NCBI RefSeq assembly: GCF_004010195.1
Contig: NC_057720.1
Span: 67,372,844 to 67,436,843, forward strand
Direction: 5' to 3'
Length of the DNA: 64,000 bases
Source of the DNA: Chiloscyllium plagiosum
Lineage: Eukaryota
Shown here in pieces: positions 1 through 64,000 of the stretch. The notes beneath the pieces are model-generated. The model did not search any database. It had not been told where the DNA came from and was given only the letters and a program-made list of their open reading frames with translations. Position numbers and translations under genes: made by a program. Positions within the stretch are counted from its first letter, which is position 1. Each line of letters begins with the position of its first letter.

Positions 1-484
1 CTTTGCCGGCACATTCTCCTGAGGTAGACCAACTAAACCAAAAATATTCCCAAATCCTACTACACTCCTCAAAGATGAAAATCCAGTCCTTTATCTCTCT
101 GCCAAGGTCATGTTTAGATATGAAGATGTTCTCTATGTTAGATATTGAAACACCTAAACTTCAACGGTCAAAGAATAAAGACTGTAAATAGAAGATAAAA
201 AACTGCACCATCATTATATCCAGTCACACTATGCAACATTTTCTCAGAACTTAGGCTTGTAGATATTTGTGATTTCTCTGAAGTTTGCCTTTTGTACCCT
301 GATCAGGCAAGAAAGTATCACCATTTCCACTTAAAATAAATAAACTCTGAATAAGCTCAAATAATTGCAATTCTAGTACATGCATCATAACTTTCAATTG
401 GGGTTGATCCACTGCACCACCTTGTCTCCCTTGGCACAATAAACATTGTCACTTCCAAAATCTGGGCTGAATCCACACTATATG

Positions 485-945
485 GTCATAGAGTCATACT
501 GCACAGAAGCAGACTCTTCCGTCCAACTCATCCATGCCAACTAAGTTTCCCAAGCTAAACTTGTCCCACTTATCTGCATTTAGCCCATATCCCTCTAAAC
601 CTTTCCTCTTCATGTACAGTTAAATACTGTACCTGCATCTACTACTTTTAAAATCTTTCTCCTCTCACCTTAAAAATACACCCCTTAGTTTTGAATTTCC
701 CCATTCTTGGGAAAAGATCTTTGCTATTCACCTTATCTATGTCCTTCATGATTATATAAACCTCTATAAGGTCATCCCTCAAACTCCTCTGCTCCAGTGA
801 AAAAAGTCCCAGCCTATCCTTAAACTACAGTCCTGGCAACTACAGTTCTGGCAACATCCTGGTAAATCTTTTCTGCACCCTCTCCAATTTAATAATATCC
901 TTCCTAAAGCAGGACTACCAGACTTGTACACAGTACTCCAAACTG
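485..945 (-). mobile_element. CR1 (HER1-like) LINE 3' fragment
   Basis: Begins with the reverse complement of the (tctatgac)n tail; decayed ORF2 C-terminus; homologous to 34400-35000. Confidence 0.85.
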
Positions 946-1957
946 ATGAAATCAAAGTCTGCTTCTTGTGTTGGCTCCGAGGGTCAGAGAGAGATTGTAG
1001 CAGTTTATACTAAATGCATCGATTGAAGTTAAGTAACTACAGATAGGAGGTAGTTGACTGGATTATTACTCACTGACATGTAGAGAAACACCTACTGACC
1101 AGGATGAGAGTCAAGCTAGGAGCTATATACTTGTAATTTACTCTGAATAAATCTATGAATGTAATTATTTGTTCTTGTTTCTTTCTCCACCTGGATATCC
1201 AGGAGGACATTTGCCTGTGGTATACGCCCGCTGTCCAAGAAGCTCGTTATTTAAATTTCACTCAAAAATATTGGTACATGGTAGTTTTTCTTCTAAAATG
1301 GGGTAAAACTATCTCACTGAGGCAAGATAGAGGGGGATTACTCTAAGCCAAATCTATTAATTAAAAACTAGTGGAATACAGAGCACTTTTCTGTGTCTAA
1401 GCTCAGCAATGTTAGATTTGCATGTTCAACCAGCATAGGTGTCACATTACTCTGACTGTTTCATGTCCTACCCGACCTGGGACAGGTTAGGTTTACTTTG
1501 TATGCCACTTAGAATCAGGATCTCCAAGCTGTACATCACACCATGAAACTGTGCTCCTCCTCCACCTGCATGTGTATGTGTTTCTGAATCAGAACCAGAA
1601 AAACATAATAGTACAAAATTCATTGAATTGGGGCAAGAATTGGCAGAGAACTGCAAGATTCATTGCTGATGTTGCATTGGACAGAAGAAGAAATAAATGA
1701 TTTGTATAAATCAGCTGCTATAGTCGGCAGAGATACAAGTTGGTGGAACAGAAGTGCTTTCTGACTTACAAGGGAAAATGATCTACCATACTCTTGTTTT
1801 ACTGTTTTGTAGCCACCTATATTTTTAGGGCCATTTTGTTAATTCCAATTTTCAACAACTTTAATTTTCATTAAATTCTTTTAGGTTAAGGTTTGAGATA
1901 GCAGTGACTATAAATCCTGTGATGAAGAATGATATTAGCTATCGAGAATATTATTAC

Positions 1958-2095
1958 CTTGAAGTAATTCCATCAATTCAAGCTCTGTGGATCCGATATC
2001 AAACCATTTGATCTGCAGTTCGTCAAGATTTTGGTGGGGGAAATAATCCATAAGCTTCCCTCCGGGGTAAAACCTCCTGGTTCGGTTTGTCTGCA
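1958..2095 (-). CDS. FAM151A: FAM151A coding exon 7
   Basis: LQTNRTRRFYPGGKLMDYFPHQNLDELQIKWFDIGSTELELMELLQ aligns with the linker and start of domain 2 (human LNATRKPMYYTGGSL...DGLNVEW); acceptor tgtgcacag, donor AAG/GTAATA, phase 1-1. Confidence 0.88.
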
Positions 2096-2415
2096 CTGTG
2101 CACAGTGAAAGTAGATTTAATTGTAAAATTCAGATTGACTCAGCAGGAAACTACTTAACAAGTTTAAACTCACTCTTTATTTAAATTGCAAATTTCCACC
2201 ACTTGTCCTGGTGGGGGCTCAGTCATGCAGGACTCTTAGAGAATTACACAATGTTCTACCAGTGTTGGTGGTGAGGAAGGGAGAAAGAGGGTAAAACTGA
2301 GTCCACTTCTGTTCTCAACCGACAACTAAAATTTCTGGCAGTGATCAATGAACAGTGAGCAGGAACAGGTGACCTAGCCTACAGATAAAATGGCCCAGAT
2401 TTTGCAGTAAAAAGA

Positions 2416-2605
2416 ATGGATTAGTGGTCTGTCCCCATGACTTGTCCTACCTGCCCATATTCTTTTCCACCTATCCACTCCACCCTCCTCTCTGACCTAT
2501 CACCTTCATCCCACCCCCATCCACCCATTGTGAACTGCTGTGCTTTTCCAGCATCACTAATCCAGAATCTGGTTTCCAGCATCTGCAGTCATTGTTTTTT
2601 CCCAG
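2416..2605 (+). mobile_element. Penelope-like element terminal fragment
   Basis: ctgctgtgcttttccagca...ccagcatctgcagtc motif shared with the other PLE termini in the window. Confidence 0.6.
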
Positions 2606-3752
2606 TAAAAAGAATGGCAATAATATGAGCTTTCTTTTTATTGAAGAATAAATCACCAGCAGCTTCCATAGACTGCACATGAGTGGTTGAACTTGAAATT
2701 CTGTTGCTGTTTGAGCTCTTCCTAATGTTTTGAGGAGACAGATTCAGCATTGAAATTCAGGAAAATCTTCACTGCTGCTCTGATACTCAAGCATAATGCT
2801 AACAAATACAGAGTTTCATTTTTTGATATTTTAACAGCTGATTATTGTTTTTCCAAAAGAAATGTGTTCATTTTTTTAACCTGTTCATTGTATATTTTAC
2901 CTCTTTTAATCACACTTTTCTTCCCCTTTCTGTATTTTACTTTATCTACCAGATTTCACATTGAAGTCACTATTTAACTTACAGTTGCTGGTTCAACCTC
3001 TGAATGACTCAGTAAGAATTCTACAGGTTGGCTGTTTGAAGAGTGTACAGTTGCTTGTTCTGTTCACACAGGTCCCAAATGACATGGTAGAGAACACTGC
3101 CAATTTGGCTTCCTAAGCACCACAAGATATAGCACAATAGCTCACAGCAACAATGTGGTCAGGTGTAGTTGACATGAGTGGCTGACACTGTTCATTGACC
3201 ACTAACTGCAAAGTCTGAGCCAATTAAACCAATTTGCAGCAATTTCACTCGGGGAAGTCAATGTGATGATTGTAAAGGTGACAAGGGCTTTTGGGGATGT
3301 TGTTTGCAGGTTGGGATGTGATACTGGTGCTATATAGGTGAAGGTAAATTTCCAGGCAATAGGTTGCCTGGAAAATGTATTTAGAAACGTTGGTTGGCAT
3401 TTAAATACTACACTTGACCTGGGACTGCCCAATGTATGGTTATTACTCATTAATTTAATATTTACACACAGGAGTACTCTGGCAGTAAACACAGTGAGAA
3501 AATAGTGAAGATGCAGTAGATTGAGTTCCAAAGCACTGTGCTACAGAAAAAGACCAAACTCCTGGAATTTCTTATATTCACCGGTGGAACATGGCTGGGC
3601 CAGCGTTTATTGGCCATCCCTCATTGCCCTTGAGAAGTTGATGGTGAGCTGCCTGTTTGAACCAATGGGAAATCCATGAGCAGAATCTGGGCAACCTCAC
3701 CCTGGGAGCTGATTCTTTGCAGCCTGTGCTCACAGATACATTTCATCAATCA

Positions 3753-4040
<288 letters not shown>

Positions 4041-4477
4041 TTACAAATTCAATAGGCAGTCTGCTTGAAAATATCATTAAACTCTTCAATCTACAATAAG
4101 AAATATTGCCAATTTTCTTCCCTCATCTCCTGGTGATACTTACTCGTACAAAGGTTACAGTTCCTAGGCCATCAGTTATTTGCTCTAACCCTGCACAAGT
4201 GCCATTTCACATGAACGGCCTGAGGACTGAGAGCTTCATGAACTGTATGCATGCCAATCACATGGATATGCAATTGTCCAGTTGCATTTTCTACATTATA
4301 CTTCTAGTTCTAATCTCAAATGTATATTTGGCCTTGCTGATCTGGGATAGGGGTTTATTCTCATGGGTACATAGATGGTGGCGGGGAGGTGGGGATGAGT
4401 AAGCAACTTCAGTGCATTTATAGTCCTCTCAAGCTTGATAGTGACTCCAGAAGATTACAGCACCTTCCGAGTTTGAG

Positions 4478-4790
4478 GATGTGCTGCACTGTCAAACCAA
4501 AGCCCATCTGCTCCCACAGGGGAACGTAAAAGATTCATTTAAAGATCACTGTACGGAAGAAGAGTTTCTCTCAGCCAATGTCTATCCTTCAGTCAACATC
4601 ACAAAAACAGACTTTCAGGTCATTGTTACATTGCTGTTTATGGGAGTGTGTTGCACGCAAATTAGTTAGTGTTTCATACATTACATCATTGACCACTTTA
4701 GGAAAACTACACCCTTCAATGTAAAACGCTTTGAGACATTCAGTAGTTGTGAAAGGCATTATATAGTTGCAAGTCTTTATTTTTCTTTTC
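4478..4790 (+). mobile_element. DeuSINE (SacSINE1-like), decayed
   Basis: Deu-domain-like gtgctgcactgtc..gtaaaagat..gccaat.tttatcc..cacattgctgttt.tgggag with tail gtgaaaggc..tata...gcaagtcttt. Related copies at about 18640-18830, 26700-26920, 28340-28580 (-) and 58090-58700 (-). Confidence 0.7.
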
Positions 4791-6843
4791 AGTAACTACA
4801 GTGATATATCCTTCCCAGATTAGAAAACACACGTGTGGATATTTACCTCTTCTTCGACAGTAGATTGACTCTGGTAGATAAATACCTCTCCTTTTCAAAG
4901 TAGGATATGAATAGTGGATACATACCCCTTCCTTGCCTGGGTGGTTTTGATAGTTTATAAAACACGTACACCACTTACCATTGAACTACATGGTGTGGGA
5001 TTAAAGGGTCTTGGGATAAATGCCCTACAGCCACTAGTGACTGCAATTGGTCTGGTTGCTCCACTGTGAGGGATGGAAGTGAATAAAGTCTGCCCAGGCT
5101 TCCCTTTCCTGATCATTCTCTTGAGTATCCGATTGTAATGTCTGTCCTGTTGACCAGGCAGTTGCATTCAACTTGTCTGCAATACTAAGCTGGGCTAAAT
5201 AACTGACAGATTAGGAACAGATGATAGGAAAAAATGCTGAAGGGTATCTGGAACCATAATGCAGCAAGAATTCAGTCAGCCAAACAGGAGGTCAAAACGA
5301 CATAAAAACACAGGCTAAAAAGCTCTCTACTGGATGCTGCAAGTCAATCTTGAGAGTGACAGTTATTGGACCATGCTACCACTTTACCTCTGGAATCTAA
5401 AGTAAGTTTGGCCCAGAGTAATGGTGATCTCTCTCTCTCTCACATATCTGTAAGGCTCTTCCGTAAAACAAATCTGGTCAACTTCTCACTCAGAGAGGGT
5501 AAAGATCAAACACTTCCATCACTGCCAATACGAACTACTCTTTTGATTTTTGCATGTAGCCCATACATGATCCAGAGCATCTAACATCCATATAACAAAC
5601 ACATTCAAAACTCAGGTCCTGGGATCATTGTCGCCCTGTTACCCTTGGGTTCCACTGGTTTCTGAAGAAAGTTCAGAGGTCATTCTTCAATGTCCTGCAG
5701 ATTACCACCTTATAATCTATTTCCAATATTCAGTTTTTTTAAACATAAAAACAAATTGTTAATAATTCCAGTTAACCAATGTAAATAGCGTAACTAGATG
5801 GGAACTTTATAAAATAAAATAACTGAGATTATTTGAACGAAACAATGTTGAACTAAAGTTTGTTCAGAGAGGAAGGAAACATTTTTATCAGCAACAAACT
5901 AATAGCATTCTTTGTGACTTTTATCTTCTTCTGAATGCAATTGTATTTAAAGTTTCAAAATAAATTATGCTGTATTTTGTTTATCTAAGGCAAACTAAAC
6001 AATAAACGATCCATTCAGTCTTGTTTCAGAACTGTGCATTCATGAGATAGGGAGCCTGTGATTAACACTGCAATGAGTAACAATGCTAATCATATTTAAT
6101 TACAAAGTAAACATATACGCCCGGGAACTCTCACATGTGTCTCATCATCATGCCATTACCAGCTGCCAAGATAGCAGACGACAGAACTAAACTTAACCTC
6201 ACCCTTCATGTCTTACTTAGCTTTGTCACCACCTCATCATTTGCTAATCTATACATCACATCAATTGGAAATATGCCTGTAATTTAGAGAGGACTGTGGA
6301 CAAGGATGGTATGCAGCCCAGCACATCAGACGTGCCACTTGGAGGAAGAGATAACCCAGGGCACATTTCTTATACAATATCGACCAACCACATACAGTAG
6401 GAAAGGGCTGGGAGCTAGTTATTTTCCTGACCTTGCCCAGCAGAAGAGATATTTGAGACCTTCTTCTGATAATGCAGATTGGTTTGACTTTGAGTTATTT
6501 TTGATCATATCTAAATCTCTTTTGATATTGGCTCCATTTTAATTTGGAAAGCATCCTCCCTTAGCTGCATCCTGATGTTTATACTGCTAAATCTGACTGT
6601 CTGACTTCAAAAACTTATCCATTCCCTCCCCACCCCAATACACTTAGAAAATGATGATTAAAACTTATTTTTCAAGGATCTTTAAGTTTTTACACTGGGA
6701 TAACTGAATTTATTTTAACAGTATCAGCATAAAAAAGGTGATCTGAGACACAGACATGGGCACAAATTGGAATGAATCAGCATCAATAAATCCAGCAAAA
6801 ATAAACATAATAGCTTTATTAGTTGATATTCCTTTGCAGTTAC

Positions 6844-7068
6844 CTTGGTGACTGACTGAGTAGCCAACTGAAATGTGGCCAAGCTCGCTTCAACAACACA
6901 GCTCGGACAGGGAATGTGACACGTTGTGGTAAACCCTTTACCAAATTGTACATTTCCTCTACCATCTTTCGAGTGTAGGGTTTAGTTGCAATCACCGGTA
7001 AGTACAGAGACATCCAGCTTGGGGAGAGGATGACATTTGGGAACTTTTTCTGAATAAGACTCAGGAAC
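6844..7068 (-). CDS. FAM151A: FAM151A coding exon 5
   Basis: FLSLIQKKFPNVILSPSWMSLYLPVIATKPYTRKMVEEMYNLVKGLPQRVTFPVRAVLLKRAWPHFSWLLSQSP; acceptor tttcctgcag, donor AAG/GTAACT. Confidence 0.95.
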
Positions 7069-7889
7069 CTGCAGGAAACATTTCATGAATCAGAACATAA
7101 CCAGACATCATTTAGCAAGAACTCAATATTAAATATCAGTTTAATATATAGTCGTTCTCACAGTGAGCTCCTGCTTCTCTGCAAGTCCTCCATATTAGTT
7201 ATGGAGCTCCAAAATACTAGTAAACCAACAGTCAGTCTTTGGATGTTTCTTGAATTCAATCTTGAGCTACAAAAATTACTCATAAGACTAATACCTACTG
7301 CTCAACCTGAGTATCTCTTGAAGGTGGTGAGCCTTCTATATCAATTCTTTCAGTTCATGTGGTCCAAGTGCTCCCACACTGTGCTGTCAGGAGTTTAATC
7401 CAGAGGTTATAAAGAAATGTTAATATTGATCAATTTTTTTAACCCCAAATACTGACGAGTTTGTAGAACACTGTTCTGTTTAAACCCATCCCCAGACAAG
7501 TGGAGACTATTCAATCACATGACAGGCATATACCTTACTGACTTTGGCACATTTGGGAGAATCAGAAGGTGAGCCACTTGCTGGAATTTGTTAGACTTCT
7601 TGTGTAGGTACAAATCGGAGGACCGAAGAGGTGAAGATCTAATTCCTTTGATTAGATTAGACTGAAGATCTAATTCCTTTGTCAGCAAACAGCAGGCAAA
7701 ATATTACGTAGTTTCATTAATATTGATACGTAGCAATATCTCTTTTGGAGGTGTCACTAGGAGCAGGATTAGGATCATCAGAGATTATAGTTCAAAAGGA
7801 GGAGCGATATGAAACATGAAAATACTGTTTAAAACACACGTAGCTCCTAATCAGTGATCCAAGCTATTACTCAGCCACAAGGTCGATGC

Positions 7890-7975
7890 AAGATGAGAGT
7901 GGTGCTGGAAAAGCACAGCAGGTCAGGCAGCAACCGAGGAGCAGGAAAATCGGCGTTTCAGGAAAAAGCCCTGCT
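7890..7975 (-). mobile_element. Penelope-like terminal-repeat fragment
   Basis: gtggtgctggaaaagcacagcaggtcaggcagc...gtttcaggaaaaagccc; hammerhead core truncated. Confidence 0.7.
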
Positions 7976-8022
7976 TCTACACCTAAAAACGTTATTTTCC
8001 CAGTTTATTGTAGGTTAAATGC

Positions 8023-8970
8023 AGTCTGTGATTCATACTCAAAGACACCTATTATTGTTGAATTATTTAGTTCAGTAAAGTGACAAAATCCTTGGATCAA
8101 AATCCATTCATTGATTATGATCCAAACGTGGGCGGCACGGTGGCACAGTGGTTAGCACTGCTGCCTCACAGCGCCAGAGACCCGGGTTCAGTTCCCGCCT
8201 CAGGCGACTGACTGTGTGGAGTTTGCACATTCTCCCCGTGTCTGCGTGGGTTTCCTCCGGGTGCTCCGGTTTCCTCCCACAGTTCCAAAGATGTGCAGGT
8301 CAGGTGAATTGGCCATGCTAAATTGTCCGTAGTGTTAGGTAAGGGGTAAATGTAGGGGTATGGGTGGTTTGCGCTTCGGCGGGTCGGTGTGGACTTGTTG
8401 GGCCGAAGGGCCTGTTTCCACACTGTAAAGTAATCTAATCTTTATTAACTGTCTGATTATCCTTCATCCTAGGATTAATTATTCTATGTGGATATCTTCC
8501 AAACCCTTTCAATCATCTCCAGTCTGTAATTTCTATTCTAAGACCCAGATTGTTTTCTTTAAATCAGAAAGCTATAAATATATTGGACAGGGATTAGCAT
8601 TCTGTAGATCAGGGCGGCACGGTGGCACAGTGGTTAGCACTGCTGCTTCACAGCGCCAGAGACACGGGTTCAGTTCCCGCCTCAGGCGACTGAGTCTGTG
8701 ATTCATACTCAAAGACACCTATTATTGTTGAATTATTTAGTTCAGTAAAGTGACAAAATCCTTGGATCAAAATCCATTCATTGATTATGATCCAAACATC
8801 TTTATTAACTGTCTGATTATCCTTCATCCTAGGATTAATTATTCTATGTGGATATCTTCCAAACCCTTTCAATCATCTCCAGTCTGTAATTTCTATTCTA
8901 AGACCCAAATTGTTTTCTTTAAATCAGAAAGCTATAAAGATATCGGACAGGGATTAGCATTCTGTAGAAT
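8023..8970 (+). repeat. About 276-bp tandem duplication: SINE-filled copy followed by an empty copy
   Basis: 8023-8127 plus 8438-8608 match 8693-8968 with about 3 substitutions; an 80-bp SINE head (8612-8692) separates the copies. Confidence 0.92.
8130..8441 (+). mobile_element. HE1-type V-SINE, full length
   Basis: tRNA-like head (tggcacagtgg A box, gggttcagttcc B box), V-domain gtttgcacattctccccgtgtctgcgtgggtttcctccgggtgctccggtttcctcccac, CR1-like tail and (taatc)n end. Confidence 0.93.
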
Positions 8971-9689
8971 CACTAGGACAAATGTATGCTTGTCCTACTT
9001 TGTGTATATTTGAAGTATAAAATTGAGTCACTATCAATTCTAATGGAACAGTAAAGACCTGCCTGATTTTGTTGGGGTTGAGATGTGCATTTTATTGTGC
9101 GACTTCAGGGTTGTAAGTTTCTGCCACAAGTCTTCATGTGACTGAGCAGGTTTAATGAGGGAGAGAATCTGGAGTTCAGAATTCATCCCTTCTCTTCCAC
9201 TATCCTGCCTCCTCATTCAGACGTTTTGAAGTTGAAACATAATGCAATTTGCTGGACATGTTGTCACCATTTTGAGTGACTGGTAGTAAGCCCCTTACTG
9301 TCATTAAAGGTAATGCTGCCATGCTCCAAGGAAAGTTCCCAGTGTCTCTGGGTGAGATTGGCCATTTGAGAGTTGAGAAAACAGGACTCTGTGGGGAAAA
9401 CACTTTACAACAATCTTGTCATGGTGTCCATCAAGGTTGATTTTACACGTGTTTTATAAAAACCTTTGACGATTAGCTTCAAGAAGGACCCTTGTATTTC
9501 TTTAATGGTCCACCCATTGTGTATGGAGGATGTGCCAGAGGCATTGCTTCTGGAACTTCCTTAGTGTTCCTGGTGCTACTGATACATAGCCCAGATCTCA
9601 TGGCAGTACAGGAGTGTGGCAAACAACAACTACTTTATCTATCGTGACATCTGAGAGAGGTGGCTGCCCAGGTAAAACCAAAAAAAAGA

Positions 9690-10730
9690 GCAGAATTAGG
9701 CCATTTGGCTGCTCCATTATACTTTGCCCCCATCACCATTGGCTGTTATCTTGTTTAGCAGCCTCCTGTGCAGCGCCTTATCAAAGGCCTTCTTGAAATC
9801 CAAATAGATCAGGTCCATTGGCTCTCCTTTGTCTAACTTGCTGATTATCTCTCAAAGAATTCTAACAGATTTGTCAGGTATGACCTCCTCTTGACGAAGC
9901 CATGCTGATTCAGCCTATTTTAACCTGATGCATTTCCAAGTACTCTGAAATCTCATCCTTAATAATGGACTCTAAAATCTTATGAACAATCAAGGTCAGG
10001 CTAATTGACTCATAATTTCCTGTCTTCTGCCTCACTCTCTCTCTTCTTAAACAGGAATGTTACAGTGTCATGTACCAGCCCTCTGCGAACCCCCTTGACT
10101 CCAGTGATTCCTGAAATGTCACCACCAGTGCCTCCACTATCTCCTTTGGAATCTGAGGGTGTAGGGGAAAGTGAGGACTGCAGACGCTGGAGATCAGAGC
10201 TGAAAATGTGTTGCTGAAAAAGCGCAGCAGGTCAGGCAGCATCCAAGGAGCAGGAGAATCGACATTTCGGGCATGAGCCCTTCTTCAGGAATCTTGGGGT
10301 GTAGTCAATCTTGGGGTGCAATCCATCTGGTACAGCTGATTTATCCACCTTCAGACCTTTCAGCTGCCCCAGCACTGCCTCCTTAGTGATGGTCTGCCCC
10401 TCTCTCCTCTGCCCCATCACTCTCTTGAAGTTCTGGTCTGCTGCTGGTGTCTTCCACCATGATGACTGATGCAAAGTACTGATTCAGTTCAGTCCAAGGT
10501 CCACTCTTGCCCCTCTCTTACCTTTTAGATATCTAAAAAAAAACTCTTGCAATCTTCTTTGGTATTACTAGCTAGCTTCCTCTCATATCTCATTTTCTCC
10601 CCACATATTTCTTTTTTAGTTGTATTTCTGCTGATTTTTAAATACTTTCCAATCCTCTAGCTTCCCACTAATCTTCATCACATTGTATGCTTTTGCTTTT
10701 ATGCTGTCCCCGACTTACCTCGTTAGCTAT
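9690..10730 (-). mobile_element. CR1 LINE fragment, interrupted by a PLE insertion
   Basis: Minus-strand KEAVLGQLKGLKVDKSAVPDGLHPK and further RT remnants. Confidence 0.8.
10165..10292 (-). mobile_element. Penelope-like terminal fragment with hammerhead core
   Basis: Minus strand CTGAAGA-A-GGGC-TCAT-GCCC-GAAATGTC; imperfect flanking duplication gaatct..gggtgtag. Confidence 0.8.
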
Positions 10731-10814
10731 GTCCTTTCATAGTGAAACGCTCATCATATTCCAGCATCTCTCCTCCGCCATGTACGCAAGGTGGAATATT
10801 TAGTTGACCAGATC

Positions 10815-11110
10815 TTAGATTACTTACAGTGTGGAAACAGACCCTTCAGCCCAACAAGTCTACACCGACCTGCCGAAGCGCAACCCACCCATACCCCTAC
10901 ACCTAACACTATGGGCAATTTAGCATGGCCAATTCACCTGACCTGCACATCTTTGGACTGTGGGAGGAAACCGGAGCACCCGGAGGAAACCCACGCAGAC
11001 AAGGGGAGAATGTGCAAACTCCACACAGTCAGTTGCCTGAGGCGGGAATTGAACCCGGGTCTCTGGCACTGTGAGGCAGCAGTGCTGACCACTGTGCCAC
11101 CGTGCCGCCC
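10815..11110 (-). mobile_element. HE1-type V-SINE, full length
   Basis: Reverse complement of 8130-8441. Confidence 0.93.
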
Positions 11111-11299
11111 ACAAAGATCTGGGTTGGTGTGGGTTTTATTTTGGCAACATTTAAGGACAGGCAGAACCTCTTGTAAAATTGTATATTTGAGAGGAAAACA
11201 AATTTCTCCTCAACTTCAGGGATCTAAAAATTGTAACTACCTTCAAGAAAGGCTATCAATCATGCTGTGGAAATGATCAAGCTATTTCCTCTGTGCACA

Positions 11300-11710
11300 A
11301 CAGGGACCATCCCCCAATTAGCTTAATGTCTGTTGTTAAGGAAATCCTTCTAGAGACACAGTGTGGCTTTAGACTTTTCAAATAAACCTCTCATATGATC
11401 TTTCTTATCAGATAAATCCAAGAAAAACATCAAGAACCACACCCACAAATATTCATTGACATGGCCAAATCATTTTATAGATAAAATCACAATACTCTGG
11501 GGATTATGCTCCAAAGATTTGGATGTCCAAGCAGCTTAATCACAACCTGCAACAGTTTCATGATTATATGAGCGCAACTGTCATGAGACAGAGATCTGAA
11601 ACAGACCTTCAAAATCCAGCCCTTGTCAAGCAAAGCTCTGGGATTGCCCCAATATTATGGACAATCTGCCTGAAAGTGGCTATTCACCTCATCAAAAATC
11701 AATGGCCCTG
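11300..11710 (+). mobile_element. RTE-clade LINE reverse-transcriptase fossil
   Basis: Broken ETQCGFR..DMIF..QEK..FID..K.F..FGCP..QFHD.M.ATV..VKQ..IAP motifs. Confidence 0.65.
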
Positions 11711-12762
11711 CAAGCTACGTCATGAGCATCCTTTTACACATTACGTGTGCTGGCTCACCATGTGATAATCCAAACCAAAACTTGCCATCATGGCAAGAGC
11801 TGTGGCATCTCCTGAGCTGGTGGCTGTGGGCATCAGATCAAAAGATGGTGCCTCTATATCAGTGCAATGACTCTCTCTATGTTTCTCCTGGGGCTGCTGT
11901 GGCTAGGCAGCCAGACGTTGTGTGTCTGAAAACAGAAGGTGGTGGTGTGAGACAGGACTGCAGTTGTGCTTACATTATGTAATTGTTATTCAGCAACTGA
12001 AAGATCTGATGAGAAAAGATTTCAGAAATTTCAGCACAAATTATTTTTCTTTCAATGTTACTTTAACAAGACAGAGAGAGTAGCCAGAAATAGTTCAATG
12101 TCTGCCAAGCGGAAAGTTAAAGCTAAAGGATTGCCCTTAAATTATTTAAGTGATGCACTGGGTCTTGGAAGAACATGTTCAGAGCAGTGCAAGGAGGAAC
12201 TTCATCAGGAGGGATAAAGAGAGGGAATTAAAAATAATCTTTTTTTTCTCAAGAGATGTGATGATTCATGCTGGGCTATAGATCCATGTCACACTTTCTA
12301 TGCTCCACCAGTACTGACAGTAAGTATTTACAGAAAACGTGACCATTCAGTTTTAATGCTGAACCCATTATAGTACATACAAGATGTCAGTTCATTGTTC
12401 ATTATGTGCCGTACAGGCAGGATATACCCACAAATGGAAATCCAGTCAATTCTAGCCTGGTGCTCCCTGGCACGCAGAGTCTGTTAATAGCACTCTCACA
12501 ATATGAGTTCACAACACAGACATGATACTAGCAAGCAACAATCAGAAGAGTGTCAAATGTCAAAACATGCAACTCCAATTTGTCACATCTACAAGTGGAA
12601 AGATTTACATGCAAAAAAGAAAATTCAGTTGGTTCCTGTGTGGTTTCTCAGCAAGGTACAGTATTCCAACAGGATATAACAGAGAAAAGACCCATGTTGG
12701 ATGTGAAATTAAAATTATTGTGCTCGTATTTTGATAATTTTCAGCACTGGGATTAACATTAC

Positions 12763-12925
12763 CTGGACGCATTGACAGGTTGCATAAATCCTGGGACATT
12801 TGGGCCAATCAGAATGTCAGCATTTAGCCAGACTGGCCGGTTGAAATGAATTTCATTATATTTCTTTACCAGGATATCCAGGGAAGGGTTCACCACATCG
12901 ATGCTTTTAAAATCCAGCTTGATAC
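12763..12925 (-). CDS. FAM151A: FAM151A coding exon 4
   Basis: [54 protein letters not shown]; acceptor tttttctcccag, donor CAG/GTAATG. Confidence 0.95.
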
Positions 12926-12964
12926 CTGGGAGAAAAATACATTTGTTTTACATTTTCAGACCCT

Positions 12965-13440
12965 ATGATAATACCATGAAACCCTGTCCTGCCCCCATGG
13001 TGTCTATCTCTAGAGCACCTCACATATTCAATATTCTGGTGGGTCTGATCTGTAATGCACCATAAGAGGGTCCATGCACAGCCACCACTACAAGCCAGTG
13101 TCTGAAAACCATTGTTACAATCTTCACTTCAGAACAAAGATTTTCCCCGATGTTGTGAGAGGTTCATATAGATTAGCTGTGTGCCCTGCACTGCTGTGCT
13201 AGACTACATGGAAGAGTAGCATTCATTCCAACTACATCTAGAAAATATACTGTTCACACTGTGAATGGTGAATGAATGGTGGTCATTAGATTTCCCACTG
13301 TTGCAATTACAATCCAGCCACGAACAGTCATTAGAACCATCAGTGGAGACACTACGAGCACAACAGGCCTTTGGAAAGAGATCTTCTGAGGATCCCCTTG
13401 CTCCCTGAGCTGCAATAGCACCTCCTCTCATTAGGTAGCA
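12965..13440 (+). mobile_element. Possible old Harbinger transposase fossil
   Basis: Broken PHGVYL*STSHIQ..SDL*C and RGSYRLA..LDY segments resemble PRHRVFR.R.SYL and F..AGFP...IDC of 48503-49630; many stops. Confidence 0.3.
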
Positions 13441-13650
13441 GTACTGTTGAAGTCAGGGCAGCTGTCAGTATTCACCATACAATATAAAAGAGATACACAA
13501 CACATGGTAAAGAGTCATGGAATAGATGCAAATTGTAACCAAGTAAGTATGTGGAATTGACTAATAAAGAAAGATTTAGTGATGCTTTCCTCGTATCTCA
13601 AAGACTGCAGAGTGGAAATATTGAGTTGGGAGGCACACTTATGGAGCAGT

Positions 13651-13915
13651 GTAGAGTTTGCATATTCTCCCTGTGTCTGCGTGTGTTTCTTCTAGGTGCT
13701 CTGGTTTTCTCCCTCAATCCAAAGACCTGCCGGTTTGGTGGATTGGCCATGCTAAATTGCCCGTCCTGTTCAGGGATGTGCAAATTAGTTGCATTAGTCA
13801 GGGGCAAATGGAGAGTATTAGGGTAGTGGAATGGGTCTGGATGGGTTACTCTTCGGGAGGTCAGTGTGGACTTGTTGGGCCAAATGACCTGTTTCCATAC
13901 TGTAGGGATTCTATG
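13651..13915 (+). mobile_element. HE1-type SINE, 5'-truncated
   Basis: V-domain and tail present, head missing. Confidence 0.88.
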
Positions 13916-14619
13916 ACTCACCAGACATGAGCAAGATGCCTTTAGAAAAGAACAGGAGAATAAACTGAGGAATTTACAAGTGTATTCAATGATATTGAAT
14001 GCTGGAGTCACAATCTATTCATTGTCCTCTCTCAGTATGTGTCCATTCTGCCCATATCCTCTCTCTGGCTCCCTCCCAGTGACCGACACTCTCGCTCACT
14101 GCTCACCATCCCTGGCATCAAGGAACATGGCAGTGAGAGGGACAGAAGCAATGAAAGGTGGGGCGAAGAAACAGGGATTGGGCACTGACAGAAACAGCAA
14201 GCAGGAGGGTGGGCACAGAGAGAATCCCTTGAGCACCAGTGGCACACAGGATTGAGTTGGCACCAGTTTTGGGCACAAATCAATTTTACTGTGGCATCGA
14301 CTCTTTATCAGTCTGTTACCCTTTGGCATACCCTAACGACCACTTCACCAACATGAGTAGTATTCAGATATAACAGTATGAGATTATTATAGGGGCATTT
14401 TCTTATCAAACTTTACAAAAACAGCTGGTGTTGGCACTATTTATTAAGCTATTGATTTTATTGTGGCAAAGATAACACACATCTCTTCGGATTATTTTTC
14501 TCCCTCCAAGTAACAGGTTTATTTTACTCATCCAGAAGAAGGTATAAAACATGTTTTTTAAAAGGTTGAACATACCAGGTATTAATATAAAGACAAATTG
14601 CATTTGTTAATGTAATAAA

Positions 14620-15110
14620 GTAAACCAAGTGTTATCAAGAAAAATTTGATATCAAATCACATAAGGAGAGATTAGACCAATGAATAAGATCTTGATCATA
14701 ATGGTGGGTTTTCAGGAGTATCTTCAAGAAGGAAAGAGAGTTGGAGATTTGCAGCAGCGTAGGGGAGATCACTCCAGAATTTAGGGTCTAGGCAACTGAA
14801 AGGAGGCTAAGTGATTAAAATTGAGAATGCTGGAGGAGGAGATAGAGAAGCTGATGGCATTGATGGATTTGAAAACAAAAATGAAAATTTTTAAATGGAG
14901 GCACTGTTGTAGCAGGAACCAGGGCAGGTCAGCAAGTGCAGGGAAGACAGATACTTGAGATCTTATATGAGTTAGAACATGGACAGTAGAATTTTGAATG
15001 ACCTGAAGAACTAGGGAGGTCAGCCAGGTACGAGTGAGAACATTTAAATCCAGCGGTAATAAATTGCTAACGGCTTCAGCAGTAGTTAGGTTTGGAAAGG
15101 AGAAAGATCT
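14620..15110 (-). mobile_element. L2-like LINE 3' fragment, old
   Basis: Homologous in reverse to 25080-25445 and 63520-64000 (tttaaaattctcatccttgttttcaaatcc). Confidence 0.55.
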
Positions 15111-15118
15111 ATTGTTCA

Positions 15119-15340
<222 letters not shown>

Positions 15341-15585
15341 TCATGCTTTCTTTATGGCTTTCTCCACTCGTTGTTCAAACTAGGCCAAAGCAGATTGGTA
15401 CAATTCACTGAAATCTTTATGGACACTGACTTGCTGCTAGATTGGAGGGGGGGGGCGGGTCAATTGAGACATGCATGAAGGAAGCCCCTCTCTCTGAGCT
15501 TGTTTCTGGACACATTTCACTGCCCAGTTGACCAATTTAACATACTGTGCCACAGAGTGCTGGCTTTGTTATGTTTAGTTGACAG

Positions 15586-15676
15586 AGCCGGAGATGTGTT
15601 GCTGGAAAAGCGCAGCAGGTCAGGCAGCATCCAGGGAACAGGAGAATCGACGTTTCGGGCATAAGCCCTTCTTCAG
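15586..15676 (-). mobile_element. Penelope-like micro-insertion with intact hammerhead core and 9-bp TSD
   Basis: Minus strand CTGAAGA-A-GGGC-TTAT-GCCC-GAAACGTC-GATTC; agttgacag at 15577-15585 and 15675-15683. Confidence 0.85.
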
Positions 15677-16784
15677 TTGACAGCCTGCAGAATCTCATCT
15701 CTAATCATGTCTGTCCTGCCAGAAGTTCTTTTGTCTGAAGAGGAATTTCTACACAGAAATTCTGAGATATTATGCAGTAATCCTACTTGTTGATCCACCT
15801 ATAAACAGGTACCTTAACACATTCGGGTTGTTGAACCCGAGCCCAATGGTCCATACGGTTTATTTTGGTTAAAATACTTATCCAACAGGTCTGTCATCTT
15901 CAACAACGGGAATGTTTTCCTCCTTGTTCCGCAGAAGAGGTAGCTACAGTCTCAGAACATCATTGACATGAATACTGGTCATTTAGGTAGCCTTTCAGCT
16001 GAACTTATAAAAGCAAGAAAATCTCCACAGTTCTTGGGTGTTTTGTTTCCAACAAATTCTCTCTCTATTTCGCAGGGTGCATAGCATTAGGCTTACGCCT
16101 GCATTCTGTAAGGGAACTCACTGCAGCAAACTAATAACAGTGAGACAGCTTAAATTGTTCCATGTGGACATTATGGATACAGGCTAAGGGTCATGTGGTT
16201 ATAGTAATGTGTTTCTACTCTGAGCCAGAGGCCCGGTTTAAGTCCTAAATGCTCCAGAGGTGTGTCATAATAGGTTGATTAAAAATATCAATGGATACAG
16301 CTTCTGTTTAACCTGGTGATCCTTTGACATTAAGCTTCTAATATGACTTGATCTTTCCCTTAAGTCCATGGATAGTTTTGGACAGTTTCAGTTCAGACTT
16401 TTATTCCCAATAGCCAGCTTACAAAATTGTCCATTCTCAGCCTGTGATGAATGCAGAGGTTTCACCCTGCATTAAACAGGGGAAAATGTTTGCATCACAT
16501 TTTTTATGTGTGCTTTAATATACTTCGGGTAGATATATTTTAGAACCAATTGGTGTTACTGAGCTACAAGATAGAGACAAATGTTCAGATTCCAGTTACA
16601 GCAGATGGAGCTTTCATCTATAGATAAGCAAGTGGTTTAGATGTTAATCTAAGATGTCTCAGATGTTAATCTCATTTTAAATGGTTTGGAAATTCATAGA
16701 CAGGAGGCCAGGAATGAAGTGTAAACAGCCATTCATCAAATAATACACAGAATGCACTCTGGGGTTTTGAACTTGATTGGTTAC

Positions 16785-17290
16785 GAATCAGGAATAAGAG
16801 TATGCCACTCAGCCCCTTGAGCTAATTTGCGATTTGATTAGGCCATGACTGATTTGATTGTAGCTTCAACTCCACATTCTTGCCTACCCTTGACAACGTT
16901 TAACATCTTAATTATCAAGAACCTATCTACCTCTGCCTTAAAAATATTCCAGGACTCTGCTTCCCCCATTTCATTTAGGGAGAGAGTTCCAAAAACTGAT
17001 GACCACTCAGAGAATTTTTTTAAACTTAATCTCTGTTTTAAAACAAGCACAGGCAACCCCTGATTTTTAAGCAGTGACCCCTAGTTCTAGACTCATCCAT
17101 AACAGGAAACATCCTCTCCACATCTTCCCCATTCAAGATCCCTCAGGACTTTATAAGATTCAACCGAGTCATTTCTTTCTCTTCTAAACTCCAGCTAATA
17201 CAGACCTCTCACTTGTCTAACCTCTGCTCACAAGACAACCTACCCATTTCAGATATCAGTCTAGAAAAAATTCTCTGAACTGCTTCCAAT
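16785..17290 (-). mobile_element. CR1 LINE 3' fragment
   Basis: EAESWNIFKAEVDRFL plus CR1 3' hairpin tail. Confidence 0.8.
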
Positions 17291-17903
17291 CCAGGCTTGA
17301 TTAGTTGTTTGACTTGGGAGTAAATGTTTGAGTCTTTCTTCATTTTGGTTGTCTTGCTGCATTTTGCTGCTTCTGTGCAATATGCCTTAATTAAAACAAT
17401 AATTTCAGCCTAAAAAATGTTTGTGTGGGATGTGATGTCCTTGGGAGCAGACAGAAAAATGGTGGGCATCCCACATGGTCTCAAGTGCAATATATGGAGA
17501 TTAAAGAGGTGGTGTTATTCCTGTGGCAGGCTATTCCATTCACACCAGAAATGAAGACCTCACTCATTGGAGACTCAGTGCACTTCACATTCATCAAATC
17601 TAATCGATAAGACTGTTTTAACAGCAAGTGCTCCACAGTGCTCTGATAGGTTCATATCATAAGCCTAAGTCATGGAGCAGGCTCGAGCGTACAATTTTCT
17701 AACGCAGAGACAGGAGTGCTATCAACTGAGCCAACCTGACAAGAGGAAAGATAAACCAGCTCAACTTCTCCCTTCTTGATTACTTACAACTTCGGAGAAT
17801 CGATACAAATCCAAGTGATAAAATTGTCCAGGAATACTCTGCACATTGGAAGGGCAGAGAGAGAGGAATGTATTTGTGAAGAACAGCTGTTCTGTGCACT
17901 TAC

Positions 17904-18056
17904 CTTTCAAAGCCACCTCCATTTCACTCTTGCTATTTGCAGCATGGTGCCATGTAACCAGCAGCCCATCCTTCCTGTCAATCATTCCCTGTTGAAGTAA
18001 GTACTCCAGTAGGTCCCCACCTGGACTGAATGATCCACCTACATCAAAGTCCTTGG
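17904..18056 (-). CDS. FAM151A: FAM151A coding exon 2
   Basis: Acceptor tttgcaacttcag, AKDFDVGGSFSPGGDLLEYLLQQGMIDRKDGLLVTWHHAANSKSEMEVALK, donor AAG/GTAAGT. An alternative in-frame acceptor 18 nt further in is possible. Confidence 0.9.
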
Positions 18057-20034
18057 CTGAAGTTGCAAATAAGAATATTATTTAGATTTTACTTGTCGTC
18101 ATCACTTTAATTAAGTTGTTCTTCTCACCCTTTTGGTTCACACACTTTTAGTATTTTATTGCATTGTGACATACAAAGTGTAAATGCAAGTGACTGGATT
18201 TATTTTTCCTATATCAATCACAGTCAAATCTGATTGATTGGTACGATGCAAGTGAAACAGATTTGGGAATCAAGCGTATGCCAAAATATTCTAAAATTGC
18301 AGTGGTATTCAGCTAACACCCTCCCCACTCAACCTGCCCTTATTATCTTATCATTCTAATTCCAACATGTCCCATCGTGTGAACTGATAATTGACAAGTC
18401 AGCCAAGCTTATTAATGAGAGCTACAGAACCATACCACTCACTATTAATTGGTGTTTGTTCTTCGTGACTCAATCTAAACATGCAACCAAAGCCCTGCTG
18501 TTAATGTGGTCCTAGCTGCACAAGCAGCAGGATGTTTCCCAGCATTTTGTACACACCCAATGTTCCCTTATGCTATGTTAACATGCTCCACTAAGCTCTG
18601 GATTTAAGCATGTATGTGTATCCCTACAAATTTAAAAGAGAAAAGGCGTTCTCCAGAGTTCTGTCCAATATTTATTCCTCAATTAGCATTACTAAAATAA
18701 CTTAGCTGTTTATCATCATTGTCTTTCGTGAGAGCTTGCTGAGTGTAAATAGACTGCTTCACTTCCTATATTAAACAGTGACCACACTTCACAAGAGTTT
18801 CAATGGCTCAAAAGTTTATGTGTGGCCCCCAGATCACCAATGTGCAAGTTCATATAACTCACAAAGACATTAGAGCTTGAAAAGTTCGGTTTCAGACTTC
18901 TCGGCTTCCGGATCTGATCTGGGAGAAGCTCAAAGTAGACAAATGAATCAGAGACACTGTGACCAGAAACATAAGAAGGGTCTGGGGACTTCTGCCCACT
19001 GGCTCCTTTGCCATGCAATTAGTTGGAAAAAATAAGCACAGTAGAAACCACACAATTCAATGTCAACTGCAAACTTAAAAGCAACAGCCTATGTTCAGCG
19101 GATAAACATATTTGTGGATTACAGAGACCAGTGAAATCTCGGGTGTGATCTTTATGGTCTGTGCTGGGTTATCTGACACTCCTAGCATTTAACTTCACTA
19201 AATCTAGCTGAAGCCATCATATTATAATCTTTGCTGGACAGTATCTGTGTTCACACACTGGGTAAGCAAATCATGAGGTTCTGCCATGATGCCCTCCATT
19301 GTTGAACAACCAGCCTGCACTCAAAGCCAAAGTGAGTGGAATAACTTTCAATTGGAGGACGGGACAACCAGTAATGCTGGATTTTTCACCAATTCCCACC
19401 CCACAGTAGCTCCCCACACCAACCACCCAGACCCATTCCCATAGATCATTCACCATTGTCAGAAGCAACGAAGAATTAAAAGGGCGGGGGGGGGGGTGTT
19501 GGTGGTAACTTGTCTGGGGAGACGGGTGTGTTGGGGGAAAAGCCAGATCTTGATGAATGCAAAATAATGTCTGCAGTGAGTAATTGAGGTGACATTCAAA
19601 TAGGGAGTGTCTCAATCAACAACACTCTGCCCAAATCTGTAAATCATCCAACATTATCATTAACGTTTCTAGTGCTTCAGAGAATTCATCAGTAAAAGGC
19701 ACTGTCGGTTCTCAGAGCTCTGTGGTGTCTGTAATGAAGATAATTACAAGCAATTATGGAGCTGCGTGACTGAGTCTGAGTGCAACATAAAATAAGATGA
19801 TACAGGGAGAGGTTTTGAATTGCAACGTTTGGTCACAGCTATCTGATTAAAAGGCATGCAGCCTCCAATTCTGCAGGATCATTTCACATTGCCATCTATA
19901 AACAATTTCTACACACTGATAGCATCCTTTATTGGCTCAACCTGTAGACAAGGTTCGTTTTGAAATCTACATCTTATCAGTTTTTGACATGGAGTCCAGA
20001 CAGTGCAAAAGCGGCAAATTGTGCAGATCTTCCG

Positions 20035-20855
20035 AGGAGTGGCAGGCGGAGTTTAATTTAGATAAATGTAAGGTGCTGTATTTTGGAAAGGCAAATTAGG
20101 GCAAGACTTATACACTTAATAGTAAGGTCCTGTGGAGAGTTGCTCAATAAAGAGACCTTGGAGTGCAGGTTCATGGTTCCTTGAAAGTGGAGATGTAGGT
20201 AGATAGCATAGTGAAGGCGGCATTTGGTATGCTTTCCTTTATTGGTCAGATTAGTGAGATTAGGAGTTGGGAGTTCATGCTGCGGACATTGGTTAGGCCA
20301 CTTTTGGAATATTGTGTGCAATTCTCATCTCCCTCCTATAGGAAGGAAGTTGTGAAACATGAAAATGTTAAGAAATGATTTTCAAGGATGTTGCCAAGAT
20401 TGGAAGGTTAAAGCTATAGTCAGAGGCTGAATAGGCTGGAGGTGTTTTCCCTGGAGCATCAGAGGCTGAGGGGTGATCCTACAGAGGTTTATAAAATCAT
20501 GAGGGGGATGGATAGGGTAAATAGACAGGGTCTTGTCCCTGGGGTGGTGGAGTCAAAAACTAGAGGGCATAGGTTTAGGGCGAGAGAGGGAAAGATCTTA
20601 AAGGGACCCAAGGGGCAACTTCTTCACACAGCGGGTAGTGTGTATGAAATGAGCTGCCAGAGGCTGGTACAATAACAACATCTAAAAGGCATATGAATAG
20701 GCATGATGGGTATATGAATAGGATGAGTTTAGATGATTATGGACCAAAGTGCTCACAAATGGGACTAGATTACTTTAGGATATCTGCTCAGCATGGACGA
20801 GTTGGAGTGAAGGTTCTGTTTCCGTGCTGTCCATCTCTATGACTCTCACTCTATG
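20035..20855 (+). mobile_element. CR1 (HER1-like) LINE 3' fragment
   Basis: WQ.EFNLDKCKV..LRGD..EVYKIMRG..SKTRGH; tail tctatgactctc. Confidence 0.9.
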
Positions 20856-21604
20856 AAGGAAATTATCTCAGTAAAGAGTACTGAAAGCAGGAAAGGGGCT
20901 AACAAATAACAATAACACATGACAATTTCTGGATTTCTTTCCCATGCACACTGTGTAGTCCTAATGTGTTTTTATAGATGTATTTTGTGTCCCGATTGTT
21001 TGGACTCATAATGTTGAAGGATTATCAGCAGCAGTGTAAACACCAGCATCAGGAACTCACTGGGCAAAGAACTCTCAAACATGAACTTAGGCCTGAGCAA
21101 TCCACTACTGGGCAAAAGTAAAATTGATCAATTACAAACTTTTTCACCAGATTTCCTGAGGCAAAATGGATCCCGTTGCTCCAATTGATTTATTTTAAAG
21201 CTCATAATGTTTTAACATGGTTAGATTCAGTTTTTTATCCATTATATACAGGCAGCTTTAAGCCAGGATTATTACATTTCTAGGTAGTTTTGGACAATTG
21301 TGGGAAAATAGTGCCAAATATCAATCCTTTCAATTGCACAGCAAAGGCTGTGGCTAGGCAGACATGAGAACAACACATTCACACATCAATGGAACAAGCT
21401 TTCACCTCTGAAGAAAGTAACTTAGATTAATGACCTGTCCAGTAATTTCTTATCTAGGCAATGAGAGTTTCATGTTCCAAATCCTATAGCTATAGTGAAA
21501 AAGGGAATTCACTCTCTCAAGCAGCTTTAATACACAGAAAAGATGGTGGTTTACTAAATTAGTCAAATGAAATGAAACAGACGACTCTTCATTTTTAAAG
21601 TAAA

Positions 21605-22320
21605 ATGGAAAATAGATGGAAATACTCTGCACCTGTGGAAAGGAAACTGAATCAATGCTTCAGGTCAATGATTCTTCATAGATCTGCAACATGTTCGTGG
21701 TTTTGCGCAAGGTATGGGTGGGACAAGGGCAGAGGAAAGTCTGTGATAGGAAGGAAGACAGGGCAAATAAATGGCGGAGGAGTTGGTCTTTCAGTGCCAA
21801 AGGGAATGGTGATGGTGGGAGAAAAGAAACAAAGAAACCAAATATGCGCCTACTGACTGAAAGAAAAACTAAAACGAATTGGTCTGAAATGTTCGAACTC
21901 AGGGTTGAGTCTGGAAGACCATAAAGTTCTAAAGCAATGATGAGGTGCTGTCTATCAATCTTACATTGCTCTTCATTGGATCGATGCAACAGGACTGACA
22001 TACAAGGCGGGTAGCTGGAAGCTTACAGACTGAAGGGACTGTTTTGTGAGGTGGTCACCCAATCTGCCCTCAGACTAACATGGTGGAGGATGGAGGTGGA
22101 TAGTGGCTGGACAGCCATGCTGAAGAGGAGATGGTTAGGACCAAAATATTGGAAAATTTCCAAGTGACAGAGGGCATCAGTACAGTCACAGAGGTAGATG
22201 GGGAAAGACTGGACGAGGGGAGAAATAATTGAGACAAGATAGGATGACATCAGTTCAGTTGGGCAGGAAGAGTTTGAAACGATGGTTCCGTTAAGGCAGC
22301 TGTAATGCAGATCACGGCAA
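21605..22320 (-). mobile_element. Decayed Penelope-like element (GIY-YIG end plus terminal repeat)
   Basis: Minus-strand RLGDH..Q.L.SV and LLH.SNEEQCKIDRQHLI resemble the PLE endonuclease C-terminus. Confidence 0.65.
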
Positions 22321-23314
22321 GGAGATTGTTCTTTTTTGGCCCATGTGCTCTTAAGTCTTTAAAATGTATGATTCAAACAGCTCTGTCATTGATGACATTC
22401 TTCACTCGTTGTGATACCCATTCCCTGCAGAACACACTAACTTGCAAAGTTTCCTACAGCGGGACATTTTCATAGCATTGCTCGTGTATTGAGCATGATG
22501 TGGAGGTGCCAGTGTTGGACTGGGGTGGACAAAGTCAGAAGTCACATGACACTAGGTTATAGTCCAACAGGTTTATTTGAAATCACAAGCTTTCAGAGCG
22601 CAGCCCGTCTGTCAGGGGTAGTGATAGAGAACAGCACACCGACACAGAGTTTATAGGCAGAGAGATCAAAAGATCGTACAATTGGTGTGAGTGGAGTGTC
22701 AAATAATTAGTCTCTGTAGGTGACCAAGAGTGTCAGACAGTGTGAGTAAAGTGTCACAAGTGAAGGGGTGTTCTATAGTCCAATTAAATGATTAAAAATG
22801 GAGTGAGAGACTATAGCATGTTCTTTGCAGCCTTCAACATGTCATCGATGACAATGATCATCTTGCCAAGATCATCCCTACGTGCCCACTTCTTGCCTTC
22901 AAACAACCACCAAACCTTAAACAGATCATTGTTCACAGCAAGCTACCCAGCCTTCAGGACAATATCAACCACAACCCCACACAACCCTACCACAGCAACC
23001 TCTGCAAGACATGTCAGATCATTGATTTAGATACTGCCAACACAGCAGATACTCATGTGACTCGGCCAATATTGTCTACCTCATACGCTGCAGGAAAGGA
23101 TGCCCCAAGGCATCGTATATTGGCAAGACCAAGCATACGCTACAACAATGGATGAATGGACACTGCGCAACAATCACCACACAGGGATGTTCCCTCCCAG
23201 TCAGGGAACACTTCACCAGTCAAGGACATTCATCCTCCAATCTTCAGGTAAATGTCCTCCAAAGTGGCCTTTGAGATGCACAACAATGCAGAATCACCAA
23301 GCAGAAACTGATAG

Positions 23315-23360
23315 GATGCTGCCTGACCTGCTGTGCTTTTCCAGCAACACATTTTCAGCT
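23315..23360 (+). mobile_element. 46-bp PLE-terminus insertion with 17-bp TSD
   Basis: caagcagaaactgatag at 23298-23314 and 23361-23377. Confidence 0.85.
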
Positions 23361-23722
23361 CAAGCAGAAACTGATAGCCAAGTTTTATGACCATGAAGAT
23401 CTTGGGTTCATGTCACGCTATATGTGACCCCACCATACTGTTCTGTATCTGTAAAATCTTCCTCACTGTCCTGTTTTTACATGGTCACCTTGATAACTTG
23501 TTATGATCTCTCTACCTTAATTAACTTGTACAGTGTTGGATTACTTATTACTTTGGTTTGACCCTAGGCATGCGACTCTTATACCTACTATGTTATTCCA
23601 GTCATTTAGTTTGTCTCCAGCACCACTTTATTTTTAATTTTCTTTAATTATCTCTCTGCTTCATTTAGTCAGGTTATAGGTCATCCCTTCGCTAGTTATT
23701 CAGCTATTGACACTTTACTCAC

Positions 23723-23926
23723 TTTCACCTAGTGTGAGTACTGTAGATGCTGGAGATTAGAGTCAAGCGTGTGGTACTGGAAAAGCACAGCAGGTCAGGA
23801 AGCATCCAAGGAGCAGGAAAATCGATGTTTTGGGAATCCTGATGAAGCATTTTTGCCCAAAACATCGATTTTCCTGCTCTTCGGATGCTGCCTGACCTGC
23901 TGTGCTTTTCCTGCACCACACTCTTG
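23723..23926. mobile_element. Palindromic PLE-terminus element with 11-bp TSD
   Basis: Inverted arms around gaatcCTGATGAagcattttt; actttactcac at 23712-23722 and 23927-23937. Confidence 0.85.
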
Positions 23927-26900
23927 ACTTTACTCACGCTGACTAATACTCTTGGTCACCCACAGTGATTTATTATCTGACACTCCACTCACACCAGCTG
24001 TATAATCTTTTGATCTCTCTGCCCTTGATCCCTCTGCCTATAAGTTCTGTGTCTGTGTGTTCTTCTCTCTCACTACACCTGACAAAGGGGCTGCGCTCCA
24101 AAGGCTTGTGATTTCAAATAAACCTGTTGGACTATAAACTGGTGTCGTGTGACTTCTGATTATGTATTGAACAACACATTAGAAAAGGTCTTCTTATTCT
24201 TTAGTCCTCTACCTAAAGACAGGTCTGACCCACAGTGCTGTGACCACCACCACCAACTAAACAAGGATTCCAGACCAACCCTGCCCAATCTGATCCACAC
24301 TGGGTGATTAGAAAAGTTTTACGTAACCAATATGGCCTTTAATTGATTATTTGACTGAAATGGGAATTTTCCTTCATGGAATTTTAAGGTTTTTATGTCA
24401 GATTCTGGGTGCTCATTGTGCAGCACCTGTTAAATATATAAATATTGATATAGGGCTCTGTGGTACAGTGTTAGTCGCCCTACCTCTGGACCAGAGGTAT
24501 GGGTTCAAGTCCCACCTGCTTCAGAGGTGTGTATTAACATTTCTTAGCAGGGTGATTAATAAATATCTATAAACACTGAGAACATCAAATGCTTGTAGCT
24601 TAAGTTTAAAGTAAAGAAATCACTGTGCACAGTCATTTGAATACCTTAAAGTAAGTGTCACTTTAACTACGTCAAGAAGAATGAATGTTGAAGAAAACTG
24701 ATGTGACAGCAGTTTGTCACTGATATATCACTCAATAGTCCCTGAAAGTGTCACTGAGCAGCAGTGTCTGAATGTACGATCAGTTTGCTACTTAAAAACA
24801 GGATATGTGTATTTATGTTTACAATTGACAATGTCTTAAAACTAAGGCTTACTAATAATACACTGAATGTAGACTTTGAACTTAAAACTCACATAATCCC
24901 TACAATAACATGAATATAAAATGACAATCTATCTTGAAGTTTACAATTAGGTTATATCTATGACAGACTAAATTCTGTAAATTATTATTAAGACTCAATT
25001 TATCTCTACTGTAATCACTAATAGTTAAGCCTACAGTGGCGTAGACCATATCCTGCAGTTGTCGGGAAATGAAGTAATGGCAGTAATACAGATTAGTGTC
25101 TGCTTCCTGTTTGAAATTCTCATCCTTGTTTTCAAATCCCTCCTCACTTTTCCCAAACTCTGCAGCCTCCTAAAACTCTACAACCCTTTCAGATTTCTGT
25201 GCTTCTTCAATTCTGGCAATTTGTATATCCCAATTTTCTTCACTAAACAATTGACTGAACTTTGCTCCTAAACTCAGGAATTCTTTCACTAATCTTCAGC
25301 TCTCTTTCTCTAAGCTGCCGCTTTCAACTTCTCTCTTGGACCAAGCCTATCCTAATATCATCCTATGTGGCTTGGTGTCAAATCTGACTTGATTACAGTC
25401 CTGACAATAGTTATAATGATAAAGATTCTACGTAAATGCACGTGTGTAATTGTTAATGTCTCACAGGTATTGCACTTCATTTAATACTGAGTTTTAATTT
25501 TTAATTCTAATTTAATAATTGAAGTTTTAATTCTGATGTTGATTGGCTTGGTTGAATCTGTAGATTGAAGTTAAGCAATTTAATTTGATGTAAAAAATGT
25601 TAAACAGGGAACAATTTAAAGCTTGAATGTGAACATAAAGACGGAAATGACATCAGTTCCTAATATTCTATTCATGGGTCACTCACTGGACTTTATCAAA
25701 ATGAATTTGAGCTATGGGAAAGAGTAGGGGAGAGAGATTAACCAGACACAATGGTCTAAATTACCTTCTTTTGTGCTGTATGTTTTGATGATAATACAAT
25801 AATTGGATATGATAGAATATTATCAATTATTTAACATTTGGCTATTTTACAGAATACCTCAACAAACAACTACAGACTGGAATTTCCTCTAGTGTATCTA
25901 CATCATATTACTATCACAGCTTTGAACTTTCTCACCATCTTTAATATACTGAAATATTGCTGAGTCAACGTGAGGAATGACATTGCCTACTCGATGTGCA
26001 TGGTGCTGAACTTGCCCACCCCCTCCCCCATCAATTCTCCTCCAAGTTCTCAGTGAATGTGCTGCTTCTCGTGGATCTATGATTCCATAGGAATCTGCAA
26101 CCCAAAAGACTGTGGATGGGAGGACATGTGAGTGCGCTCTTTATAAGTGAATTTGAAAAGGCATTGTCAGTGCATTGCTCAAACACTGCCAGCATCACAA
26201 CTAAACCTAATTTTTTAGCAATGGGATTGGATCTGGGGGGTGATTATATTAGAATTTGGCTATATGTTCATTCTATGGATCAAAAAGGTTACATTTTTGC
26301 ACAAAGCCTATGTGATAGTCTCTATCTGAGACTTCCAGCAAAGTGCACAGTGATAGCAGCACATTGCTGTGAGAATCTGCTTCATAAAATGCAGCGAGAA
26401 TGGAGGGGAAGGAGTAGCTATTCGGACCTGTGAGCCTATCCCACCATTCTGTTAAATCATGATCGATTTGCACCCCAACATCATTGATCCTGGTAGCCTT
26501 ATCCAATACAGCCCCGTCTATCTCAGCACTGAAACCTACAATATCCTCGCATCCACAGCCTTTTGAAGAAAATAGTTCAGTTGTCACTGTTTTGGAACAA
26601 ACTGTGGCTTCTGATTTCGTTCCTGATGGTTGCCCCCTTCTTTTTCATCCCCTGCCAAAGGATGTGGAAGATGTAAACATTTTACCCTATATTGCATAAC
26701 ATGCAGGGATGGTATCTCTGGTGTCCTGGCCAAAAGTTGTCCAATATTGATTGGCAACACAAATTAAAACATTGCTATTTGTAGGAGCTTGTTGTGCACA
26801 AATTAGCTGTTACGTTTCCTACATTATAAGAATAATTACACTTCAAAAGTACTTCAGTGGCTATAAAATACTTTGCAAGATCTTGTGGTCATGAAAAGTG

Positions 26901-29149
26901 CTACATTCATGCAAATCTTCAATTTAACCTCATCAAGTCACTTTATGATTTGAACATGCAAACTAAATTATTCTGTAACATTCTAAATTTCAAGGAATAC
27001 ATCCCCAATTCATACAATCTGCATAATTTAATTTTCCAGACCCTATTTTGGTGAATCTCCCTCCAAATTCGATATATCCTTCCTGAGGCATAGTTCCTAA
27101 ACTGAGAGAAATGCTCCAAATGGGGCCTGACCAAACCTCTATACAACTGAAGAATAATATCTAGTCTTATATTCCCAGAATTAGTGTTGTTCATTTTGAA
27201 TATGCACTGTTGTCCGTTTTGTTTTAATTGATTCTAGGATATCTGAGCAATCACATTTTTCTATTGTGGTTTGAACGATTATGGGACATGTTATCACAGG
27301 GATAAAAAAGCAGAAGTATAGGTCAGAGAGATCAGTGTTGAAAAAATTGAGCAAGGCGAACAAAACAACTGTGGAGAAAAGAGGAAGTAAATGATTCAGA
27401 AATAAATCCTGCACCAATGCCGTTAATGAAGGGTTCACTTCATAGATGTTGTGGCTGAATCGCTGATTTATTCCAGCTATTCCTATTTTTGTTACTGAAA
27501 CCACAGTGTTACACTCATCTGATATTTTCCACTTCAACTGAATATCTCCACTATTTTAGTGCACACATGTTTACACCTGAGATGCTGTTGGAATCAGAGT
27601 GCCATCTTGAGTTGTCACACAGGCTCTTTATCTCACAGATACAATTCCAGTGGGTCCCAGGACTCTTGGGCTACATAAGCCAGATTCAATGCATACTGCT
27701 GGAGTTTGCCATGCACTGGATTCAGAGACTTGAGCTCAGTTCCAGCTGTTTTGCTGGAACTGATACTAACTTGTGGACAATGCTGCAGTATGTTACAAAG
27801 GGAGTGAAGAAGGTACCAGAGACAATGGGTTAAGGACAAGTTGGAAATTAATTAGAAATCCTTCAAAAGAGAGTGTAATAATGAGTAAAAGAGTCAAAAG
27901 ATGCCCATCTGTTCGAGTTAGTTTTATTAATCACAGTGTAAAGATTCCATATTTGTTATTGGGCCAGAAACTCAGTAAAAATGGACAAGTCTCTCACTCC
28001 CAGTTACAATCCAGCAAGTCTCTGTTAGAATGTGTTCATGATGGGGTCAGACCAGATTCAAATACAATGTGACGGCTTTCACAGTTGAATAACTATCAAC
28101 ACTTACAATTCAAGCATGAAAACAGAAAACCACCATATGGGTGAATATTACTGAATGCCTTCTGCATGTAGAACTAAACCTCAACACAAGAGCTAGGAGA
28201 GAGCTGACGGCTTCAGTTTGTTAATTATTTTGTAATTGTTCCAGCCCATCTCTGGAATGAATATTAATGTCAGTAAATTGTAATTAGCTACAAATCCACA
28301 GAACCATCTCAGCAGCCTCTTCCAGCAAATATTTATATAAAGAAAAGCTTTCATTTGCAATAATTATTGTAATACAATCAATGCAACAGATAATGTATGC
28401 ACAGCAAGTTCCTACATGCAGCAACATGTTAAATCCAGAATAATTTGTTTTTATGATACTGGTTGAGGAAACTTCTCAATAGAGTGTCAATGTTGATTCC
28501 TGTGTTAAGGTCCTGAAATGGGACTCATCCTATAACCTTCTGACTCAGAGACAGGACAGCAACAGAGCCGCAGCTAAACTGAAAAACACCCTCTATATTA
28601 TCTTTGAGAAAATAAAGCATGTTGTAAATGTTTAATTTATAAAACATGTTTAACAAGGACACCCAGCAATCATAATAAATGCAACATGAGTACTTCTGGA
28701 TCATTTACAGTGTATGTATACAGTAGATATATATATATAGAAGATGCCTATGTCTATATGTCCTGACAGCTCTTCGCATGATCCAAACATGTAAGTGTTT
28801 GAGAGTGATAGGTTGCTGGCAGTGAGAGACAGTGTGCGACAGTGTATGTATGAGGCAGACTGGATGGATACCTCATTGTTTTTATGATCCGGTCTGTTTC
28901 TGTGTGTGTGACGGTCTGTGAGTGGCACAGTAAGTTTGTGGATGTGTCAGTGCAGATGTGAGACAGTGAAGGTTTCTGTGAAAGGGGCACTCAGCCTGTG
29001 TGTTTATTTTGTGCGGAGAGCTGACAGCTCGGACACGCTGGGTTACAGTGCCAGATGTGGCAGCATTGATCCCTGTGCCGTGAGCCATATGACTCCCTCT
29101 CAGAACTCTGGGGGAAGGGGTTACACCGTCTCTCCCTCTCAGGCGGAGG

Positions 29150-29790
29150 TGGGTACTGCAGATGCTGGAAAAGCACAGCAGGTCAGGCTCTTACCTGGGA
29201 AGAAGTTCCTATAAACGGCGAAGTATCCCACCAGGGCGAGGTAAGCAGCGACCAGCAAGGCGAAGAAAAGGCCGGCCAGCAGCTTCCAGCGCCGGCGGAT
29301 GGAGAGTCCGTCCCTCCCATCCTTGTAGAGAAACTCTCGGTCCGGTACCAGCTCCAGCATCGCGACTCCGGCCTCTCTGTCCCCGCTCCGCTTCCCCCTC
29401 AGGGTTTTCCCAAAGGCCTGGGAGGAGCTCAACCTGCTCCCTCCCCTCAGAGCCGCCCAGTTCCTGCTTCCCAGGCAAAAACCACCCTGATCATGACAGA
29501 ATCAACCGCCTCACACATCACAACTCTAAAATTAGAGGAACCACACAGTGTCTCACAAGTGCAGACGCTAAGGGAACTAAGTTTAGAAACTATTTGATAT
29601 GGGATGAAATACAGCCAATCCCACGGCGCCCCAGATAAAAGCAGAGAGCGGTATTGACACTGGTTGGACCTTTGCACTCGGTTTCCAACCGGATAAGTTG
29701 CTGCTGAGTGGAGCAGACAGTGTCAGACTCTGTACTGTCTGATCAAGAAACCCGCTTCCCTGGAAAAAGGTCACTTGGCCCTTCACGCCT
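29150..29790 (-). promoter_or_regulatory. CpG island / putative FAM151A promoter
   Basis: Local GC and CpG enrichment over exon 1 and upstream; CCAAT element (agccaatc) near 29613. Confidence 0.5.
29195..29360 (-). CDS. FAM151A: FAM151A coding exon 1 (cytoplasmic tail plus type II TM anchor)
   Basis: ATG at 29360: MLELVPDREFLYKDGRDGLSIRRRWKLLAGLFFALLVAAYLALVGYFAVYRNFFP. Donor CAG/GTAAGA at 29195, phase 1 matches exon 2; CpG-rich context. Confidence 0.85.
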
Positions 29791-30389
29791 GTGCTAACTC
29801 TACAAAATGCATCTCCAATTCATCCCAATGCCCCAGTTCCTTCCCACAGTCCTGTGCATTTCTGAATATACAACCACGTCTCTCTTGAAGGTTAATATAG
29901 AACCTGCTATATCATGAGGCAGCCTAACAACACTGTCTCCCCTCATTTCTCCCGTAGTTCCATATTGCCAGGGAGCACAAGAATCAGTACACCATAACCC
30001 CTGAGTAAGATCACAGGCTAGATTCTACCTCCAGTCTGCTTTCCGGTCCTATTCCTTTATTTTCTTAAAATGTCCAAAAACCTAACAATCTAACACTTGA
30101 AAGTGGTCAACAGCTGAACAGAAACCTACATCTGTGTCCTTTGGTTCTGAACCATCTCACCAGTAGAAACAATCTGTCCTCATTTATCAAAACCTTTAAT
30201 CGTTTCAAACACCTTTTTTAAAATTATCTTTTAGTTTTCTTTCCTTGAAACAAAAAAATCTCAAATCCTCTAACCTTTCCTCTTGCCCACCAGCTCTGCT
30301 ACCATTCTAATAAATCTCTGCAACCTATAAAAGGCCTTGTCATTGTTGCTAAGAAAGATGTTGTGAAACTTTCAAGGGTTCAGAAAAGG

Positions 30390-30903
30390 TTAGATTAGAT
30401 TCCCTACAGTGTGGAAACAGACCCTTCAGCCCAACAAGTCCACATCGACCCTCCGAAGACTAATCCTCCCAAACCCATTTCCCTCTGACTAATGGACCTA
30501 ACATTATGGGCAATTTATAATGGCCAAATCACCTGACCTGCACATTTTTGGACTGTGGGTGGAAAGCAGAGCACCCAGAGGAAACCCACACAGACACAGG
30601 GAGAAGGTTAGATTAGATTACCTACAGTGTGGAAACAGGCCCTTCGGCCCAACAAGTCCACACCGACCCTCCGAAGTAACCCACCCAGACCCATCACCCT
30701 CTGACTAATGCACCTAACACTACAGGCAATTTAGCGTGGCCAATCAATCTGATCTGCACATCTTTGAACTGTGGGAGGAAACCGGAGTACCCGGAGGAGA
30801 CCCACACAGACACGGGGAGAATGTGCAAACTTCACATAGACTGAGGCTGGAATCGAACTTGGGTCCACAGTGCTGTGAGGCAGCAGTGCTAACCACTGAG
30901 CCA
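30390..30903 (-). mobile_element. Two tandem HE1-type SINEs (30390-30607 truncated; 30608-30903)
   Basis: Two (gatta)n tails and two V-domains. Confidence 0.9.
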
Positions 30904-31241
30904 GGTTTTTATGTTGCTGCACAGAACTGAAGACGATAGCCTAGCTGGAGCCTACCTGAACATTTACCTGCAGGTTCAGTATCATATCCTTGCTCTTGTG
31001 CCCTGTGCTCCCATAAAAACCAGGTTCCCGGATACTTTTTTTAACAACCTCATCAACCTGTCCCATCACTTTCAACGATTTCTGTATGTCTCACTTCCCA
31101 CACCTCATTTTGTAAAATTTATTCAGGGGATGTGTATGTTACTGGCTGAGTCGGCATTTATAACCATCACAAATTTTCCTGAGGAAGGTAGTGGTGAGCT
31201 GCCTTCTTGAACTGCTGCAGTCTATGTGGTGAAGGTGAGAA

Positions 31242-31774
31242 TGTGTATAGGATATAAGCATGTAGGGAAAAAGTTTTATGAAACAGAGGTCAAACTGAGC
31301 ATGATTCAGATCAGATAAGAACTTACTGTTAACAATGGGGTGCTGGAGGCAAGGGTAATGGGTTAACAAGGTGGAAAAGCATTCATTATGTAGAGCTATT
31401 TAACAAGATGAGATAGCATTCAGTATGTAATGTCAGTTAACAAGGGGGAAAGTATTCATTATGTGAATCCAGTTAACAAGGTTAAGAATATTCATTGTAT
31501 AATAGTAAAGGGCTTGGTCTCTGCTATTAATACTCATTGATTGTAATGGGCACCCAATTAATATGCATGTTGCCTTATCTGGATGCTCCTCCCTGTAAAA
31601 TGACTATATAGTTCATTGAGAAACTGCTGTTCCAGAGAAGACTGAGAACTCATGTCTCTGTGCAAATGGGCAAATGTTCTCTCTCCCTCCAGGGCCTGTA
31701 ATAAAGATGAAGGAGGTAAAACTACACTATGTCTCTGAGCATTTTGTTTCGACTGATGAGGGAACGGAACGACA
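31242..31774 (+). mobile_element. Retroviral-type LTR
   Basis: TG...ACA ends, four about 35-40 bp U3 repeats (gttaacaag...attcattatgt), TATA-like ctatatag at about 31604, AATAAA at 31700, immediately followed by a PBS. Start uncertain (31242 or 31261). Confidence 0.8.
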
Positions 31775-31778
31775 ATAT

Positions 31779-31796
31779 TGGCGTAGTCGGCAAGAT
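31779..31796 (+). other. Primer-binding site complementary to the tRNA-Ser 3' end
   Basis: TGGCGTAGTCGGCAAGAT matches 17/18 the complement of vertebrate tRNA-Ser 3' end (TGGCGTAGTCGGCAGGAT), 4 nt after the LTR CA. Confidence 0.88.
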
Positions 31797-32214
31797 CCAA
31801 GCAAATAGTTACAATCGGATGGTATCAGCAGCCACCCGGAACATCCGTGTCTCGAGACAGATGGACCCACAAGGTAAAATTTTAAACCTTGGTCCCTCTC
31901 AATATTCCTGTCTGCCGGAGACGGTCCCCTCAGTCAATTGCTCTCTATTCTACAGATTCCTCAAACAGTAATTTGTTCTGTCGTGAGACACAGTTTCTCC
32001 AGCCCACTGGCAGGCAGAGGTTTGAGTCCTTTGTGCTGCTTTGGGGGATGGGGGTGTGATTGACGTTTGAGTCCTCTACATGGTTTAGAGTCCCCTGGGG
32101 TGGGGTGGGTTGTGATTGAGGTTCGAGCTTTCTGTGTTTAAGTGGGATTTGAGTTATCTGTCTTTAAGTGGAATTTGTGTCCTCTGCATTTTAAGTGTGG
32201 CCTACAGAGAATCT

Positions 32215-35002
32215 GCAGTAGTGAGTAGAGTGGGTTCTTTCTTGATTAAATGTTTTTGGCGATATGTCTCTTGATTAAGCTTCAAATATAAGCCATAACT
32301 ATTCATTTAACCTGGGGCAGTGTTTGTAGAGGAATAAGATGGTTTTAATTTCTGGGTCTGTAGATTGTGAAAGAACAAAAATGGCCTTTAATAGAGTGAT
32401 ATGTACTTCTTGTCAATGTGGGAGTTTAAAGAGAATTTAAGGGTTACTGCAGATTATATCTGCCATAAATGCTGTTGGCTGCAAATCTTATCAGATCGAA
32501 TGGATCGGTTGAAGAGACAGTTAGAAGCAATGAGGAATTTGCAACAGCAACAGTATGTGATGGATGGCAGTTATAGGAAGGGGGGGAAGTTGTAGATACA
32601 CTCCCATAGATGGATTAACTCCAGGAAAGGTAAGAGAGGTAGGCAGCTAGTGCAGGAGTCTTTTGTGGATATACCCATTTCAAACAGGTATGCTGTTTTG
32701 GAATATGTAGGGGGTGATCGATTCTCAGGGCAACGTAGCACAAACAGTTGGTTTCTGTTATTGAGACTGGCTCTAATGCAACAAGGGGTACGTTGGGTTC
32801 CAAGAGATCAATTGTGTTAGGAGATTCTCTAGTCCGAGGTACAGAAAGACTTTCCAAACATAGACTGGGACTACCATAGTGTTAAGGGTTTAGATGGAGA
32901 GGAATTTCTTAAGTGCGTACAAGACAATTTTCTGATTCAGTATGTGGATGTACCTGCTAGAGCAGGTGCAAAACTTGACCTACTCTTGGGGAATAAGGCA
33001 GGGCAGGTGACTGAGGTGTCAATGGTGGAGCACTTTGGGGCCAGCAACTATAATTCTATTAGATTTAAAATAGTGATGGAAAAGGATAGACCAAATCTAA
33101 AAGTAGAAGTTCTAAATGGGAGAAAGGCCAATTTTGACGGTATTAGGCAAGAACTTTCAAAAGCTGATAGGGGGGAGATGTTGGCAGGTATAGGGACGCC
33201 TGGAAAATGGGAAGCCTAATTAAGGAGAATCCAAAGGGTTTTTACAAATACATTAAGGACAAAAGGGTAACTAGGGAGAGAATAGGGCCTCTCAAAGATC
33301 AGCAAGGTGGCCCATGTGGGGAGGCACAGGCAATGGGGGAGATATTAAATGAGTATTTTGCATCAGTATTTTCTGTGGAAAAGGACATGGAAAAAATAGA
33401 ATGTAGGGAAATAGATGGTGAGAACTTGAAAAATGTCCATATTACAGAGAAGGAAGTGCTGGATGTCTTGAAACGCATAAAAGTGTAAATTCCCAAGACG
33501 TGATCAGGTATACCCTAGAACTCTGTGGGAAGCAACGGAAGTGTTTGCTGGGCCTCTTGCTCAAGTATTTGTATCATTGATAGTCACAGGTGAGGTGCCG
33601 GTAGACTGGAGGTTGGCTAACATGTTGCCACTGTTCAAGAAATGTGGTAAGGACTTAGCCAGGGAACTATAGACCAGTGAGCCTGATGTCAGTGGTGGGC
33701 AAGTTGTTAGACGGAATCCTGTGGGACAGGATGCACATGTATTTATTTGGAAAGTCGAAGTCTGATTAGGGATAGTCAACATGGTTTTGTGCGTGGGAAA
33801 TCTTGTCTCACAAATTGATTTGAGTTTTTTGAAGACGTAACAAAGAGAATTGATGAGGGCAGAGCAGTGGATGTGATCTATATGGACTTCAGAAAGGCGT
33901 TCGACAAGGATCCCCATGGGAGACTGGTTAGCAAGGTTAGATCTCATGGCTGAAAGGTAGAAGACAGAGGGTGGTGGTAGAGGGTTGTTTTTCAGACTGG
34001 AGGTCTGTCATCAGTGGTGTGCCACAAGGATCAGTGCTGGGTCCACTACTTTTTGTCATTTATATAAATGATTTGGATGTGAGCATAAGAGGTATAGCTA
34101 GTAAGTTTGCAGATGACACCAAAATTGGAGGTGTAGTGGACAGCGAAGAGGGTTACCTCAGATTACAACGGGATTTTGATCAGATAGGCCAATGGGTTGA
34201 GAAGTGGCAGATGGAGTTTAATTTGGATAAACGCGAGGGGCTGCATTTTGGGAAAGCAAATCTTAGCAGGACTTATACACTTAATGGTAAGATCCTAGGG
34301 AGTGTGGCTGAACAAAGACACCTTGGAGTGCATGTTCATAACTCCTTGAAAGTAGAGTCATAGGATAGTGAGGAAGGCATTTGGTATGTTTTCCTATATT
34401 GCTCAAAGTATTGAATACAAGAATTGGGACGTCATGTTGCAGTTGTACAGGCCACTTTTGGAATATTGCGCGCAAATCTGGTCTCCTTCCTATCGGAAGG
34501 ATGTTGTGAAACTTGAAAGGGTTCAGGAAAGATTGACAAGGATGTTGCAGGGTTGGAGAATTTGAGCTATAGGGAGAGGTTGAATAGGCTGGGGCTGTTT
34601 TCCCTGGAGTGTCAGAAGCTGAGGGGTGACCTTATAGAGGTTTATAAAATCATGAGGGGCATAGATAGGATAAATAGACAAAGTCTTTTCCCTCGGATGA
34701 GGGAGTCCAGAACTAGAGGGCATAGGTTTAGGGTGAGAGGGGAAAGACCTAAGGGACAACCTTTTCACACAGAGGGTGGTACGTGTATGGAATGAGCTGC
34801 CAGAGGAAGTGGTGAAGGCTGGTACAATTGCAACATTTAAAAGGCATCTGGATGGGTATATGAATAGGAAGGGTTTGGAGGGATATGGGGTGAGTGCTGG
34901 CAGATTGGGCTCGATTGGGTAGAGATAACTGGTCAGCATGGACAAGTTGGACCAAAGGGTCTGTTTCCATGCTGTACATCTCTAATGACTCTCTGACTCT
35001 AA
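32215..35002 (+). mobile_element. CR1 (HER1-like) LINE with 5' region, internally deleted, non-functional
   Basis: ORF1 zinc finger (CTSC..WE...YICHKC) and esterase GDSLVRG, jump to endonuclease FPNIDW, RT GVPQGSVLGPLLF..FADDTK, tail tgactctc; frameshifts and stops. Confidence 0.92.
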
Positions 35003-35589
35003 GAGAGGTGAGAAAATCATTACCATGTCAATCATGATCTTATTTTGTTGAAATTGTAAGCTATGACAAGCCTTATCCTACTGCACTCGCTATGCAGCAA
35101 CACTGCCGTGATCCTTATATTCAGGATGTTTTTTGAGTTGTCAGGTTTTTCAGATTTTCAGTCATCTTTGAAACTGCTGACTGATTTCGCTAGTTCCTTG
35201 GGTTGCTTTGCTTAGCTCACCACAACCTGAACTTTGTTCCAGAAACCTCACTCCACACTATATGATAAATCAGGAATTGCACCTGCAGAAATGAATACAA
35301 TCCCACAATAAAGCAGCAACATCAGTTGTGACAACCAGGATGGAATACTTCAAGAAGGCAGAATCGAGGACAATTGGAGAGACAGAGAGAGAGAAAGAGT
35401 TTGACCAGGAACCAAGGCAACAGCAGGAGATGAAGAGTTTCTTTATGTAAGTATGACTCAAATTTGTTTTGGGAAAAGTGTTGTGGTTGTGGTTGTAAAT
35501 AAAACTAAATGATGATTACTCCTTACATTTAATCTTTAAATTTATTGAATTTTAATCATGAAGTAAACATGCTTCAATTGAGTAAATCT

Positions 35590-35730
35590 GAGTTCTGAGG
35601 AAGGGCCACTTGACATAAAATGTTAATTCTTACTTCTGTCCACAGATGCTCTCATACCTGCTGAGTTTTTCCAGCAATTTCTGATTTTGTTTCTGATTTA
35701 CAGCACTCTCAGTTCTTTCAGTTTTTATTA
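35590..35730 (+). mobile_element. Penelope-like terminal fragment (third family), decayed hammerhead
   Basis: agtt-CTGAGGA-agggccacttgacat-aaaatgtt-aatt followed by cacagatgct..cctgctgagtttttccagca. Confidence 0.6.
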
Positions 35731-35920
35731 TTAAAACTGTGCTTGTTGCACTTTAGCAACAATATGTCATAAAAATAGTAACAAATTGTGACAAAAAGTT
35801 ATAATACAATTTTAATTAAATAATATATCTGGTAACAGTAAAAAGCATGGACAAATTCGATTTTTAATTATTTTTTTATTAAAAATCAACTTAATATAGT
35901 GTGAATGCCTGTGTATGTGT

Positions 35921-36225
35921 GGACGGCATGGTGGCACAGTGGTTAGCGCTGCTGCCTCACAGCCAGAGACCCGGGTTCAATTCCCGCCTCAGGCGACTGA
36001 CTGTGTGGAGTTTGTACATTCTCCCTGTGTCTGCGTGGGTTTCCTTTGGGTGCTCCGGTATTCCTCCCACAGTCCAAAAATGTGCAGGTCAGGTGAATTG
36101 ACCATGCTAAATTGCCCGTAGTGCTAGGTGCAGAGGGGAATGGGTCTGGCTGGGTTACGCTTCGGCGGGTCGGTGTGGACTTGTTGGGCCGAAGGGTTTC
36201 CACACTGTAAGTAATCTAATCTAAT
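35921..36225 (+). mobile_element. HE1-type V-SINE, full length
   Basis: Head, V-domain and (taatc)n tail. Confidence 0.92.
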
Positions 36226-37158
36226 TGGCAATTATCATTGCTGTATATTTGCACCAGATTAATAGAAATGTGCATCCTAATGACTGTAGACAACAACATT
36301 TAAAAGCAGCATGCATAATATAAACTTACTGTCTACACTCTATATTAATACATATAGGGTTTTAATGAGGAAGTGGCTGGTTTAGTTAAATTCGATGCTT
36401 CACACTGACTCATAATAAACTACTGCATTGTATGATTCAGCATGTTCCGCAAAGGAATGAGAAGTCTGATGCAGATTGAAACATTCGTGTTTCTCATGCA
36501 CAGTGACTGAATATCTACCTTGCACTCCACCACTAGACCTGCAGTCTCATTTGCCTCCATACTTTGGCTATGGCAGTGCAATCTGCTCCTGTTAATTTCT
36601 CCTCTGGTCCATGAATACTATTGCAGGCCTCAGGGAATTCCATCAACAGAGTAATGAGTTAAATAGTCACAAAACGAACCATTAAAATCACTGGGATATT
36701 AAATTAAAACTATAATGGAAAAGGAGGATCTGTGAATTAATTAGTCAACATGTAGCAATGCTGCAGCAAAATCTATATCCACAGCCCCCCCTGCTGATAA
36801 TTTAAAGAAAACCTGATAAAGCCCATAATTATCAACACACAGAAGTCCGGGATGATGAAGGGCAATGCAGTCATAGCAATAAAATGCCGTGAAACGCAAC
36901 TTCATTCATGGATTTTCTCAGTATGGAAAGTATGACATTTTACAATTGTATCTCCCAATGTCTCAGTAATGTAAAGCATGCAGGGATCCGGGGGTGGTGC
37001 ACTGTTATATGCATTTGTTTCATGCTTGAGACTGAGGTACAACTAGTTCAGACAAAGGGATGAAAATTAATCTCTTTTAGATGCCAGTGTTTAAAATAAG
37101 TGGGGGCTATGAGGGAAAGGCGGAGAATTGTGACTAATTGGATTATTCTTTCAAAGAG

Positions 37159-37374
37159 TCGAAGAGTGTGGTGCTGGAAAAGTACAGCCAGTCAGGCAGC
37201 ATCTGAGGAGCAGGAGAGTCGATGTTTCGAGCACGAGCTCTTCATCAGGAGCTTTTGCCCGAAATGTCGATTTTCCTGCTCCTCGGATGCTGCCTGACCG
37301 GCTGTGCTTTTCGAGCATTACATTCTTCAACTCTGATCTCCAGCATCTGCAGTCCTCACTTTCTTCTAGTTGAG
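37159..37374. mobile_element. Palindromic PLE-terminus element with 12-bp TSD, inserted in a CR1 tail
   Basis: Inverted arms; minus-strand CTGATGA-A-GAGC-TCGT-GCTC-GAAACATC; tctttcaaagag at 37147-37158 and 37375-37386. Confidence 0.87.
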
Positions 37375-37761
37375 TCTTTCAAAGAGCCAGCACAAACAAA
37401 TAGATTAAATGGCCTCCTCCATTGCTACAAGGTTGTTTCACGCTATTCCCAGAACGTAGCTTCAACCAGCAATCTGAATCGAGGGCTGGCTGTCAGAAAT
37501 GAAAATCTTACACCGGTGCTGTTATGAAGTTGGGAGTGAGACCATGTTATCAAAGAAGTTTTTTTTTGTATTTGTTTTAGGGATGTGAGCATTGCTAACA
37601 AGATCAGCATTTCGTGCGGATCTTTCATTGACTTCCTTTTTAAACTGCTGCTGTCCACATGATTGAGATACACACACCATGCTTTTAGGACAGAAGTCCC
37701 AGGTTTCAAGCCAGTAGCTGTTAAGGAATTATGATCTCTTCACAAGTTAGGATGCTGTGAC

Positions 37762-37795
37762 GTGTGTGCGCGTGCGTGCGTGTGTGTGTGTGTGG
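37762..37795. repeat. (GT)n/(GCGT)n microsatellite
   Basis: cgtgtgtgcgcgtgcgtgcgtgtgtgtgtgtgtg. Confidence 0.85.
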
Positions 37796-37844
37796 TAGGA
37801 CGCAGGTGTGGGGGCAGCATCTTGTCGGTGTCAGTGGCTAACTA

Positions 37845-39080
37845 ATAGACAACAGAGACTTGGGATAAAGGGGGTAAATTCAGGAAGGTAACTAGTGGAG
37901 CATCACAGGGATCAGTGCTGGAACCACAATTATTTACAATGTATATTAATGATTTGGATGACAGAAGTGAATACACAATTTGTAGGTGACACAAAGATAG
38001 ATGGAAAGTGGTGGGGATGACACAAAGGGTCCACAAAAGAATATGGACTTGTGAAGTAAGTGGACAAAACAGCAGATGGAATATAAGATGTGGAAATGTG
38101 AGGTTATGTACTTTAGCAGGAAGAATAGAAGAACTAAATAAATTTTAAATGGCTATTTAAGTACTGCAGAAAGATGCAGCACAGAAGGTTTTGTGGGTCC
38201 TTGTGCACAAATCTCAAAATGCCAGTTCAACAGATAATAGGAAGGCAAATGGACTGTTAAGTTTTATTTCAAAGGGAATGGAATATAAAAGCAGGAAGAT
38301 CTTGCTAAAACTGTACATGGCAGACCACACCTGAAATACTGTGGACAGCTTTGATGCCATTACCTAAGGAAAGATATACTGGCATTGGAGGCAGTTCAGA
38401 GAAGATGCACTAGGTTGACTCTGAGTCTCAAGGGATTTTCTTATGAGGAGAGGTTGAGGTCTGTATTCATTGGGATTTAGAAGAATGAGAGAAGAACTTA
38501 CTAAAACATGAAAGACTCAACAGACAATCAAGGTATTTTTCAATGTATAATTTCAGCTACATCACACTGTAAATTTTTGCTATAAATTCTGTGCCTGACA
38601 ATTGTGTCCTCCACAATTACCTGATGAAGGAGCGGTGCTCCAAAAGCTAGTGTGCTTCCAATTAAACCTGTTGGACTATAACTTGGTGTTGTGTGATCTT
38701 TAACTTAAAACATTAAAAGATTGTTATGGGGCTTGACAGGTTAGATGCTGAGAGGTTTTGTTCCCATGTGAGAGAGTCTAGGACCAGAGGGCATAATCTC
38801 AGAGTAAGGGGTCACCCATGTAAGACAGATGAGAAAAATTGTTTTCTTTCAGAGCCAGTGGAAAGATTAACCACAGAGGGCTGTCAAAGTTGGGGGTCAT
38901 TAAGTGTATTCAAAGTTAAAATAGACAGATTTTTAAGCAGTAAGGAAATGAAGTATTATAGGGACAAGGCAGGAAAGTGGAGTTGAGAATTATCAGAGCA
39001 ACCACAATATCACTGTATGGCAGAATACTTGATGGACCAAATGATTTACTTATCTTCCTACATCTTATGGTCTAATGATA
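37845..39080 (+). mobile_element. CR1 LINE 3' part with nested PLE terminus (about 38510-38710)
   Basis: SGASQGSVLEPQLFTMYINDLD..ESRTRGH. The nested piece carries tacCTGATGAaggagcggtgctccaaaagctagt and aaacctgttggactataa. Confidence 0.85.
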
Positions 39081-39939
39081 TGAATTTTGCTCTGGTTTAA
39101 ATATATCATGCACAGACATCAGAAGTCTGGGCAGGAACAAATAAAATTAGAGGGAATATTATAGGCTGCTCCAGTTTAGTTTCTGGTTAATGGTAACCAC
39201 CATGGATAAGTTGAGTTTTACTCTAAATGCTACCCAGAGCTTGAAGTGTTTAATATGGACCAGAAGTAAAATTGATCACATTCCCCTTGTTCAATTAATA
39301 CAAACATTTACCATTTTTGAATCTTAAAACATAAAATCAATGGATCCTATTGTTTCAGCGACTGTATTTCATTGTGATAAATATCAACAGATTACTCAAG
39401 ACTTGTACTTCCTAAGTTATCTCGTCAACCTTACATATACCGCTCGCTGTGAAATATGTTACAGGTATTGTGACAGTCTGTTCCTAATCAACGGTACCTG
39501 TCATGATATTAAGAAGCTAATAAATCGAAGTTGAAATGTGAAGCTAGTAATTGGCTCTTTGATCATTGAGACCTGTGGATAAATGACAGTTTGACAACCT
39601 ATTTGGCAGGGTCTGTGACACAATAATCTATTATTGTTTAGTGCTAGGAAAGGCACAAGTGGAAGCACAGTGGAGCCAATGTAGATTTCCAGATATTGTT
39701 TACCTTTAATCCATTGTTAACCCATTTCCATGGGCTTGTTAGCAGGCTGTTAGCTGACAGGCTGAAAAATACAATTTCTGTCTCTCTGCTGGAACATAGC
39801 CAAATGTCACTGTATTTTTCCACTGCTTAATCCAATCTCATTGTCATACATTAAGGTGAAAAATGTAGATAAATATTTAGTAAATGTCACTCCGCTCTGA
39901 GAAATACTGGACCAGTTCCATCATAGCTACATGCATAAA

Positions 39940-40310
39940 GTCATACAGCACAGAAATAGACTCTTCGGGCCAACTCATCCATGCTGACCCGGCTTCCTAA
40001 ACTGAAGTAGTCCCATTTGCCTGTATTTGGCCCTTATCCCTCTAAATCTTTCCTATCCATGTACCTGTCCAAATGTCTTTTAAATGTTATAATTGTACTC
40101 ACTTCTAACACTTCCTCTGGCAATTCATTCCATACATGCACCACCCTCTGTATGAAAAAGTTGCCTGTCAGGTCCCTTTTAAATATTTCCTCTCTCATCT
40201 TACACTTATGCCCTCTACGTTTGGACCCCCCTATCCTGGGAAGAAGACCTTGGCTATTCATCCTATCTATGCCCTTCATGATTTTACAAACCCCTCAGCC
40301 TCCTACACTG
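39940..40310 (-). mobile_element. CR1 LINE 3' fragment
   Basis: KRRGH..GNFFIQRVVHVWNELPEEV..FKRHLD. Confidence 0.88.
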
Positions 40311-40334
40311 AAGGCAAAGCTTGACCAAATGTGG

Positions 40335-40465
40335 TTCTGAATTTGAGGTGCTGGAAAAGCACAGCAGTTCAGGCAGCATCTGAGGAGCAGTAAAATCGAC
40401 GTTTCGGGCAAAAGCCCTTCATCAGGAATACAGGCAGAGTGCCTGAAGGGTGGAAAGATAAATGT
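40335..40465 (-). mobile_element. Penelope-like terminal fragment with intact hammerhead core
   Basis: Minus strand attc-CTGATGA-A-GGGC-TTTT-GCCC-GAAACGTC-gatt at 40394-40428. Confidence 0.85.
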
Positions 40466-42756
40466 AGCATTAATGTACTTGAGCAAAACTAGAATCAATG
40501 GGATTCAGGAGGTAAACTCTTCTCTGGCTGGAATCAGACCTTGGTTGGAATGGTTATGTTTACTGATGATAGCACAATGTTCAGAACCATTCATGACTGC
40601 TCAGATACTGAAGCAGTCCATGTTCAAATGCAGTTAGATTTGTTCACCCAGGCTTAGGGTGACAAGTGGCAAGTAACATATGCACCACACAAGTGCAGGC
40701 AATGAGCATCTTCAACATGAGAATCCAACTGCCTCCTCTTGACTATAAATAGAACTTCCATTGCTGAGCCCCCCTCTATCAATGAGGTAGAGGCAGGGAG
40801 TGAGGGGAAGGTGAAGGATGGGAGTGAGGGAGAGGTGGAAGATGGGAGTGTGAGGGGGAGGTGGAGGATGGGAGTGATGAAAATGGAGCTTTCCCTTCCT
40901 GACAATAGTCTCCTTCCAGTTGCTGCATTGTGTGAAGAAGGGATCTTTGAGAGGCAGGAGACGGTGGCTGGGGCCGGGACTGCTGCTGCTGAACATGTTC
41001 CTGCCAGTTGCTGCACCCCCTCACTGCCGCTGTCAAAGGAAGAGCAATCCATCTCCTCAAGAAGATATCAAAATGGACAACAAAATGCCTATGGGTACAT
41101 GTGCTGACAGGGTGATGATGTCAACTATCTTCCTATCTGTACTCACAGCTCCATCCATGGTGGCCTTCGCTGTACACAAACCTTGACATCTCACAGTTTT
41201 TAAGTTGTGCCACCTGGCTGTTTATGTGATGCCTGTCCTAGAAAACAGGGTGGAGAAGTAGGTACTGTTTGCTTAACATTCTGTACATTAAACTGCTCCC
41301 TCCAGCCCTGGTCTCCCACATCCACCTCACACTCAAGGTTAGGTATCTCTTTCACCCCTTGTCTGGATTGCACAGGACTGGGGCTACTCAATTGTCAAAT
41401 ACTGACATGGAGCCACAATGGGGTAAGGTTCGGGCAAGGAGCACACTTCAGTAACTCACTGAGCTACTTTGAAAGAACCTCCCAGCCCTGAGAGCTCTTA
41501 CATGCCCAGAGATTGTGTCTCATTAACCACATTCTTGCTACAGTTTTCATGTCAGACCAAATGCCGTGGCCTTTGATGATGCAAAATTGCATTTTAACAA
41601 TTTCCAAGCACTACTTGCTGTTGGAAGCAGTAGTTGATGTTGAGTCAATGTGAGATTCTCACCCTCTCTCTCAGTATACGTTAGACCATATATTCTGGAA
41701 TAACTTTTCCATGTTTGTGCTGCTGGTAGGAAGCACCTTCCAAAACATAATTTGTTGTAAAGTTGACTTTTCCATTGATGTAGAAATCCACACAAGGAAG
41801 CTGCTGACAACTAAACATTGGTTGTTGGTGCTCTTTACAAATAACATGAAAGTTTCTTCTTCTCTGTTGATCCAAAGCCAAAACATTTCACATTGATGGG
41901 AATGTACTGTATGACCGGTTTCCTTTACATTTCGATTTGCTGTATTCTCCACTGCTGCACATCAATCTCCATGACTAGTGTTTATTGGAGTCACAGCATC
42001 TTAACCATTGTTAATGGTGCAGAGCTCCTGCCTTTTTGTGTAATATATTTAATGTAGTCACTAAAATTAGGTGATTAGTTCATATTACAATAATAGCTAA
42101 CATTTATATATGTTTTTAATTCCATATAATACCTCAAGGTGCCTCACAGGAGTACACATACACACACACACACATTAAAGGATGTCTTGAAAGAAAGAGA
42201 CGGAGGGATTCAGGTAAGAAATTCCAAAGTGTTGAGGCTAAAACAACTGAAGGCACATTGTACACATTTTGCCCAATTGACAGAGTAGGAAAGTGGGATT
42301 AGATTCTTTAGAAAATAACTAACACAGTCCTGATGCATCAACTGACCTCCTTCCGTGATCCTAAAATGCAGGAGCTTAAGAAATGATGAGATCTTGGATG
42401 TTACATAAGAAATAGGAGGTAGAATGGATCATTTGACCCCACCATTCAACAAGGTTAAAGTTCACCCTCTATCTCTACTCCACCTTCACACAGTATTCCT
42501 ATCTCATTTAATATCCAAAGACTGAACAGCTACAGCTTTCCAGGATAAAGAATTTCATAGATTTCAAATCTTTTAACTGAAGACATTTCTCATTTCAATC
42601 CTAAATGGTATAACCCGTATTCTGGGAGGGACCCCATACTCTAGGTCCCCCAACCAGATAAAATATTTCCTTAATATCTATGCTGTAAGCCCCTGTAGAA
42701 TTTCAGATTTCAATTTGTTAATCTTTACTTTTTCTAAACGACAGGGAATATATATC

Positions 42757-43157
42757 TGTATTGGGTATGCTAAAATTGATGATGATATTGGACAGCTGCA
42801 TGACCTTGAATGGGTCCTGTGGATATTGCTGTATGTGCTGAACACAGCACAATCCACCTGTTTTTCAGTACTTGCTGTTAGTTACACTGTATAAGAGACA
42901 GAGTATTGTTCCAAGTTGGACTTCACCACAGACTGGGATCACAAACGGTGCCAGGAACAAACCTAAGTCTCCATACCAGCTATCAAGTGAGGGTTCCTGA
43001 CAGGCAGCAGGACATGAAGCTTATTGTTAAGTTTTCCTTTCTTTTTATTTACTTAATAAACATTCATATTTAAGTAAATTTGTGTTGTTGAATCTTCTCT
43101 TAACTATATTTAACTGAATCCGAAGAACAGCTTGGATACACTTTGTGATCCAGGACA
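42757..43157 (+). mobile_element. Solo LTR (401 bp) with 5-bp TSD, inserted in a CR1 fragment
   Basis: atatc-TGT...ACA-atatc; TATAA at about 42890, AATAAA at about 43055; CR1 (-) sequence continues on both sides. Confidence 0.82.
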
Positions 43158-43469
43158 ATATCTCGTCTACTCTTATCTCCCCTCTTCGGGCAATTGCCCT
43201 CCAGATCCAATCCAATGAACTTTCATTGCCCTTTCTTTAGGGCAAGTGTGTTCTTCCTCAGGTAAGGAGATCAAAACTACAGTTCTTTAAGTGTGAGTTC
43301 ATTAATCATGTTGTATAATTTTATTAAGAATTTACTCCTATACACAATCTTTTCCCAACAAAAAACTAACATTCTAGGCTTTTTGGACATCAAACTATTA
43401 CAGAAATACCAAAGAGATGGATCTGAACAAGAATAAGATTTCTAAATTAATAAAACATAATGTCACTTA

Positions 43470-44735
43470 TGGTTTGCATTCTTTAATTCCAATAATTGGC
43501 TAATTTTCTGTAAGTGGAAAATTTGAATGAATTATCAGAAATAACTTTTAGATGGGACTCCATGAACTACAAATATAAGAAGGCATTAATATGATAATCC
43601 CTGGCCTTGATTTTCCCAATTTATCCCACCAGGCCAAATAAGTCATGTTGATAAGATGCCCCAATTTTAATAAACAAATCTGAGCGAACAATTGATTGAT
43701 TGGTGCGTTGTACTGGTGTAAAAGATGTTTCAAAATAAACAAAATCTCAAAACAATTGTTGAATTAAAAGGAATATGTATTTACATATATTGTGTGCATT
43801 TTCACATGAATGCCATTTTCACATTATTTGTTGAAAAATTCTATTTGCAGTTTGGAATAAAACATGCCACTTTGTGTCAATCCCTAATTACAAAAGTTGA
43901 ATAATTTAGACAAATCATTTTGTTCAGTCAAGTGTCTAAAATGTAACCTTTCATTGTAATGCTATGCAACAAATCTGGAAAAGTTGTAGTTTAAATTTCA
44001 CAAATGTTAATAAATTAATAAATGAAGAGGTTAATATTGTATGGTTGAAGAATGGAATGACAACTTGATACATTCAAAATGATACAGTTGAGACTAGTTA
44101 GTAATATCCTTAATTTTCAACAATTTGATACTATATTCTTCTTATCTTACATTACATAATGCATTTGAATGTTTGTTTTAATACATGTACAGTAGAATCT
44201 ATAAGGCATCTCTAAAATACTCAGTCTTTACAGAAAGTAACTTCACCAAAGTCATTCGGAGACCAAGCAGTTGGGCATGTCTGTTTTTTCATGAAATGCT
44301 CTGCATCCCATCATTAGCCCTAGATTCTGGGCAACTAATCCAAAGATCTGCATGTTCGGTACTATGACTCCCAAAGAACGATACTGTCTTGAGACATAAA
44401 ATCCTGAAGCAGACCAGGTCTCGGTAGGTACTTTTCTCTTAAAATAGAATTTATCTCCTTTCAAAGGTCCAGAAGAAGATTGTCCATGCATTTTTTTTTA
44501 AAAAGGGACCTCTCCCATGTTGGAGTAATAAGACAAAATTTCTGAACTCCAGTGCTTGGTCCCAATGTCTTTGCCTTTTTATTGGTGTAAAAGGTGAGGA
44601 TTACATTTCAACACCAGAGGTTGAGAGGATGAGCAGCTATGACTTGGCCGTGTCCAGCAGAGTAGTTGCGTTCTGACCGTCCCACCCTTCTTCACTGTCT
44701 GCTCCCCCACCTCTGTTGCAGCTTCCCCTGCACCC
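43470..44735 (-). other. S1PR1: S1PR1 3' UTR (approximate)
   Basis: TE-free AU-rich stretch after the stop; AATAAA (minus) at about 44578-44583 and ATTAAA at about 43483-43488. Confidence 0.4.
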
Positions 44736-45866
44736 TCATGCTGAGGAGTTAACGTTGCCTGAGGACAACAGGGTCTCAGGCGTGCAGCACTCGTCCTTTT
44801 GCTGATGAGATGAGTTGTCCGACCTGCTGGGGCTGAACTCCAGAGCGACGGTGAGCGGGGGCTTGTGCCGCCAGGCCGGCCCGCGGTGACACAGGCAGCA
44901 CAGCAGGCGGAAGAACGCCCGCCTCATCTCCCGGCTGGTCAGCGTATAGATGACCGGGTTCATGGCTGAGTTGAGCACGGCCAAGGCCAGGAACCACTGG
45001 GCCTTGTAGAGCACCGGACAGCCTCGTGCCTGACACGCCACATCGAGCAGCAGGAGGATGAAGAGCGGAGACCAGCAGGCGATGAAGGCGCTCAGCACGA
45101 TCATCACTGTCTTGAGTAGCGCCAGGGACTTCTCGCTGCTCTTGGAGCGCAGGTCCTTGCGGAAGGTGAAGCTGCGGCTGCGGGAGCGCACCAGGACATA
45201 GATGCGGGCATAGAGCAGCACGATGGCCAGCAGGATGAAGCTGAAGACGGTGGTGCAGAACAGGATGTAGTGCTTGTGGTAGAGGGGCAGCACAGTGGAG
45301 CAGTGCGTGAAACCCTGCAGGCAATTCCAGCCCATGATGGGCAGGCCACCCAGGAGCACGGACAGGAGCCAGCAGCCGCTGATGAGCAGGAAGACCCGGG
45401 AGCTGCCCCCTGAGCTGTGTGGCTTCATCTTCAGCATGGTCAGGTAGCGCTCTATGGCAATAGCCAGCAGGCTGAGCACCGAAGCAGCGAGGGCCACAAA
45501 CATACTGCCCTCCCTCAGGAACCACTGCACCGGGGTCAGCCTGTAGGTGTTGGAGCCCGACAGCAGGATGTTGACGGTGTAGGCAGCGCCGGCCAGCAGG
45601 TCCGAGAGTGCCAGGTTGCCGATGAAGTAGTACATGGCGCGGTGGAACTTTTTGGTCTGCCAGATGGCCAGCAGCACCATGAGGTTCTCCAGGATGATGA
45701 AGCAGCAGATGACAATGAAGAAGATGGACGAGACAGTGAGACCGGCCGCTGGGCCACCAGGGCTGACCCTCAGCTTGCCAGTATAGTTGTAATGCTGCAG
45801 GATGATGTCCGGGTCCGTGTAGCTGTAGCCCATGTACGCTGCGGGGCGCTGCCTACCCGTCTCCAT
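44736..45866 (-). CDS. S1PR1: Sphingosine-1-phosphate receptor 1 (class A GPCR), 376 aa, intronless CDS
   Basis: HYNYTGKL N-terminus, QWFLREG (S1P-binding Arg/Glu), [41 protein letters not shown]-terminal [11 protein letters not shown] and SSGNVNSS, all typical of S1PR1. Confidence 0.96.
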
Positions 45867-46800
45867 CCTAATTCACTTGCTTGTTGTTGTTGCTGTTGTT
45901 GTTGCAGCTGGCGCGCTCCTGTCGGCCGGCAGAGGGCGCCGCGATTGGCGGGTCAGTGAGGAGCTGCGGAGAGACCGCGAGCCATCGCCACTCTGCAAAG
46001 GAAACAACAACAACCCGCAGGATTACTCACCATCCCAAAACTCTTGACTTCAAAATGCAAAAGGTACTGTATCCCCAAGCCCCCAAACTTCACTGAATTG
46101 CACATGCAACATTTTGCCTCACAGTATAAACAGATGCACTATATTTACGCCCCACCAAAATTGTTTGTAGCTTTTTTTTTCTGCATTATAACCGACTGCA
46201 GTTGGGGGAAAATATTTTTAAAAGCTCCCCTTCGCTGCGAAAGGCGCTTTTTGAATGCAAGTTCTAATTTTATGGAAACAAAAGTCGTCGTATAACGTTT
46301 CAAAGCGACTATCCCGCAGACGGACGGCTCAATGTCCTTATGTAAATCAGTTATTCCCACAACAGCCAGCGAAGTCTTTAACAAAAAAAATTTCTGTCGT
46401 TAAAAATGCATTTCATTTTTGTTGAAGCACGTTTCAAGCTTCAGTAGAAACGAAAGGGAGGCGATGGAAGCAAGTCGAGAATAAATCAGTAACATTGCAA
46501 CTTAGTCTGTGAGCAGTTTAAACGTTTTTTTTAAACCAGATGAAGATTACCTTGGTTTGTTGAAAACGTTAAAAAATAGCAGCTAAGTGGAGCGAGACCG
46601 TGAGAACAGGATACTGTCGGCGATTGCAAACAATAAGAAACCGGCGTCTTCTCTACAATAGGTCCATTTGTGAAAAAAAGGACCTCGCTTCAGTCCCAGC
46701 CTGGTGTCTGTCACCGACTCAGCAACATCAAAATTAACTCAGCTCTGAGACTGGGTGGCGATAAATAGAAGATGCACGCAGCTGATAACAGTGCAAAAAC
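45867..46800 (-). other. S1PR1: S1PR1 5' UTR: probable non-coding exon 1 (donor at 46551), intron 45993-46550, UTR part of exon 2 at 45867-45992
   Basis: Strong acceptor ttgtttcctttgcag at 45993 and donor AAG/GTAATC at 46551/46550; matches the two-exon architecture of S1PR1. TSS is not determined. Confidence 0.55.
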
Positions 46801-48350
46801 AGGAAAAAGGTTGACGCAGGGGTATCCAGGACAGGAGCAGCCAGACAACAGAATTTAACAGAAACTGTTAGAAACGCCCTGCCACATACTTAATGCACAG
46901 ATAAAAGACTGCAACGTCTGATTTCCATTTGCTTTGCAAAGACAGCGAAATGACTTTCCTGAAAATGACAACCGATAAATAAAATTCTCGTAAACTCCCA
47001 GAGCCTGACAGCATCTCCAACTTGGGACGTTATAGAAGTCAGGAATGGGAGTGCAAAAGTGGCACCTTTACTTTTAAGTAACAAAGACGTTGCAATTTTA
47101 AATGTAAAGTCTGCAATATTTATCCACAGAACTGCATTAATAATTGCACTCGTCGGTGTCGGTTCTGACCAAAACCGCTGAAATATAGTTGGAGTCCTTA
47201 CCCAGTCTGTCTCATGTAGCTGAGTAGTTTTCCCACGTGTTGTCAGCCTAAGACCTTGGCTGTCACTGAAACACATCGAAGAACCGAACGGGTTTTGACT
47301 GGGACACTGAGTTCACAGGCGCCCCCCTTTTCCTATTTGCTCCAACAGCCTACACTAACCCTGTCAGAGAGGTGCACTCATTTGGCAGCGACATTGCTTT
47401 GTGCTGGAAGTCACCGAGTGGGGACATCGTGCAAGTTATTTTCACTGCAAACTTGAAATGACCTGAATTCATCCCCACCGTTTCAATAACGATATCTAAT
47501 AAGGCGAAACCGGGTTTCAAATGTATAGATTTCCAAGGCGTCAATATTTTATCACAGCTCGACCCCAGCCTGACATTTCAGGGGTCAGTAATCTTAGGTG
47601 CAGGATTTGTTTTCCGTGCTTCTTAGTTTAGTGCAATTTATGTGTAAATTTTAAAAGAAACTTGGTACAAAGTAGTTGTCCCTGCTGACAAACCGAACTG
47701 CACAAGTTTGATGCGCGAGGTGGTATGAGTCTTGCATGTATTTTACAGTCGCCAGCACAACTCGCAACAACCTCCCCCATCTATTAATTTTTTTTAATAA
47801 ATAAACAGGTCTGCTCACATCGCCTCAAGGCCATAGTGAGGGGCGCTATTGAAAAGCAATGGTGGAATTTCCCGCTAACCCCAGTGGGTGGCTGACTGGA
47901 CTGCGGAGAGACCAGTCTATCTGGAGTTAGGGGGTGGGGAGGGGGAGTGGTATTGTCTGTCACTGTCGGCTCAGGGCTGGGGCAGGGAGGGTGGCGGTGA
48001 GACCCATTTCCTGACCAAAAGGCAGCTTGTTTGCAATGGGACCTGGTCTGAGGGAGCTGCGGCACTGCAGGAAGTGACTGCGGAATCATTTGGACCGAAT
48101 GTGAGGCCGAGTGGGTGGAGTGTGAGGGAGGGGAGATGGGCGGGTGGGGTGGATGAGAGCAGGAAGGCCGGGGAGGTGGAGGGGAGATTTCCCTGCTGCC
48201 ACCATGTAGACAGTCGTTCACAGAAAGTGGTGGAATCCGGCAGCAAGCTACCTCCCTGACGCTTCTCTGCTCCTCCATTAAAAAAATCCTTTAAAAAAAA
48301 TATCCAGTGTTAGGGTTCGAGCTCATTAAAGCTGGTGCTTGTCTTTAAAG
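46550..48350. promoter_or_regulatory. CpG-rich divergent promoter region between S1PR1 and the Harbinger-derived ORF
   Basis: High CpG content, no recognisable SINE or LINE, G-rich GC/GT boxes (gggcgggtgggg) at 47930-48185. Confidence 0.5.
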
Positions 48351-48502
48351 GTCAATCATGGGAAACTGGTCCACACTTGCCAACCTACACTGGAGATTCC
48401 TGAAGAGCAAACTACTTAACCCAGGATCAGAGGTGGGGAAGGGGATATTGTTCACCATCAGCCACAGGGCAGCCACGAGAGTGTACTGTGAAGACCCACA
48501 GG

Positions 48503-49630
48503 ATGGGGGCAGCGGCCATTGCAGGATTTCTCCTTGTGGAAGAGGAGGAGGAACAGCAGCAGAGGAGGGCAGCCCAGGAACGCCGAGGGCACAGACGGAT
48601 AACCACGCGGCGCACAAACTACCCCAGGCACCGGGTGTTTAGGAACAGGGTCAGTTACTTAGGCTTGACAGAGGAGCAGTGCCTGAAGAGGCTGCGACTG
48701 AGCAGGGATGCTGTGACCGAGGTCTGCCGTTTGGTCCAAGGTGATCTACACGGAGAGTCGATCATCCGCACTGCATTGCCAGTGGCAGTGAAGGTCACCG
48801 CTGCCCTGAACTTCTACGCCACAGGGACTTTTCAGGCACCCACGGCGAACATCACTGGGATCAGCCAGTTTGCTGTGTACCGTTCCATTAAGGAGGTCAC
48901 TGATGCATTGATTCGACATGCTCCCACCTACTTGAGTTTCAGGAGGGACGAAGAGCAACAACGACAACAGTACTTCTTCAACATTGTCGGCTTCCCCAAG
49001 GTTCAGGGGATTATTGATTGTATGCAAGTTGCCATTTGTGCACCGAATAACAATCCCATGGCCTACTTAAATGCAAAAGGCTACTACTCTATCAATGTCC
49101 AAATCATATGTGACCACCGACAGAAAATAATGAACGTCAATGCATGCTGTCCAGGGGGCATGCACGACTTTTACATTCTGAAGCAATCTGAGGTGCCCTT
49201 GATGTTTGAAGGGGAAGGAAAGCTGAACGGATGGCTCCTTGGAGATCTAGGTTATGTGCTGCAGCCATGGCTGATGACTCCACTGCTGCACCCTGGTACC
49301 GAAGCTGAGAACAGATACAATGTTGGACATGCACAAACCAGTAGTGTCATAAAACAGACATTTGGACTACTGAAGAAACGCTTCAAGTGTTTGGATCAAT
49401 CAGGGGGTGCCTTGCGATATGCACCAGAAAAAGTCAGCAAGATTGTAACTGTGTGCTGCATGCTGCACAATATTGCCATGGACAGTGGCCTCTCCCTCGA
49501 TTTAGATGAGGAGCTTCAATCCATAGAAGATGAGGAAGATCATGGCTCACAGCAGCCACCAGACCTGGATCAGCCACTACAAGCAGCGAAGCAGATGCGT
49601 GAGGAAGTCATTGCACAGTTCTTTAGTTGA
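48503..49630 (+). CDS. PIF/Harbinger transposase-derived protein (HARBI1-like, DDE_Tnp_4 family), 375 aa, intact ORF, third catalytic residue E replaced by K
   Basis: Motifs LRLSR, ALNFYATGTFQ..GISQ (HTH), GFPKVQGIIDC, KGYYSINVQ, PGGMHD, WLLGDLGY, WLMTP, E.RYN..H, VIKQTFGLLKKRF, CCMLHN, acidic tail, REEVIAQFFS. ATG at 48503 in AGGATGG context; AATAAA at 49727. Not the HARBI1 orthologue (N-terminus differs). Confidence 0.9.
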   Translation: MGAAAIAGFLLVEEEEEQQQRRAAQERRGHRRITTRRTNYPRHRVFRNRVSYLGLTEEQCLKRLRLSRDAVTEVCRLVQGDLHGESIIRTALPVAVKVTAALNFYATGTFQAPTANITGISQFAVYRSIKEVTDALIRHAPTYLSFRRDEEQQRQQYFFNIVGFPKVQGIIDCMQVAICAPNNNPMAYLNAKGYYSINVQIICDHRQKIMNVNACCPGGMHDFYILKQSEVPLMFEGEGKLNGWLLGDLGYVLQPWLMTPLLHPGTEAENRYNVGHAQTSSVIKQTFGLLKKRFKCLDQSGGALRYAPEKVSKIVTVCCMLHNIAMDSGLSLDLDEELQSIEDEEDHGSQQPPDLDQPLQAAKQMREEVIAQFFS

Positions 49631-49726
49631 GGGCTTCTGCTGTTTTCTGGACTTGGTTCTTCTCTCTTTTTGCATTTTGGTTACTGAACAGTTTTTTTAA
49701 TTGCTTCTCTAATTTTGTCACTTCAC

Positions 49727-49732
49727 AATAAA
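49727..49732 (+). terminator. Putative poly(A) signal of the Harbinger-derived gene
   Basis: AATAAA about 97 nt after the TGA, followed by GT/T-rich sequence (gtgtgttttattgtg). Confidence 0.45.
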
Positions 49733-49949
49733 ATTAGACTTCGAAACTATCATAAAAATGTGCAATATATTAAATAAGTGTGTTTTATTGTGAGTTGGTG
49801 GGCTTGCACGTTCGCAGCATATGAAGAAAGTGTGGCACCTTTTCAGGATCTGTACCTCTACAGGCTTCCTCAGTGGGGAAAATAACAAGAGATGGCTTTG
49901 CACATGAATAAGCAAACACCTTTTTTCTGGTTCACTTTTGAGATTTGGC

Positions 49950-50830
49950 CATTACCGGTATATCCAACATTTATTGATCATCCTGAGTTACTTTTGAGAA
50001 GTGGTAGAAGCCCATGAATCATTATAGTCTAGCTACCTCAGCAGGAAGGGAGTTCCAGGTCTTTGATCCAGAGATAGTATGAGTTAGGGCGGTGTTTGAC
50101 TTTGTGAGAAACTTGGGGATGGTGGTATCACCAAGCATTTGCTGTCCTTGTTTTTCTAGGGTGGTAGAGGTGATGCGTTTTTGAGGTGGTGTTGAAGGAA
50201 ACTTGCTGAGTCACTCCAGTGCATCTTGTGGAAAGTGTATACTGCTGCTGTTGTGCATAAGTGGTAAAGGAGTGAATATTGCAGATGGTCAATGGAGTGC
50301 CAGGTAGGATGTTTTATTCAGGATGGTGTTGAGCATTTTGATTGCTGTTGGAGCAGCACTCATACATGCAGATTGAGAGTATTTGGGAAATTGAGAGGAA
50401 AATTATGCATCAAGGAATTCCCAGCCTCTACTTTTGTGACACAGATGGCACTTCAATTAAAATCCTCATCAATAATGACACTCAATAATTTTTTGATGGC
50501 AGATTCATTAATTGTAATGTTGTTGAATGTCAGGCAAAGATAGTTAGCTTGTCTCTTGTCGGAGGTCATTTTTTGAAACTTGTGCTGCGTGGATGTTCTT
50601 TACTGATGAGGCAGGGCATTGACAATGGAGGAAAGTAAAGGAAACAAATTCTGTACTCCAGCTATCACTACTCATCAGAAAATCCTGTCTCATACACCCA
50701 AAGATTTGCAGGTTAAGAATCAGTCTGTTCAGCTGCATGAAGACCCCTGGTAGATGATCAAGACCCTGAGTAGATGCTATCCTCAAATTGTTGCCAACTG
50801 GCCACTTTACAGTTATTAGGTAGATTGAAG
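49950..50830 (-). mobile_element. Old CR1/L2-group LINE fragments
   Basis: Homologous in reverse to 58990-60375. Confidence 0.6.
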
Positions 50831-51173
50831 TCATGGTGTTATCAAAGTTTGGACTTGAATGTTGAAGAATATTTAACATTTTGAAAAGGTAAAAATCCAG
50901 GAAAAGGTGTTGGGGTTGTTTTTGGTTAACTAAGGGTGTTATTACTATAGTTATGAGAGGTAGCCTTAGATTAAAACAGCAAAATGTAGAATATGTTTTG
51001 TTAGAGAGAAGAAAGGTAGGTGATCATTTGTAGGAGTTTATAAGTTCTTTAACATTAGTTACATTGTAGGTCAGAGTCAGGAAGAGAAATAAATGGAGCA
51101 CCTAATTCCACATATAAATTGGTTGATTAAGATTGAGAAACAGAGCCTGGAAAATGAGATAGTAAAGTACATT

Positions 51174-51487
51174 TAGATTATGTTCCCTACAGAATAAAAA
51201 CAGGCCCTTCGGCCCAACAGGTCCACACCAACCCTCCGAAGAGTAACCCACCCAGACCCATTCCCCTATATTTACCCCTGACTAATGCACCTAACAGTAT
51301 GGATAATTTAGCATGGCCAGTTCACCTGACCTGCACATCTTTGGTTTGTGGGAGGAAACCGGAGACCTGGAAGAAACCCATGAAGACACGGGGAGAATGT
51401 GTAAACTCCACACAGACAGCTGCCTGAGGTGGGAATCGAACCTAGGTCCCTGGTGCTTTGAGGCAGCACTGAGTCACCATGCCACCC
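51174..51487 (-). mobile_element. HE1-type V-SINE
   Basis: V-domain and tail; cattt on both flanks. Confidence 0.9.
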
Positions 51488-52217
51488 ATTTGGATATACA
51501 TTTCAAGCATTATATTCTAGAGTCAATAGAAGCCTTTCAAGATTTATGTGATAAAAGTGTATGATATGTTATTGTTTTACAAGTCTGGATTTTTAAAATA
51601 GAGGTAGATTGATTTTGAATTCAGTGAGGTAACTTTTTGTTAAATAAAAGGGTCAGAAAGTCATTTGGAACAGTGACCAAATACATCATTTTCCAGAAAA
51701 CATGATATTTTGTCACATGCCCAGTAGGATACCTGTGAAGTTAATTAATAGAATGTTTATACCACAAAGTTTATGACAGACAGTTAACAGAGACCCCAGG
51801 AGCACTTATTTAGTTATGAAGTAGGGAGAATCAGGAATTCAATTCCGAAGAGGAGATTCCTCTTAGCAGAAGAATCAAGTTTTCAGATGAGCAGAACAAC
51901 TACCCTAGTAGAAGAGGTTTAGTCTGTGAAGTCTTCAAGCTGTGAGATTTTGTATACAAGTTTTCAAATTGTCAGAACTAAAAATAGTTTTAGGTCATTG
52001 GAACTGAAAAGAGGTTCAGATCAACAGAAGTGGAAAGAAATCATAAACTGTCTCAGCACTCTGAGAAGGAAAACCGAAAAGAATCAGTGAAGTAAGAAAT
52101 TAGAATTGAGGCAACATGATAGTTCTGTGGGATTGAGGATCTGTAATGGAGATTGCTGGGGGAAATGGTGAAATTTTGTTTTGCTGTTTTATATATATTT
52201 TCTTCTAAATTCTGATG

Positions 52218-52805
52218 TCATAACCATAGAGATGTACAGCATGGAAACAGACCCTTTGGTCCAACTCATCCAGATATCCCAACCAAATCTAGTCCCATTT
52301 GCCAGCACCCGGCCCATATCCCTGCAAACCCTTCCTAATCATATACCCATCCAGATGCCTTTTAAATATTGCGATTGTACTAGCCTCCACCACTCCCTCT
52401 GGCAGCTCATTCGATACCACCCTCCGCGTGAAAAAGTTGCCTCTCAGGTCTCTTTTATATCTTTCCCCTCTCACCCTAAACCTATGCCCTCTAGTTCTGG
52501 ACTCCCCATCTCAGGGAAAAGACTTTGTCTATTTATCCTATCGATGCTCCTCATGATTTTATAAACCTCCACAATGTCACCCCTCGGCCTTCGATGCTCC
52601 AGGGAAAACAGCGCCAGCCTATTCAACCTCTCCCTAAAGCTCAAATCTTCCAACCCTGGCAACATCCTTGTAAATCTTTTCTGAACCGTTTCAAGTTTCA
52701 CAACATCCTTCCGATATAAAGGAGACCAGAATTGCACGCAATATTCTAACAGTGACCTAACCAATGTCCTGTACAGCCGCAACATGACCTCCCAACTCCT
52801 GTACT
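52218..52805 (-). mobile_element. CR1 (HER1-like) LINE 3' fragment
   Basis: LYRTLVRSLLEYCVQFWSP..LETVQKRFTRM..RGDIVEVYKI. Confidence 0.92.
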
Positions 52806-53049
52806 GTGTTTAGCTTTATTTATTTTGTGGCTCAAACTTTTGCTCTTGTGTTAAAGAAAAATTTGCAGCCTAATATGAATATGAAACTAAACTTATCAAG
52901 CCAATTCTTTATGAGAGATGACTTGTTCAATATAGTATTACCATCAGCTGATATCATAACACGTAGTAATAAGCAATGAGATAGGATTTACCTCATGGTA
53001 AAGGAATGTCTTAAAGTCACAACAATCATTACCTAATAGAATTTTACAT

Positions 53050-54810
53050 TCAGTATTAAGGGGAAAAGTATGGGTTTGCAACAAGTGTTTTAAGCTTAAG
53101 TAAAGGTTATTATAACGGTATGAAATCAAAGCTAACTAAAGCGTCTTGGAAAATAGCTAATAGGGAGATTAGTAGAAATGTAGTTATAGGCTTCGAAGGC
53201 GATATTTAATAACTGGAACATTTGTTTCAGTGAGAACGGAAGGCTCTTTGAGAAATATGCTTCATCCATGACTGAATAAGCAGGTAAGGGTAATATGAGA
53301 TTGAGGAAACACTGTATAATTCTGAAAGATTAATGGTGGATCAGACGATTGGTCAGATTTTAAGAACTAGCAAAAAAACTGACCAAAACAATAATAGGGA
53401 GAAATGAGAGAGTGAAAGAAAATAAGCTGCTAATATAAAACAGCAAACATTTTAAGCATTTAAATGTGAAAAGAGTAACTAAAGTTAAAATTGGTTCACT
53501 AAAAAGTGATCGTGGATTGAAAATGGAAGTCAAGGAAGCAATGATAAGTTCATAAGATATAGGAGCAGAATTAGGCCATTTGGCCCATTGAGTCTGCTCA
53601 GCATTCGATCATGACTGATATGCTCCTCACCCCCTTTTTTCTGCCTTCTCCCCATATCCCTTCAACCCATCACCAATTAAAAATATGTCTAACTCCTCCT
53701 TAAATTTACTCACTGTACTCACTTTTGGGTAGCGAATTCCATAGAATCAAAACCCTGTTCAACTCTGTTTTAAATTTGCTACCCCTTATCCTAAAACTAT
53801 GACCTGGTGGACTTGGATTTCCAAAAGATAATTGATGATCAAAGATTACTCTGCAAGGTAAGAACATATAGCACAGGAGATAACATATTTAACATGGATA
53901 AAGGTATGGTCATCTAACAGAGAAAAGAGAGTAAGAGTTAGATGAAGGGACAACGTATATAGAAACTTAATTTACTGCCAGGTACTGCAAACAATTAAGA
54001 AGGCATGTTGCTATTTATTGCATGGAAATAGAATACAAAAATGGGGAGGTTTTACGACAGCTTCCAGGATTGGGACCACATCCGGAGCATTGTATGCAGC
54101 TTTCAGAATTGATATAACTGCTTTGGAAGCAGTTCAGAGAAGGTTCACATAGAATGAAGGATTTATAAAGAAAGGTTGGAAACGTTGGGCATACACCCAT
54201 TGATGGGTCACAGTTAAATGAATAGGTGATCCCATTGAACCATTTACGTTCCTGAGGGGATTTGGTAGTGTGCATATTAAGTCATAGAGTCAGATTATAC
54301 AGAATGGAAACGTGCCCTTTGGCCCAACCTGTTGATGCTGACCGTGTTTCCTAAATTGAATGGTCCCATTTGTCTGCATTTGGCCCATATCCCCCTAAAT
54401 CTTTCCTATCCATGTACCTGCCCAAATGCATTTAAATGCTATACTTATTACCACCTCTTCTGGCAGCTCGTTCCATGTACATATCACCCTCTGTGTGAAA
54501 AAACTGCCCCTCAGGTCCCTATTGAGGGAAGAATTGGAAGACTGTTTCCTCAATAGGGGAAACTAGAAGTTGAAGAGATATTGAATTTTTCTTCTCTTTG
54601 AGAGTCATTGGAAAGTGGAATTCTTTTCCCTCAAAAGCAGTTGAGGCTGGACCATTGAACTTACTGAAAGCAGAGTTAGATTTTGGATAGATGAGGAGAT
54701 CAAACATTATGAGGGGCAGTCAGGAACATGGCTTTGAGACTACAAATTGATCCGCTATTCAGGCTAAATAGCTTAATGGGCTGGATAGTATTTCCCTGCT
54801 CTGAAGTCCC
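53050..54810. mobile_element. Mosaic of nested CR1 fragments in both orientations
   Basis: Plus-strand decayed ORF2 interrupted by minus-strand tails at about 53550-53800 and 54280-54520. Confidence 0.7.
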
Positions 54811-55553
54811 ATGTTCTAATAACCAAGCTCAAAGTTGATTAATGATATGTCAGAATCTAATCTCAGGATCAAGTATGAGAACTGACCTAATCTCAGAAAG
54901 CTGCGAGGATGAAAAATGGAGTCAGTAGTTAGGGAATGAAGGGATGAAAGCAATGACTTCAGGTTTCCCAAAATTTAATAGCTGGAAGTTTCTGTTTATC
55001 CGGTACTGGGTGCTCAATAAGCAGTATGATAATTTAGCAACAGTGAAGGTGTTGAGAGCAGTGGTGGTGTGATTGAACTCATCTCAGTTATTTTGTACTG
55101 ATTTGGTCAAAGGCTATAGTGAAGCCTGGATCCAAATAGACTTGGCAGAATCAAACTGAACATTGGTGAGCTGGTTCTTGTTGAATAACTTCTGCTTGAC
55201 AAAACTGTTAATAACACCTTCCATGGATGTTCTATTTTGAGCTGCTAGGTCTATTTTAAGTCTATCCCATTCATGCTAGCACTGTCCTCACTGAAGAGAT
55301 AGGATTTCATCTACAGAAGGACAGCTGGATGGTGATCACTCTGAGATACTTTCTAACTCACCTGTTCCTACTGTCGCTGTCATGGACTGAAGTATCTGTG
55401 ACAGTTTGATTGATGAGTATGAGGTCAAGTGGTTCCCTTGCCATGTAGCTTAGGCCCAGACTGGCAGACATGTTTTCCTTCAGGAGTTGGTCAAGTCAGG
55501 TAATAGTGATGTTACTGAGCCAGTCTTGGTCACAGTAATTGAAGATTTCCCCC

Positions 55554-56114
55554 TGTGATAATCCTGCTCCTTTAACAAGGTTATATTGTTCTGGTTTTCT
55601 TTCAGTGATCCTGAAAATTCTAGGTTTGAAGGGTTTTGGAGCCAGTTTGATTATAGCTAACAGATACTGCACCAGGCAAAAGGCTTTCAAGATTTTTTAA
55701 AATAATGTACAACAAAAGAAGAGTGGCCAGTTCTCCCAGCTCAGCTTTACTCTGGTTTGGTTTGGTTTTAGCAGTCTGGCTGTTAACTGAAAGTTGTTTG
55801 AGGCTGCTTGTCCAAGAAACAACTACATGGAAGAAGGTATTCCATGCTGAATCTCTCTGCCATCTCCCTTTCTACTGTAAGATTTTGTGTTTGATTTTTC
55901 CTTTTTTGCCAAAAGTGTTTATGTGGATTGTTGCAGGAATTTGGAACATCATCATTAAGGTGGTATAAATTCTGTTTTTTTTTAAATGAAGTATTTGGGC
56001 CAGATGCATCACTCCTGGAATATCCACACTACACCTGCTTAAAACAACTAGCAAAGTTAGGGTCTGGGCTACTTTCTTGAAATGTTCTGAGGGGGTCTGG
56101 CCTGGTCCATAACA
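55554..56114 (+). mobile_element. Solo LTR (561 bp)
   Basis: TGTGAT...CATAACA, 4-bp flanks cccc/ccct; interrupts a LINE that resumes after it. Confidence 0.7.
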
Positions 56115-56270
56115 CCCTCCCCCCCAATCCAGAGTACATCCTGAACCCTGCTCCCTACCCTTAGTAGTTGTTCCAAGTGGTATTCAACATGGAGGAGCAT
56201 TGATTTAACAACTGAGGGAGGTGATCAGTTTTCTTGCCCACTTTTGCTCTGATATTATGAGACTTCATAT

Positions 56271-56588
56271 GATTAGATGAGATTCCTTACAGCGTGGAAA
56301 CAGGCCCTTTGGCCCAACAAGTCCAGCCAACCTTCCAAAGAGCAACCCACCCAGACCCATTTCCCTCTGACTAATGCACCTAGCACTATGGGCAATTTAG
56401 CATGGCCAATTCATCTACCCTGCACATCTTTGGACTGTGGGAGGAAAGCAGGGCACCCAGAGGAAACCCACGCAGACACAGGGAGAACGTGCAAACTCCC
56501 CACAGACAGTCACCCGAGGCTGGAATCGAATCCAGGTCCCTGGTGCTGTGAGGCAACAGTGCTAATATCTGAGCCACCATGCTGGCCC
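56271..56588 (-). mobile_element. HE1-type V-SINE
   Basis: Head, V-domain and tail. Confidence 0.9.
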
Positions 56589-57347
56589 AGCAGCAAGCTG
56601 TAGCTTAGAGGGAACATTGGTGTGCAGTCAAAGGTGCCTAGGGCCTTTTACCCCCAGTGTATAGCACAGTGCCACTGCCTCTACAGTATCTGTCCTTCCA
56701 GTGAGACAGGACAAACCCAAGGTTTGTATCAGAGGAGATTGATACATTGGCTTGGAGGTATAATAAGATCAGTATCATACAGTTATCATAATTTTAGAAA
56801 AACATTGTTGATTGTTGATAAGAAGAACTTCAGCTGAGTTATTGAACGGGAAGGGTGAGCCTTTGTTGCTTCCTGTGTCTAGACCACCGTGGGGTTATTA
56901 ATTCAGTTTTATTCTAAGCTGACTTTTCTGCAGCAGTTTAGTGCAACTGAGTGCTTTGCTTGGCTATTTCAGGGGCATTTAAAAGACAACAACAATGCCG
57001 TGTGTCTGGATTCACATACAGGATAAGGATGGGATACTAGTGAACACGATAAGTTACATAATTTCATGATCATTATTAATAAATACAGTACTGGATTTCT
57101 ATTCTAGTTTTTTGAACTTTTTAATTGAATTTTCTGATGGAATTTAAATAAATAGAACTGACCATGTAACCTGGGTATCAGATGTGGGTAATCTTATCTA
57201 AGTCAGTTTGTGTAATCAAGTGCCACGCCAAAGACTGGCACATACAAGTCAGGAGATGCCGTTGTGATGAAAGGTTCCAATCTGAAATGTCAACTCTCCT
57301 GGTCCTCTGATGCTGCTTGATCTGCTGTGCTTTTTCTAGCTCCACAC

Positions 57348-57820
57348 TTAAGACCATAAGACATAGGAGCGGAAGTAAGGCCATTCGGCCCATCGACTCC
57401 ACTCCGCCAATCATGGCTGATGGGCATTTCAACTCCACTTACCCGCATTCTCCCCGTAGCCCTTAATTCCTTGTGACATCAAGAATTTATCAATTTCTGC
57501 CTTAAAGACATTTAGCGTCCCAGCCTCCAATGCACTCTGTGGCAATGAATTCCACAGGCCCACCACTCTCTGGCTGAAGAAATGTCTCCAATCTGACCCT
57601 GCTCTTCCAAGTATTTAGAAACCTCATCCTTAATGATGGATTGTAGAATTTTACCAACAACCAAGGTTAGGCTAATTGGCCTATAATTTTCCATCTTTTG
57701 CCTTGATCCTTTCTTGAACAAGGGGGTTACAACAGCGATCTTCCAATCATTCGGGACTTTTCCTGATTCCAGTGACTTCTGAAAGATCTCAACCAATGCC
57801 TCCGCTATTTCCTCAGCCAT
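57348..57820 (-). mobile_element. Young CR1 fragment with internal deletion, nested in a PLE terminus (57260-57860)
   Basis: AEEIAEALVEIFQKSLESGKVPNDWKIAVVTPLFKKGSRQKMENYRPISLT joined directly to the 3' tail. Confidence 0.85.
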
Positions 57821-58224
57821 TTCATCGACTCTGACCCTCCAGAATCTGCACTATCTCCATTGTTCGGATGCCTTATTAAACTGTGACAGTCTTTGTCCTC
57901 CAAATGGCCTCACATTTCTTGTGCTAGTTCCTGTGACTGGCCTTGGAGCAGCAACTTTTGTGTCAGACCTGTGCTGCAGTGTTTGCAGGATCTTCCCCTT
58001 GCAGGTGAGGCCATAAAGCTGCTGCTGCTGTTGAGCTTAGACCTAATCAGCTACTGCTCTATTGTGCCATTTCTGGAACACTCAATGATCAAGAAGAGTC
58101 AATCTTTGCATTTACATAACATCTTTCATGTCCTCAGAATGCTCCACAGTGCTTCACTACCATTTGCTGAGTAGTCACCGTTAATGGATGTAATATATGC
58201 AACAAGATTCCACAAGCAGCAAAG

Positions 58225-58560
58225 AATCATAGAATCCCTACAGTGTGGAAGCAGGCCATTCAGCCCATCAAGTCTACAATAACCCTCGAAACAGCATCCC
58301 ACCCAGACTCACCCCCCCTACCCTGTTCCTATAATCCTGCATTTCATGTGGCTAATCCACCTCGCCTGCACACTATGGGCAATTTAGCATGGCCAATCCA
58401 CTTAAACTGCAATCTTTGGACTGTAGGTGGAAACAGCAGCATCTGGAGGAAACCCATGCAGACGGGGAGAATTAGCAAAATCCACACACACAGTTCCCAA
58501 GGGTGGAATTGAACCAAAGTACTTGATGCTGTAAGGCAGCACTGCTAACCATGCTACCCC
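58225..58560 (-). mobile_element. HE1-related SINE, older
   Basis: V-domain and (gattcta)n-type tail. Confidence 0.8.
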
Positions 58561-58989
58561 AAGAAATGAGCAGTTAATCTATAAGTTAGAATGATCTTGA
58601 CTGAGGGACAAATTGCACCCAGGAGAATTCTCCTGCTAGTTTCCTAAACGTATCTTGGGGTCATTTTTTATGTCATGATAAACTGAACAACCCTGTGTTG
58701 CATTTGTATTGTTTGGTGTTGCTTCCAAAACAGACCTGTGTTTACTAGATGGCCTAAAATAATATTCCTCAATTCCACCTTGATGATTGTCTAGTGAATG
58801 GACTGTAACTGTGATCCTTTCTTAGATATTATGAAGCCTCCATTGCAGCAGTACAATTCATGAGTAACATTCAAGCTGTGTCTGTGGTTTGTGTAAATGT
58901 GATCCCTATGGCGGATTGGCAAGTCTTCCACTACGTCACTAGTATGGAAAATGGCACTGTTGATCTGTCTACTTAACCTGTGATGACTT

Positions 58990-60375
58990 AGTAGATCTTT
59001 GCTGTATATAATCTGTTGTACCAGCAGCACTGGTATCAACCGACATGGTAGAAAATTGCCCCAACTCTGTCCTGTTCTCAAAAAGCAGGACAAATGCAAC
59101 CTGTCTAATTACTAACCCATCAGCTTTTCTCTTGACAATCAGTGAAGTAATGAAAGAGGTTATTAACAGAGCTATCAAGCAGTTTTCACTTAGTAGTAAC
59201 CTCCTCGTTGACTCTCAGTTTGGGTTCCACAAGGGCCAAACAGCTTCTGACCTCATTACAACCTTGGTTCAAGCAGGGAGAAAAAAATCTGAATTTTAGA
59301 GGTGAGGTGAAAGTGACAGCCATTGTCATCAAGGCATCATTTGACCAAAAATCCCTTACAAAACTAGAGGTAATGAGAAACATAGAGTAAACTCTCTGCT
59401 GTTTGGAGTCATACCTGCACAAAGGAAGATGTTTGTGGTTGTTGGAGGTCAGTAATCTCAGCTGCAGGACATCTCTGCAAGAGTTCCTCACGGTAGTTTC
59501 CTAGGCCCAACCATCTTCAGCTACTTGTTCAATTACCTTTGGACAGGAGGGGTTCTGCTGATGACTGCACAATGTTCCATACTATTCATGACTCCTCAAA
59601 TACTGAAGCAGTCCATGCCCAAATGCAAAATCTAGACAATATCCAGGCATAGGCTGACAAGTGCCAAGTAACATTGGTGTCAAACATATGCTAGGCAAAG
59701 ACCATTTCCAATAATATCTAATCGCTGTGTCTTGACATTCAATATTGTTACCATCAGTGATTCTGTCACTATTAACATATAGGGGGTTACCATTGACCAG
59801 AAAAACAATGACTAAGGAGAGGTCAGAGGCTAGGAATCACATTGAGTAACTCATCCCCTGACTCCCCAAAACCTGTTGTCCATCATCTGAAAGGCACAAA
59901 TCTGGAGTGTGACAGAATACACACACTTCCCTATATGGGTCAGCTCCAAGAAACTTGAGACTGTCCAGGACAAATCAGCCCACTTGATTGGCACTATATC
60001 CACATGCATCCACTCTCTCCACTGTCAATCCTTAGTAACACTACAAAATGCAATGCAGAAATTCATCAACGCTCCTTAGACTGCACCTTCCAAACCCATA
60101 ACCACTACCATCTAGAAGGACAAGGACAGCACATACATGTGAACTCCATCCCTCCAAGCCATTCACTATTCTTACTTGGAAATATATTACTGTTCCTTCA
60201 GTGGTGTGGTGCTGGGTCAAAATCCTGGAATTCCCTCTCTAACAGCATTAGACAAAAGGTCTGCAGTAGTTCAAGAAGATCCAACCACCACCTTCTCTAG
60301 GACAACCAAGGATGGGCAATAAATATTGACCCAGCTAGCGATGCTTACATCCCATGAATGAATTTTTAAAAAATC
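58990..60375 (+). mobile_element. CR1/L2-group LINE (second family), RT to 3' end, decayed
   Basis: NY*PIS..SQFGF..SDL..VPHGSFLGP..ADD; 3' end gggcaataaat...catcccatgaatgaat. Confidence 0.75.
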
Positions 60376-60646
60376 AAACCTGAATCACGTATGTGGGTGT
60401 GACAGATCTGGGCTCCATAATGTGTTCTCTTACAAAGTATATCTATTATTGATAGCTATTTTAATCCTGGATTCTGATTTCTTGACATGCGGCAATTTTG
60501 TTTTGTTTATTTCTTTCTAGAGATTTTTTTTGCATGGGACAATTAAAGGAAGTATCCATTTCTGCTTAGGTCACTAAATAATTTCAACAAATTATTCTGA
60601 TTGTCCACATCATGTTTGAACAATGGACACTTAAAGATGCATTGTT

Positions 60647-62990
60647 TGTGAAATAATTCCAGAGAGGCTGCATTCCCGTAATCAAGTCACCCTTTATTCA
60701 CACATGCATAGCACTTGACACTGGTCCAGTTTCCTCAGAGCTAGCTTTCATAGTGAATAGAACCTCTGACATTCCTGTTTATCTCTGTCAGCCATGGCTC
60801 CCTGATTGGACTAGATTAAAAGCCCCAGACAGGGAACTTATATTCTATAAGGTCCACCTGGCTGATCTTGTTACTATACTATGTTCCTCCCTCTGTAAGA
60901 CTGGGGTTGTTGGCCTATTCTTTTTCTTGTAGCATCTGTTGGGGTTTTTTCACATCGGGTCTGATTCCTCTGACTCAGCCAAGAAGTGGCAAGTACCGGA
61001 CTGTAGCACATTCTTGGTCCCGGAGCGTCTCAGAAGAAATTCATCCTTTTCTTCAGGCAGTAAAGGCGTCGAAGCCGCCGTGTCCACCTCAGACTCTGAG
61101 GTTTCTTCGACGCTAGATAGAGGGGGAGAAGCCATGGGTTCTGACAGCCTTCCCAGATGTTCTGAGAGGCTGGTTATGTTTTGTTCCTGTCTCGTTTGCA
61201 GGTTTCATGTTATCCATGTGCTTGTGCAGGACCGCCTTCCTTATGTCAACTTTGTACATCACAGGACTTGACCTCGCATCGACCATGCTTCATACCCATT
61301 CAGGGCTATTTCTGTGGTTTCAGCACCAAACTTCATCCCCTGAAGTAAACTGTCTCTTTTGCTTAGAGGAATCTTGTACCAGACATTGGTGTTCCTGATG
61401 CCATTTTACCACTTCCCTCCCAGCCTGGGAAGATCAGATTTAACCTGGTGCAGAGTCTTTTCCGCATTAGCAACTCTGCTGGAGCTGTCCCTATAGTTTC
61501 ATGAGGGGTGGTCAAATAATCTGATAGGAGCAGGGACAGTTTAGTATCTGGCAAAGCTGTAGGCTGTTTCTTTAAGCCTGCCTTCAAAGTTTGGACTGCT
61601 CTTTCTGTCAGACCATTGGACAATGGATGGTATGGAGCTGTCTTTATATGCTGAATGCCATGCAACTTTAGGAAATACTTGAAATCCCTGCTAGTAAATG
61701 ATGGCCAGTTGTCTGTGACCAACAATTTCAAGAGCTCGTATATTGCAAATGTTGCTTGCAGCTTTTCTACAGTCCCTGTGTTTGACAAATGAACTTGATG
61801 CATGTCTAGCTACTTTGAGTAGGTATCCAGAATGACTCAGAACATTGAGCCCATGAAAAGACCTGCATAGTCAATGTGTAACTGAGTCTCGGCCTTACCC
61901 AGCCATTCCCACAAATGTGGGAGAGCTGCTGGCAATAATTTTTGCCTTTGTTGCACTCTGGGCAGTGCCCCACCAACTTGGCTATGTCAGCATCCAGTTT
62001 TGGCCACCAGACATAACGTCGCGCCAACATCTTCATTTTGAACATCCCTGGATGACTCTGGTGGAGTTCAGCCAGTATCTGGTGGTGACCTTTGCTCGGG
62101 ATGGTCACTCTAGTTCCCAAGAATAATATGCCGACCTCTACTGTGATCTGGTTTTGCAGGGTCCAGAAAGGTTTCAATTCTGGTTGTGATGGCTGTTTTG
62201 TTTCCCCCATCACCACCACTGTTTTAGTTTTGCCAGGACTGGATCTTTTTCCATTCACAGTCTGATATTGTCAGTGGTGGCTGGAAAAGTGTCCAAAAAG
62301 TTTAAAGCCAGAACAGACTCCTCAAGCGGCATCACCACTGGTGGTGTATCTGCCAGCAGGATGTGGCTGAAAGCATCGCATTTGTTACTTGGCCTCCCAG
62401 ACGGTGTTCCAACCTGTAATTGTATGCACTTAAACTGAGAGCCCACAGCTGAAGCTGATCTGAAACTATGGGTGGCATGGCATTGTTCTCTTTAAGTAGC
62501 CCTAGCAGGGGTTGTGATCTGTTACTATTACAAATTTACTCCCATAAAGTATTGGTGTAACTTTCTCACTCCAAAGATGGCTGCCAAGCCTTCTTTCTGT
62601 ATGTGGGTGTATTTGCATCAGCCAAAGCCTGGGAAGCATACACTATTGAGCACTTCTCTCCATTGGGCCATCTATGAGTCAACAATACCCCAATACCATA
62701 CGGGGAAGCATCGCGTCTCAGCACCAGATCTCGCTTGGGATCTCAGTGTGCCAGTACCTTACATGATGATAACTGCTTCTTCACTTCCCTAAAGGCTAAG
62801 TCTTGACTGTGAGACTATTTCTAAGGTTAGAGCTTTTTCAATAGCAGATAAATGTCAACCTGGGGTAGACTTTGTAAAATGTTCCCCATCTGACGATACT
62901 CCAAATGGCAGTCTTGTATATTGGTACGGATCCTTTTGGGTATTAATTGTAGCATACCTTTGGGAATCCTCATCTAACTGCACGGTATGC
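60647..62990 (-). mobile_element. Ty3/Gypsy LTR retrotransposon remnant (RT piece, RNase H, integrase, PPT, 3' LTR)
   Basis: YQYTRLPFGVSS, ILAELHQSHPGMFKMKMLARRYVWWPKLDADI..CPEC, VTDN..FTS..F..TAPYHPLSNGLTERAVQTLK; PPT at about 60884-60894; LTR about 60647-60882 ending in CACA. Confidence 0.9.
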
Positions 62991-63519
62991 AAAGACAGGA
63001 GTCAACATGGAGATCAATAAAGTAATGGGTGGGCCCTTGCTATTTCAGTCAACTGAAGTGAGTTGGTAAAAACTGCGTTCTTCCTCCCTCGATTTAAAGC
63101 AGCGTGGGTCGATTGCAAATCCCAAACTCCCGTCCAAAACTCAGGGAAACACCATTTCCAGCTCCCTGCTTCTTCCAAGCCCCCTGCCAAAAGTTAAATA
63201 ATTTACTACTTTCATATGATCAGAACTTCTGTCTTTTTGGTCCACCAATTCTTTGTTGCTGTTTGATTGTTAACCTTTCAAAAATAAAAAAGGGGCAAAT
63301 TGAAGTGGGCAGGAAATCTTGTTGAGTGAAGCCCCACAGGATATTTCTCCCTCCCACAATAAGTCATACACTGTAATGTATTTCATCAAAACCATTGTTT
63401 TTCTCTCCAATACAAACTCCATTCTCGAGCAACCAACTCTATCTTTTTCCATGGCAACTGTCTGACTCTGAAGTACTGTAGACCGTTCACAATTTTGGTG
63501 ACAAATGTGACTCCAAGAC

Positions 63520-64000
63520 AAGCTTCTGACTACATCTTAACCACAATCTCTAAAACCGTCTATTTCTCTGTAACATTATTTGACTCCACCCCTTTCACAG
63601 CCTTTTTGCAGCTGAATATCTCCAGATAACACTATTCTGCTGCACTCCTGATCAGCTTTCCACATTCTTCCTATAGTAAACATAAGACCTTCCAAATATC
63701 TGCTGCCTATATCCTTTTCACCCATTTTTTTAGCCCACACTGACTCCTGCTAACTTGATTTTAAATTTCTCATTCTTGTTTTCAAATCTGCCCAAAGGCC
63801 TCACTTTTCCCTTTTCTGTAAATTCCTGCAGCTCCAAAACCATCAGGCTATCAACAAGCTTCTATTTGTAACATCCTGAGCATTTTTAATTTTAATTGCT
63901 GCACTATTGGTGACCATTCCTTCAGTTGCTTTGTGCTTAAATTCTGAAATTCACTCCTAAGTCTCCCCAAGTCTAAGTCTTTATTTAAACTGTCCCTGTT
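63520..64000 (+). mobile_element. L2-like LINE 3' fragment, old
   Basis: ttgattttaaatttctcattcttgttttcaaatc..ccttcagttgc..tgaaattcactcctaa, shared with 25080-25445. Confidence 0.6.

Follow-up and report, generated by a model that had tools for sequence, protein, structure and literature searches.

A Harbinger transposase-derived gene conserved beside S1PR1 in three orders of sharks, with lysine at the catalytic glutamate site

The locus

The stretch analyzed here (the window) comprises 64,000 nucleotides of the Chiloscyllium plagiosum genome. Of concern is a gene with one coding exon that encodes a protein of 375 amino acids (hereafter the 375-aa gene); its features and those of its neighbor, S1PR1, are listed in Table 1. 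The 375-codon ORF has no internal stop, begins in a strong Kozak context (A at −3, G at +4), is followed by AATAAA and, lying on the forward strand with S1PR1 on the reverse, stands head-to-head with its neighbor: in each of these respects a sequence-only reading of the window proved correct. The same reading had placed the gene in the longest stretch free of SINEs and LINEs (about 43.4–49.9 kb) and had described the other transposable element ORFs of the window as broken. Both descriptions hold. The longest stretch devoid of repeats shared with 81 fetched loci or with the window itself extends from 43159 to 50041 and, among 14 other stop-to-stop frames of at least 130 codons that were scanned, the three with Pfam retroelement matches are all fragments of 140–154 codons.

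Table 1. Features of the 375-aa gene and of S1PR1, in coordinates of the window.
Feature	Position	Strand	Evidence
S1PR1 CDS, 376 aa	44736..45866	−	
S1PR1 proximal upstream exon, donor 46551	46551..47058	−	joint 45992-46551 in X1, X6, X7, X16
S1PR1 distal upstream exon, donor 47202	47202..47901	−	joint 45992-47202, GT-AG, in X1, X6, X7, X12
G-rich gap between divergent transcripts	47902..48156	.	
5′ leader, unspliced; start set by the outermost contig end rather than by start-site mapping	48157..48502	+	contigs
Start-stop upstream ORF, GCCACCATG context	48204..48209	+	
94-codon upstream ORF, other frame, overlapping the main ATG; no Pfam match	48358..48642	+	
Harbinger-transposase-derived CDS, 375 aa, one exon	48503..49630	+	ORF call, Pfam PF13359, orthologs
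N-terminal helical, HTH-like domain, about residues 57–137	48671..48913	+	model helices, structure alignment
RNase H-like DDE core, residues 148–332	48944..49498	+	predicted model, structure matches
D172 in GIIDC, first catalytic Asp, kept	49016..49018	+	7/7 ortholog rows, 126/147 family rows
D248 in LLGD, second catalytic Asp, kept	49244..49246	+	7/7 ortholog rows, 125/143 family rows
K284 (AAA) at the catalytic Glu site	49352..49354	+	K in 7/7 ortholog rows
3′ UTR, AATAAA at 49727-49732	49631..49753	+	contig ends; L032 similarity stops at 49753

Transcription and the S1PR1 promoter region

Eight sequencing runs, picked by their match to this stretch, were aligned; among them are five sets of RNA-like contigs, each from a different study (X1, X2, X6, X7 and X12). 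None of the runs is on record as RNA and the contigs show neither strand nor level; four of the five sets nonetheless contain RNA, as is evident from their spliced S1PR1 GT–AG joints. All five cover the 375-aa ORF without a joint, reaching at furthest from 48157 to 49751, and transcription of the gene is thereby borne out. Contigs begin within the leader, again with no joint, at 48157 (X1), 48168 (X12), 48224 (X7), 48301 (X6) and 48330 (X2); their 3′ ends in X1, X6 and X7 fall at 49714–49751. Among raw single-cell reads amounting to about 2% of run X19 and 6% of run X20, three from X19 partly match at the 3′ end and none from X20 does.

The leader also contains two upstream ATGs, overlooked in the sequence-only reading, which may limit translation of the 375-aa gene.

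Since the distal upstream exon of S1PR1 reaches 47901, about 250 bp separates the two transcripts, within a region rich in CpG (CpG o/e of 0.33–0.98 over 44.5–49.0 kb versus mostly 0.1–0.3 in the flanks). The bin 48015–48155 has no cover in any of the five RNA-like runs and is covered by X16; processed S1PR1 copies, which could have given rise to the spliced joint of X16, were sought and none was found (one match of one candidate). We infer that the G-rich gap is a promoter shared by S1PR1 and the 375-aa gene. In the available text of PMC6868825 and PMC11395311, human S1PR1 has a divergent lncRNA (LISPR1/S1PR1-DT) that acts on S1PR1, which suggests, by analogy, that the promoter was already bidirectional when the ORF came to lie beside it.

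A second locus bears on past expression. L032, on contig C9, matches 49509–49753, continues into a short A-run and shows no similarity past either end. Its match to the UTR beats 300 of 300 shuffles, that of its flanks does not, and it differs from the gene at 15 of 122 coding and 24 of 121 aligned UTR positions, with nine gaps; no target-site duplication of note surrounds it. We read L032 as a 5′-truncated retrocopy of the 375-aa gene, in which case the gene would once have been expressed in the germline using the same poly(A) site.

Domain, fold and active site

By its sequence the 375-aa protein is a member of the PIF/Harbinger transposase family: Pfam DDE_Tnp_4 (PF13359) matches residues 171–323 at 109.8 bits (cut-off 24.8; E 1.3e-31) and is covered in full (positions 1–158 of 158). 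The AlphaFold model (pLDDT 84, built on 99 sequences) predicts an intact fold in which the first core strand carries D172, D248 follows closely after a later strand and a long helix (residues 267–293) bears K284; D, D and E normally occupy these positions in a DDE fold. Over both domains the model matches piggyBac (Z 10.1, rmsd 4.5, 231 aligned) and Tn5 (Z 9.1, rmsd 5.8, 249 aligned); matches to integrase cores reach Z 6–7.4, and residues 67–144 align with sigma-region-4 HTH domains at Z 5–5.8. A search of the ESM Atlas returned DDE_Tnp_4 clusters only, and Foldseek gave no match in the PDB at E ≤ 0.001. Sequence matches to solved structures (12 at E ≤ 1, the best 0.016) were treated as chance.

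The protein does not have a complete DDE triad (D172, D248, K284). In an alignment of 149 family representatives, 123 of the 144 rows without a gap at K284 have Glu there, and other family residues have also changed: T174/H175, R191 and S219 are replaced by M/Q, A and G. The family alignment thus agrees with what had been read from the letters, namely that both aspartates are kept, that Glu has become Lys, and that the motifs IDCTH, RKG and PGS have drifted to IDCMQ, AKG (at 191) and PGG (at 217). The family-conserved residues changed in all seven ortholog rows include T174M, H175Q, R191A, H195Y, S219G, P252V and E284K; D172, H221, D222 and D248 are invariant in the same seven. Among broken copies in the genome that cover site 284 (n = 35), 21 have Glu and four have Lys: Glu is therefore ancestral and Lys arises easily, and in the 375-aa gene it has become fixed. 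With these substitutions, the cutting activity of a transposase is predicted with considerable confidence to have been lost.

Copy number and transposon hallmarks

A DNA search of the genome with 47900–50200 returned 39 matches, one being the locus itself, although copy counts from such searches are lower bounds. The others are a 144-bp 3′ piece (88%, C9), two paralogs (65%; 80% over 60 bp) and 35 matches in a repeat beyond 49960; no full-length copy is among them. A protein search of the same genome gave 8419 candidates, of which the 109 best were scored. Stops interrupt 99 of these; five full-length loci are stop-free (the 375-aa gene and four others, L002–L005, 44–100% identical), the next best intact locus to the 375-aa gene being 55% identical. 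The remaining stop-free rows are L041, a more distant full ORF, and four partial matches. Two additional genome searches, one with a coelacanth relative (P0032), placed the same five intact loci on top, and a search for shorter relatives gave three distant matches of 152 candidates and no ortholog fragments. With no near-identical copy in either the DNA or the protein searches, the gene is single copy, as domestication had been expected to entail.

Nor were the hallmarks of an element found. Inverted pairs in 43.5–55 kb are at most 29 nt long and 71–89% complementary (the 25 longest of 242). Harbinger elements duplicate the target site TWA; TWA-flanked 14-mer pairs with up to three mismatches number 10, as against a mean of 6.9 (range 3–10) in 20 shuffles, and none has fewer than three mismatches. 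An HMM built from 11 Myb domains of the same genome found no Myb/SANT domain in the window or in 10 kb on each side, and none of these 11 Myb_DNA-bind_5 domains lies on the contig of the 375-aa gene. The sequence-only reading, which had seen no TIRs, no TWA duplication and no partner Myb/SANT ORF, is upheld on all three points. Compared with the autonomous PIF/Harbinger transposons of fishes, as these are described in the available part of PMC9179366, the 375-aa gene has the transposase fold and most motifs in common but is without TIR, TSD, Myb ORF, copies and a complete DDE triad.

Orthologs, position and constraint

Orthologs of the 375-aa protein, 88.3–97.1% identical, were found in Chiloscyllium punctatum, Hemiscyllium ocellatum, Rhincodon typus, Carcharodon carcharias, Scyliorhinus torazame and S. 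canicula; S1PR1 of the same six species is 84.6–98.7% identical to that of the window. The six span three galeomorph orders (carpet, mackerel and ground sharks), which split roughly 180–200 million years ago. All six share K284, and in S. canicula the next position, 285, is Glu. The intact ORF is also next to S1PR1 in other sharks, as judged from record numbering rather than DNA: in five of the six species the two records are consecutive (GCC33086/33087, XP_060686224/225, g46890/g46889, XP_041064058/059, XP_038650666-7/668-9), and in S. torazame both genes are on a chromosome of the same length.

The sequence-only reading had proposed a shark-lineage gene. Its range does cover the three galeomorph orders; it does not extend to all sharks. 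There is no ortholog record for Stegostoma, Mustelus, Cetorhinus, Heterodontus, Heptranchias, any ray or Callorhinchus, each of which has an S1PR1 record, nor for Pristiophorus. The zebra shark (Stegostoma) has records for S1PR1 and for three of the sister genes described below; Mustelus and Cetorhinus have records for S1PR1 and none for any sister gene. Absence therefore carries some weight for Stegostoma and the rays, where sister genes are annotated, and in the zebra shark, Mustelus and Cetorhinus the 375-aa gene may be dispensable or unannotated.

Evidence of constraint comes from several directions. Over codons 1–163 (of 375), the changes listed relative to organism C are seven synonymous and two replacement; on these nine, omega is about 0.11 (binomial p 0.003), well below one over this part of the gene, as domestication would predict. 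In a neutral simulation without indels (1000 runs) the frame remained open in 28.8% of runs at 0.03 substitutions per site, 2.5% at 0.1 (81% protein identity) and 0.1% at 0.15. Length differences among orthologs are of whole residues. Across the seven ortholog rows, residues 41–147 vary at 9 of 107 positions and residues 148–330 at 37 of 183 (Fisher p 0.008), with 12 of 36 positions varying in the region of the K284 helix; as judged from this alignment, the N-terminal domain is the most conserved large part of the protein.

Together, the single copy, the shark orthologs beside S1PR1, the shared K284, the low partial omega and the transcription bear out the proposal of domestication: the 375-aa gene is almost certainly a host gene derived from a Harbinger transposase.

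Sister genes and origin

The other intact loci, L002 (C1), L003 (C37), L004 (C88124) and L005 (C17), are 44–55% identical to the 375-aa gene. They belong to the same elasmobranch Harbinger clade and, like it, evolve slowly, have a single coding exon free of stops and acidic tracts at both the N and the C terminus, and have orthologs in other sharks or, for L002, L004 and L005, also in rays. Their active-site lesions differ. L003 has K/R at the Glu site, L004 has lost the second Asp and Glu, L005 has lost the first Asp, and L002 has lost the HD motif and, in some species, the first Asp.

Trees were built from 27, 34 and 50 rows picked from a 96-row set plus representatives from the cluster search described below; true HARBI1 is in none of them. 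In the 50-row tree the orthologs of the 375-aa gene group together at 100/100. Their stem is long (0.5), their crown is shallow and agrees with the species tree, and they are placed within an elasmobranch-only Harbinger clade (100/99) that also includes L002–L005. Scyliorhinus, Heterodontus and Pristiophorus have species-specific relatives that appear element-like. AU tests rejected a single clade of the five genes without these species-specific relatives (p-AU 0.0013) and a clade in which the Lys would be shared by descent with L003 (p-AU 0.003); shared descent of the Lys with Pristiophorus P0007 was likewise rejected. It follows that there were at least two captures, and that the Lys of the 375-aa gene is separate from that of L003.

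Alternatively, the gene may have arisen not directly from an element but from L002, an older gene of sharks and rays, through an early duplication or retrocopying; outside the three orders it would since have been lost or have gone unannotated. We consider this a serious contender for the origin of the gene, if somewhat short of the favored one. The L002 clade is its sister in the 27-row tree (97/95), the 34-row tree (93/97) and by FastTree (0.99), protein identity is 55% and DNA identity 65%, and the two genes share a single coding exon and a DCM motif. Against this, the join with L002 is open in the 50-row tree, there is no DNA similarity outside the coding region, and nesting of the 375-aa gene within shark L002 genes is rejected (p-AU 6e-5), so that the duplication must predate the shark–ray split and needs several losses. 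For the earlier proposal of an independent co-option, the consequence is that the co-opted gene stands and that “independent” is unsupported: the closest relative, L002, is itself a domesticated shark-and-ray gene, which leaves room for an early duplication.

Comparison with HARBI1 and other domesticated transposases

All of these shark proteins carry the database name “putative nuclease HARBI1”. The 375-aa gene has its superfamily and Pfam domain in common with HARBI1, and both are single-copy host genes without element ends; in the available part of PMC9392472, HARBI1 is reported in all jawed vertebrates, with NAIF1 as its partner. In contrast, the 375-aa gene was found only in three shark orders and is nested in the elasmobranch-only clade. 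Among the best 120 of 271 protein matches, none from outside sharks exceeds about 53% and no mammal is present; among 1.84 billion representatives, one 50% cluster stands far above the rest. The matches favor the view that this is not HARBI1. True HARBI1 was not located in the genome by our searches, which returned the five intact loci and broken copies. HARBI1 is linked to ATG13, and a search with the ATG13 family for the HARBI1 locus gave no match anywhere, controls included. Fourteen stop-free partial DDE matches taken up as HARBI1 candidates proved to be broken copies.

Closer functional parallels come from plants, where ALP1 is a PRC2 accessory (PMC4671723) and HDP1 belongs to the IDM1 complex (PMC5339849). 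As far as the available text of these sources goes, ALP1 and HDP1 resemble the 375-aa gene in Harbinger origin, a broken DDE triad, absence of TIR and TSD, and conserved synteny; they differ in having a separate plant origin, and in that their complexes and partners have been demonstrated experimentally whereas the shark gene is known from sequence. In insects, as described in the part of PMC9710019 available to us, transposases of this superfamily have likewise been captured repeatedly within one animal group, and the insect genes were co-domesticated with Myb-like partners, whereas the 375-aa gene has no linked Myb gene.

Discussion

The account we lean towards is of a single-copy, transcribed gene, conserved beside S1PR1, that encodes a predicted non-cutting chromatin scaffold with a domesticated Myb/SANT partner. 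A copy of the elasmobranch Harbinger family, or an early L002 duplicate, would have landed just beyond the distal promoter of S1PR1 and used its divergent transcription; element ends and the Myb ORF would then have been lost, and T174M, H175Q, R191A, S219G and E284K fixed before carpet, mackerel and ground sharks split. The intact fold and the highly conserved N-terminal helical domain may have been retained for binding DNA or a partner. A Myb/SANT protein would bring the 375-aa protein to the nucleus and to its target sites, as in the parent element and in the pairs HARBI1–NAIF1, ALP1–ALP2 and HDP1–HDP2, and there it would recruit or modulate a chromatin complex.

The scaffold reading draws on the reversed charge, the motif changes, the intact fold, the stronger N-terminal constraint and the precedent of HARBI1–NAIF1, ALP1 and HDP1–HDP2. 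In Harbinger elements the N-terminal end of the transposase binds the Myb protein, according to the available part of PMC9392472. Candidate partners exist: 11 stop-free Myb_DNA-bind_5 domains (from 150 scored candidates) lie on other contigs of the genome, and seven of these show 34–42% identity to the Myb portion of a gene model from Pristiophorus in which the two Harbinger ORFs are joined. Two observations sit less easily with it, namely that D172, H221, D222 and D248 are invariant in all seven rows, which a pure scaffold need not keep, and that no Myb gene lies near the 375-aa gene. By analogy with these systems, we regard a nuclease-dead scaffold working with a Myb/SANT partner as evenly poised between right and wrong.

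The same features may be read as those of a dominant-negative brake on the gene's own Harbinger family, a dead subunit that binds transposase, Myb helper or element ends. In its favor are the many broken family copies (stops in 99 of the 109 scored loci, from 8419 candidates), the apparently element-like relatives in Scyliorhinus, Heterodontus and Pristiophorus, and a fold with both Asp kept and the charge of the third residue reversed. However, none of the best-scored candidates of the three genome searches is an intact element-like copy, yet constraint persists between close relatives; only one of 44 broken copies scores best against the 375-aa gene among 12 queries; and the protein evolves slowly, with no arms race. 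We think this unlikely.

Slightly more improbable is a retuned enzyme, in which acidic residues still bind metal and support nicking, strand transfer or RNA-directed activity without the canonical Glu. The four invariant residues named above argue for it, the more so as L004 and L005 have each lost an Asp, as does the Glu at 285 in S. canicula. On the other side, every ortholog has a positive residue for Glu, the DCTH, NRK and PGS motifs have also changed, and the region of the K284 helix is variable. In rice Ping, moreover, a single change in the DDE triad sharply lowers transposition and in effect cripples it, as reported in the available text of PMC4671723.

A further reading is that selection maintains the locus chiefly for its cis-regulatory effect: what would matter is divergent transcription driven by the S1PR1 promoter, with the protein secondary. 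The closeness of the transcripts, the lack of shared repeats in the region, the upstream ATGs of the leader and the human divergent lncRNA are consistent with it. It is nonetheless very unlikely, since the synonymous bias (seven of the nine listed changes), the whole-residue length differences and a protein identity equal to that of S1PR1 point to constraint on the protein itself. Finally, the caveat raised in the sequence-only reading, that this is a recently immobilized and still undecayed transposon copy, gains something from Glu to Lys being a single transition that four of 35 broken copies carry, and can be set aside with near certainty because the same site, open frame and Lys occur in three shark orders, omega is about 0.11 and near-identical copies are absent.

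The 375-aa gene also illustrates how a captured ORF may acquire a promoter, namely by using the divergent side of one that serves a long-established developmental gene. A bolder extension, which we hold doubtful, is a multi-gene chromatin toolkit of sharks and rays built from one Harbinger family: at least five differently disabled transposases would pair with several domesticated Myb/SANT proteins, and the 375-aa gene, having appropriated the divergent arm of the S1PR1 promoter (which in humans produces a lncRNA), would be co-regulated with S1PR1 in endothelial or lymphoid cells and would feed back on it.

Domestication of Harbinger transposases is a known route, and the 375-aa gene adds a further member. 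The literature searched contains no description of this gene, of L002–L005 or of Harbinger-transposase genes in sharks, although Repbase reports or supplements could list such genes. In the available parts of PMC9392472 and PMC9710019 the sole vertebrate Harbinger-transposase gene named is HARBI1, whose function is called unknown; a survey reports no Harbingers in elephant shark and recommends that other cartilaginous fishes be checked (PMC9179366, in the part available). In one shark genome, a single elasmobranch Harbinger family turns out to account for five conserved genes; the active site of each is damaged, and each is masked by the HARBI1 label. They constitute a natural series in which the role of a dead Harbinger transposase in animals can be explored: the genome also encodes candidate Myb partners, and both catsharks and bamboo sharks serve as laboratory species.

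Sister genes and more distant relatives

Each of the four sister genes (L002–L005, loci of the same genome) is kept in further sharks or rays, and each has a lesion of the active site that is its own and differs from those of the other three. At 90% identity L005 groups into a single cluster, whose 25 members come from both sharks and rays. Like the gene under study, L003 may lie head-to-head with a host gene, because a C2H2 zinc-finger exon (on L052) stands upstream of it on the opposite strand and the region between the two is CpG-rich. L032 is likely to be a retrocopy, a 5′-truncated processed copy of mRNA from the gene under study.

In the more distant ORF of L041 the second Asp and the Glu of the catalytic triad are altered; this is probably a further, older domesticated gene. 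Two more tight clades of Harbinger-like proteins also have broken DDE sites: the first (P0031, P0037–P0047) is from caecilian, turtle and birds, the second (P0032, P0034, P0035) from coelacanth and caecilians. Both may represent other unnamed domesticated genes.

Myb_DNA-bind_5 domains without stops number 11 (L058–L068), all on contigs other than that of the window. Those of L062–L068 are similar to the Myb ORF carried by Harbinger elements of the elasmobranch family, and they are candidate partners of the gene under study.

Coordinates of genes, ORFs and element remains
Feature	Position	Strand	Genome position	Remarks
L002	 	 	G000:C1:69923268	intact Harbinger-transposase gene, elasmobranch clade of gene under study
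L003	 	 	C37:6093030	as L002
L004	 	 	C88124:608	as L002
L005	 	 	C17:57239072	as L002
DDE_Tnp_4 ORF	L041:1333-2448	(-)	G000:C31:21592016	371 codons, intact, distant
C2H2 zinc-finger exon	L052:668-1636	(-)	 	~6 kb upstream of L003, opposite strand
Likely retrocopy	L032:1501-1775	 	G000:C9:7090481	short A-run at end
Start-stop upstream ORF	window 48204-48209	 	 	textbook Kozak context
94-codon upstream ORF	window 48358-48642	 	 	overlaps main start of gene under study
Reverse-transcriptase fragment	window 33941-34360	(+)	 	broken retroelement
Integrase fragments	window 61366-62270	(-)	 	two separate frames, broken retroelement

Upstream exons of S1PR1

Two alternative upstream exons of S1PR1 lie within window 45992-47901, with donors at 46551 and 47202 and a common acceptor at 45992. 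In sequencing run X16 the spliced S1PR1 joint (within window 45900-46679) reaches a depth of 715, against an even cover of ~50. A search for a second genomic copy behind this joint found none, and X16 is perhaps a mixed library of DNA and RNA.
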